A stretch of DNA of 64,000 nucleotides, from contig ADNK01003270.1 in NCBI GenBank assembly GCA_000320545.1, forward strand, positions 1 through 64,000, read 5' to 3'. Positions 1-64,000 of this stretch are shown here, one piece after another (the stretch's first letter is position 1; every line of letters starts with the position of its first letter). The translations under genes were made by a program, and so were the position numbers. Below the pieces are notes generated by a model. That model worked only from the letters and a program-made list of their open reading frames with translations, was not told the DNA's origin and searched no databases. This DNA is from Bigelowiella natans CCMP2755. Lineage: Eukaryota; Protista; Cercozoa.

Positions 1-675
1 TGCCGCTAGGGAACCTGAGCTTGTTGGGCTGAAGTCGCCTTGAGAATCACGTTCCTGTGTCACCATAAGAACATACTCAGATGAGAGGCAGCAGAGAGGA
101 TATAACATTACATTTAGGTTGTAGATGTTTTTCATGAATATTTTGGTATGCAATAGGTGGAAATCAAGAGGGCCGGGGTTGAGGCAGGACGAAGGGTTTT
201 GAGGAGCACCTTCGCAGACCAGCAGTCGTCCATTAGGACATATTCGTATCCCAAGCTTGTCATATTCTTTAAAATAAAAGGCAGGAGGAGGGAAATTAAA
301 TTCAAGGAAAGCTTTTATAATCTCATCTCTCGTTTCTAGTAGTGGGACCTGCTCCACCATGGCATCCGCAATGCTCTTCACGAGCCCTTCGGTGCAACTG
401 GGAAAAACACGTAAGAAACAACATCAAGACAACGTTCGTGTCTTGTGTGTAGCTGTATATATGTCTCAAAACATACCGATCGAGCAGCCCGCACGCGTCG
501 TCGGTACACCTGGATGATACACACACAGCATGCAGCATCTCAGATTAAGTGGATGTGGTCTTTGCTCGTAGAGCTACCATGTATTCCATCCCATCGGAGG
601 GGTCTTTGCAAGCCCATTGTCATAGGCGGCAGCAAGGGGCATCAGGGACGCGACGAGGATGCTTTGGACCAGCAT
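1..675 (-). CDS. GH27 alpha-galactosidase/melibiase, 5' part (multi-exon, runs off the window start)
   Basis: Spliced translation from ATG 675: MLVQSILVASLMPLAAAYDNGLAKTPPMGWNTW|CTDDACGLLDR|CTEGLVKSIADAMVEQ|..MTSLGYEYVLMDDCWSAK. Signal peptide plus the GH27 signatures DNGLxxTPPMGWNxW and GYEYVxxDDCW. Not captured in the ORF track. Confidence 0.93.
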
Positions 676-1430
676 GATGATAATTATGGCCGGGGGGAGA
701 TGGGTTCGCTCTGTCGCTATTACGTTATTCCCTGTCGGAGTGTGAAAACGCCGTGTATAGTCTTAATAATTGTTGTCGCAGTTTATGAATGCATACTGTT
801 CAAGGGTTCCATCCGGTAAATGTCCGGTAGTTCGCACGAGCTTCGAGTAATCCCCGGCAGAACCCGGAAAATACGGGAGAATCTACGAATTTGGAATTGC
901 CTCTCTGTCACAGCGCATCCCCACGAGAAAAGGTACATTAATGAAAGGCACGATGACTGTTGTACCCAGCAGCTGCTCACAGTGGCCCCAAGAGAAGTTA
1001 TCCGTTGAGTATTTTTCCGGGCAGAATCACCATAGTTTCTTCAGCGATTTTATTCACGTATAAACTTTTTAAAAATTGTCAATTTTTCGTCTCCACCTAC
1101 GACTTAAAGTAGGATCCAAACAGCAAGGATAACGACCTGTGTTCAGGAAAGTTCTACCGGACCCAATAGCGCGCCAAGAGAAATAGATGTAAAACTGCGG
1201 TGGACAGGTTGGAGGTACTTAAAGTCTGAAAGACAAGGGGATTTATGCGACTGTTTACGTATGCGCAAGCTCTTTCCGAGGCCTAACCGAGGGAGTTTCT
1301 GGTGGAAATTCCTTCTCGGCATCAACGGATCTTTGAAATCTTCAGCCCTATACTGAGCATTGGAGACATAGTATCTTCTAAATATTAGGTTAATTCTGTC
1401 GTAAATCGCACAAGTGGGCTCCGAATTCCA

Positions 1431-1537
1431 CATTATTCGCCGAGACATGGAGCCGCTACGAAGAGCAACATAGTCTGGAAAGTGGCACTGCGATCAGGCG
1501 GGCGCCGGGAAAACGCAGCACAATAAGGTATCAAAGG
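1431..1537 (+). pseudogene. Possible degenerate tyrosine-recombinase (DIRS/Ngaro-like) box II fragment
   Basis: HYSPRHGAAT...GGRREN, then after a frameshift STIRYQR. Resembles H-S-x-R-x-G-x-A-T...G-R-W...T-x-x-Y. Stops and frameshifts lie nearby. Confidence 0.3.
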
Positions 1538-1659
1538 AGGCGTTATAGTGGGGCCCCATTCCCACACTATTTCTCTTCTGTTCTTCGGTGGTTCTCTGCT
1601 TCCTATTCGCCTACTGCGCGGCCTTCCCACCGGGGTCCCAAAAATACAAAAGCGCGCAC

Positions 1660-2520
1660 ATGCCCGCGATGCTATCCAGCGAGGTGGGGGGCACGCTCCG
1701 GGGCGGGGGCCTCGGAAACGTCCAGGGTATCTCCTTCCTATTCTCCCTCTTCCTGCTTCTTGCCGCCTTCGCGGAGCGAGCGCCTAGGTTACAAAGAGGG
1801 TTATCTCCAAGCCGCAGTTTCAACAATAGGGCCCTTAGAAAGCAGCCTCTTAGTATCCGCCTCCCTGCGGCCCCTCCAAGTGGAGGGGTACTACCAGCTT
1901 ACCCTACCCGCCGGGGATTCTTACTGCAGGTGCACTCCGCTCAACAACCTCCACCAAAAGCACCAAGGAAAAGGAGAGCAGGAGCACCCTTATTGCAACA
2001 GCAATCCCCAACTTCGCGCTCTCAACCTCCAAGGCATGCCAAGACGACTCGTAGTAGGGAAGCGGCGGCAGCGGCCAAAAAAAAGACGATTTCCTCCGCT
2101 TCCGCACCCCCCCGGGCGCCAAGAACACTGAGGACTTGGAGGCTGGGGCACGATCCAAAATCACTCATCACGCAAAGGTTCATTCGGAATGCAAGAGCCT
2201 TGGCAGTGCGATACAGTCCACCGGCAAAGGCGGTCTTTGTTCCCGCTCCTGTGCCCGTGGTGGCTCCAAGCATTGAAGGCAGGCTGGAAAAGCTGAACGA
2301 TGATGGCGTTGAATCCATCAAGTCTCCGGAGAGAGAGACCCTCCAGGCTGTGATCATGGCACATATGCTTCCTGCTCTCCCCGCTATAGGAACTTCGTTC
2401 TTCGCTGTCACCAAACGCATGCCGGGGGATCAGGTCGAGTATTATATAAGCCTTATCTTCCCCATTGCTAGCAGCATTCTACTAGCAATGCAAAAGAGAA
2501 TATTAGCCAACTCCAAAATC

Positions 2521-2574
<54 letters not shown>
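1660..2574 (+). CDS. Hypothetical protein with hydrophobic leader and basic Ser/Pro-rich region; 3' end uncertain
   Basis: About 300-codon ORF containing GISFLFSLFLLLAAFA, an R/S/P-rich stretch and two further hydrophobic segments. It runs into a (TA)n tract at 2521 that may begin an intron (ATC|gtatat). No family recognised. Confidence 0.3.
2522..2572. repeat. (TA)n microsatellite
   Basis: Uninterrupted TA dinucleotide run. Confidence 0.95.
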
Positions 2575-2577
<3 letters not shown>

Positions 2578-3030
2578 CACACATCTGTTTTGCATGTTTA
2601 TATATTTTCCGCATTTTCTGCAAAATAACGACGCGACAAGGGCGAGGTTGGGGAGTTCGCTCGTCGCCAGCTTAGCTTCGCTGATTGACACGGAGATTGC
2701 CTCTGCTGCAGGTCAAGGTTCTTGTCCTCCTCCTCGCCACAATGATAAATGACTCCGCGTTCAAGATTCTCCTGCTCCACATCGAAGGGTGTCTCCCGCA
2801 CTCCGTGCATAAGGCCCTGGTAGCGCGAAACTGGCAAACACCATCATCAAACGCAGCACTGTTCAGAAACGAATCATTCCTCGCTTATTATTTGTCCTCC
2901 GTGTTTTGTTCCCTTCAAAGGTCCAGTACGTGTCTAAGAGGGTCTCTCCAAGCACGTTCCGCATACGAGCAGTTGCTGGGATGGCGTCGCGTGCACTGCC
3001 AAAGCGCGTGTCGAGGTCAGTCTAGTACAC

Positions 3031-3086
<56 letters not shown>

Positions 3087-3829
3087 CAAAATTTGCTTTC
3101 ACACCTGCTAGTCTCATGCCGGCGCCCATGGGTGCCGCCGAGCTATCTCGCATCTATCCAATCCAATGACCCCCCCCCCCCCCCCCCACACCCCTTATGG
3201 GGAATCCTTAAACTTGCAGGAACCTGGTGGGGTTTTGGTTGCGGCGGGCGCAGCCTCACGTGCTGAAGCGCACAGCGATGAAGGCTTTGACAAACATGAA
3301 CGCCACTCAGGTGCTGCTGCTTAGAATAGATGCGAGTATGGCAAGGTCTCCATAAGAATCCATAGAGAATGAAGAGAAATAAGGGGGGGGGGGGGGGGAA
3401 TACAAAATGAGGTATACATCTTATCTGGTCGGGGGCAGCAGCCATCGATACAGTACCATCCAGCAGTTCCCTTTTCGTGAAAAGAAAATACGCGCAAAAT
3501 GTTTCGATTGTGTTCCAAAAAAATATTTTTAACTGGAAGAATGGTGTGCTTATGCGTGTGTTGTTGTTGTTGTTGTTGTTGTCTTTGCATACAGGCGGAA
3601 TGGCTGATAGACATTGCTCATGATCATCTGCGGAAGAAAACATCCCCTGCTGTTGCTGCTGCATAACCAGAAACAGGAGATAACCGCCCTGCCCCGCCCC
3701 CTCGCGCACCGATTATGCGTTTTTCCTTCAAAAAATAACTTTTTTGTTGTAAAGAACAGCATACAGTGTTTTGGTACTTATTGACTATATACTCTCTCAT
3801 ATATTATTAGATTCTTGTAAGATATTATC

Positions 3830-3866
<37 letters not shown>

Positions 3867-5202
3867 TATTTTTTACGAATCAGTATAGTCTATTTTATTT
3901 CTCTTGGCGTGAATTCTAAGATACACGCCTACCTCCACGATATCCCTAGTATACACACGTAGCATTCTAAAGTCTTACCACCTCTGTTCTTCAACCGAAG
4001 ACTTTTTTGAGCCCTTAAGCGTTCTTAGAGGGGGGTTCCAAGCCACCAACAACTCCTAGAGGCCTCCTCTTCCAATCATTTCTCTTGCCGCTCGGCTCAA
4101 CCCAAAATCACAGCACAACGAGAAGAATACTACTTATCTCAATGATAAAATGTAATTAGTATGAATTCAAGTGGACCTGCGTCAGGTGAGGACGATAAAC
4201 TCACCTCCTTGAACGCTAGCTTTTGCTTCCAAATAGACAGTAAACTTTTAAAATATTATGTATACATTTAAATTCTCGCAAAAAATATACTACTCAGATA
4301 TTCTTTTGCATAGCAATGCTCGTAAGTGTGCCTTCGCCCGGCCGCGAGGCACCCCATTTCTGCGATTAGATTACTATTTTAAAATACACACACACATTTA
4401 CGAATCCATCTACCATACTAAAGATTTCCCAGCCAGTGAAGTTTCGTGTGCGAGTTAATTCGTGTACACGAGCAGCAGATTTCCCTCTGGAAGCTAGATG
4501 CACAAGTTCTTCTCTCTCGGCATGATGCGAACATTTTAGACATTATCTGTAAACTATCGATGGCTTCATCTCACATAGTGTCGCTCTAGTGTGGATATCT
4601 GTGTGTCCAGCTGTGCATTTTGCTAGTTTGCTTGAAACATGTGGCTTCGCTCGCAGCATGAAATTTTGTCGTACTGTATGATCTAAATGCAGCGCTTAAG
4701 CACGACGAGTAAAAATTAAGGCACGCCACATGCGCATGTGCGGAGGTATGATTTGATATATGCTAGCTGCGCAGCTTTTAAATTAGCACGCATCACCAGC
4801 AACGCAAAACGTAGTGGCGCAGCTTTTATTAGCACGCATCATCCACCTGCGATGCTTTTCCCTTGATCGATTAGCATAGCAGCAGAGTGGCTGCTTGCAT
4901 GCCACTTTTTCTAGTATCTCTGTTATTGTCTAGATTGTGTGCGCTGGTGCAAGAAATCATATCAATTGCACCCGCCGTCAGGACGCCAGTATACCAGAGA
5001 CCAGTATATACATGTATGTACGTGTCTTTTACGGACGGTCGCCTGGCATGAATGCCGATGCTATGAAGCTCAATGAAATATTAGGCATGTGCTTGTGAAT
5101 GTGAATACATTGTCTATCCTGCGATTTCTGGACTTGCCAGAATACGCTAATGGTGTCAAAGACTTTTTCTCTGACGACTATGATTAAATTTCATTGGTCA
5201 AT

Positions 5203-6676
5203 CTAATTTCCACCTACAGCGTCGGTATATCGCCGATCCAGGACGTACTGAATGACCCGATTTGCGAGTCTCATGTGTGGCCCAGATCTCTGAGCATAAT
5301 CTTTGCCAAGATGTCCGTAGGCATCCCAACATGCGCGGGTCACCGACCCGCCGCAGCCATTCGCTGAGCTACGCAGTTTGCAGTTGTTCGGCATCACTGT
5401 CGGCCTAAGAAGCACAATGTTGTTCGTCTCTGCCCAGCGCTCAAAATCTATAATGTTGTAGTTAAGCCAGCCACCCCCACATGGGTTGAACCACACAAAC
5501 ATGGGGCACATATCCCCCTTATTTTCGTCTAAACCCACTTTGGCCGCTGCATTTGCCTGGCATGCTTTAGGGGCATAAATCCATGCCTTGAGGCCAAAGC
5601 CTGCGTTTCGATCGTCGTCTTTTTCGAATTGTCGCGTATTGAAAGAGTAAAGGTTGCTGTAATCAATAATGGCATCTAAAGGGGCCCGCATGCCGCTCCT
5701 AGTTTCGCTCCTATCTTCGCCGCTGCTAGCGCTGTTGTTCCCCGTACTTTGCGTCAGTTTTGTTCTTCCAAAAACAACATGCTTGAGACATTCTTCGACT
5801 ACATTATATTCTCTGCTGATGACGACCCCGTGCCCAGCTACGACACTGTGCTCGAATAGAACCTGCTCGTTAGGATCTTGCATCAGCTGAGAGTAAAACT
5901 CCTCAACAGCAGCGACGGATCCAGGGAGATAAGTCTCGTCATATGTGCCTTTGAATATATAGACCCGCTGCCTCGGATCTCTGAGGTTGCTTGGGTCATC
6001 AAGGTCGCCCCCCCTCCGCACATAGTCGACGAGCTTATCGACGTCAATGACGTCTGGCCGGTGCTTGCAGTGATCGTAGGAGAGTGTGTACCGACTAGAA
6101 TTAGTACGATCATATGGGCAGTTGTTGCAGTATGGCACGGCGAATCGATTCCCACCGAGCTTCGTAACCAGGGGGTCGGAGCCGCCAAAGTAAGTGGTTG
6201 CGCAGCGGTATGGCTGACCGGCCACAATGCATGCACCGCTGATCTTCCCCGAGTAGGCAACGTGGAACTGGTGTGCGAAATCTGCTCCGTTGGAGAACCC
6301 GCCCACAAACACCCGCGTCGGGTCGAGCTTGAGCCAGCCTTTGGGGACGTGGAAAAAGTGTCGGGACTCTCGGTTTTCGTCGCCCATCTTGAATTTCAGC
6401 GCATACGCGGGGTCTTTCCCGGTGAAACTGGCGTATATTTCATCTAGGAGGAGGCTGCGATGCTCATGAAAATGTAACTGAGCGATGATCACACAGATCA
6501 CGCTTGCGACGGTGCACAGAGCGATGAAGCACCTGAAGCAAGATGGTTAGGAGAAGGGCACGAAGGAGATCGTCCCATAAAACGCAACATTTCTAATGAA
6601 TTTTCGACCTGCTGAGACTGCAGTTTCGACTATGCGCATTATTCTGCGTTAGGGTGCGCCCCCCGCCCCCTAGCAT
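5203..6676 (-). CDS. Poly(3-hydroxybutyrate) depolymerase-like alpha/beta hydrolase with N-terminal signal anchor
   Basis: Lipase box GFSNG in VFVGGFSNGADFAHQFHVAYS, then GACIVAGQPYRCA, catalytic Asp region GTYDET, His region AGHG and C-terminal CWD, as in extracellular PHB depolymerases. An in-frame upstream exon (ATG 6676; intron 6533-6608) gives MLGGGGRTL...SRCFIALCTVASVICVIIAQ. Confidence 0.8.
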
Positions 6677-7333
6677 GCGCTCGGCGGTTGCTTCCCGGCC
6701 GAGGTTCTCTTTGTCCAGGGCGATAACATGCACTGAGACGCGGTCGAGGATTGCCAGAAAGAGGCTAAAAATGACCCAAAACTGACCTAGGGGAATTCTA
6801 TCTCAAAAGAAACAAACTACTCGTATGCGAATAAACTCGTAGATCTAGGAGATCTACAGAATGTTTTTTCTAGATCGAGATCTAATCGATCTAATGCCGT
6901 CAAGAAAAGCGCCTACTCGTACAGGGATCCCATGTGACTGAACCATCAAAATCTGCACAAAAAAACGTTTCTTTTAAGGAGCATGCGATACCAGCGGAAT
7001 CCCGGAAAAATGTTCTTCTTATAATGAAATATAGGCTTTTTTAATCCGGATACATCAGAAAATACATGTCGTTACAGCTCTAATCGCTCTCAGAAACGGA
7101 CACCTTAAATTTGGTTCTAAAGCGTGCTCTCCCCAAACCGTAAGCGATAGGTTTTGTAATGACGACATCGGAAAAACGAAGTCGCATGTAGTATTTCAAT
7201 GGCATTTTAAACGTTTTGACAGTAATTTGACTGAAGAAATAGCTCTTGAACGCATTACTCAACGGGCACGCAAAGCACGTCCTGGAACAACCTCTGCTAG
7301 CCCTCCACATAAGTACGAAGCAACACTAAGCAC

Positions 7334-8503
7334 ATGGGAGCCTGTGGATCAGCAGACCAAAACCGTCGCAAAGAAAATCAGGCACCAAGTGGGGAGGCGG
7401 CAGATAAGAAATCACTCGGCAAAGCTTGGACAAATGAGGAACAGGGATCGAAGAAGGAAAAGAATAAGAAAGTTAACAAGGCAGATGTAGTTTCGGCCTT
7501 TGAGTCCCCGAAGAGTAACAACGGGGGAAATAAAATGACCGTGAAGCCTCTCAAGGAAGCAGAGGAAAATGCTGTCCAATCCATTGCTCCTCAGCAAGAG
7601 GTGGCTGAGAAGCCACGCACTCTGGACGATGTCCGCCCGAAGGCACCTATCTTTTCTACAGGTAAGCCCTCTGCTGCAGCCGAGAACTCCCCGGGCAGAG
7701 CCGCGCCTGGATTCTTACCAACTCCAACCCGCAGTGGCAATCAAGTCGTCCAAATTGACGTGAAGGAACAGCGAGCCAAACATACGGAGGAAAATGCGGA
7801 GGACGGACAAAATTCTGCAACTGCAGGAAAAACAGAGACTCACGACGATGACACGAAACGGGAGAATGAGGCTGGAAGAACTCAGGTTAAGGAAAAAGCT
7901 GCCGAACCACAGAAGGTGTTCTTTCAGAAGCCAGTAGAGGACCATTATATGGATGAGGTGGACGATCTTCCTTGCGAGGTAATACCAACAGGAATCAAGA
8001 CTTCAACACGCGTCGACAATGATGAGAACGTTCCTTCTAAAAATAATGGGACCAATGATAGTAAAACAGAAAAGAAGGATGATTCCACGAAGGCAACGCC
8101 GAAGAGAGACTTTCTGAAGAAAAAGTCCAAGATGGGCACCCTACCCGCGCTGGCAGGGAACAAAAAGAAGGGATTGGTCCCGTTGACATTTGATAAGAAA
8201 AAGCACCAACAATTCCGCAAGAGTTTGAAAGGCATGAAAAAAAGTGGGAACAGAATAAAAAAGATGGAAAAATACATCGTAAAGCGTATCGGTCTGCCCA
8301 CAAAGGCGGCAGATCTTATCATGGTATATGCCGCCATGAAAACCTCAACATTAGATAAATTTAGTGTCGCCGATGTACAAGCAAAAGCTCCTTTAACTGA
8401 CAGAAATGAAGAACAAGCAAATAGAAAGTCGCTCATATCACAATCTCCAGACGCTTCAACGATAGCTAGCCCTGCAAAAGGGCTCATGACTGCTCTCGGT
8501 TGA
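7334..8503 (+). CDS. Hypothetical, largely disordered Lys/Glu-rich protein with N-terminal MGxC acylation motif
   Basis: Single 389-aa ORF starting MGACGS (typical myristoylation/palmitoylation start) with coding-like composition. Confidence 0.7.
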   Translation: MGACGSADQNRRKENQAPSGEAADKKSLGKAWTNEEQGSKKEKNKKVNKADVVSAFESPKSNNGGNKMTVKPLKEAEENAVQSIAPQQEVAEKPRTLDDVRPKAPIFSTGKPSAAAENSPGRAAPGFLPTPTRSGNQVVQIDVKEQRAKHTEENAEDGQNSATAGKTETHDDDTKRENEAGRTQVKEKAAEPQKVFFQKPVEDHYMDEVDDLPCEVIPTGIKTSTRVDNDENVPSKNNGTNDSKTEKKDDSTKATPKRDFLKKKSKMGTLPALAGNKKKGLVPLTFDKKKHQQFRKSLKGMKKSGNRIKKMEKYIVKRIGLPTKAADLIMVYAAMKTSTLDKFSVADVQAKAPLTDRNEEQANRKSLISQSPDASTIASPAKGLMTALG

Positions 8504-9176
8504 GCTCGTCCATATCACTATTCTCGAAGACTTCGATTTATGATAATTGATTATTGCATCATTGTTAGCAATTTGCATTCCATAATTATTGAAGCATTGT
8601 ATAGTTTGCAATAATGTACATCATCATCATCATCATCATCATCATCATTACCATCACGTTGCACATACATACTGGTGTAAAGTGAGTGCTCCGTACGCCA
8701 TGCATTACTGCTTTAATGTGCGTGCCGCAGGGAGCCTGGTTTGTCACTACACAGGGGTAGCATGTGGTTGGTATACGATGCCATGTGAGTAGGCCAGTGC
8801 CGAATCGTTCATGCCGTTGAATAAAGTAGAGCGGTTATTCAGCAGCCGTTGTCATGGTGGCCACATCATAGACATCCACGCAGGCGGTTACAAATTTCTA
8901 GAAATCACTAAGCTAGCTACTGGCAAGATATAGAGATATGCTATTGCAATATATGGACAACACGTCATGTGATGCGTAAGCGGTAAGCGGCAGCACACAC
9001 GCAAGGTGTTTGTATGCGATACACACAACTATGTAGCGTGGCAGTAATAATAGCATCGAACGTACAGCACCAGACAAGCCCATATGCATAGCCTCAATGT
9101 ATGCTGTGATTGCGATGAATATTGATGCAACGATCGTACAATGTTAATTCATCATGACCAACATAAGCAAGATCCC

Positions 9177-10647
9177 TCACACAGCTTTTGAAAAATATAC
9201 ATGCTTTTCTTTGTGCGAAAAATTAAGTTTGTTGAAGAGGCTAATTGCTGGTGCATTATCCGCCTCCGTATCGACTAGAAGCTGTTGGCAGCCCTCCTTA
9301 GAAATCATCGGGTGTACGTGCGCATGCAGAAAAAAGGGGGGGGGGAGATATATAGAGAGAATCAGACACTTCATCACCAGATTGAATACCCAGATAGTTG
9401 TCATATTGTGCCTACTAATTTCCCGCCTTCACTACCCAAATCGTCCAACTTGAGATTCGCAGGCATTGGCCGTATTGATAAGCGGTGCAGTGTTACCATC
9501 ATCATCATCATCATTGTTAAATATTCCATTATCATTGCTTTCTTTCCCATCTCTGTACCTCGCGCACAAGCTTCTCAAACTCAAGCACAAGCCTCTGCCC
9601 AATCCCGCGTCTCGCGTAGTCGGAGTGAACGCCGAGCCACGTCAAATGCCCGAATTTCTTCTTTTGCAGCGGCTTTTCGATGTACGTTCCCAGCGCAAAC
9701 CCGGCTATCGTGCTGCTCATTCGATAGATTTTGCCAGAAGAAAGGAGGAGATGGTAGTGACGGTGGTGGTGGTGGTGGAAGGAGAAGAGGAGAAGACAAA
9801 AAACAAAATGACATACTGAAGGTTGCGCTAGAAGTACCTATTGCTACCGCACACGGCGACAAGCGAGAATTCTCGATCTGTTTGGAACTGGGACATTACC
9901 TGAAAGAGGAAGAGGAGGAGGAGGAGGAGGAGGAGGAGGTGGTGGAGATCGTTATCAGTCGATGGTTGTTGTTGAAGATTATATATTTTCATGGTAGTTG
10001 ACCGGATTGCTTGTTGTTGTTGTTAATTTTTAAACAGTAAGCGCCACATTTGTAGTAGTAGCAATAGAGAGTGGAAGAGAAGTACTAGAATGGTGCTGCT
10101 AAGAAGTATCATCTGCGATGATGCCTTCACACCGGACTTCTTCTTGGTTCGTTGTAGGACGCACGCGAATCACGCGTGCGTTGGTGTACATGCACAATGA
10201 TGATTAGTGAAGGCTCTCGCTCTGGTGCTTTTTATGGTGCTCAGAACGGGCTTGGTTTGCATGTAACATGCAGCCTTACAGGGCGCGAACACACACACTT
10301 CGCTACGTACCGCATGCTGATCCCAGTTTCGAATCAAGTTTGGAAACTTCTCGAAGAGCTTTTCTCCGAGACTGCAGGGGGGTTTGTTACGGTGATAATG
10401 GTGATGGCGATGATAATAGCGATGATGAAGATGAAGATGATGATGATGATGATGATGATGACGATGATGGTGAAAACGTTTATTCGACCTGTGGACTGTG
10501 TAGAGGTCATCTACTTGCAGCATCCGCACGCTCACATTCAAGTTTCTATTTATCGACGAATCACGCAAAGCCACACTTTCAGCCATTTGCAATTGGGTTT
10601 CAAATCAGAGCAGAGATAGGGTCTTATGTATAACATTACATAAGGTA

Positions 10648-10682
<35 letters not shown>

Positions 10683-10898
10683 GCGCATACACAATAACGC
10701 ATTAATCCAAAATTTGGCTACTACTTCTACTACTACTACTTCTACCACAACTTCTACTTCTACTACTACAACTACTGCTACTACCGTTGGTCTGGTACTT
10801 GCGAAGATGCATGGGGTTCTGGTAACACGCGGCGAGACATATAAACGTGAGGCACCTGCCATTGGACCGAAGAATATGTCACCGGTTATATCCACACA

Positions 10899-10929
<31 letters not shown>

Positions 10930-11708
10930 ATACTACTGCTGCTGCTGCTGCATCTGATGATATATTCTGGCATACGCAGTGTAAATACGCTCTGCAAGAC
11001 ACCTACATTTGAACTATCTTCCCATGAGCATCAAGGACACACACACACACACACACACACCATACACAAAAACACCTGATCGCATAACCACAAGACATAT
11101 AGTTTGGAAAAGCCGTATAAATGAAATTATCCACCCTCCTCTCCCCGCAATCCCCCCTCCCCCCCCCCCCCCCCCCCCCCCTATCCCTACAATTCCATTT
11201 CCATTCTCGCTCTCACGAAATTGTTGGCGAGGGTGTTTGCCGCAATCTGTCTATCACAATCTAGCAACAGGAAGGTCCACCATCTCCGTCAGGCCGATGC
11301 GCTGTGTAAAGAAATTGATCGCCTGAAATGACGAATGACATCGTCAGTAACCACGCGCCAAAACTCGCAAGATAATATACGGAGCGGAGTAGTTTGTGTT
11401 TATTGGTCTAAATTCCTAGCCGCAGGGAGAATGGTCGCGAAGGAGGGAGGGTAGGGATAAATGCTGAATGGCTGCCGCATTTTCTTTCCTCCACCGGTTT
11501 GTTCTCCGCAGGGGTGTCAGCGATGAGCAGCCGGATCTTAGAATAGAGCAGGAATAGCAGAATATAAATAATAATTACAATAACAATACTACTATTGGGG
11601 GGGGTACAACTTATTGATGACAAGGCTCTACAGAAGGACAGACACGTCTAGATTTTCTCGTCGCAGTGTTCTCTCTTTCTCTCTCTTTCTCTTTCTCTTC
11701 ATCACTCA

Positions 11709-11747
<39 letters not shown>

Positions 11748-11938
11748 CACTCACAACACTTACAAAAACACATCGCACAAGATATACGTGCATGTTCATT
11801 GATTCGTGGGTTATTCTGATGATGTTGCTGCTGCTGCAGTGACAATACCTGGTACTCCTTCTTCAGGGCTTCGATCACTCCCTACACACCGACATATGTG
11901 ATGATAAAACCCAGTTTTTTTAGAGGAAACAATTGCGA

Positions 11939-11971
<33 letters not shown>

Positions 11972-12244
11972 TTGCACCCCCCCGCCAAGATTACTACCTT
12001 GATGAGCGCCGTACCAATTCCCTTGTTTTGGAAACGCGGCTCCACAACGACCTGCAATGGATGGATGGGTGGATGGATGTTGGAGGTGATGATAACGATG
12101 ATAATGACAACGGAGGGCAACGCTATTATGTAAAAACTGTGTTCTTTCGACAATCCATTTTAATAGATGAGGTGTTGGACGGAAAGATAAGTAAGTATGA
12201 GATTCCTCGACGTTGCGAGGTAGTAACAGCAGCAGTTGTAGTAA

Positions 12245-12280
<36 letters not shown>

Positions 12281-12342
12281 TGAGATCCTCATTCTAGACT
12301 CACCCGCCACCCCAACCGTGTTTATTTATTCCCCCCCTTGCC

Positions 12343-12377
<35 letters not shown>

Positions 12378-12388
12378 ATATCATCACT

Positions 12389-12422
<34 letters not shown>

Positions 12423-13120
12423 CACACCCAGTCTAGATATCCGATGCAGAATTTTCCCTGCTTCTTGATCAGAACCGATCCGAGCGCAAATCCGCCGAGC
12501 ACAAGCCTCTTCCCATTCCTCCTCGACGATGGGGATGCAGCATTACAGCTGCCATCCCCATCGCAACTGCCACTCAAGCTACTACCAGCCCCTTGCCTGT
12601 GCGTATTACTAGTATCATCTTGCCTCAAGGTTGGCTGCCCGTCATCTTCACGTATGGCGTTACTGTATTTGTCCCCCTCCTCCTCCTTCTCCTTCTTTTC
12701 TCCTTCCCCCAGCTGCTGTTCTCCTCCTCCTCCTCCTCCTCCTCCTCCTCCTCCTCCTTCTTCTTCTTCTTCTTCCACCTCCGCGATGAAACAGAACTCT
12801 GGGTGCGAGTTAATGAGATTGACGACCTAAGAGGGGGAGGGTGGATTGATGGGGTTGCGGAAGCCGTGATGCCATTGCAGAGGTAGTCGTGGTAGCAGGG
12901 CAGAGTGTAAGAGCGAGAGAATAAGCAAAGACTATGTGCTTAAGATCATCTCATTGCTGCCCACACCCTCCACATCGTTTGCGCAGATCATGATTGTTTT
13001 TATTCTTGCTGTCTTTCGTCGTCGTTGTTGATGATGGGATTGACGGTGATACTGCCCTATCCATCTCATCTCCCTCAAAGCGCACAACGATTTTCCGCGC
13101 GCGGTCCCCTGCTACTATTA

Positions 13121-13158
<38 letters not shown>

Positions 13159-13833
13159 GCTGCTGCTACTACTACTGCTACTACCTACCTCAAATTCGTC
13201 CCAGGTACGGTATAGGTTGTTGAACTTCGTTTCAGAGAATATCCTGTCCCCCAGGTGAAAGCAAGCACCCACGTCGCGCAACTCGAGAGGCCTCAATGTG
13301 AAAGATAACGACTGAAGTATAAAACCAAACACCCGCCCGCGCGCACAAAAGCAAACATAGGGAGGGGGGGAGAGGGGGGGAGAGAGAGAGGGGCATACTA
13401 GTATCAGATGCCTGCAATGTTGTGAGCGACGGAAAATCATAAGAAAATTCTGGGTTTGGGTTCAGGGGAGAATGATGGATAGCCATGGGGAATATCATAC
13501 TAAATACATATCTCGCCTTCTTCTCCTCTGTGTCTGTGAATGCTATCTTAGCCAGGTTGGTGGAGCATGTTTTACGGAGTAATGGTGGCCGGATTTGAGA
13601 CCTGTGATGATGATGATGATGATGATGATGATGACGGTAAATATTCAGAAGAAAGGAAGTATCTATGACAAGAAGAAGAAGCGAAGCACACAAACGTTCT
13701 TTCTCACCTTCAGGAATATACATATATTTTCTCATCAACTTACCTAACTGCTCGCACTATACTCTGCTTCACAACATACTTTTTCGTTGTCAATGCCGTT
13801 GAACTGTATTATTAATGGGGAGTCACGATGAAA

Positions 13834-13883
<50 letters not shown>

Positions 13884-14266
13884 GGTGATGATGATTAGCG
13901 CCATCACCACGGCGATAAAAATAGAAGCTGAACACCTATTCTATCAACATAGCTGAAATTTAGTTTTATTTCAGCATATGACCTTGAATTTACAGGCACT
14001 GTTGTGTTAATACTCGCAGGTTGTGATATATTCTGAAACATCGCCCCCTCACCAGCAGGCCCGGTCGCTGCTTTTAACTTGACTTTCTCATTCAAATCAG
14101 TAGCCAGATAGTCGGTTTCATCTCTTCTGCCAGCTTCAAAGGATACTGGAGAAGGGGATAATAGAAGACGTGGCCGGGAGTGTTGACCGTAAGGGTATCT
14201 TCTCTTGCCACGCGCTGCTGTTTTGTTACTGGATGCGGCAAGGAATAGTAGCATCTGCACCGCCAT
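9177..14266 (-). CDS. Tandem double GNAT-family acetyltransferase (multi-exon; start approximate)
   Basis: Two copies of the same motif series. Copy 1: LRPLELRDVGACFHLGDRIF..NLYRTWDEFE / FALGSVLIKK..IGYLDW / VVVEPRFQNKGIGTALIK / LLIADTPAENKP. Copy 2: VRMLQVDDLYTVH / LGEKLFEKFPNLIRNWD / IAGFALGTYIEK..GHLTWLGVHSDYARRGIGQRLV / LLVDTEADNAPAISLFNKLNF. Each has the acetyl-CoA motif (R/Q)xxGxG. Confidence 0.85.
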
Positions 14267-15063
14267 AGCTGTACACGTTCAATAATTATGTGGCATGAAA
14301 AGTGGACATATAACATCCGTCTGTCCTATAAGTACTCGGATAAATACCTGCAAGGAGTAAGCGGCGGTTGGAGCGGGCCCTGGGGCGGACGAGCGCCCTC
14401 ATGGCCTTTCGGGTCGGCGGGTGAGGAGTAAAATACGGAAGGCCAATTTATCTAGCTAAACATGTGGGATTTCTCTCGTACGACAATAAATTCTCAGCTC
14501 GAAACTTTAAAATTAAAAAATGTTGATCCTTTCACCGTTGCTGTTGCGTTTGTCGTCGTTGTTGCCGATGTGTTGTCGGGTAGCGTTGTCAGGAGACAAC
14601 GGCAGTACGCGGTATGGGCTGGAAACACTGGCGGTTTGGAAAGGAAATGTGCCAAATAAGCGCTCTTATCGTCGGAGAAAGCCCACAAGAGAACTTCCTT
14701 TGGGGTGGGAGACATGAGAGCATTTTGGTAGGTGCGACGTGCTCATCCCTTTGCCGATTGTGAGAAGACGGAGGAAAGATCGCCGGGCCGTCTTTTTCGG
14801 AAGCGAAGGAGTACGAAGATATTTCTTATGGCTGGTGATAATAAAGTATGGTACATGGAATCGATTCTGTGGTGTTTTCCGATGTCTCATCAGTGTTTGG
14901 GTTGTCGCGGGACATTTATCGAGCTCAATTTGGAGCCACATAAAACGAGAGCGCAAGGCGCTTGTCAAGCGGTCGGTTGGATGTACGGAGGGGGGGGGGA
15001 GGGGGGGGGGTAGAGAGACGTGGTTAAGTTAGTTCGTCGTTTTGAAAAGATGTGATTTCAGAC

Positions 15064-16108
15064 ATGCTATCGACAATGTCCAAGTTTCGCGTTTTCCGAA
15101 GGATGGTGGGGAGCCACACGCGCTCGCACCGCTGCGCCATGATGAGCACAACTAAGGCGTCTGCAGAGCCCAAGGAAAAAGAAGGAGAATCAAAGGAAAG
15201 AGTGGATTTCAAGGCAAACGTAGTCGATAATAAGGGAGAAAGGGATACCCGGGCTGCAGCTGAGCCAAACGTAGAAAGCAACGTGGATAGCAGCAGATTA
15301 CGGAAGAAGGCTGCACACAAAGAAGCAAAGCCTGTGGGGGTGTACACAAGGAATTTATCGACGAAACCCCAAATTGAATATCCAGTACTTTGGGGAACGA
15401 ACATGAAGGCACTTGTTAAGGAAAAGGCTGCAGAAGGGCTCTGGATGACGGATGTACCAAAGCCGGCAATAGGCCCAAATGGTGAACAGACGACGACGGA
15501 AACAAATAATCGAAAAGGAGCACCACATAGAGACAGCTCCATTGATGAAGGAGAGATTAGCATCAAATAAATCATTACGCTTGTTGTTTACTCTTTCTTT
15601 CCGTTTGTTATAATTCATTCATTTTGATCACCACCCATTTACATCTTTATCCGTTTTAGTATCACCCACATCATCATCATCATTATCATATAACTATGTT
15701 TCGCCCACACAACTATATAGACGTCCTGATCAAGGTCACAAAAACGGCTATTTGTGGCACGGATGTACACATTTACAATTGGGATGCTTGGGCCGCTCGC
15801 AATGTCCCAACCCCCATGACTGTTGGCCATGAATACGTTGGCATCGGTGAGAGGGGAGGGGGGTAGCTTTGTAGGAGGTTTATCCAACTTGAATTGTTAT
15901 TAGTCAAATCCAAGCTGCGAGTGAAACATTTGAGATTTTGGTATACTTGTACCCATGAGTTCGTGATAGAAGGGGGGGAACCATCTGTGTAGAATTTGTC
16001 GCTTCTTCTTCTGTTTGCCAGCTGATGCATGCCTAGGACTTGGGGTGTAGAATTTTTGCTTTGATGGTTTGTGCCGACTAAGCTGACGTACGTATATATC
16101 TCTCTCTT

Positions 16109-16175
<67 letters not shown>

Positions 16176-16507
16176 GTCTCTTTGTGTTTGTGTGTGTGCG
16201 TGTGGTATTTCCTGCAATTCCCTTGTGGCGACGCCGAATCTATGGATGGATGGTGGTGGATAGTGGACGAAGTTGGTAATAATTCATATTATGAGAGTGG
16301 AGGAAAGTTAGTATGTAATACCCAAGTATTACCATCACCAACAGTATTCATAACAGTGTCCATTCTTGTTCCCTTTTCCAATCGCTTTATTGGAATCTTT
16401 TCAGGTAAAGAAGTGAGAGGCATCGAGCCTGGTATGCGAGTAACTGGGGAAGGCCACATAACGTACGTGTGTGTGCGTGTGTGTATGCGTGTGTGCGTGC
16501 GTGTGTG

Positions 16508-16539
<32 letters not shown>

Positions 16540-16906
16540 CGTGTGTGCTTGTGGCTAAAAAATATTATCGCACAGCCGCTATCAGACAACACTCTTCAAA
16601 CTTTTCCACTTCGCGCTATCGTCATCTGTGAAGAGTAGTATATGCGGATGCTAAAAATTGTCTGTGGTTCATTGCTGCTGTTAGATGCGGACATTGCAGA
16701 AATTGCAAGGGAGGACGTGAGCATTTGTGCCCTTACACTGTCGGCGTAGGCGTCAACCGCCCAGGTAGTAGTAAGTAGCGATGATGATGATGGTGAGGGC
16801 TGTGATTTCGTTCGAATGCTGATCATATGGAGGAGAAGGAGGAGGAGAAGGAGGAGGAGGAGAGATAGAGGAAGACGTTGAGTTGAAATCATCGATCATC
16901 ATCATT

Positions 16907-16941
<35 letters not shown>

Positions 16942-17593
16942 ATATCCTTACTCAGGAGCCTTTGCTGAATACATCTCCCTCCCTGCACGAAACGTTTTCC
17001 CACTCAATGACCCTAAGGTTGGTTGGTGGGTGGGTGGGTTGTGAGTTTGCCGGTGCCTAACTGAGCGGCAGGCCCTCTACCTCTCCCTTCACTGCTTAGA
17101 AACAGCATTATGGAATGTCTTTCGAATGCCACGTACATGCCATTTCTTTCTGAGAGCTTACTCCTATAGCTACTGTAATGATTATGTAGGTCACTGATGA
17201 TACTGCTTCTTTCATGGATGCTCTTGGTATTAGCTGTCGAGAGGAGACTCCCTTATATCCATGTTATTCGTGAAATGACTTAAGCATCCCATCATCATCA
17301 TCATCGTCATCACTATCATCATTACCATCATCATCATCAGCAGCAGCATCATAATCATCACTCTAAAAGTTATCTTAGCTCTCTGCCACCGACACATTGT
17401 TTCCGTCTTCGTGTGATAGCGTGTTTATCGTCTGCTTTGCGCCGTAAGGTAACGCTGTACACACGGCACTTTCCTTCGATTTGATTGGAGAGGACGTTCT
17501 CATCACCGGTGCCGGGCCGATTGGCAGGTGCGATGAATCATATACTACTCTGTCATTTCAGCTCTCCACTACTGCACAACAACAAAATGACAT

Positions 17594-17660
<67 letters not shown>

Positions 17661-19421
17661 TGCTGTGTGGAAAGTATTTTCCCCTGTCCGAACGCATAAA
17701 TAATCGTACGATCAACAGTATGGCAGCGGCAGTGTGCAAGAAGGTTGGTGCTCGCCACGTCGTCATTACTGACGTGAACGACTATCGTTTGGACCTGGCA
17801 AAGGTTCTTAGCACTTGTTGTTGTTGTTGATGCTCCGCAGACAAACAAACAAAAACTCGCCGCCTATTAGAATCATGGTGAATATAGTTAAAGATGATAC
17901 GATGGATTGTACGCATTGCGAAGCCGCTAATTCTGCCAGCAGCGTCAGTAGTACTAGCACAGCACTCTGATCGAGCTGTAGACAGATACATTAAGGCAGT
18001 GTGGTGGTGATATTCTCACCAGCTGATGAAAGATGTGTGGCCATTCGTTGCCCGTGCTCTCCATACACTAATTTGATTCGGATCTGTTTGATCAGGAATG
18101 CGGGGCTACGCGCGCAATAAATGTTGGAGGTGTGTCGTGTGATTACAGGCTCTACTTGTAGCTCTGTTGTTGTTTCCGCGAAATAGAAGATATTGTCATT
18201 GGATGGCACGATGATGATATGATTTTAGTGGTGATAATGCTCATGGTAATAGTAATAACCCCCTCCTCCTCCTCCTCCTCCTCCTCCTCCTCCTCCTCCT
18301 CCTGCTACCAATCAAAAAATGAATAATACGTTAAGGAACGATCGCTTAATATACAGGTGCAGACCCAATAGGCACTATCAAGGCGACGATGGACGAGTTG
18401 GGAATGACAGAGGGGTGGGATGTTGGTCTCGAAATGAGCGGTCACGAGTCGGCATTTCACGGTGCTACTATTTCTGCGACGTGATCAAAAAACTACTACT
18501 ACTACCAGCCACTACCATCACCACCACCAGATGTGAATCATTGATGACAATTGCTCATCCTGCCTACGATGATGATGATCATGATAATGACCGTTGCCTC
18601 CTCCTGTTAATGAGTTTCTTCTTTACCTATAAATTCTAGGAATGTTCGAAACGATGAACACAGGTAGGTAGCGTCATCGTCATTCTCGATTTTGTCTACT
18701 TCTTAAATACCACCTTCGCTCGCTTTACGCGTGCGCGCTTGCATGCATACATGTGCGGGAAGCTTATCATGTGTGTATTGGCCTATCTCGATTTCTTCCC
18801 GGAAGGACTCGTAGATGGCGGTGATCTGTCCTTCGTAGTTCTATTGTTTATTTGTTGTCTATTGATGATGAAAGGCGGTCGGATCGCCATGCTGGGAATT
18901 CCCTCGGAGAGCTTCCCTGTGAATTGGGATAGGGTTGTACTGAAGGTAGCGACGGCTCCGACTCCTTTTCCCCTGATTCTCATCTCGCGCGTGTCTTAAA
19001 TGCCGTGCTTATAGATCCCCTTCCCCCATCCCCCCCCCTTCTAATAATCTACTGCGGTCCTCCTAATTTGTACCAGGGCCTTGTCCTCAAGGGTATTTAT
19101 GGTCGGGAGATGTTTGAGACGTGGTACAAGATGCACAACCTTCTCACAAGTGGGCTAGCCAAGGATATTGAACCAATTATCACCCATAGGTATATTTGTA
19201 CGTGCATATTCCCTATCTATAATGAGCCGATCGATGCACGATAGACGACACTGGACGAATGAATATGTTTTCGTTTTCCCACGGTGCTTGTTGAAATAAA
19301 ATGCTGATACTACTTTATGATAATCTTTCCTTGAAACAGATTCGAGGCCGATGATTTTCAGAATGGATTCGATGCAATGCGCAGCGGCAAATCTGGGAAG
19401 GTGGTCCTCTCGTGGACATAA
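15064..19421 (+). CDS. tdh: L-threonine 3-dehydrogenase, Zn-dependent MDR (bacterial Tdh type), about 15 exons, N-terminal organellar-type extension
   Basis: Spliced product [111 protein letters not shown], colinear with E. coli-type Tdh. Confidence 0.96.
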
Positions 19422-20190
19422 TTCGATGCTGGGCTTGCAACGCGATGCGTACGTAGCAACGAAGATTCACTCATTGCAATGGTCAAATCTAGTCGGGTGG
19501 TGCATGGTGACTCATGCTGCCTTTGCATGGATAAGGTCTAGTGTGCACATGCCTATGTTGACTATTCTAGCATTGCATGCCATTTTGCAAAGCAACCATG
19601 AAGATGTGGCACACTGACATTCCGCTCTAGCACTTGCTAGCTTGCCGGCACTAATCAATGATGTCATGGAATCAATATATCAAAGTTGCGAAAGCAAATT
19701 CACATGCAAACGACGTCAACAGCACGCTAGCACGGCCTTCATGCATTGCATCGCATTCCCTCTAGCTAGCTAGCCCTGATCATCCTGCCAGCTCTGGAGC
19801 TCTGGAGATGGCCAGTCCTGGAGTCTGCTGAGTGCACGTGCTGAACATTGCCAGATCAGATCTTCACTACTTCAGGCTGGCAGGAACGATCGGGAGTTCT
19901 GGTCAGTGGTGGCAGTGATGCATGCCGTCATTGTGGTGCTGCTGCTCTGCAGTGCTGTCGTCACTCTGGCACTGCTAGACTGACATGGAACACGCTAGCA
20001 CGCACCGCAGACAGTCACACTGGAGCATCCATCGATGCCATCGCTCTCGTTTAGGAAAAAAAAACACTGCTCCAGTGCTCACAACTGAGTCGGAGCACAC
20101 TTCAATGGAAAAATCGATGACTAACGGTGTGGAAAGCACCCCTGATGGCTGGCGGTGCCCTTTTTTGCACAGCTTCCAGGAGGCTAGCCA

Positions 20191-20516
20191 TGTAGCGCGT
20201 ACCACTACGCGGGCACAAGTCACGTGCGACAACAAAGGGGTTGTCGCGGATATAGAATATAGATAACGTAGATATTAATACAGCATAGGCACGTGGGTTC
20301 CGGCGGGACTCATGGCAGCACACCGGAAGTGTGCTGCCCCACGTGCGGCGGCATTCGCGAAAGCTTCGCGAATGATTACGCAGTGCACGATTTAATAAAA
20401 ATATAATCTTTAATAAAAATAAACACAACTCTTCAAAAGGAAGCAAACGTGCCTTTCCCCCCCCCTGCCTACTTGTGCACGTAGCGCCTCGGCCTGTGAA
20501 CACCTTACGCGCAACA
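20191..20516 (+). repeat. 5' LTR
   Basis: Direct repeat of 25581-25906. Terminal inverted repeat TGTAGCGCGTA/TACGCGCAACA and AATAAA signals. Confidence 0.97.
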
Positions 20517-20521
20517 ACCTT

Positions 20522-20540
20522 TGGCTTCCACACACGGGAA
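20522..20540 (+). promoter_or_regulatory. Putative primer-binding site (tRNA identity uncertain, Glu/Asp-like 3' end)
   Basis: TGGCTTCCACACACGGGAA lies 5 nt after the 5' LTR. Its complement ends ...TTCCCGTGTGTGGAAGCCA, a CCA-terminated tRNA-like end. Confidence 0.55.
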
Positions 20541-20555
20541 ACGATTTGACTAACA

Positions 20556-23500
20556 ATGTCACAGCAGCTAGAAGAACAGCAGGACTTTGGCTCGCAGGCC
20601 GTGCAAGGGCACGAGCAGAAACAGGAAAGGAAGGGCGATACGGACGCTAAGGAAGGAGGAGGAACACCTCCACAGGCACCGCCGGGACCAGCACCCGGGA
20701 TTAAGAAAGCAGATGCAGCAGCAGAGGCACTGGAGAACTTCTACGAGGCGGACGACGAGGACGTGGCCGCCGAAAGCAAGAAGGTCGTAATGGCATTACG
20801 AGCCTTGCGACCCAGGGCGAGCAACTACGCCAAACTGAAAGTATCGATAGAATACAAGTATCAGACACATGATGTTTGGGCAGCTATCATGCAGGACATC
20901 ATGGATTACGAAGCAGACTTACCTCCAGAGTGGGCAGCTTTGTTTAGGAACGACGGGGGTCTGGGCGCCTCGCGGGGGACGACCCAGAGCACCGTCAAGC
21001 AGCAGCAGCCGGTACAGCGGAACACCCAGTTCATGTCTGTTAAAACAGCACCGGTTATGATAACGAAATACAACGGGAAAAGAGGTGAGGCAAGGAGGTG
21101 GTGGAAGAACGCTAGGAGTATACTCTGCGACTTTACCCCTAACCCCACCGAAAACGACAAGCTCAAATGGCTAGCTATAATAAAGCAAGCCATGGACCTT
21201 TACGAGACAGGCAGGACCCGGATCAGGCAGCTAGAGAAAATACACACTACAGTTAGTGGGCTACGAGACGTTGAGGCGATAATGAAGGCTTTTGTAAATG
21301 AACAGGATGCTAACTCCCTACCCCAGGCTATTAGAAAATACAGAGCAATGATGCAGCATGAGAGAGAACCTGTTAGAGACTTTGCCACGCGCTTCCAGGA
21401 TATGATCGACGAACTACATGATTTTAATTACAACACAGGTGATGATCAGGCAAGGTTTGAAGAGTTCAAGTTAAAGATAAAGGAATCCACTTACGTTACG
21501 GAGAAAGGCTACACCACGATGGAGGCAGCAGTGCAGGCTATATCCCTACGCGAGCAGGAGCAGGACCGCAAGTTTACCAGCCCTAAGGTACCTGGCATAG
21601 GAAACATTAACGCTATTAAGCCGCAGCGAGACTGGTACAAGGACAGGGAAGGTAACCGACGTTGCGGATACTGCTCACGTAAAGGGAAACACACCGCTAA
21701 AGACTGCAGAGACAGGAAAGAAGGACGACCCAGGATGACGATCAGGCAGCTCAACGAACACTACGAGAAGTTAAAGAGAAAGAAAGGCAGAGGACAAGGA
21801 TATAACAACAGCAAATGGCAAGGCAGCAACAACGGGAAGAACAATAAATATAAGAACAAAAAGCAGAACAGTATCAATGCTATACAGCAGCAGATAAACG
21901 GAATATTAGATCACCTTAAGCAGGCGCCGACGAAGACAGCAGTACCAGCAACGCAGGACCAAGACAAGCCCATGACCCTAGACGACATAAAGAACTTAGG
22001 AGTATGCAACATTAATGACGAAGACGCTAACAGGACTATCAAAGTTGCTATGACCAAGGTTAAAGTTAAAGACAGCTACGGAGACTACAAGAAACTACCT
22101 GCCCTTTGGGATAGTGGCAGCATGCCGAAGTCCTTCATAAGCCTAAGCACAGTAAGAAGGTTAGGACTATTGGATCAAGTGACTAAGAAAGAACGTAAAT
22201 ATGCTCAAGCAGACGGAAGCTCTTCCATGAAGACCGTCGGTGAGCTAATGCTAAAGCTACAGATACCTGGCAGCGACGCGGAGACCCAAATCAAGACCCG
22301 AGTAGCCATGACTTTATCCATGGAACTACTCCTCGGACAGGATGCCCTAGAAAAATTAGGGGGGATCATATCATTCTACAATCACAAGATATACTTTGCT
22401 AAGTTGCCAAAGAAGTCAGGCAGGACCATCAGCCAGAACATGATACGGCTTGACGAGTGGACCTCTGAGTCAAGCGTTAATGCGTTAGAGTTTATGGACC
22501 TAGCGGACAACAAGCTACCTACACCTACCGAGCTACGGAAGAAGAACCCCGGCAAGACCATCCGACAGATAACGGAGCTACTGGACAAGACCCCCCCAGC
22601 TGATGATTGGGATATCGACAAAGGCAAAAAGTACATTAATAAAATATTAAACGAGAAGTACTCTGACATCACCAAGCCGACGACGAAGCCCTCCAGCAAG
22701 CTTACCCCAGTAAAGATCGAGCTAAAGAAGGGATACGAAGAGTGCATCATCAATGACCCAGAACATAGGCGACCGGAAGCGGACTGGGAAAAGATAGAGT
22801 GGCAGATCAATGAATGGGCAAAGGAAGGGAAGATAGAGCCAAGCAACTCACCATGGAACGTGAGACATGTGCTAGCTAAGAAACCTACTTACCCTTTCTT
22901 CCGCCTGGCGCACAACTTCATCCGCCACAACCGAGTAATAAAGAGGATCCAGACACCTACACCAAGGATAGATGACGTTATTGAACACGTCATAGGATAC
23001 AAATACTACTCTTCCCTAGATAAAAATGAATCATACATGCAGACACCCATCCACAAAACCTCCCGCCCCATTACCGCGTTCTCCAGCAGGCACAGGAAGT
23101 GGCACTTCGTCGTATTCCCTTACGGCCTAAGCATATCAGGGGATGCGTTCAGTAGTCAGAACTACAGGGCATACACACATGATGGGATGGCGTCTGTGTT
23201 GTGGGTGTTTGTGTTTGTGTATGTGGATGATGACATAATATGTACCAACACAGTCGTCGCTCAGATCTTCCTCCTGGAAAATATATTTATTAGGTTTGCA
23301 CACTTCGGTTTTACTATTAGACTGCAGAAGTGTACATTCCTAGCTACAAGAATCAAGTGGTGTGGATATTACCTGGAGCAAGGCCGCATCACCCCAAACC
23401 CCGAGAAAGTAGCAGCACTACAGCAAGCCCCTAAACCTAAGAATGCAAAGGAGTTAAAGTCATTCTTGCAGACTGCAGCTTGGATACTACGTAGGTTCTC

Positions 23501-25529
23501 CCCTACCTACGCTAGGACTGCAGCTGCTTTTACTACTGCTTACCGGAAGGAGAACTCTGTAGGCCTCAGCTTCGCTAAGGTGTGGGCCAAGGCTGGCCTT
23601 GATGCCCACTTCGATAACCTAATAAAGTTATGCAGCAACACCCTATTGAATGCTAAGCTAGACACTACTAGACCAGCTACCCTATGGACAGACTGGTCTA
23701 AGCTAGGTATGGCTGCTGTACTTACCCAAGACCAGCAGATCATACGGGTGTGGGGCAGGGCCTGCACAGCAGCTGAGGCCAAGTACAGCCCTACAAAAGG
23801 AGAGTATAAAGCCATGACTGAGGCGCAGAGGAAACTAAGATACTACCTGCTGTCGGTGCCCAGCTTCACCTTAATGACTGACCACAAGCCCCTCCTAGGC
23901 ATCGACCGCAAGCTCGAAGCGCCTAACGATGAGTATGCAGCTATGAGGGCGGACACGGAAGAGTTTAGGGACAAGAGGACAGTGGTCTACGCACCAGGAG
24001 ACAAGCAGCTTGCTGACTATTTCAGCAGGCTGTTCGAAAAGAAAGTCCCTACCCAGGTCACCCCTATGGTTAACGCGATTACCTTCGAGGACGGCGACTT
24101 CCTGCCTGAGCCAGAGGAGCTCCAGCACCTTCAAGAACACCTGGATAAATACAAACACAAGCATGAGGTACTTAGTGATAGGATATATGTATACACTAAT
24201 AATGTTAGGCGTACCTACGTGCCACGGCGGACCAGGGGAGCCCTTCTCTTTACCGCCCATGGACCTGCACACGTAGGAGAAAACCATATCACTGCTCTAC
24301 TCTACCATTACTACTGGCCCTACAAGCTAAAAGAGATAAGGACATACCTGCGTGGCTGCAGGTGCTCCAGCTTGAAGGCGGCAGGCGTCGCCACCAAGGA
24401 GTCCAGCAAGAGCCGTGCATCTAAGAAAATCAAAGCAAGGAACTTCTTAGATATCGTGCAAATTGATGTTTATAAGTACGATGGCTATCACTACCTTACC
24501 TTCGTTGATGTGGCCACTGGAAAGTGCTGGGTTAAAAAGATTATCAAGGTCAACGTTGCTAAGAAGAACAAAGGCTTATATAAGCAGAGGCTTACTAACT
24601 GCTACCGTACCTGGGAGTCTGAGCTCCAGGCTATCCCTGATGAAGTTAGCATAAACAAGATACCAAAGAAGTTACATGTGGATAATGAGACCTCTCTTCT
24701 ACAGCTACCACACCCTAATATTGATGCCTCACCTGTATACTATGCCCAGTCCAACTCCAAGGTAGAGCGACTCCACCGCACCTTGGCCAACCTAAGCAGG
24801 ATAAATAGCACCACACCAGACAAGATACAAGGGTTAGTAAACGACACCTTCACGTCTGGGGGAGGTATCAAGGATAAGGAGAGGGAAGAAGGCGACGACA
24901 ACGACGACGATACCGAGAGCGAAGACGAGAAGGTCCCGTACGATGGCCGAGTTCTAAAGGAAGGACAGTATGTTAGGGCCAAGGTAAATCTGAGATCGAG
25001 AAATAAACAAGACCCCTTCTGGGGTGGCGTTGCAAAGGTTACCGAGAGGAAGGGGAGGAAGCAGTACTACATCTATGATGGGAACAGGGTCACCTTGCGC
25101 CACATCAGTCACCTAAAGAATTATGATATCGGTGAGAAGCTCCTAGAGGATGTTAAAGTAAACCCTACTGTGTGGGAGCGAGCAATGCCTTGTTTAGGAC
25201 CCCGACCTAAGTTCGATGTGGAATATGGAAACAATAAGGTCAGGGTGAACGACGATTGGCGCATGAAGATTGTCTATCTAGGCTACCCTGGATTACGAAA
25301 TATGGAGAGGGTAGCTATGAAAATAAAGGACGGAAAATATCAGCTACTCTACCTAGCTGTTCCCGACTTACCCTTTGAGCACTGGTATAAGGTCCTGGGG
25401 GACCTTGATGCAGAGGGCTGGTATGGACACGAACCTAAGGACGAAGGTGAGTTCTGGGTAAGCGACAAAGGAGATAAGGTTAGAGAGGAATCTATTACCT
25501 GGTGGTTGGTGAAGTTCCGAAAGCGATGA
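20556..25529 (+). CDS. Gag-Pol polyprotein (1657 aa) with C-terminal adenine-methyltransferase-like extension
   Basis: Zinc knuckle CGYCSRKGKHTAKDC (CX2CX5HX4C), protease ALWDSGS, RT (SLDKNESYMQ, FPYGL, YVDD), RNase H (WTDWS, YSPTKGE, TDHKPL, LADYFSR), integrase HHCC plus IVQID/LHVDNE/SNSKVER, an SH3-like module KQDPFWGG, then about 130 extra aa. Confidence 0.97.
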   Translation: MSQQLEEQQDFGSQAVQGHEQKQERKGDTDAKEGGGTPPQAPPGPAPGIKKADAAAEALENFYEADDEDVAAESKKVVMALRALRPRASNYAKLKVSIEYKYQTHDVWAAIMQDIMDYEADLPPEWAALFRNDGGLGASRGTTQSTVKQQQPVQRNTQFMSVKTAPVMITKYNGKRGEARRWWKNARSILCDFTPNPTENDKLKWLAIIKQAMDLYETGRTRIRQLEKIHTTVSGLRDVEAIMKAFVNEQDANSLPQAIRKYRAMMQHEREPVRDFATRFQDMIDELHDFNYNTGDDQARFEEFKLKIKESTYVTEKGYTTMEAAVQAISLREQEQDRKFTSPKVPGIGNINAIKPQRDWYKDREGNRRCGYCSRKGKHTAKDCRDRKEGRPRMTIRQLNEHYEKLKRKKGRGQGYNNSKWQGSNNGKNNKYKNKKQNSINAIQQQINGILDHLKQAPTKTAVPATQDQDKPMTLDDIKNLGVCNINDEDANRTIKVAMTKVKVKDSYGDYKKLPALWDSGSMPKSFISLSTVRRLGLLDQVTKKERKYAQADGSSSMKTVGELMLKLQIPGSDAETQIKTRVAMTLSMELLLGQDALEKLGGIISFYNHKIYFAKLPKKSGRTISQNMIRLDEWTSESSVNALEFMDLADNKLPTPTELRKKNPGKTIRQITELLDKTPPADDWDIDKGKKYINKILNEKYSDITKPTTKPSSKLTPVKIELKKGYEECIINDPEHRRPEADWEKIEWQINEWAKEGKIEPSNSPWNVRHVLAKKPTYPFFRLAHNFIRHNRVIKRIQTPTPRIDDVIEHVIGYKYYSSLDKNESYMQTPIHKTSRPITAFSSRHRKWHFVVFPYGLSISGDAFSSQNYRAYTHDGMASVLWVFVFVYVDDDIICTNTVVAQIFLLENIFIRFAHFGFTIRLQKCTFLATRIKWCGYYLEQGRITPNPEKVAALQQAPKPKNAKELKSFLQTAAWILRRFSPTYARTAAAFTTAYRKENSVGLSFAKVWAKAGLDAHFDNLIKLCSNTLLNAKLDTTRPATLWTDWSKLGMAAVLTQDQQIIRVWGRACTAAEAKYSPTKGEYKAMTEAQRKLRYYLLSVPSFTLMTDHKPLLGIDRKLEAPNDEYAAMRADTEEFRDKRTVVYAPGDKQLADYFSRLFEKKVPTQVTPMVNAITFEDGDFLPEPEELQHLQEHLDKYKHKHEVLSDRIYVYTNNVRRTYVPRRTRGALLFTAHGPAHVGENHITALLYHYYWPYKLKEIRTYLRGCRCSSLKAAGVATKESSKSRASKKIKARNFLDIVQIDVYKYDGYHYLTFVDVATGKCWVKKIIKVNVAKKNKGLYKQRLTNCYRTWESELQAIPDEVSINKIPKKLHVDNETSLLQLPHPNIDASPVYYAQSNSKVERLHRTLANLSRINSTTPDKIQGLVNDTFTSGGGIKDKEREEGDDNDDDTESEDEKVPYDGRVLKEGQYVRAKVNLRSRNKQDPFWGGVAKVTERKGRKQYYIYDGNRVTLRHISHLKNYDIGEKLLEDVKVNPTVWERAMPCLGPRPKFDVEYGNNKVRVNDDWRMKIVYLGYPGLRNMERVAMKIKDGKYQLLYLAVPDLPFEHWYKVLGDLDAEGWYGHEPKDEGEFWVSDKGDKVREESITWWLVKFRKR

Positions 25530-25572
25530 AGGTCTAAGGGAATAAGGAAGGAAGGAAGGAGCAACGTGACTT

Positions 25573-25580
25573 GGGGGAGG
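25573..25580 (+). promoter_or_regulatory. Polypurine tract
   Basis: GGGGGAGG immediately before the 3' LTR. Confidence 0.85.
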
Positions 25581-25906
25581 TGTAGCGCGTACCACTACGC
25601 GGGCACAAGTCACGTGCGACAACAAAGGGGTTGTCGCGGATATAGAATATAGATAACGTAGATATTAATACAGCATAGGCACGTGGGTTCCGGCGGGACT
25701 CATGGCAGCACACCGGAAGTGTGCTGCCCCACGTGCGGCGGCATTCGCGAAAGCTTCGCGAATGATTACGCAGTGCACGATTTAATAAAAATATAATCTT
25801 TAATAAAAATAAACACAACTCTTCAAAAGGAAGCAAACGTGCCTTTCCCCCCCCCTGCCTACTTGTGCACGTAGCGCCTCGGCCTGTGAACACCTTACGC
25901 GCAACA
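25581..25906 (+). repeat. 3' LTR
   Basis: Identical by eye to 20191-20516. Confidence 0.97.
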
Positions 25907-26008
25907 GCCAGTCAGGACCAGAGGAGGGTTGATGACATCTTCACGATTTTCCGTTTTTTGCCACGGAAACCGTGTCCACCAAAACAACAAACCCCAGCAC
26001 GATTGCGA

Positions 26009-26069
<61 letters not shown>

Positions 26070-26246
26070 CATGACCCGCCCACATGCAGATCGATGTCAC
26101 ACAATTTCATCGACGATCACTGGTGATTTCTTCATGACGACTGCCTGTCTTGTCAATTGATGCATGCAAAGTCCTCGAGTTTTGGGAGCTCTCAAGAGAC
26201 TCTCTCATTGTTTTCGTTCAGGAAAAAGATGAGTTGGTGCTGCCGA

Positions 26247-28188
26247 ATGGAAATTGACAAAAATCCTGAGGATTTAGCAAGATTTCTGTTTGAATTAAAA
26301 AGTCGGCGACAGTACCTGCACACTGCATACTTGGAACTTGGGGGGGGGAAGGTTGTGTTTCAAGGATCAAGTTGTTTTGTCCACAATGACTCTATGTTTC
26401 ACTGTTCAACACCGAACACTGAACGTGTTCTCGTTGTTGCTAAGATGTTCACGTTTTGAAGGAGCGCATGGATAAGTACCATCAAGTTAACAACAAAAGG
26501 AACGAAATCCAGAGTGCAATATACGAGTCAGTCTAGCAACAGTCACAGTCACATCAGTTTATAACCGGATTCTGAAGCGCGTTGTTTATGTTGCGCAGAT
26601 CAAAGTCAAACGGAATCAACAATGGAAGCGACTGCCTGATTGCCGCCGGACAAATTCAAGAGAAGAGGATGGAACGTGGTTTCCATGAAGACAATGACAA
26701 TAACAACCATGAAGGTTCTATAGAGTCTAATCTTCGCCGAAATTGGAAACCAGGGGATGTCGTTGAGGTGTATTCTGATATTCGATTGAGCTGGTACCCA
26801 ACTCAAATAAGGCAAATTATTCCTAGCAAGGTGCAATTGCGGTAGATTCTATGTATAGTGCTAAAATCAACTGTTCCACCAGAAGTCAAGAAGCAAAAGT
26901 GGGCGAAGGACAATGAAAGAAGACGATATTATTGTGACCAAGTCGAAGTCTGTTCGTAGGGGCGATCACTATTCAATCCGGCTAGCCTCTGGTCAGTCCT
27001 CTTTTCAACTATGAGCTAGGTAAATGCCTAACCACCGTTGCTGACACAACACATCTCAGAAGCGAGTAAGGCAAAATACTGGGCTAAGAAAAACAGCGGC
27101 AAAAAGAGTAAAAATAAAAGGCGAGGTGGTTCGAACAGCAATGGCAATGCTCGTGCTCACAATGAAAAACCACCTCTCAGAATCACAGTGTTGGGAGAAT
27201 CAGGCACAATCATCAGAAATCATCCCGAGATTTCACCTATGAGAAATGACTTGTATCAGACTCATTGTGATACAATACGAATTGCAAGTGGGTCCAATAA
27301 CAATGACGCTTTTGAAGTGACTCAGCCGCCCCCTGAAGAATGGAAAAAGGGCCAATACGTATTATATCAATCCAGCGATACTGGAAAGTGGCACCATGCA
27401 CGTTTTATGGGTGTAAACTCACTTGGGAACGTGGATTTAGATCTTTGCGAGAACGTTCAAAGATCACAAATATGCGTGTATGAACCACGTGTAACCGTTG
27501 CAGAGCAAATAAGGGTATCGCATGAAAGATTATTAAATGCTTACATATATTTACAAATTGCTATTATAGGCTCAAATACAAGCACTTTCAGAGTCATGTA
27601 TCAGAATGAAAGAATCAAATCAACGCACCAAAACATGGATTCGGACCAGGAACTCCCGCTACTCTAAGTATGTTTTTCAATATAGAGATGCAGTGTAATT
27701 CGTAATTCAGCTCAATATTTAGGATTATTCAAAATTTGCAATCTAAAGTGAAAAGAATCAGTTCCGAAAATGAAAAGCTGGAGAGAAAACGATCGCCACT
27801 GTCTCAAAATGGAATGACTGACCATTTTGAAGAGCGAAAGCGGGATTTAAAGAATTCATCGCACGCAAGGAATATGGTGAAACGAGTTCGTGCTGGGACT
27901 TCACGCTCTCGAAGGCGCCATGAGAAATCAAACTGGATGTGGATTATTGGTGTTGCTGCTGGAGCTGCATCAGCAATGTGCATCGTTTCGTTTTTGCTTC
28001 CACAGCCACAGCTAGAAATTGCACAAAATCAGAGTCCACACGCCTCGCCTCAGATCCAACGCAATTCCGTTATGGTGGGACATCAGGCGTTGAGCCCCGT
28101 GGTTGTCCTTCCTCAGAGCTTGAGAGCGGTACCAGTTGAAGTTCTTTGGGCAATTGCGAAACCCTCGTTGTTGTCATGGAAGCGTTAA
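26247..28188 (+). CDS. Hypothetical protein with two Tudor/Agenet-like modules, a coiled coil and a C-terminal hydrophobic segment (multi-exon)
   Basis: WKPGDVVEVYSDIRLSWYPTQIRQI and WKKGQYVLYQSSDTGKWHHARFMGV fit the Agenet/Tudor pattern. TM-like segment WMWIIGVAAGAASAMCIVSFLL. Mostly short GT-AG introns. Confidence 0.6.
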
Positions 28189-28463
28189 TGCATGCATGGC
28201 TTCGGCGGTAGCTTAATAAAATATAACGAGAACTTTATATATGCCTTTGCTCGTAGGACATGGCACACATGACACACATGCGCTCTAGCACGCATCTCTA
28301 GATCTGCTACTGCACTTCAATCACATCTAAACATGCGGGCGGTGTTTGAATTAATTCGCGTTGTTGAGCCAATCATTCGTGTTCAATGCATCACATGGCT
28401 AGACGATCTAGTTCTAGAGTTGTGTAGACATGCAAGCATGCATACGTAGATGAAAATCTAAAT

Positions 28464-28491
28464 CTAGCTAGCTAGCTAGCTAGCTAGCTAG
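28464..28491. repeat. (CTAG)7 tandem palindromic microsatellite
   Basis: CTAG repeated 7 times in the intergenic region between convergent genes. Confidence 0.95.
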
Positions 28492-28767
28492 GTATCGCCT
28501 CGGGATGCCAGCACCATAAAATTTGATGGGCACTAGAGGCAGTGTGTGATGAAATAACTTATGATTTGCTAGATTTGCCTTTGCATTGCTAATTTATAAG
28601 CCTAATTTCATGCTAGCATGCTTCAAACTACTAAACTGTTGACTAACACCTACACGTGCATCACTTACTAAAATACAGAGCCTATCTCAAAATTAAAACG
28701 TGAGTTCTTATAGCAAGTATATCATGACATCGTCAATGCCCCAGCTGGCTATACAGGGATCTCCTAC

Positions 28768-31031
28768 TCACATCACAAACATCCAAACATTACTACTCAA
28801 TGTTTGCGTCAATCTGATTGAAACTATGGACATGCCTTGAGGGAGAGAAGATCCAAATTCGAGTGTGATGACTTCTTGTCCTTTGTAATGAGGCGTCGTT
28901 ACCTATTTGGAAGGGAAAAGAAGACGATTATGGTATTATACAAACCCGACGCAGCTCAAAGATTTGATAAGCAGGGCGAGGAAAACACCTAGGGGACTTA
29001 TAACTAATCCATAAATTACTCTACGTACATAAACAACGTAGAACTCTCAGTGACAGTTGTATTCTAAGTAAGATCACTCGAAGGGGATGATGATCATCGT
29101 CATCTCCAGGGATTGGGACGTGAGGGCTACTACTACTACTACTACTACTACTACCCTGAACTCCTGTGAAAGCGTGTCAGCATATCTCTCATCCCCGCAC
29201 ACATTTATTCCCTTGCACATGCCCGAAAATACCTGATAAATGTCACGCAATGGTACCACGTCAAAAGCAGAAACAGAAGAAGCAGTAGAAGCAAATTTCG
29301 CAGATAGGTTGCGGTGCCTCTTAGCCCAATATTATTGCTATTGAATACATGGCGTTGAGTGCATCAGCACGTATTTATTCCAAGGCTGTGGCTAGTGTCT
29401 AATGGATGATGGTGTGTTTTAGAACAACGCACCTTCTCGCAGTGCTTATGCTGATGAATCCATACGGTTTGGCCGTTGACCTTGAGATACATGTACTCGC
29501 CTTTCCACCGATCGAAGAAGTGTACTCTACCTCTGTGTGTTCAAAAGAATGTGTCAGTGGTAGTAGTTAAAGAGGGCGGGAGGGGGTGGTGTCCCAATGC
29601 TACTACAAAATGATAAACTGCAGTGTTGGGTCGAATAAAAAAAAGAATCGTTCTGAGTAACGTGAGGTTGTTCGCTGAATAGAAGAGGTGAGGTCTCGCA
29701 ATCTCACGTGATCGTAATGAGCTTGCTCGGGGGAAGATTCGTTAGAGAATATCGAGCAATCTGGCCACCGCCTAAAGCGCAATACCCTCCTAGGAACATA
29801 TCCAGATTCCCTGTCCCACAACTCTGTAGTGTTAGTAGTAGTAGTAGTAGTAGAAGAAGAAGAAGAAGAAGAAGAAGAAGAAGAAGAAAATAATGATGAT
29901 GGAGAAGATAAGAATCTCATTAGTAGAGCATGGCAAAGACAATGATACTGAAGACATTGCTATCGACATCTATCGAATGCATTCCTTGAGTGACCTGTCT
30001 TGTATCTGAAGATGATGATGATGAACCTCCTGCCCCCTTATGTTTCTGCGTCGAGGAGTCTTGATTCTGCTTGTGCTTGTTGCTGGCGTCCGCCACGATC
30101 TTTGTGTTGATAGAAAAGTTAACAAACAAAGGCGGGTGGGGGAGGAGGGCATGGGCGATAGGGAAGAGATATTTATCGATGACCAGAACGCGTATCCAGA
30201 GATAAAATGCGGTGAGGTGCCATCAACACGAAGAAGATGGTGGTAGCGAATACAGCGTGATGATGATGTGGTAAGAGCAACAACCTTCCATCCGCCAGAT
30301 GACTTTTGGAAATCAAAGTGCTTCCACAGAGATGGCTGTCGCACGCCATCGACGACGACGCGGTTTAAGCTCGAAGCAACCGCCTAAATGAAACGAAAGC
30401 AGTGGCAGCAGTTTGTTGTTGAGGGAGGGCATCAGATGTGAGGAGAACTGCCCAGCTAATGCTCACATCGACAACGGTGACGATTCTGGTGATGGTTATG
30501 ATGATGGTGATGATGACAATGGCGATGACACTAACACATTCTGCTATTATCGGCCTAACACCATTATTACCGTGTTTGCTGTTACATCGAGGACCGTCAG
30601 CGACACAGAAGACGACGATTTTGGCTTCTTTCTTCCTGTTTCTACTTTAGTCGATGTGATCTTGGAGGTAGCAGTTCTCGAAGGCCTGTCATCATTGAAA
30701 CCAATAGGGTTGAACGAAGAAGAGAAAGCTCTATGGGTAAACGAAAATCCAAGGCTCGGTGGGTGTTTCACGTGCGTCTCATGTGTTGCTGCCTCACATT
30801 GAAGTGTCCTCGCTGACACGCTCCCTCATCAGGTTTTGATTTGCGGTTGAATCCATAGCGACGAAGCTTTCGAATGACACAAACCTATTTTGAAAGGTTG
30901 TGCGTGTGTGTGTTACATAGGCATCAATTTCGAAACAGTTGCGATAGATTTATTCATGTCACCTCTCTCTAAGCAGCTACGTTTTATGAGACGGATACTG
31001 CTGCCCCCACTCCCCCCATTTCCCAATATCA

Positions 31032-31064
<33 letters not shown>

Positions 31065-32140
31065 ATGATTCCTCCCAATTCATTAATATCATTAAGAATA
31101 TATGTCTAGTAATCATATCAGCGACCCGTCATCTCCATTTCTGTGAACGATTTGCTCTTCGTCGTCAACTCCGGTCGTGTGCCGGGATGATCGGTCTTTG
31201 CGGGGCGGGGGTTGGTGATATGCGTCGTGTCCGTACCCTGTCGAGCAGATAGAAAATTATGTAAGTCCAGAAGCATTGCCATCAAAGTCTGCACGATGAT
31301 GCGCTGTCACGATGGATGAGCGGCGGGATGAGACCGCGCGAGTCTATCGTTTAGCGGCCTCTCTTTTAATGCTACTTGTGCAAGTTAATTTAGCTACAAC
31401 CCTGCTGACGCCTGTTGGATGAAGAATAGCGGGGATCCTGGGGATAGCGACCGTTGTTACGATGGTGGCGGCCATTGTTGCCGACATAGCTATGGTAGGC
31501 GTGGTTGTTTGCTTTGTAGTGGCCATCGTCCATCAACCCGATGTCTGTTCCTGCAGCTCCACCGCTATGACTAGGCGAATGGTGATCCTGTTAATAACGA
31601 ATAAATGAGCTACGATGCATGATTTATCGACATGGATTTCAACAATGGATGTGAGGCGATCTACATATGTTGCTCATTCCATTCTAATCGCTATCATCAA
31701 CAACATTAATATTACAGCTATTATCATTTCTGTCATCCCCCTCATATCATCCTCTGGATCAGCAACATGCCAACCCCACCACCTTAAATTGGAGCAGGGT
31801 TGTGTGATTATATGTCAGTGAGAAGGATCCTCTTCGGTTATTGATCAGGGAGTAACATGATCCTGATCACACATCAGTAACTTCATCTTAGTTTCTTCAT
31901 GGTTGTATGGATGAAGGCGATGATGATGATTCAACCCATGCTATTTGAGAAATCAAGCCTTGCTCTATCCTTTTGCCCTCCAATGGTAAATACCAGCGCG
32001 TTGTCTAAATCGACGTTGGTTTTTTGTGGCGAATCAGCTCCTCGCTGATGCTGAGTTGTGACTTCAGATGTAGTAGATATTTGAACGTGAAGGAAAAGGC
32101 CAAGACCAATGGACATCCATGATCTATGCATCGTCTTCAT
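28768..32140 (-). CDS. Hypothetical multi-exon protein, possible F-box-like region (boundaries approximate)
   Basis: Coding-like exons flanked by GT-AG, e.g. AVASSLNRVVVDGVRQPSLWKHFDF (resembles the end of an F-box) and final exon VTTPHYKGQEVITLEFGSSLPQG...VWMFVM*. Confidence 0.4.
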
Positions 32141-32661
32141 CTCCTTTACGATATCGTATTTCGTTCTAGAAGGAACTCAAGTTGAGGGCTGGCATGGGAT
32201 TGCGTCCTTGAAGGGTTTGTCCAGTTAGGCAAGGCTCACCAGCAACAGGAAACCATTTTCGAAAATTCAAATGTTTACCGTGAAAAACTAGAAAAATCGG
32301 TCCGCTTTGATTGTCGCAGAGGATAAATCCAGTGCAAATTCATGTAACACGGGTCAACAAGCATATCGCAGGGGAAAACGCCAAGCCGAATCTTCCATTT
32401 CCTCTTACGACTCGACGATGGATGTCATGACGTCCAACCGAACGGGGATTTTTCCTTTTAAAGCTGTGATTTAGATAAAAATCGATGCGATCTAGCATCT
32501 AAGACATGGTAGTTTCTGTTCCAATCATTGCTGAAGGAATTCGTGGTAATTTGGAGTCTGAGACATGTAATTTGGTGCATTTCCCTCGAGAATTGCTCCA
32601 AAGTCGACGTGAGCTCGCAACCACATACCCCCCCGGAGTATTGTGTCGAACGTTCAGCAGA

Positions 32662-36928
<4,267 letters not shown>

Positions 36929-37607
36929 TAATAGCGCAATAACACATTAAATGGGCATTGAACATGTATTTCTCGGTGCGACTGCGAAGATGCTTACTAT
37001 GGATTTGCGCGTCTTATTTAAACGTTTATGAATTGAAATAGCTTCACCGTATCGACCGAATACAAGATGTTTTACCATGCTGCACGCGTCTTGCCAGCTT
37101 TATGATTGCTGGTGACTATAGAATTGCACTAGACGTATTGTATTGTTATGTCCCAAATTGCAATAAGCAGTATGCGCTGTGAGTAAGTGCCGTGATGTGT
37201 CAGTTTCGGACTACATATATTAAACATTATTCTATGACTGCCACTGTTATCGGTATGCAATGCAATGATGTCGCATTCTCTATCATGTGATTACGAGTGC
37301 AATTATATGTAATTGCTGCTTGCATCGACACTGCGTTACATGCTGTACGTATGCCACACGTGTTGATTTCGGTACTGTTCAAGCAGCTCAAGCATTCGAG
37401 CATTGTGTAATGAAGGCGGAAGTTTTCTTGCATGTGTAATGCTTGCCTCACGTTGAGCTTGATGCAGGATTAGAGGAGCGCATCATTGCTGCAACTGCAA
37501 GATAAGGCGGCTATGTTGATCGATACGTACATACGATAGTCTATGCGTCCAGCAACAAATACTATTTGCTTGCACGTACTACATTGATAAAACATGAAGG
37601 CGTGTGC

Positions 37608-38045
37608 TCACGAGATCATTGCCAAAACGCTAGGAACAATCGCATCACTAGTTTTGGATGCTAACGCTCCGAAGAAATTCGCACGATGAGCACTTGCAGG
37701 AGCGCCATCTTTGTTGCCATCATCACGTGTAGGACCATCTTCACCCTTATTCGATTGGCGTGGAGGTGACGATCCGCATGGTGCGAACATCCTCGTGAAA
37801 CCTGGGTAATCGAGGCATTGAATCGAAAGACATTCGTTCATTCCCATTTTTTTAAAGAAAATTCCTCCTTGTAGAGAATGCTAATGAGGTCTACAATCAC
37901 CAACCTGGAGGATTCTTCGATTCTATCCCGATTTTTTCGTCGTCAGGTGCAATCTGACGAAATAGAGGTCATTTACATCATCGGTACCATTTTTATTACT
38001 TTTAATATTTAATTTCTATTAGCATTATGAGAGGTAGATCATGGA

Positions 38046-38078
<33 letters not shown>

Positions 38079-38229
38079 TGCCGTGCGTGGTGTGCTAGCA
38101 GCAATCAATGATCGCCAGCGAGTCAAACTGGCAAATGACGACGGGACTCAACTTCGATGTCGCTTGATCTACTGTCAGCATCAATAGCTAACGACTACGA
38201 CTACGACTACCGCTGTGCAAGTATGAGAT

Positions 38230-38264
<35 letters not shown>

Positions 38265-39271
38265 GTTGTGTTGGTGATAGCATGCAAAAAGCACGCACAC
38301 ACGTGCACTTTGCTGCTACTGCCGTTTGATGAGATCGCCACACTACTACTACTACCACTACTACTACTACTACTCAGAAGGATTGCGCATACTACACCTC
38401 TTCCGCAACATAAATCACTTTCCAGCCCATATTTGAACGACAAGCAACAACATCCCCTGCTCACACCATTTAGAAGTAGTATCATTTTATCATCCACATC
38501 CATAATCATCGGTTACGTGCGGATTGCACGCCATTGCCCGCACAGCTTTCCATTTCCTTCGTCTTATTATGTATCTGCTCACGTCACCGGCACTTCATGA
38601 CTAGAGACGATCGGTTTTTGGCCATTTGTGCGGGTCATCATACAGCGACGAATCTCTCTCTTCTTCAGGCTCATAATCAACATGTACACGAGTAATAATA
38701 CCGTTAAGATGGTCGCCGACGTAGCAAATACTGCTGCTGTTGGGAGATATTCCATTAGAACCTGCGGTATCTTTGGACTCTCTACCAGCTTCTTCTACCC
38801 CCTTACCTTCCTCCTCCTCCCCCTCCCTCTTCTTTTCCTCAGCCCTCGTAGCGCTTGCCGCTTTGAAGAGCTCTTCCAGCACGTGCGCATTTCCTCCAAT
38901 GTATTCACCACCACCATTACTGCTGCTGCTATCTCCATGACTCGATGGTTGTCGCCCCGATGTTCTCCCCCCTCTCAGCCGCGGAGGTTCAGCGAGCTCT
39001 TTCGCGCTCTTGTGACAGTTAGAAGGGTCTATCTGGGGAGGAAGGGGAGGGAATTATAGAGGCATTATAGAGGCATCATGCGTTCTTGACCATCGATCGG
39101 TAGCGATAATGTTATAATGGTGGTGGTGGTGGTGGTGGTGATGATGATGATGGTGATGATGGCGTTGATGGTGGTCAGCTAGTTGCGGATCACACATAGG
39201 ATCACACATAGCATACGCTTCACGACGGATGGATGTATCTTCGTAAGCAATGCAAATTTAAAACGAAGTTT

Positions 39272-39312
<41 letters not shown>

Positions 39313-40561
39313 TTGACTACTGCACTACTAGCCTCCGGGAAGCTCCTGCAGCGGCAATCACCTCTATAAACGGGGTTTGCGGAGAGTAAAATTGTGTCCC
39401 TTTGTTGGCGTAGTAAATGACGATCTCGAAGAGCTCTCTCCTGAGCGGTGCGCACACAGAGAACGGGGTCGCATATTTATGATGACCACCAATCGCACAA
39501 GCAAAGCACGGGAACAACAAACCGCATCGCCCATCTATGGGGTCAAAAGTAGGAACTGTCGCCATCATCATCATCATCATCGTCATCATCATCATCATCG
39601 TATCTTGTGACAACAACACCAGTTTTTCCCGAACGAGAATTCCATCAGGAAGTTTGAGAAATCAGCGTGTGAATTCGTAACGAGAAAGACCCGGATGCCC
39701 TCTGAGCCACGCAGCAGCGCGCATCGAACAAAACAAAGCGTTAAAAGCAAAGTGGAGGCATATGGGAGAGACTTCTCATCAACGCAACACACGCGGTCTT
39801 CTCCTAGGGATGGCTAGCACGTTTTCGCAATAGAGAGAGTGTATTCTCACAGGGACTCATACTTATTTGCAAGTGATTCGCGCAAAAAGATCGTAAGTAG
39901 GATACGGCGCAACAGCTCTCTCCGCTATTCTTTGTTTCCTACTGTTGTCGTCGTCATAACCATGGTTGTTGGAAGTGCTGGCATCTCTACCACCTAGCCC
40001 TCAGTCTCCCAATCAATCTCTACATATTATCCCTTTTGAGGAATGGCGGATTACTTACTTTTTGGACATTCTTGCAGCCAACGTGCGAGTTGAGGTCGGC
40101 GTGTGATGTACTTTCTGCACCCACATCATCATCATCATCGTCGTCATCATCATTTGCGTAGCAATCGCCAGTGAGTAAGCAATGGGAGAAGTGGTAGTAG
40201 TAGTGGTAGTAGTGGTAGTAGTAGTAGTAGTAGCAGCAGGACGCCAAGGAGGGGGAGGAGGAGGAGGAAAGAAAGGGTGTCAGATATTAGTTTTTCAGCA
40301 GCTACAAACAACACATCCTCGAAATGTGTGGAAATTTAGCAGCATGATAATGATGATGATCATCATCATCTTCCAGGAGACAATACACCGGCAATTCGCA
40401 TAATTCAGTCGCATTCCGATGGTATTTACCCTGGATCTGCTTGAATCTCAGGGAAAAATATGCCCCGCTTCTCCCGGAACAAATTTGCAGAAAAATTATC
40501 TATAAATGCTTGCAAAACCTGGATTGTAAAGAAATAATGATGTGTGTAAGTGTGTGTGTGT

Positions 40562-40604
<43 letters not shown>

Positions 40605-40921
40605 AGTTCTTGCAATAAACAACCCACTGCCAGCCCTCTTCTGGCTGAGTTTGAATGAAACTCCATATAACCCTCCCCTCCCCCCCCCCCCCCCTCCCTT
40701 ATCTTTCTGCCCAATTCATATATATATCATGCTCTACTATTATCTTCTTCTTCTTCTCTCTTCGTGTCTTGTCCACCGAATAGCACCTTAGGCCAAAAGT
40801 CATACTTTCCCCACCCCTTCAGGTCGTAGTACTCGACGAGAAGAGCACAAACATGTTGCACGGGGGTATCGAAGTGGGTGAGAAACTCTTTGTATGCTGT
40901 GGGAACATTTATAATTCATAC

Positions 40922-40966
<45 letters not shown>

Positions 40967-42351
40967 ATTTTTCTTTGTATTGATATTTACACACACACAT
41001 CTACGCTCTCAAAACATCCAGGTTGAGTACAAATACACCCAACGCCACGTCGCCAAAACGCGAGAAAAAGATGTGATTGTAAGGGATTTCTACGAATGAA
41101 TAATTCGAGTACGTCGTAGACAACAGGTTACGTGGTACTTGCAAATCCCATTTTGTTGGGGGACAAGAGCAGTCATTATAAAACAGAAAATCGATGGTGG
41201 CGACGTGCAACACTGGAGTACCTACCAGGGTTTTTATCAAGCTTTTTCAAGGAGGAATCAAAATGCTTCCAAGCCTTTTTTCCGTATCTACACGCACACA
41301 CACATAGATAGAGAGAGAGAGAGGGGGGGGGGGGGGGGGGGGGAGGGAGGGGGGGTTACAGTCATCAAATGGTATGTTGAGCTTATAGCAACACACCTGG
41401 CGCGGATCTCCTCCTCAGTGAGCAGCTTAAGGCCATGCCTTGCTGCTACAACCATTCCATGCGGATTCACTTGAATCAGATCACCTGGATGATGTGACAA
41501 TGATATTCAACGATTATTTATGATGGCAAGCGATGAGAACCTATTCGCAACCCTTATGATCACGGAATGTTTTTTGTGCCACGTAAGTTTCTACATGTGA
41601 TATTGTGTGCGCTCACCAGTCTCAAAATCGATGATAAGGCCCTTTCCCACGATTTCGGGTTTGAACTTCACGTCAAAGTGCTCAGGGGGGAAATCTGATA
41701 TAAAGCCATTTTTTAATTTAACACGAGGCTGTACCGAATAATCGTGGAAGGAAGTTCCCCTGTTGATCATAATATGAGCAACCGGTTTGTCTCAATTCTT
41801 CATTCCTTCCTTTCCTCCTGCTACTGCCGTATGCCATCACCATCATCACTGTGCTACATACATCCATTAACCATTACTGCTGCTGCTGCTGCTACTACTC
41901 ACTGTGAGTTTCGATGAGATTTTTGACTGAAAGTCGGTGGATCATATCATATCTGATCATTTATACAACGGCAACAGCAGCAGAAGAAAAAGTAGAAGAA
42001 TAACAATGGAAAAAAACATGGGTCAACGACAGTAATGTGCTAATGGCGTATTACGGACTCTGCTATTATTTCACAGGGAGGGAGGGGTGTCGGAAGCAGT
42101 TTTATCATTACAGATTCGGGATATTATATTGAACGAGAGTGTGGTCCATGTCGAAACCGAGCCATGTAATCCTGATCAAGTAACACAACAATGAAGGGGC
42201 ATGACTGTACGACGAACCAGGCTGCTGCGTGTCTCAGCCCTCCTGTGCCTTACTTTCTCATCAACGACGAAATTGATGATGATCCTCCCCCTTCCGATGC
42301 TTCTCCCTCCCCTTTGCGTTTTCCAGATGCATTGCCTGCTGCCTGCTGCAT
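37608..42351 (-). CDS. HAD-superfamily 5'-nucleotidase (cN-II/NT5DC1-like), multi-exon
   Basis: Motif I ITWLGFDMDHTLVQY, motif II VFLVTNSHADF, then LFEIVIYYANK, motif IV YVGDHLNG|DVVACRSNMGWKVIYVAEE, and C-terminal NFFGALASKTSDAIVPSV. Confidence 0.88.
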
Positions 42352-43026
42352 CCCCTCCTCCTCCCTATTGGTTATGGGCACGTGGCAACTTGCTGAGCAG
42401 GGTTTAAATCGCACCTTTACGATGTTTCTAGCATCAAAGTTTGTCTAAGTAATGTCATGGTTCCAATATATGATTGCGACATGGAGAATGTACTGACGCT
42501 ATGTGGATTTTCTATGATTTTAATGCATATCTTCCAATTGGACATCATAGCGGAAATACGACTTTGTATATACCATGTCGCATGATCTAACCTATAAGAC
42601 ATTTGCTTCGTTTGTACTCATCAACCCTCAAAAAATGAAATCCGGGGATATTATTCGGACATCCTCATGGATACCTAAAAAAAAAGGATATCCTCCGAGT
42701 TCCCACCGGGGACACTCGGATATTACGGGAAGAGTGATCGGAAAATTTAAAAAAAAAGGATTTTTTAATGTCGTAGGGTAAAAACGCCGTGATTATCATC
42801 TTGTTGTTTTCTAAGTCACAACTACGAAGAACATCAAATCTCAAAAAGAGAGGTGAGTGGTGGATACGGAGGAGGAAATGCGAGAGGGAAGGGCGCACTT
42901 ACTTCATTGGCTTCATCGTTCATTCCTGAACGAAGACATTACTACTATCCTGTGTAATTACATACTTCTTGGAGTCTTCTGAGCGAAGAAATGTTGCTTA
43001 GTTTCGATAAGGCAACTCCTTTCAAA

Positions 43027-43697
43027 ATGGGAGCTGGAGCAACGCAGAATCTGAACGCCAACAAGTAATTCTCATCACAATTGAAGGTATTTTATATCTA
43101 AGTAACGTTGGATTTGAGCAGGCAAAAGACCTACGGTTCCACCGGGGGTGGCGATGCAGAATTGGGGACTGTGAACGGGGAAAGGAAGGTAGCACTTTGA
43201 TACTCTCCTCTTCCCAGCTATGCGCGTGCATGGATGTGCAAGTTTTTGGTCCCTATTTCCGTCTTATTTCCAGGAAAGGATGGTTTCATACTATTATACT
43301 CTCTCTTATCGTGAAATGTTTCGTTCTCAGGGATCTGTTGACCGTTTGGAGTTGTTTAAGCGGGTTATCTCAATGAACGAATCCCAAATCCACAAACTTA
43401 GCAAGCCTGAGTACATGATGCTTATTGGAGACTCCTACGATCCGGACAAGCGGAAAAAGTAGTTGCCATTGTTGTTGAAGGCAGCTGGACTTCTTGATTC
43501 ATGCTTATAATTCAATTTATAGGGAGGCTTACGACGCGTATTTCGAGGCTGAGGGCTATCCAGAAGTGGGAGCTTGGAAATACACGTCAGTCTTTCGCCA
43601 CGATTATCTGAAACCAAATCATAATTAATATCTTGCAGGTGTTGGTGTTTAGTTCACCCTCCATGTATAAAGTTTACGAAGTACTAATTTATAATTG

Positions 43698-43728
<31 letters not shown>

Positions 43729-45297
43729 AAATTTAGGTTTGACCTGACTCTTCTGTACTGCATGGGTGCTGCTCTTGGCATACTATGTGGAGTGACGTTG
43801 TATGCACATCCCGGCCTATTCTTGAATTTCGCCATATATTGGCCATTCTGGCTGGAACAGGTATAAAACTGTCAAAGTTTGCTATTGTCCCTTTCTTCTC
43901 TTTATTAGCATCATCGCATTGCATAGCATAGGTTTTTGGTTAAATTACTATTCGTTTTTCGCACAATTTCCTGATCTTCCATATCTGTTTACATTCGTTG
44001 CTGGTGTTTTAGGTTATCAAGACCACATTTATGTTGACAGTTGCCTACATCGGTGGATACATCGTTGAGAAGCACAATGTTAAGGTTCTGCCTACCTTAG
44101 AGTGATATTTGTGAGGGTGGGTGTTAATGTCTGATTATGGCGGAGAATATGAATGCGGTGCGGGTGGGAACATAAAATTAATTTGACTGTTTCCAAAATT
44201 AAACTTTTTAACCACTAGTAGAGATGGAAATGCGTAAATATCTTTCATCAATCTTTAGTACCATAAGCATTGTGTATCTCGTAGAATTACAGACTAGTCC
44301 CCCCCCCCCCCCCACTGGCTTCTTCTATTATCAGGTTAATTACACAAGAAAGGTACAGCACTTTTGTGCATACCTGATCCCCTTGGTGATGCGCTTCTTC
44401 ATCTCCTCCTCCAAGTTTCAGAAAACGCTGGTATTGACAAATAGTATAACTTTCTACTGCCTCTAATTCTTCTTCACTGTGACAATCCCTTGCATCGGTC
44501 AGGAACATCATGTTATTGTATTGGTTAATACATAATTAAATACCATTTTTTGTGTCAACACATTCCGTTGCGATGACCTTTAGTTGGAGAGCGTAATCGT
44601 GGAATGGTGGGGATACTGGTGGACTATGTTGTCCTTCTTCGTCTTCATATATCCCATTCGGACGCGAGTTAGCTTCATCGATCGATGCTTCTCCTCGCTG
44701 GACCGCCCTGAAGACCGCCCGAACACTATCTACTGGATTACTACCCAGATCTTCCTCGGATACATTATCATGTCTGTTTACACTACATTTATGACTTGGT
44801 CTGGGCAAATGACGGCAAGGACTCTTATTTTCATTCCTGTTATTATTACCGGTATTGGAGACGGCATTGCCGAGCCAGTTGGGCGTTCCCTTGGAGGAAA
44901 GGTTTTCATCAAGGGCCTTAAATACCAAACTGCAGGACTCGGTTCAAATAAGCTCTACACTCGCAGCTTCGAGGGATCTTTTGCTGTGTGGATCACGGGC
45001 GTAATTGCGATTTTCGCGATGTACGATGTCTTCTTTAGTTGGTACCACGTCGTAATCGCCCTGATCTTAGTTCCTGGAGCTAGTACCATTGCTGAAGCAT
45101 ATTCTCCTCACACCTGGGACACTCCTTTCTTGTTATCGACTGGGGCCGGAATTTTGTGGGCACAAACATTCATCCCTGATAATCTCCATTGGATGCCTGC
45201 CCTCATTGTCATCGGCATTCACGCAGTGATAATGTTGGTTATTAGTGTTATTGGGTGGAAGAAGCTCGTTCTCGTTAATGAAATGCTGCATCTTTGA
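43027..45297 (+). CDS. Polytopic membrane protein, CTP-dependent polyprenol/phytol/dolichol-kinase-like (cytidylyltransferase family); start approximate
   Basis: VNYTRKVQHF, GIGDGIAEPVG, YTRSFEGSFAV and AEAYSPHTWDTPFL match the RK..H, GDxxA..G, (K/R)SxEGS and E....DN motifs. Many TM segments. Confidence 0.75.
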
Positions 45298-46383
45298 GAA
45301 GCAAGACCGTTTTTTTGGGCAAATTAGTTCATATACATAGTACAGCAGTACTGAAGAGGGTATCACACCGTAGCTGCCGATATGTATGTGGTATAATGCG
45401 GAAGCATAGTATTGCATATAATCACATACACGCAAAGTCATACGCACACTGTACACGCACACAGATAGTAAGTCTAAATAAATATGCTGTGTGTATGCAT
45501 GTCAATTGTATCATACCAGAACGTCTTCTTCAATTATATCGCGTCAGTCCAACTAGCTAGCAGTTGCTTGTAAGTGCGTTGTACTACGACAATGCATTGC
45601 ATGAGGATGCTTTGTGTGTTTGCAAAGTCTCAAATCACAATGCGTAAGATGTGCTCGCTTCGCTGTTGTTGCATTTTCTTACATTGTGTGTAATTGTCGC
45701 TTCGCCCGCATCGCATATATGCATGGTCTAGTGGTGTATGTTGAATGTGCGTATCGCAGCAAGGTGGAGGCGTGACTTCTGCAGCTTTGCTGTTCAGCAC
45801 AGCCATGCAGTCTGCTAGTCAGCTCCAGAGCTGCGCTGCATCGCATGGGCATGCTAGCATGCTGGACATCATCGGACGTGCTAACTCACCCATGTCTTCC
45901 CCTGACAGGAGCAACCAGGGGGAAACCAAGGGTTTGTTTCACGTCACCGTGCACGAGCGCGGACGACTGCAGAGCTGGCTAGCTGGAGCGCTGGAGCCCA
46001 GTGCTCTTTTTTTGTTTGGCTCATGCAATGACAATCAGCTCGCGTCGCGCGTTCCTCTCCACGCTCAAACGCATGATTCTCGACTGCATCAAAAGCGCAC
46101 GCAACAAACATGGAGTTTGAGGCGCATGTTATGTTTAGCATGGTGGTTGGGACACAACATGCACAAAAACGCTCGAGCTCGATGCGATGTGGGAAAACAG
46201 ATGCCACGGAGCCTGAAGTGAATTTTCACCTGCGACAAGGAATTACGGAAGTCGCTGGATGAAAATGCCATGAGAATCTGTGCAAACAGAATGGATACGA
46301 CTCTACTCACAATTCACAGCCGTGCGACGTGCTGTCCTATCTACGATGCTACCAACACAAGGCACTGCTAGTTCCCTGGCAGC

Positions 46384-46747
46384 ATGAAAAGGCATACATT
46401 GTCGGCATACGTACCGTTGTTGGTAATCGTAGCAGTAGCTTGCTTTTGTTTGGCTACGTCATTATTCGCACACCGTCCATGGCTGAGTCTTGACGAATCG
46501 GTACAGATCAGATTCATCAACTCTCTTTAGATTGCATTGTTATGAAGCTCATGATGACAGCGATATATTCCATTGCTTAATGTTAGCTGTGTGATGAGAG
46601 AAATGATTGCTAGTGATAATGAGAACGATGATGAAGTTCATAGCTGACTGCCATTTTTCCGGCCCAAGGGGATAGGAAATATCTTAGTAGTTGTAGCGTA
46701 GTAGTAGTTGTAGGGTAGCAGTAGCGGTAGTTGTCGTCATCGTCATC

Positions 46748-46802
<55 letters not shown>

Positions 46803-47786
46803 CAATGGTAATAACGAGTAGTGGAAGAAATCATTTAGTAGTTACGAGGAGTAGTAAACAGGACGTTTCCTTTATATGTCAGCAAACCCAACAGCTGCAG
46901 CTGAAAATAGACCAAGAGCAGGAAAACCATGCTCTCTTTCACAAATATCGGCGGCTAGGGCGCACGGCTTCGTCGCCATCTTTGGCATTATTGTCGTCTT
47001 TTCCAACACTGTCATCGTTATCGTCATCATTATCATCATCATCCCCATCATCATCAGTGCTAGGTCTTGTAGATATAGAGCAGTCGAGCTTATACCACCA
47101 TCATCATCAACAACAACAACGACAACGTGTTTTGCTTCTTCGCGGAGGTGGGCAAAGTCTCTCCGCGGCGTGTAATAGAAGCACAGTACTTTCTGGAAGC
47201 AATTTCACAACGCTACGCTCATCCCTTGCCACCTGGTGGAACAACTACACGTATCTGGGCGACATCGAGAAGTGGGTGCCTACACATGCCACCATCTCTA
47301 ATAGCAGATTAGTCACACACATTGTCCCCATTATTAAACCTTCTGTATCCGCGGTCGTTGTTGTCGTTTGCATCTGAATCTATGGCTGTTTGAGAAAGAC
47401 ACCGTTGGTGTCCACCGTGTGTTTCTACTACTACCCTGACAAATAATGGATAATGACTTTTTATAGGTACTTCATGCTAGCTGGTGATATTGGAGGCACA
47501 AACGCCCGCCTTGCAATATACGCTGCCTCAACCGCCAATTTATCAGCAGGGTTGTTTCGCTAATAGTAGTGTGAGAAGTGCAAACTAGTAGCGGTATTGA
47601 AGTGATAATAATTCCTCTCTGACACAAAAGGCACGTCAGCACAGAGGTCTACACCCGGAAATACAAGGTAGTGCTGCTGAGCAAATGAGAAGTAAAATCA
47701 TGCAGGGGTAATCCAAATTTATTCAACTTCGGAGGTGAATTATCAACACAGAGCTATACTGTACTTGATACAAACATGGCAAAAGC

Positions 47787-47822
<36 letters not shown>

Positions 47823-48252
47823 TATCACCATTTCAGGTTCGGAACTTCAACTCATTGGCCGCCGTATTAGCTCAATTCTTGAAGGATGCTGAAAAGGACC
47901 GGGCTATATCATTAAATGAATATCTACAGATTAAGTCACGAAGGTCAATTCTCACTCTGTATTCACAGTAAGAGTAGTAGTAGCCTCGGTATTTGTAGCA
48001 AGTACCGCGTACACTCTTCTTTTGAGCGGTTGTTCTCTTCCTCTCACGCCACGATGCATCGGTTTGCAGCTATCCTACGACAGCTTGCTTTGCGGTGGCA
48101 GGGCCAGTAGCAAACAATGAAGTTGACTTCACAAACATTGACAACTGGCCTGTCACAAGAGGGGCTGACCTCCAACGCCAACTCGGTATTCAGAAGGTAC
48201 GTTCTTTATTTGGATCATACTGATTCAATTTAAAAGATTAGAACCATTGTAA

Positions 48253-48294
<42 letters not shown>

Positions 48295-49045
48295 GTTCAG
48301 CTCATCAATGATTTTTCTGCCTTATCCGAGGGGGTAGTGGCAATGGAAGAGCATGGAATGTGCAAGTTCATGGACATTCAAAAAGGTGCTCCTGCTCCTT
48401 TGCATTTTCAATAAATCCTTCGTTGACCTGAGCTTTTCCCCAACCATATTTAAAGTGAGCAATGACAATATTGATGATGGTTACTACTTCGGGCAACGAC
48501 GTTGTTTGTGAAAAGAATAATATTGCTTTGTTTGTGAGAAGAATAATTGATTGGTTTATGAAAAGAACATGTCGCTCCGATTGCTTCTTCATTCCTTCCA
48601 TCCACTAATATCTTTGCTGCCATCTACTTACGCTGCTCTCGATTCGTTGTATGGCATTCTAATTCCTTGCACACATTTGTACTGGGTCTTTACTCATGGT
48701 TTGGCCGCATAAACGACATCGGGATCTTCAGGCAGAGATGGGTTCTCTTCCTTCTTCTTCTTCTTCTTCTTCATCTTCCTCTAAATCATGTTATTATTCG
48801 GATGACGAAGATGTAGCATGTTGCTCAATTGATTTCTTTTATTAAGAGCTGCTGCATACATAATTGCCGTAGGTGGATGAATGAAAAACGTCACAAATAT
48901 GCCCCCAAGTTGGTTATCGGTGCGGGGACAGGGCTAGGAGAGTGCTTGTTGATATGGAATGGTAGTGATAAATGTGATGACGATGCTGCTAGTCGTGTTA
49001 GTTGCGGGTAGTTGAGTAGTAGTAGTAGTAGTATTAGCACTGATG

Positions 49046-49078
<33 letters not shown>

Positions 49079-50120
49079 GGAGGAAGAAGAAGATGTGGTG
49101 TGTGGTGGAAATTGCAGAGCTGCAATGAGACTGCCATTAACATGATGACGATAATGAATTGCATCTATATGAGAACAATATATATCACTTATGCTTCTAT
49201 TTTAGGTAGGTTACCATCGTTTTATTGCAAATCTATATCACTATCCTCAAAAACACATCATCATCATCATCATCATCATCATCATTATCCCTTTCATTCG
49301 TTATTACAAACACATAGAGGCGTTTGAGAACACCCCTTCACGCATCACAACTTCTTATTCTTTATCCCCCCCTCCCCCCCGTTCTCCTTATGACTTCTCC
49401 TCATCTTTCTCCACAACAACGTCATTGCTGTCATCATCAGGAAAGTATTACCAGGCTTGTCCATCAGAAGGTGGTCACGTCGATTTCGGGCCAAGGAATG
49501 AGGAGCAATCTCATATTCTCGATTATCTGCGGAACAAGTACAATTCTAGCCAAGGGGGCTCTCCTCACGTATCTGTGGAGAGACTGTGTAGCGGCAAAGG
49601 AATCGAAGAGATCTACCGCTACCTTCGCCACCGGTATCCCGAAAACGTGCACCGGGAGTCTGATGCCGAGTTTGATCGTGCCGTCGAGAAGGCTGTAGTT
49701 GTGACTGAGCACGGCAAGAAGTGCTTGCTTTCGGCCAGTAGTAGGGGAATTGGAATCCTCGGTGCTAAATTATTCAGCAGCAATGGGGGCGATGTCGGTA
49801 GCAGTAGCAGGAAGAATGAGAGCCTGTTAATGCAACAGGCCTTGGAGCTATTCGTAGCTATTTACGGTGCCGAGGTTGGAAATGCAGCTTTGAAGTTTCT
49901 TCCGTTTGGGGGGATATATATAGGGGGGGGCATCGCGGCGAACCTCAAGGAGTACCTGCAGCTCTCGCCGACGTTTCTATCGTGTATTCGTGACAAGGGG
50001 AAAATGGGTCAAATTGTGCGAAAAATGCCAATCAAGCTAATCCTTTCCGATGGAGTCGCTATTCGAGGGGCTGAAACTGTTGCAAGGCGAAAGTTGCAGG
50101 CTTTTCTGGACGATATATAG
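46384..50120 (+). CDS. glk: Glucokinase (bacterial Glk type) with N-terminal signal/transit extension, multi-exon
   Basis: LAGDIGGTNARLAI, AVAGPV, LINDF, VIGAGTGLGE, PSEGGHVDF, VSVERLCSGKGI, GGIYIGGGIA. Probable first exon MKRHTLSAYVPLLVIVAVACFCLATSLFA (start less certain). Confidence 0.93.
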
Positions 50121-50573
50121 CATATATTTTTCGTGCTGCTTGCTTTGACGAAGCTAGCGGCTTTCTTCGAGTATGTTATAAATTCGTTCGGCGACTAGGT
50201 CTTTGATACTTGTTACTGCGTTTTTAAAAAATTGCGCTTGGCAGGCCTAAGTGTAGCACGCTGTTGACATCACATCTGCTGCCTGTGCATGTCATTGCAT
50301 CTACACACGCGCTTGGCTCTGTTCACAGCTCCGTCAAACCCGGTAACGACGGGGTTGTGAACAGTGCAGCGCTTTGCGACGCGCTTTGAAGCAGTAGGCG
50401 GTTGCAGTTGGTCAAAGAAAAGTCATCAGAACTTGTCCGATGGCCAAACCTCAAAAAATGACCGAAACATTGACCCAAATGTCCATTTCCAAGGCCTCAG
50501 TGAGCGCGCAAAGTGTGAAAATTCACACCCGTTGTGCAGAGGATGCACGCTGCGCGTTTGTTCTCTAACAATA

Positions 50574-50649
50574 TGCTATGAAAGAAAAGAAAGAACGTGT
50601 GGATCACAATAAAAAACGTCAATTGCAAAACCTCCAAGCTGCATCAGGA
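50574..50649 (+). repeat. 76-bp perfect inverted copy of RRS1 exon segment 52740-52815
   Basis: Exact reverse complement, flanked by AATA on both sides (50570-50573, 50650-50653). Confidence 0.95.
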
Positions 50650-51044
50650 AATAGTTTTTCCACAGCAAATGCACTGGTCATTGTTGGAGCATCATCAATC
50701 GCCAGCTAACAATGTGACAACATGACGATGCGCATGGCATCGAGCGAGCATGCATGGCAAGCGGATGACTGTGGCAAGCACATCCAGCACACATCTGATG
50801 ATTTCGGCTACGAGAGCATGAAAGAACTCCGCAGCTAACATTAGACTCGGTGTTGACGTGGCAATTAGGCAAATAGGCATAGCAGACAGAATAGCTTGCA
50901 CAGCAATGAGCATCGTAGAATAATGTGAGATGTATGCATCATAGCTTCATTTTAGATAGAGATGAGCAGTAATTTCGTCCTCACTAGAGATGGATTGACG
51001 ATCCCCGATTCCTTACAAAACAATGCGATTTCCCTTGCAGCTAT

Positions 51045-51275
51045 TTAAATCATTTGCTTGGATTTCTTTTTCTTCCCTACGTTTGATTGGTTGGGAATGT
51101 GAATTGAATTACAAAGAATGAGCAAGTGCAAGGCAGCACCGAATCTCCTCTTATATTTGCCTACTCAACTTTGTGTTTTGCGGAATGGGATTATTGCCCG
51201 ATGATGGCAGATGTTTGTTCCCCGTGGTAATGTTAGGAAATCGAAACTCATCATACGACATAATATAAATATATA

Positions 51276-51313
<38 letters not shown>

Positions 51314-51807
51314 CATCATCGGTGCTCATACCTGCTTTTCCTTTCTTGGCCCTTTTTTTGGCCTCCTCTTCTTGCTGGGCGATGTTAATAGCTTTGTTTA
51401 CATTCACCTTATTACCCCCTGTTCTCCCTACAATCTGTTGTAATCACAAGACCAATCAAACAACACTTAGCAGCGTGTTTTTCTCGCAAAACCTTTCATA
51501 TTGATGCATGATGCTGAATATGATGATTACGATTATGATAACGATGATGGCAGTGATTACATGCACACCAACAGGATATAGTATATGAGAGCGTGTGTGT
51601 GCGTGTGTGTGTGGAAAAAAAAGGCAATGATGTATATTCAAACAATTACATATATCAAGCCGGTGTAACACAATGCCACCCTCTTGCTCCCCCCCTCCCC
51701 CCATCGTCTTGCAGCACAGTACCTTCTCCATCAGTTTCATTGAGCTAGATTTCTCTGTTTGGAAGTTCTTCTGGAATTCTGCATCTCTCTGATATAATCA
51801 ATATATA

Positions 51808-51846
<39 letters not shown>

Positions 51847-52218
51847 CACTAGAATTAGACGACTACTCAGATAATAACAGAATCTTATATCCTATGCGTC
51901 AGTCTCACAAAAGGAAACACTCTCAATTGGCCTTATTTCTCCCACCATAACCACTACCACCACCACTACCACCACTACCACCACATCAGTAGGAGCGAAG
52001 CAATACCAACCTTTGCCTTGAGTTTCTTGGACTTTTTGACGGCGGGCTCATCCCTGTTAAGCTTGTCAAACTTACCCATCGATGCCGTTGACTTTTGTGA
52101 GACTTCTAAAGCGACCTAGTAGTGTGAGCAGAAGAGAGAATAATGGAGAGAATAACGTATAATACCAAGAGTAAGAGAAGACTATAAGCAGGAAGCTGGC
52201 GCTGTAGGTGTATATTTT

Positions 52219-52277
<59 letters not shown>

Positions 52278-53882
52278 TACATTGTTTGTGCTGGTACGGC
52301 TGCAGTAGGTAACACGCATTCATTACTCGCAAGGAAATAACCCCAATGTTTCTATCTATCTAACTGCGGTATATATTATTTTTTCCAATATTAGTAGGCG
52401 CCTTCTTAGAAGAACATACATCGACGTGATGCGGTTGGTTTTTCTTTCTTTTCTTCCCCTTCTTCCGGCTGGCAGCTGCAGCAGCAAGATCGATCGTACC
52501 TGCTCAGCACATTTTACAAGTGTCAACTACTACATGATAAACACAAGCAACTCACCAATTCACCAGCAAAACAATCACATGGTGGATTACGCATCGTGCC
52601 AAATACGAAGAAAATACGTCACCCTTATGAATGGTTCTCAATATACGGTCATGCCTCTCTCCCCGCTACTGCTATCACCCTTTTGCTGCATATCAATATT
52701 GTGCGCATCATGATTGTGGAAGTAACCTGGAACTCGGTGTCCTGATGCAGCTTGGAGGTTTTGCAATTGACGTTTTTTATTGTGATCCACACGTTCTTTC
52801 TTTTCTTTCATAGCACGTTCCCAAGGGTCCATCCCATCGTTTTCCCCTGGCGAGTTGGAGAGAGTGTGTGTTTACGATGATGTGGAATACACTTTACCAA
52901 TTATATCACAGGAAACAACAGCGATAGGTATTTTTCAAAGTCACACCTGCTTTAGCTGGGATAGCCCATGTTTCGTTAATATCATTTGCCCTTTGAAACA
53001 CACCCCACGACGTAAGAAGATTAAAAACATGATATCGACAATAGTGATTGTTGGACTACTTTTTATATCCATATGTCCGCCGCCACTCCTGCTTCGTTTC
53101 GTCAAACACAATCTTATCTTTTTTCCTCTTCTGTATTCCTTTTAATTTCGCAAACTTTTCCCATGTCGTCTGCTCACGAGGCTTTGGAACCTGTGTGCAT
53201 TAGTAGTAAAAGTAGTATTTAGGGATCGATATGGTGGTGGTGCATATTGATAGACGTTGGTGGCGGTGAATAATTATATTTAACAGATGTGGGGTCATTT
53301 TTGAGCCGCATTAAAACAAAATGAGGTTCATATCTGGCCGCATGTTTTTAAAAATGTACTCGTAACACATTACGGCATTTACAATAACACGGCTATTATT
53401 TCAACACATGTCCAGATGCTTTTATACCTAGTATATGCATATAAATATATACACATTCTGATGTGCGCGTGGGAGTCATGACACCATGCGGCAAAAACAT
53501 GATGATATTGGTAAGTACCGGTTTCTCCCTTGGAAGCTTTGTCGTTGGTGTTGGCAGAGTTGCAACTCGCCCGTTGCCATATGGAGGTGGCTCTGTTGGA
53601 AGGACAAAAATTCTTCCAATGAGCCCTTGGACGTTTTTCTGAGCACGAAGTCTGATGTCTTCATCTATCGTACTGGATAAACAGACAGTGGTATGCATCA
53701 GGGCGACATACAATCGTTGGGTATTGGATTCAATTACTCACGTGCTGTCTCTCGGTGTGAAAGCTGCAGTGTCGAGGCAGACAAGATTGCCTATGTCGTA
53801 CTCTGGATCTGGTGAATGAAACAAATATCAGTATGTAGATCCCATTCAGCATTGAGGAACTGCTACCAGGGAGGGAAGCCAT
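51045..53882 (-). CDS. RRS1: Ribosome biogenesis regulatory protein RRS1, multi-exon
   Basis: YDIGNLVCLD..NVQGLIGRIFVLP..LPTPTTKLPREKPVPKP..TTWEKFAKLKGIQKRKKDKIVFDETKQEWRRTYGYK..DPWE..KKERVDHNKKRQLQN..STASMGKFD, the RRS1 signature series. Confidence 0.94.
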
Positions 53883-54251
53883 TGACACGAACCCTCTTAA
53901 TATCGCCTATTCGCCGGTGTTTTATAAAACTGGTCTTCTAATCATGTCGTCATTGATTAATCCCCATCAAATTATCTTCTTAATATTGGGCTGCGTTTTT
54001 GCGATCCGAAGAATTAATTCTCATTCCTGTTGCCTTCTCGGCATCTGCCATCTGCAGTGGCGGGAGAGAGTTGTGCACTTTCCGCCAAGGCGCCACAATT
54101 GGCGTATAAAATGGCAGATCACATAGAGTGTGAGACATGAGATTCGAGCAATCATCCTTTACAAAAAGGAGGTCGAATATCCTACGTCAACGTCAAACAT
54201 CAGAACGCCAACTTCCTCCCCCCAGAAATTCTGTGGAATCGGAAATTGCTA

Positions 54252-57037
54252 ATGGCAAGCATAGGCCCAAGGTCTCAGACACCCATACAATTTCCAGGCG
54301 ATAAAGTCGTCAAGATACCGACCGTTGTCAACGAGAGATTCGAGGCAATAATGGGAGCAGGTGCCAGTTCCCAGGTACGTCCATTTTACACTTGCGGCGC
54401 CGTCATTGGACATTGAAGTAATAAAATCTAACTGTTCACAGACACAAGTGGGTTTTACAGCACCCCTATTAAGAAGTATCTCTCGTGAGAACAGTATTGA
54501 GGCTGGAAGGAAAGAACCATCGCAGTCAGACTCCAACTTCAGATCCTGTAGCCCAATAATGAAAAATATTTCCAAGAACAAGCGCAAGCCGTTAAACCCC
54601 CAGCGATTGGACACAAATTCCACCAAAAGAGCAAGAGTTAGTCCTGCAAAAGGGAAAAGATCAACGGAAAGCTCTACATCGTCCGCAGTCGGCTTGAATA
54701 GCATTACAAACTACTTCACATCACCCTTCAAGAGAGAATCAGAAACTTCGCGGGATGGACGTACACCTGGGAAGGAATTGAAGTCCAACTTGCCTGTCCC
54801 TTTGCCACCTCCAAACGTTCCGCCATTAGAAGAAAAGAAATCACTGCTAAGTGAGGAAATGTCTTCTTTGCAGAAGAAACTCGACGCAACTGAGGAAAAA
54901 TTTGCACAGACTCAGGCAGCGTTGCAGCAGGTAGTAGATCGGGTTCTGCTACCTTTCATCCATCATAAATAATTTATCCCGTAGGCAGAGAAACAGCTAG
55001 AAGTTCAGACAAGGACAGAAGACGAGCGCCGAATAAGGGTAGATTTGGAACCAATAGCAGTCATATTCCAGGCTTACATTTATTTTCTCTAGGTAGCTGA
55101 GGTGTTAATCGGTACTTTAAAAGAACTGGCACTGCATCAAAAGAAAGAAATGCAACGAAAACTTGTTGACGATCGATTTAGAATTGGGCAAGTAATACCC
55201 ACTAGTGAGGGTCATGAGATTCATGACATTTGGGAGCCCGGAGAAGACTACAAAATCCTTCGCATGAAGAGAGTACGTCCTCTTTCTTCTTTTCGTGCCA
55301 GTGTGATTTAATTTTCCAACTTGCAGATGGAGATAAAGAGAAGTTTCGAATTCCTCCAGAATTCTCGGAAGGAGCTTCGACGGAAAAGTAATTATCTTCT
55401 CATCTTTAATGCCTCAGTAAACTATAGATTTCGTTTGTAAATACCTGAATAAATGAATTTTAGCAAAATCTGCGAAAGCTCCTGCGAAAGGCAAGTCAGA
55501 TAAAAACGACGGGTTTTTAAAACCAGAGCCGGCGATCCCTCTTTCGCACGAAATCTTAGAGCAAACTGAAATCTACAACTTACGTTCGCAGAGCTTGAAA
55601 AAGGTGTTATTTTGTATCACTCGTCAGGATTCAATAATTCCAACTCACTTTCTATGACAGGAAATGGCGGATCTTCAACAAGAAGAAGAGCGCTTGGAAA
55701 TGAAGAAACAACAAGTAATTAGAATGCAACGGCAAATACAGGACGAGAGGAACTCGAAGTTCAATGACTTTCAGATTCTCCACGAAAGATATCTACTTCT
55801 TCACCTGATGGGAAAAGGAGGTTTCAGTGAAGTCTATAAGGTATTCTATTGTATATCTGATAGGTATGATAGTTACAACATTAAAATTGTGTTATTTCAA
55901 GGCTTTCGATTTGGAGGAACTAAGATACGTTTGCTGCAAAATTCACCAAATAAACGAGAGCTGGAATACTGCTCAAAAACAAAATTATTCAAGACATGCA
56001 ACAAGGGAATACGAAATTCAGAAGAATCTTCATCATTCACGAATTGTCCAACTCCATGACGTAAGTTGCAAATCTTCTATTAGAGTGATCATATTAGATA
56101 TATCATCCGTTATTCCTGTAGGTTTTCGGTATGACAGCAAGCAGTTTCGTGACTGTACTGGAATTTTGCGACGGCGGCGATCTTGACCTCCTGCTGAAAA
56201 AAAGAAAAATACTCACTGAAAGAGAAGCCAAAAGTATCATCATGCAGGTCTTTAGGTAAATAGTGGTACTTCTTCATGTAACTTTCTGGTTCACATTTCA
56301 TACTGAGTGAATATATTTTCAGTGGTCTGCAGTATCTGAACCAGCAAAAACGGAAGATTATACACTATGACCTGAAACCAGCAAATATTTTGTTCCATGA
56401 AGGGTAATTCTTGCACAAATAATTGTGATTAAAGTTGAACTGATGAGGATCCCGCAGGCAAGTGAAGCTGACGGATTTCGGGTTGTCAAAGATCATGAAC
56501 GATAACCCTGGTGGCATTGAGCTGACCTCGCAAGGCGCTGGGACTATGTGGTAAATACTTGCCAGACTAATCTTACCAATAATTTCTCATAGTGAATATT
56601 GTAGGTACCTTCCCCCAGAATGTTTCGTGCGGAACTCGGTTATCAGCTCTAAGGTAAACAAATTCTGCATCACTGGCGAAATATTTCTCAAATTTCTTTA
56701 CAGGTCGATACTTGGTCTGCGGGAGTGGTGTTGTTCCAGATGGTCACGGGTCAGAAGCCATTTGGAAATGGGATGTCCCAAGAATCGCTTATTAGGAGCG
56801 GTACAATGAGAAACGCCAGAAAAGTCGAGTTTCCAGAAAAGATTAAACTGAGCACTTCCACGAAGGTATAACCAACCAGAAAATCCAACGTTGTGTTCGA
56901 GCGCTTCATCATTTTTTTTGCAGGAATTTATCTCTCGATGCTTATCCTATTTTCCGGCGGACCGTCCAGATATTCTCGAAATATTCTCAGACCCATATTT
57001 TCAGTCTTCTCGCAAATCGTCATCATCGCGCTCCTGA
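54252..57037 (+). CDS. TLK: Tousled-like serine/threonine kinase, multi-exon
   Basis: Coiled coil, then [98 protein letters not shown], all characteristic of TLK. Confidence 0.95.
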
Positions 57038-58653
57038 AACTGTGTAGCTGGATGTGGAAATAAGTTAGAATCATAAGAGAATGGCCTGGCCATTAACCAC
57101 AGGCTACTCATTATTTCTCTTCATGAATTAAAATTGAAAATATATTTATCTTTATAGCTAATGGATTTCTAAAGGAAAAAAACAGCGCATTCACACGGGA
57201 TGAGCCCAACGGATGCGCACATTTGTAGAGGGGATAATTGCCAGCATGCACGGACCCTTTTCTTTACTATCCATCATATAGATAACCGCCTTTATTGGAT
57301 TGTTAGATGGCGTCGTTGCCTCTCTCCACAGCGCTAGAGCATGTACTGTGTCTATGGTAGAAGGCGCTACAGTCGCCGTCGCTAGCGCAGCGGGGAGGCA
57401 AGTCCGTGCAGAAATGCGATGCATGCATGGCATGATCCACAGCACAGCTTGACAGCCACTTCACTCGGCACCAACACGGACTACAGTCGTCAATGCACAG
57501 ACACGTGGCAGACATCATTTCTACGCGCACGCACACATGTCTAAATGCGCTGCATGAACGAACCCATGACGAAGCGTGCTAGCTAGCTAGCGTGGCCAGA
57601 AGTGCACATGCTAGCATGGGTGTCGATCTGTGTCTGCACACACGTCTAGACGTCCCTGCGACACAACTCTAGAACTCTAGAACTGCGCATGCTAGCTAGC
57701 ATGCATGCTGTCACGTCGTGCATGTCTAGATGTGCAGTGACATGGCTAGCAGGCAGCACAGCTAGAAAGCTAGACATGCAGCGTGTCTAGGTGTGCTCTC
57801 AGGTTCCTTGCAATGTCGACACGGCATCCGACATTGCATGCTGCACGCACGTTGTCTGGCAATGTGTTCATTGTGCAAGGTGCATGTGTCTGACCAACGC
57901 ACATTTGGCGCACCACTCCACACCACACGCTTGCTGCGTGTGCAATGACACCGATGCACCTGCCTAGCTAGCTAGCTGCGCACAACACTTGGAACAAGCT
58001 GGGCAACCTAGCAATGATGCATGTCTGCGGGTGTGAAAACAAAACAAAAAATTGTGTTGTTGATCGTTGCACACTTGTCCCGTTGCGATGGACCGCTGCA
58101 CGTGCTGCTCCAGTGAGTGTCATTGGCACGCATAGACAGTACTAGAGTGTCAGAGCTGTGGCAATGTGGTGCCAGCAATGAACCTAGCAACAGATGACGT
58201 GTGGGCCATGGAGGTGCTCACTTGTCGCAGCGTCTCAAACTAGTGGCATGAAGAATCACCGGGACAATCCGATTTCAAATGAAATACAACACAATTCAAC
58301 ATGTTATTTACAACCACACGTTGTCGTAGTTTGAAAATGAGTATTTTTTACCAAAACAAGAGTTACATTAGTCATTGCCTTTGGAGAATCATCATCTATC
58401 AAGCACCCATTCATCCCTCCTCCATCCTTATCAAGAACCAGATAAACAACCACTACGACGTTTCGGGTAATCTATATACATTGATGAGGGTTATTTGATC
58501 TGAATTCACGTCTGAATCCTCGAAATCAGTGATGGTGAACAGAAACAGTCATCATCTCCATTTTGCCATCTTCTTGTTTTTTGTTGGTCTGTATAGATCT
58601 ACTTTACCGCTAACGAAATTTTATTTATTATGCACTTTTCATCCACGCAGAAG

Positions 58654-59857
58654 ATGATTTCCTCCATTCTATTGATCGCATTGTCGACGATGCAAGTATC
58701 CGCAATCAAGTCCATCCCGAAGTTTGAAGCATGGAAAAAGGAATTTGGAAAGAGGTGAAAGTGAATGTTCACAGTGGGAAAATGCATTTGCAGCAACACC
58801 TTTTATTCCTTAGTTATGAAGAAGCGGGAAAAGAGGATAAGGCTCGCCTTAACTTTGGTAATTCCAAGCTCATCCTCTATACATCAGCCATCCATAAACT
58901 CTCCACCGTTCTATTGTTAGTCGAGAACGAGCGCATTATCCAAGGTCTCAACGAAAATGAATTGGGGAGCGCAGTTTATGGGCACACAAGATTCTCAGAC
59001 ATGTCTCCAGAACAGTTCCGAGCGATGGTGATGGAAAAGATATTTTCGACATGATGATGATGATGATGATGATGGTGATGGATCTGTGCCAGTATTACTA
59101 AGCAACTGCAGCCTATTCTCTGCTGCTACCACCACTACTTTCGTGGACCGATCTGCCAAGTTTACCCTTGTTGAAATATTGTCACAGCTCACCATGACTA
59201 TGTTGATCAGATGACACCGTTCAAGTACCATACTGATGAGGCTGAGAACGCTGCGTACGATCAGAACAAAGTAGTATGAAATCGTTAAATGTCCATCGAA
59301 ATATGACGTGGATAGAATATTGCTGGGCGCGGTTCCATAGGGCGAATATATCGAGATGAGAGTTGGGAGGGTGCAATATGCAACAATGCCAATGATGTAG
59401 GCTAGAGGAGGGAAATCTTTACATGTTACGGCGATACGTGAATAAAAAGCCTGGATTCCACCCTATTACCTTGCAGAATGCTGTCAAGGTTACTGATAGC
59501 TTCGATTGGCGCGATTTCAATGCTTTGACGCCTGTGAAGGATCAAGGTACTAAGAAATTTTCGGACAACAAAGTCGATTAGAATATCGTTCGCAAACCTG
59601 TCGTCTAATGTGATGCCATCGATTATACAACCGTGGTAATGATGGTCAATGAGTAAATTAAAGCAAGCACGCATATGGCAGCTCCAAATAAAATATTCTG
59701 ATCATCGTTCTTGCAGGGGGTTGCGGATCATGCTGGGCTTTCTCGGCAACCCAGGTGTTAATACCACAGTGATAGTCAAAGCGGTGCAGTATCTAATTCT
59801 TTTCGAAATGGGTCGAAGATCAATGCGTTTTTGTTTACAGAATTCTCCAACAAATAT

Positions 59858-59907
<50 letters not shown>

Positions 59908-60294
59908 GCGCACGCACATGTGAAGCGTTACTGGTACTCAAAAGCAATTTAATAACGGTTTCTTCTTTTATTCTTGCAAGGCTTTGGAATCCGCCCATTA
60001 CATCAAGCACAATGATACTTTGGACTCCCCGGTGTTATATCATTTTTACCACCACAAATATTATTTTCACTACCCCCAACAGTGGCATGAAGCAGGAGAT
60101 GGAAGTCATGCTGCCCGCACCATGCGGCGACACATTGCCCTTCTTGTTCGTTGTTGCTTGATTCATCATCATTAAACTTTGGAACAGATTGCTTTGTCCA
60201 CAGAGCAGCTTGTGGAGTGCGATCAGCACGACTACGCTTGCTATGGGTGGGTAGCAGCAGCTATAATCTTAGTTTTCAGCTATGCTTCTATGTT

Positions 60295-60331
<37 letters not shown>

Positions 60332-62194
60332 TAGTAGCAGTAGTAAAGGAATGCGAGTAGCTTAGCAATTGAAGGGGATTAGTGAATGTTGTAAATATTA
60401 GAGAATGGTATGATTAAGATGCAAGGTTATGTTATGCTGCATCACTGCTCAACGTGTTCTTTTTTAAAATATGAGACCAGAGGACTGATTTGCTACATGC
60501 ATCATTTGTACATGTGTGGTGTTATAGAAGTATTGAATATATTAGGAAGCACTAGCACCGTATCGTCGTTTTCTTTGTTCTATTATCCCCATTCTCGTCT
60601 AAAAATTCGTCCCTTCACAGAGGTTTCCCTCGCGATGCAATGAAGTATATTAAGGAGAGCGGTGGTCTCGTTGCTGAGGTATAGTTACTCAAATATTTGG
60701 TCGAGTGTGTGACTGTAATAATGCATGATTATCGGCAGCTGTAGGGAGTTGGTAGGGGTGTGCTCCGTTATTTCTGTGGTTTTCGTGTTACTGCTGCCTT
60801 TTTGCGGTTTGTTTCTTCAGTTGTCTTCCATACTCAGCATGATGTAGGATGCTTGTTATTATTTGGCAACGATGATTCAGGCTGATTATCCTTACAATGT
60901 GGAGGGCCATACCGTATGCTTGGCAAACCAAACGTTCAACGAGACTTGCGGAGACGGTGATGACTATACATAAGGCGGAATATTCAGCAATAGTAAAAGG
61001 CTGTGTTAGATGACTAACATTATGGTGTCCTCATTGCGCTCAGGGATTTGCGATGACCCTCCCCTGACCAACTTCTGCGATTTGACTTGTAAGTTGGGGG
61101 GAGAAAAGGGCTTGAAGCCGGTTGCATCTATCACCGATTGGGAGCAGGTCCATATACTTAATCAAGACGGTGATGATAAAATAATGATGATGACGATGAT
61201 GATGATAAGGTTGATGATAATATGTCCTCCTCTTTGAATTCTCTTTTACCTCTATACGTCCCTCTTCTTCTTCTTCCTGCTCCTCCTCCTACTTAGGTTC
61301 CTAGCGACGAAGATAAGATTGCATCATATCTCGCACTGAAGCACCCTCTATCAGTCTCCATTGATGCAGGGTGAAGATAGATAGATAGATAACTCCAAGA
61401 TCTTTTCTTCTCTGAGTAGTAGAACAGTTTGCAGCAGACAGAGAATAGTTGCATAGATTATAATGCAACAGCACATTCATCATTCACTAAATATTCAGAG
61501 AGGGACTGTCGTGGATGCAGTTTTACAAGGTAATTACAGCAATTGTAGAGTACAACTCTTAGCGGTCATCTACACGTCGTCCTACATTGAAGGGCCATAG
61601 CCATCCTCATTACCAGCATATCATTCAAACGACCAACAATATCATTGTTACTTATATTTGCCATTATAACATATCAAACAGCATGGAGTTGCTAATCCTC
61701 GATTCTGTTCCAAAACGTCTCTCAACCATGCGGTGATAATGATAATGAATGCATAGAAATAAAGGCGGTTGTATCGGAATGACTATATACTCGAAACGGG
61801 TTCTTACTTCCGCATAATATGGACAGCACCAAAGCAAGAACTGTTTAGCTTCTCCCTCTACCCCCCCCCCCCCTCTCTCTTTCTTTCTCTTTCTATCTTT
61901 CTCTCTGTAATTTGAAGCTGCTGCGTATTGTTTCGGTTGCACAAAAAAAGGTTCTCCTCGTTGGATTTGGCGTCGATGGAGGCAAAGCATTCTGGATTGT
62001 GAAGAACAGTTGGGGTGAAAAATGGGGAGAAAATGGGTAAAATTGCTAAAATACATATGCATTGTCACATGATAGTGCGGACCTACTTTCTCATTTATTT
62101 TTTGCCCTATCATCTGTACAGATATTTCAGGCTTATCCGAGGAAAGGGTGCTTGTGGTATTAATACCCGTGTTGTGTCTCCAATTGCTGCATAA
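58654..62194 (+). CDS. Papain-family (C1A) cysteine protease, cathepsin L/F-like preproenzyme, multi-exon
   Basis: Signal peptide [23 protein letters not shown]-like prodomain ([15 protein letters not shown]; [14 protein letters not shown]), [54 protein letters not shown]. Confidence 0.96.
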
Positions 62195-62830
62195 GTATCG
62201 TATGACCGAAATGGCAAGCATCCGAAGAAGCCTTCAATTCTAGAATTCTAGCCAGGATCTGCCATTTATACAATGCAAAGCTTTGCAGAGGAGTAGAGTT
62301 CGCCCGGGGTGTACATAAATTGCATCGATGAATGTTTAATTCACGTGATTTTTTCACGAATCGCCCCAAATATGACAAAATCAGCTTCGTAAACATGTTG
62401 CATGGCTTTCCAGCACACGCATCATTTGCATGGCGTTCGTTGTTTGATCATCATGCTAGCCAGTGCATGCGCACATTGTCGCAGCATCGCACCGCCATCA
62501 CATGGCATGTTGTGTGCGGATCAATGATAGGCATAGCCTACTCTAGCTAGTCTAGTACCAGCACGCACTAGCAGCAGCGCTGTCATGCGCTCATGCGATC
62601 AATTTGGGTGACGTCGCCATGGCGTAGACTTCCTTCACTTGCTAGTTTGCTTGCGTGTCGCAGGTGACGTACATGGCTAGCTAGCTAGCCCCCTAATTTT
62701 GATGCTAGCGCTAGATCTGCGTGATCGATTTTGCTTTAAAGACACTCGGGCTGTACGTCGTTGAGGCTTGCATGATTGGGGGGTTGTTGTCCATGTCGTA
62801 GTGCAAGGATCATTCAACAATAGACATACG

Positions 62831-62870
62831 TATATATAATATATATAATATATAATATATATAATATATA
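62831..62870. repeat. AT-only TATATAA-like microsatellite
   Basis: tatatataatatatataatatataatatatataatatata. Confidence 0.9.
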
Positions 62871-63453
62871 CTGTGTCTATAGTTTCAAATTTGCTGAATC
62901 AGTCTAGCAGTGTGAGTAAGACATTGCATGACACTGTGCTGGAAAACACAGGTGTGGATCAAATTGGAGTGATTCACAAGTTTGGCTAGTTGGGCCTCAC
63001 GATCACTTGCTTCAGACGGCGGGAGGACGTTCCCCTAGTCCCGGAAAGAAAACGCGAAGGTGCCTGAACATTATTTGCAGGCACAACAATCACAGTGGTC
63101 ATCGCTGACTGCGCACACTGTCTAACTGTAACTGAATGTGTGTCATTGCTGTTGCACGCGCGTTCAGGGTTGCTATCATGCAATCAAAAGCTCGAATTCG
63201 TTGTGCGTTCATTGATTGCTGCTGCCGTGAGCGCGCAACCATATGATGATGAAACGTGTGGCATCGCAGTGAACGTACGCACGCTCTGTCACAGTGCAGC
63301 GTGCAACCTGCATGACGAACCAACACAATGAGCAACATGAAATTGGCATCATAACGTTTTCAATGGCGGCTAATCTTGTTATCATATTTCGACATGGACG
63401 ACATACGGAGGCCTCACGTCGGGAATAAGACGAAATGATGGGCTGCATCAATA

Positions 63454-63978
63454 TCATTTTCTAGGACAATCTGCACAGAATGTAGAAGGATCCTTGCGCT
63501 CAGGATGGGCACACTTCTGTTTTTTGGCCATGTAACGTTCTCGTGAAGTCATGGCTTTTGATGGGTTTGTAGCAGAAGGAATTGACAACTGGGAAACCAT
63601 GTTTTCAATGTCCACCTGTAATCATCACATGCTGCGTGAGACGACAGAGCTACATGACAGTTGCACAACGTCTAGTCCGAACTATAAAGTCCAGGGAAAA
63701 ATAGATAAATATTAAACTTGTTTACCTTCGTCAGCGTAGGGTTCATTGCAAGCTTGACAGGCGACATAATTTGGGACTTCCTTGCAAAACCCCCCTGTGG
63801 TGTTTTGACGCTTCTTGCAGAAAGACCGATACCTAAAAAACACCTTTCTTGATCAACAATCCCTGGAATTCTTGTCAACTTAATTGATCAAACCGTTGTC
63901 GGGTGCAGCTGTGAGAACCACAAGAAGGACTGCAAGGACGAGGTTTACTAAGAGGCTAGCCAGGAGGGAGGACCGCAT
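63454..63978 (-). CDS. Small (117 aa) protein with bipartite plastid-type leader and Cys-rich C-terminus; 3 exons (63894-63978, 63726-63832, 63454-63615)
   Basis: In-frame splicing gives MRSSLLASLLVNLVLAVLLVVLTAAPDNGIGLSARSVKTPQGGFARKSQIMSPVKLAMNPTLTKVDIENMVSQLSIPSATNPSKAMTSRERYMAKKQKCAHPERKDPSTFCADCPRK*. Confidence 0.75.
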
Positions 63979-64000
63979 GCTTTCTGCTGGCTTAGGAGAC

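What the first reader, a model, noticed from the sequence alone, without database searches (positions are those of the whole stretch)
19681..26274. Young TA-rich retrotransposon inserted into the centre of a TpA desert
Seen: the left flank 19681-20190 has 10 TA (7 CTAG plus the half-sites CTAC, TTAG, CTAA) and the right flank 25907-26274 has none in 368 bp. In contrast the 326-bp LTR has about 24 TA, none in CTAG, the two LTRs are identical and the ORF is intact. The depletion stops exactly at the GCCA TSDs. Inference: the desert predates the insertion and acts as an internal clock, with the element not yet mutated. The element may preferentially target these zones, possibly through its MTase-like domain, which would link the two main findings. 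The survival hierarchy CTAG > CTAH/DTAG > DTAH fits a strand-specific context rule.
Basis: partly seen in the sequence, partly recalled or inferred. Interest (0 to 1): 0.8.

Follow-up and report, generated by a model that had tools for sequence, protein, structure and literature searches.

The report
Retrotransposon that targets TpA-poor islands
An intact, very recently amplified gypsy-type retrotransposon of the alga Bigelowiella natans sits in a stretch of DNA almost free of the dinucleotide TA. Its sister copies across the genome sit in such stretches about twelve times more often than chance, so the element appears to aim its insertions at a previously undescribed kind of non-coding island.

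Summary
The two 326-bp LTRs are identical, the TSD is GCCA, and the 1657-aa gag-pol ORF is intact. The left flank has 10 TA (7 in CTAG) and the right flank has 0 TA in 368 bp.

The genome is Bigelowiella natans. The family has 656 exact LTR ends and 249 exact internal tags, and copies differ by about 0.05%.

In 67 unrelated flanks, TpA O/E is 0.25 next to the element and rises to 0.8 beyond 3 kb. About 61% of flanks have 3 or fewer TA in the nearest 200 bp, against 5-6% of background windows (p 1e-12 to 1e-18). Only TA is depleted. CA/TG, CTAG, CATG and CACGTG are enriched. The islands are non-coding and lack tRNA or Rfam genes.

The integrase ends in a conserved 134-aa domain whose confident model matches only adenine-methyltransferase (Dam-like) folds, but the NPPY catalytic motif is not kept. 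A role for this domain in targeting is inference.

The "clock" idea could not be tested because the family has almost no old copies. The 26 substitutions seen show no TA bias.

The scan had noted similar deserts on another piece of this genome.

The parts
19322..20190 (.). Left half of the TpA-depleted, CTAG/CATG-rich non-coding island that received the insertion
   Evidence: TA-poor windows 19322-19531 and 19564-20199, with 10 CTAG and 8 CATG. By eye, a + strand ORF ends at 19419-21.
20187..20190 (+). Target-site duplication GCCA, left copy
20191..20516 (+). 5' LTR, 326 bp, TG...CA, TA-rich (24 TA, none in CTAG)
   Evidence: At least 40 LTRs elsewhere in the genome are 100% identical to it.
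20517..20546 (+). Region where a primer-binding site is expected. It contains TGG 6 nt after the LTR. Not matched to any tRNA.
   Evidence: Sequence only; inference
20556..25529 (+). Single gag-pol ORF of 1657 aa. Landmarks: CCHC knuckle 21663-21707; protease DSG 22104-22121; RT 22947-23372 (YVDD at 23220-23234); RNase H 23607-23909; integrase H2C2 24219-24362; D, D, E candidates 24456-24776.
   Evidence: Pfam; translation; coordinates. The same 1659-codon open frame is seen in most other copies.
24846..24929 (+). Acidic, disordered linker after the integrase core
   Evidence: AF2 model, pLDDT below 50 for residues 32-45 of the 258-aa query
24969..25124 (+). SH3-like integrase C-terminal domain
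   Evidence: VIA-align: PFV integrase 4bac_A, Z 8.0, 69 aa aligned, rmsd 3.8. MLV IN CTD and RSV IN are also listed.
25125..25526 (+). Terminal 134-aa alpha/beta domain with a Dam-like (adenine methyltransferase) fold and a degenerate catalytic motif. The conserved signature is W-L-G-Y-P-G ... V-P-[DE]-L ... F-W-x-D ... T-W-W.
   Evidence: AF2 pLDDT 96.4. All top-50 VIA hits are class-I MTases. The nearest Atlas clusters carry PF05869 Dam or RVT_1. It is conserved in 54 relatives.
25550..25580 (+). Polypurine tract (GAAGGAAGGAG...GGGGGAGG) abutting the 3' LTR
   Evidence: read from sequence
25581..25906 (+). 3' LTR, identical to the 5' LTR
25907..25910 (+). Target-site duplication GCCA, right copy
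25907..26327 (.). Right half of the TpA-depleted island. It includes a (CA)n(GA)n microsatellite at about 26010-26068.

Best explanation
This is one copy of a very young, intact and transcribed Ty3/gypsy-type LTR retrotransposon family of Bigelowiella natans. The family has at least 250 internal regions and about 650 LTRs. It integrates preferentially into pre-existing non-coding islands of roughly 0.5-1 kb.

The islands are specifically poor in TpA. They are rich in CA/TG and GC steps and in short purine-pyrimidine palindromes (CACGTG, GTGCAC, TGCGCA, TGCA, CATG, CTAG). They are most likely regulatory or promoter-type intergenic DNA.

The preference is regional, spanning about +/-400 bp. That is far wider than an intasome footprint. 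Locally there is only a weak palindromic T-G-C-A preference in the 4-bp TSD. The intasome is therefore probably guided by a chromatin or DNA feature of the islands, through tethering or open chromatin, rather than by a sequence word.

The integrase carries, after its SH3-like domain, a conserved Dam-like domain that has lost the canonical N-P-P-Y pocket. It is the obvious candidate for a tethering or reader module.

Shown: the element's anatomy, copy number and youth, the location bias, the non-coding nature of the islands, and the fold of the extra domain. Inferred: that the bias arises at integration, that the islands are promoters, and that the Dam-like domain is involved.
For: Anatomy.

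Organism: JGI Bigna1 names on identical proteins.

Copy number: 656 exact hits to a 30-mer at the LTR end and 249 to an internal 30-mer.

Youth: at least 40 LTRs are 100% identical, and there are 26 substitutions in 56.8 kb of copies.

Transcription: an identical MMETSP transcript exists.

Location bias in 67 non-redundant flanks that are unrelated to each other:
- TA O/E by distance is 0.25 (0-50 bp), 0.30, 0.35, 0.40, 0.39 and 0.50 (400-500 bp), then 0.61, 0.69 and 0.73, reaching 0.81 at 3-6 kb.
- Only TA is depleted. AA/TT is 1.05-1.1, AT is 1.0 and CG is 0.8-0.9.
- Upstream sides: 20 of 33 have 3 or fewer TA per 200 bp. Downstream sides: 21 of 34. Background is 5.7%, or 9.8% when GC-matched, with p 1e-12 to 1e-18. 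Non-coding-like background is 5.2%.

Islands are non-coding. Period-3 power has a median of 1.0 and no window exceeds 4, against a median of 5.4 in long ORFs. Coding signal first reappears beyond 600 bp.

Motif content: CACGTG is 7.6x enriched.

No tRNA genes and no Rfam families lie near the sites.

The extra domain.
Against: - No gene models or chromatin data were available, so 'promoter' is unproven. Pfam found nothing in 18 of the 20 neighbouring ORFs tested; its only hits were a glucokinase match and a sub-threshold prefoldin match, both far from the insertion. My codon model could not orient the neighbours.
- Purifying selection could contribute to the bias, because insertions into exons or short introns would be lost at once.
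- About 15-25% of insertions are not in TA-poor DNA.
- Only LTR sites on contigs C88-C668 were sampled, namely the first 100 listed.
- The near-identity of copies may be partly inflated by consensus calling of repeats in a Sanger assembly.
- Nothing ties the Dam-like domain to targeting. It has no sequence-level match to any MTase.
Confidence: 0.7

Rival explanations
1. Integration is essentially random. The enrichment in TpA-poor islands is a survivorship effect: in a gene-dense, intron-rich genome only insertions into harmless intergenic islands persist.
For: The genome is intron-rich with short exons. No coding signal lies within 600 bp of the insertions. Insertion-free zones around genes are expected under selection.
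Against: TA-poor windows make up only about 5% of non-coding-like background, yet they hold 61% of insertions. Most non-coding DNA near the same sites (1-6 kb away) has normal TA and is not used. The copies are practically identical, which leaves little time for anything but removal of lethal insertions. The minimum in TA sits exactly at the junction.
Confidence: 0.15
2. The islands are made by a regional, context-dependent TA>TG/CA (A>G) mutator that spares CTAG. The element is simply too young to have been hit, and older copies would decay.
For: The TA deficit (-37 per kb) is roughly balanced by the CA+TG gain (+50 per kb), and G+C is higher. The survival order CTAG > half-sites > DTAH fits a rule in which each strand is protected by a 3' G.
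Against: - CTAG is enriched in absolute terms (1.6x), not merely spared.
- GC steps (+25 per kb), CACGTG (7.6x), GTGCAC and TGCGCA are enriched as well. TA decay cannot create these.
- Among 26 substitutions in copies, including one LTR about 2.7% diverged, only 3 are TA>TG/CA. That is close to the 14% of bases that lie in TA.
- No diverged fragments of the family were found in 340 kb.
Confidence: 0.2
3. The element itself makes its flanks TA-poor, through integration-coupled or element-directed local mutagenesis or modification. On this view the desert is a consequence of insertion, not a target.
For: The depletion is centred on the junction and symmetric on both sides. The element encodes an MTase-like domain.
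Against: Islands of the same composition exist without any element (45719-46337, 57369-58304; 2.5-6% of background). The elements have essentially zero divergence, whereas the flanks would need more than 70% of their TAs changed. The flanks also differ in many other k-mers.
Confidence: 0.03

Closest known systems
Tf1 of Schizosaccharomyces pombe, and gammaretroviruses such as MLV. These are Ty3/gypsy-type or retroviral integrases that aim at nucleosome-poor Pol II promoters or CpG-island-like regions through a host tether (Sap1 and BET proteins respectively). This is from my own knowledge of the literature, not tested here.
   Same: Regional (hundreds of bp) rather than sequence-word preference. 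Targets are non-coding and compositionally distinct islands. The local target consensus is only weakly palindromic. The integrase C-terminus is the part that carries extra modules.
   Different: The target is defined here by TpA depletion with CTAG/CATG/CACGTG enrichment, in a rhizarian alga. There is no chromodomain. The extra module has a Dam-like fold. The promoter identity of the islands is not demonstrated.
DAM-LTR retrotransposons: Ty3/gypsy elements that captured a DIRS-derived Dam domain (bioRxiv 10.64898/2026.05.21.726589)
   Same: A Ty3/gypsy polyprotein carries a small Dam-type fold that corresponds to the C-terminal half of a class-I adenine MTase. The nearest Atlas structures are PF05869 Dam clusters and RVT_1 clusters that partly carry Dam.
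   Different: PF05869 does not detect it: only 1 of 30 relatives hits, at E 0.03, and there is none in the genome by six-frame scan. The N-P-P-Y pocket that the preprint reports as conserved is replaced, by G-[YFH]-P-G or [DE]-L-x-[CF]. The domain is at the extreme C-terminus after the SH3-like domain. Rhizaria are not among the lineages in that paper. That paper does not address integration sites.
Chromoviruses: Ty3/gypsy elements with an integrase chromodomain that guides integration to marked chromatin
   Same: An accessory domain is fused to the integrase C-terminus in a gypsy-type element that shows region-specific insertion.
   Different: No chromodomain was found by Pfam or by fold. The targets are unique, non-repetitive islands rather than repeat-rich heterochromatin.
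Ty3, Ty1 and Dictyostelium DGLT-A/TRE: elements that target Pol III genes
   Same: Strong, non-random insertion preference that avoids coding DNA.
   Different: No tRNA gene within 6 kb of 20 flanks or in the window, and no Rfam family.

Membership tests
Ty3/gypsy (Metaviridae) LTR retrotransposon | Direct LTRs bounded by TG...CA and flanked by a short target-site duplication | tested here: met
   The 326-bp LTRs are identical, run TG..CA, and are flanked by a 4-bp GCCA TSD. 4-bp TSDs are seen at most other copies.
Ty3/gypsy (Metaviridae) LTR retrotransposon | Polyprotein order gag - protease - RT - RNase H - integrase | tested here: met
   Pfam places gag-asp_proteas at 513-599, RVT_1 at 798-939, RT_RNaseH at 1036-1118 and Integrase_H2C2 at 1222-1269. 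The CCHC, DSG and YVDD motifs are visible in the translation.
Ty3/gypsy (Metaviridae) LTR retrotransposon | Integrase catalytic core (rve, D,D-35-E) | tested here: inconclusive
   Pfam rve was not reported. H2C2 falls below the curated cut-off (18.5-20.3 bits against 25.5). Candidate D, D, E residues were read by eye only. The SH3-like CTD matches PFV, RSV and MLV integrases by fold.
Ty3/gypsy (Metaviridae) LTR retrotransposon | tRNA-complementary primer-binding site and polypurine tract | tested here: inconclusive
   The PPT is present next to the 3' LTR. The PBS region was not matched to a tRNA.
Chromovirus | Chromodomain at the integrase C-terminus | tested here: not met
   No chromo family was found at E up to 10. 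The C-terminal folds are SH3-like plus MTase-like.
DAM-LTR / eukaryotic TE Dam domain (PF05869) | Sequence membership in PF05869 Dam | tested here: not met
   There is no hit for this protein at E up to 10. One of 30 relatives hits at E 0.032. There is no PF05869 match in the genome.
DAM-LTR / eukaryotic TE Dam domain (PF05869) | Small Dam-type fold (beta-sheet flanked by helices, C-terminal half of a class-I MTase) | tested here: met
   Model pLDDT is 96.4. VIA hits:
- PCIF1 6irx_A: Z 7.0, 115 aa, rmsd 3.4
- KsgA 3uzu_A: Z 6.2, 116 aa
- T4 Dam 1q0s_A: Z 4.9, 93 aa
All top-50 hits are MTases. Atlas PF05869 clusters have TM by query 0.67-0.69. The Z values are modest, so this is fold similarity, not proof of homology.
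DAM-LTR / eukaryotic TE Dam domain (PF05869) | Conserved catalytic V-Y-x-x-N-P-P-Y/F pocket (as described in 10.64898/2026.05.21.726589) | tested here: not met
   This copy reads I-V-Y-L-G-Y-P-G and, later, V-P-D-L-P-F. The family consensus is W-L-G-[YFH]-P-G and V-P-[DE]-L-x-[CF]. No Asn/Asp-Pro-Pro-aromatic is conserved. Which loop is structurally equivalent to the pocket could not be checked residue by residue.
DAM-LTR / eukaryotic TE Dam domain (PF05869) | Host encodes AMT1 (MT-A70) and has 6mA | tested here: inconclusive
   The six-frame PF05063 scan found nothing, but the control genomes did not ring either and introns split domains. No paper on 6mA in B. natans was found.
Region-targeting LTR elements (Tf1-like, promoter-directed) | Insertions concentrated in a defined class of non-coding region far above chance | tested here: met
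   61% against 5-6% of windows, p 1e-12 to 1e-18 on independent sides.
Region-targeting LTR elements (Tf1-like, promoter-directed) | Target regions are Pol II promoters or nucleosome-free regions | not testable with these tools
   No annotation, TSS or chromatin data could be reached. There is only indirect support: the regions are non-coding and G-box CACGTG is 7.6x enriched.
Pol III-gene-targeting elements (Ty3, Ty1, DGLT-A) | Insertions next to tRNA or other Pol III genes | tested here: not met
   No tRNA and no Rfam family was found in 119 kb of flanks plus the window.

The most novel reading that the evidence does not exclude
The catalytically degenerate Dam-like domain at the integrase C-terminus is a reader or tether. 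It would guide the intasome to TpA-poor, CTAG/CATG/CACGTG-rich islands. That would make it a new class of integration-targeting module derived from an adenine methyltransferase. The islands themselves would be a so far undescribed promoter or epigenetic compartment of chlorarachniophyte genomes.
Probability: 0.25. Interest if true: 0.8.

Novelty: new variant of a known kind. Interest (0 to 1): 0.62.

Why it matters
Targeted integration is how retroelements coexist with compact genomes, and the few known tethers all come from yeasts, Dictyostelium and vertebrate retroviruses. This family offers a natural example in Rhizaria with several useful properties:
- It has hundreds of essentially unmutated insertions.
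- Its target is recognisable from sequence alone, by TpA depletion that spares CTAG.
- It carries an integrase-fused domain of the Dam type that has only just been recognised in LTR elements, here in a form that profile searches miss and that has lost the catalytic signature.

It gives a concrete handle on two open questions: what the TE-borne Dam domains do, and what the TpA-poor islands of B. natans are. The element also marks the islands independently of any annotation.

Tried and rejected
- **Gene context of the islands.** A self-trained codon-usage model was too weak on short exons, and almost no confident ORF lies within 4 kb of the sites. Splice-site hexamer counts gave no strand signal. 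Pfam on 20 neighbouring ORFs gave only a glucokinase hit and a weak prefoldin hit far from the site. Looking up a JGI model for annotated neighbours returned no record.
- **Pol III or ncRNA targeting.** Rejected.
- **A fixed-distance sequence motif next to the junction.** Nothing survives multiple testing. There is only a weak T-G-C-A TSD preference.
- **Up/down asymmetry of the depletion relative to element orientation.** None found.
- **Sequence-level identification of the terminal domain.** Pfam, PDB phmmer and profile, PHROGs, and the protein-atlas feature search all returned nothing. A profile word search found only B. natans copies and fragments.
- **Older copies for the clock test.** No diverged fragments were found in about 340 kb.
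- **A sister family.** A sister family (P0015) with ~3 copies at 92-100% identity was located but could not be fetched.
- **Literature.** No paper on B. natans retrotransposon targeting, TpA islands or 6mA was found.
Full report
**1. The observation**

- The two LTRs (20191-20516 and 25581-25906) are 326 bp and identical, and GCCA is duplicated on both sides.
- The left flank 19681-20190 has 10 TA against 27 expected from composition. Seven are in CTAG; the rest are CTAC, TTAG and CTAA.
- The right flank 25907-26274 has none against 24 expected. It belongs to the longest TA-free run of the 64-kb window.
- The LTR has 24 TA, none in CTAG.
- The internal part has 349 TA against 311 expected.
- Outside the element the window has TA O/E 0.79.
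- The ORF 20556-25529 is open for 1657 codons.

**2. What the element is**

Pfam finds a retroviral-type protease, RVT_1, two RNase H models and the integrase H2C2 finger, in that order. The translation shows a CCHC knuckle, D-S-G, Y-V-D-D and candidate D, D, E residues. A polypurine tract abuts the 3' LTR. This is the Ty3/gypsy arrangement.

Proteins identical to parts of the ORF carry JGI 'Bigna1' names, so the genome is Bigelowiella natans. Several JGI gene models are chimeras of this element with neighbouring genes.

**3. A very young, large family**

- A 30-mer at the LTR end has 656 exact matches in the 91-Mb assembly, and an internal 30-mer has 249.
- The 40 best LTR matches are all 100% identical.
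- Across 56.8 kb of copies in hand there are 26 substitutions (0.05%), most of them in two older LTRs.
- Most copies keep the full 1659-codon frame.
- An identical MMETSP transcript exists.
- The near-identity may be somewhat inflated by how a Sanger assembler calls repeats.

**4. The insertion preference**

I took the LTR sites in the order the search listed them (contigs C88-C668), without regard to composition. That gave 67 non-redundant flanks. They are unrelated to each other, apart from one 216-bp repeat shared by two of them.

TA O/E rises smoothly with distance from the junction:

| Distance from junction | TA O/E |
|---|---|
| 0-50 bp | 0.25 |
| 50-100 bp | 0.30 |
| 100-200 bp | 0.35 |
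| 200-300 bp | 0.40 |
| 300-400 bp | 0.39 |
| 400-500 bp | 0.50 |
| 500-750 bp | 0.61 |
| 750-1000 bp | 0.69 |
| 1-1.5 kb | 0.73 |
| 3-6 kb | 0.81 |

The depletion is specific to TA. AA/TT, AT and CG stay at 1.05-1.1, 1.0 and 0.8-0.9, while CA/TG rises to 1.5-1.6.

I treated upstream and downstream sides as two independent samples. In the nearest 200 bp, 20 of 33 upstream sides and 21 of 34 downstream sides have 3 or fewer TA. The comparison values are:
- 5.7% of background windows
- 9.8% of GC-matched windows
- 5.2% of windows without coding periodicity

The p values run from 1e-12 to 1e-18.

The depletion is symmetric with respect to element orientation. About 15-25% of insertions lie in ordinary DNA.

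**5. What the islands are**

- They carry no three-base periodicity. The median power is 1.0 and no window exceeds 4, against a median of 5.4 in long ORFs. Coding signal first reappears beyond 600 bp.
- They contain microsatellites and are enriched in purine-pyrimidine palindromes. CACGTG is 7.6x enriched, GTGCAC, TGCGCA and GCACGC about 4x, and TGCA, CATG and CTAG 1.6-2.1x.
- CTAG holds 23% of all TA near the junction, against 5% further away.
- The proximal/distal ratio by context is 1.59 for CTAG, 0.23-0.48 for half-sites and 0.15-0.31 for the rest.
- Islands of the same kind occur without any element, for example at 45719-46337 and 57369-58304. TA-poor coding exons exist too, but they lack CTAG and CATG.
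- No tRNA genes or Rfam families lie near the sites.
- In this window the island lies between the end of a + strand ORF (stop at 19419-21, read by eye) and + strand ORFs that start near 26.6 kb.

I could not orient neighbouring genes in general. 'Promoter or regulatory island' is therefore an inference from composition and the G-box, not a result.

**6. Mutation or selection?**

Per kb, the islands differ from distal DNA as follows:

| Dinucleotide(s) | Change per kb |
|---|---|
| TA | -37 |
| CA+TG | +50 |
| GC | +25 |
| CG | +9 |
| AT | -14 |
| AA+TT | -20 |

The GC and palindrome gains and the absolute CTAG excess do not.

The clock test is not possible in this family, because it has almost no old copies. 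Of the 26 substitutions seen, 3 are TA>TG/CA, which is about the share of bases lying in TA. I leave the origin of the islands open and lean towards constraint rather than a mutator.

**7. How the preference most likely arises**

The 4-bp TSD shows only a weak T-G-C-A tendency, and no motif sits at a fixed distance. The biased zone spans about +/-400 bp. That points to a regional cue, either a tether or open chromatin.

Survivorship alone is a weaker explanation. The abundant TA-normal non-coding DNA 1-6 kb from the same sites is not used, and the copies are essentially unmutated.

An element-induced desert is excluded by the unoccupied islands and by the zero age of the copies.

**8. The integrase tail**

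An exhaustive search with residues 1400-1657 found 54 relatives at 30-44% identity. The match is always at the C-terminus of RT-RNase H-integrase proteins. The relatives include two other B. natans families and marine metagenome contigs.

With these as an alignment, AlphaFold gives pLDDT 89 for the tail and 96.4 for the last 134 residues alone. The tail consists of an acidic disordered linker, an SH3-like domain, and then an alpha/beta domain. The SH3-like domain matches PFV integrase (Z 8.0, 69 aa, rmsd 3.8).

For the alpha/beta domain, every one of the 50 best structural matches is a class-I methyltransferase, mostly N6-adenine enzymes:
- PCIF1 6irx_A: Z 7.0, 115 aa, rmsd 3.4
- KsgA: Z 6.2
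- ErmC', DIMT1 and Mtq2
- T4 Dam: Z 4.9
- EcoDam, CamA, TaqI and DpnM

In the ESM Atlas the nearest clusters are phage PF05869 Dam proteins, eukaryotic RVT_1 proteins that partly carry Dam, and PCIF1, with TM by query 0.64-0.73. The Z values are modest, so this is a fold assignment, not proven homology.

No sequence method sees the similarity. One relative touches PF05869 at E 0.03.

A May 2026 preprint describes 'DAM-LTR' elements in chlorophytes, an ochrophyte, ichthyosporeans, Pyropia and Euglena. It reports a conserved V-Y-x-x-N-P-P-Y pocket, negative activity assays in E. coli, and nothing on Rhizaria or on integration sites.

Here the conserved loops read W-L-G-[YFH]-P-G and V-P-[DE]-L-x-[CF], so the canonical pocket is not kept. 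The secondary-structure order is strand, loop, helix, strand, helix, strand, strand. I could not superpose residues to confirm it.

Whether the host has AMT1 is undecided.

**9. Verdict**

An MTase-like domain exists at fold level, but its link to targeting is inference. The 'clock' cannot be read from this family.

The thing is a new variant of known kinds: region-targeting gypsy-type elements and TE-borne Dam domains. It lies in an unsampled lineage and has an unusual, sequence-recognisable target.

The scan's first-stage notes had flagged similar deserts elsewhere in this window and on another piece of the genome. I used them only as leads.

Noticed in passing
window 28455-28490; also 57578-57592 and 57965-57980: Perfect (CTAG)n microsatellites inside CTAG/CATG-rich islands. 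Slippage of CTAG repeats may contribute to the CTAG excess of the islands.
   Followed up: no
window 45719-46337, 57369-58304, 62317-63351: Unoccupied non-coding TA-poor islands with many CTAG and CATG (for example 22 CTAG and 20 CATG in 936 bp). TA-poor coding exons, for example 35189-36193, lack these words, so the two kinds can be told apart.
   Followed up: partly
P0005, P0007, P0008 (JGI Bigna1 models 86460, 86656, 72851): Annotated B. natans gene models are chimeras of this element's ORF with neighbouring host genes (lipid desaturase-like, WW-domain and others). They are likely annotation artefacts caused by insertions next to genes on the same strand.
   Followed up: partly
G000 C3553:5456-6886, C1192:32619-34049, C3143:14035-15015: A sister family (JGI 67480, 42% identical to this element over RT-IN-tail) with the same Dam-like tail has about 3 copies at 92-100% identity. 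It would be the natural older family for the clock and targeting tests. It could not be fetched.
   Followed up: no
L020:1-215 and L044:37-243 (flank coordinates, proximal first): Two independent insertion sites share an 84%-identical 216-bp repeat right at the junction. It is possibly a small repeat that itself lives in the islands.
   Followed up: no
G000 C581 (8268-13183 and 16310-22025), C509 (52407-58058, 58957-59282), C265, C394: Several contigs carry two copies within 1-20 kb, and some copies are internally deleted (LTR spacing 4590, 4868 or 5113 instead of 5390). This suggests local insertion hot spots.
   Followed up: no
G000 C554:44235-49946 (L045/L046); C265:38531-44246 (L022/L021): At C554 the flanking tetranucleotides do not match (CACA/GCGT). 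At C265 the 5' flank ends GTCA and the 3' flank begins CACA, so only 2 bp (CA) are shared. This suggests rearrangement between copies or imprecise ends.
   Followed up: no
window 49425-50120 (+): The C-terminal exon of a glucokinase gene (Pfam PF02685, E 1e-42), followed directly by a TA-poor stretch at 50255-50835.
   Followed up: no
L067 (G000 C225:65611-65936): One LTR is about 2.7% diverged (8 substitutions in the LTR), the oldest copy seen. Three of its changes destroy a TA, only one of them by a transition.
   Followed up: partly
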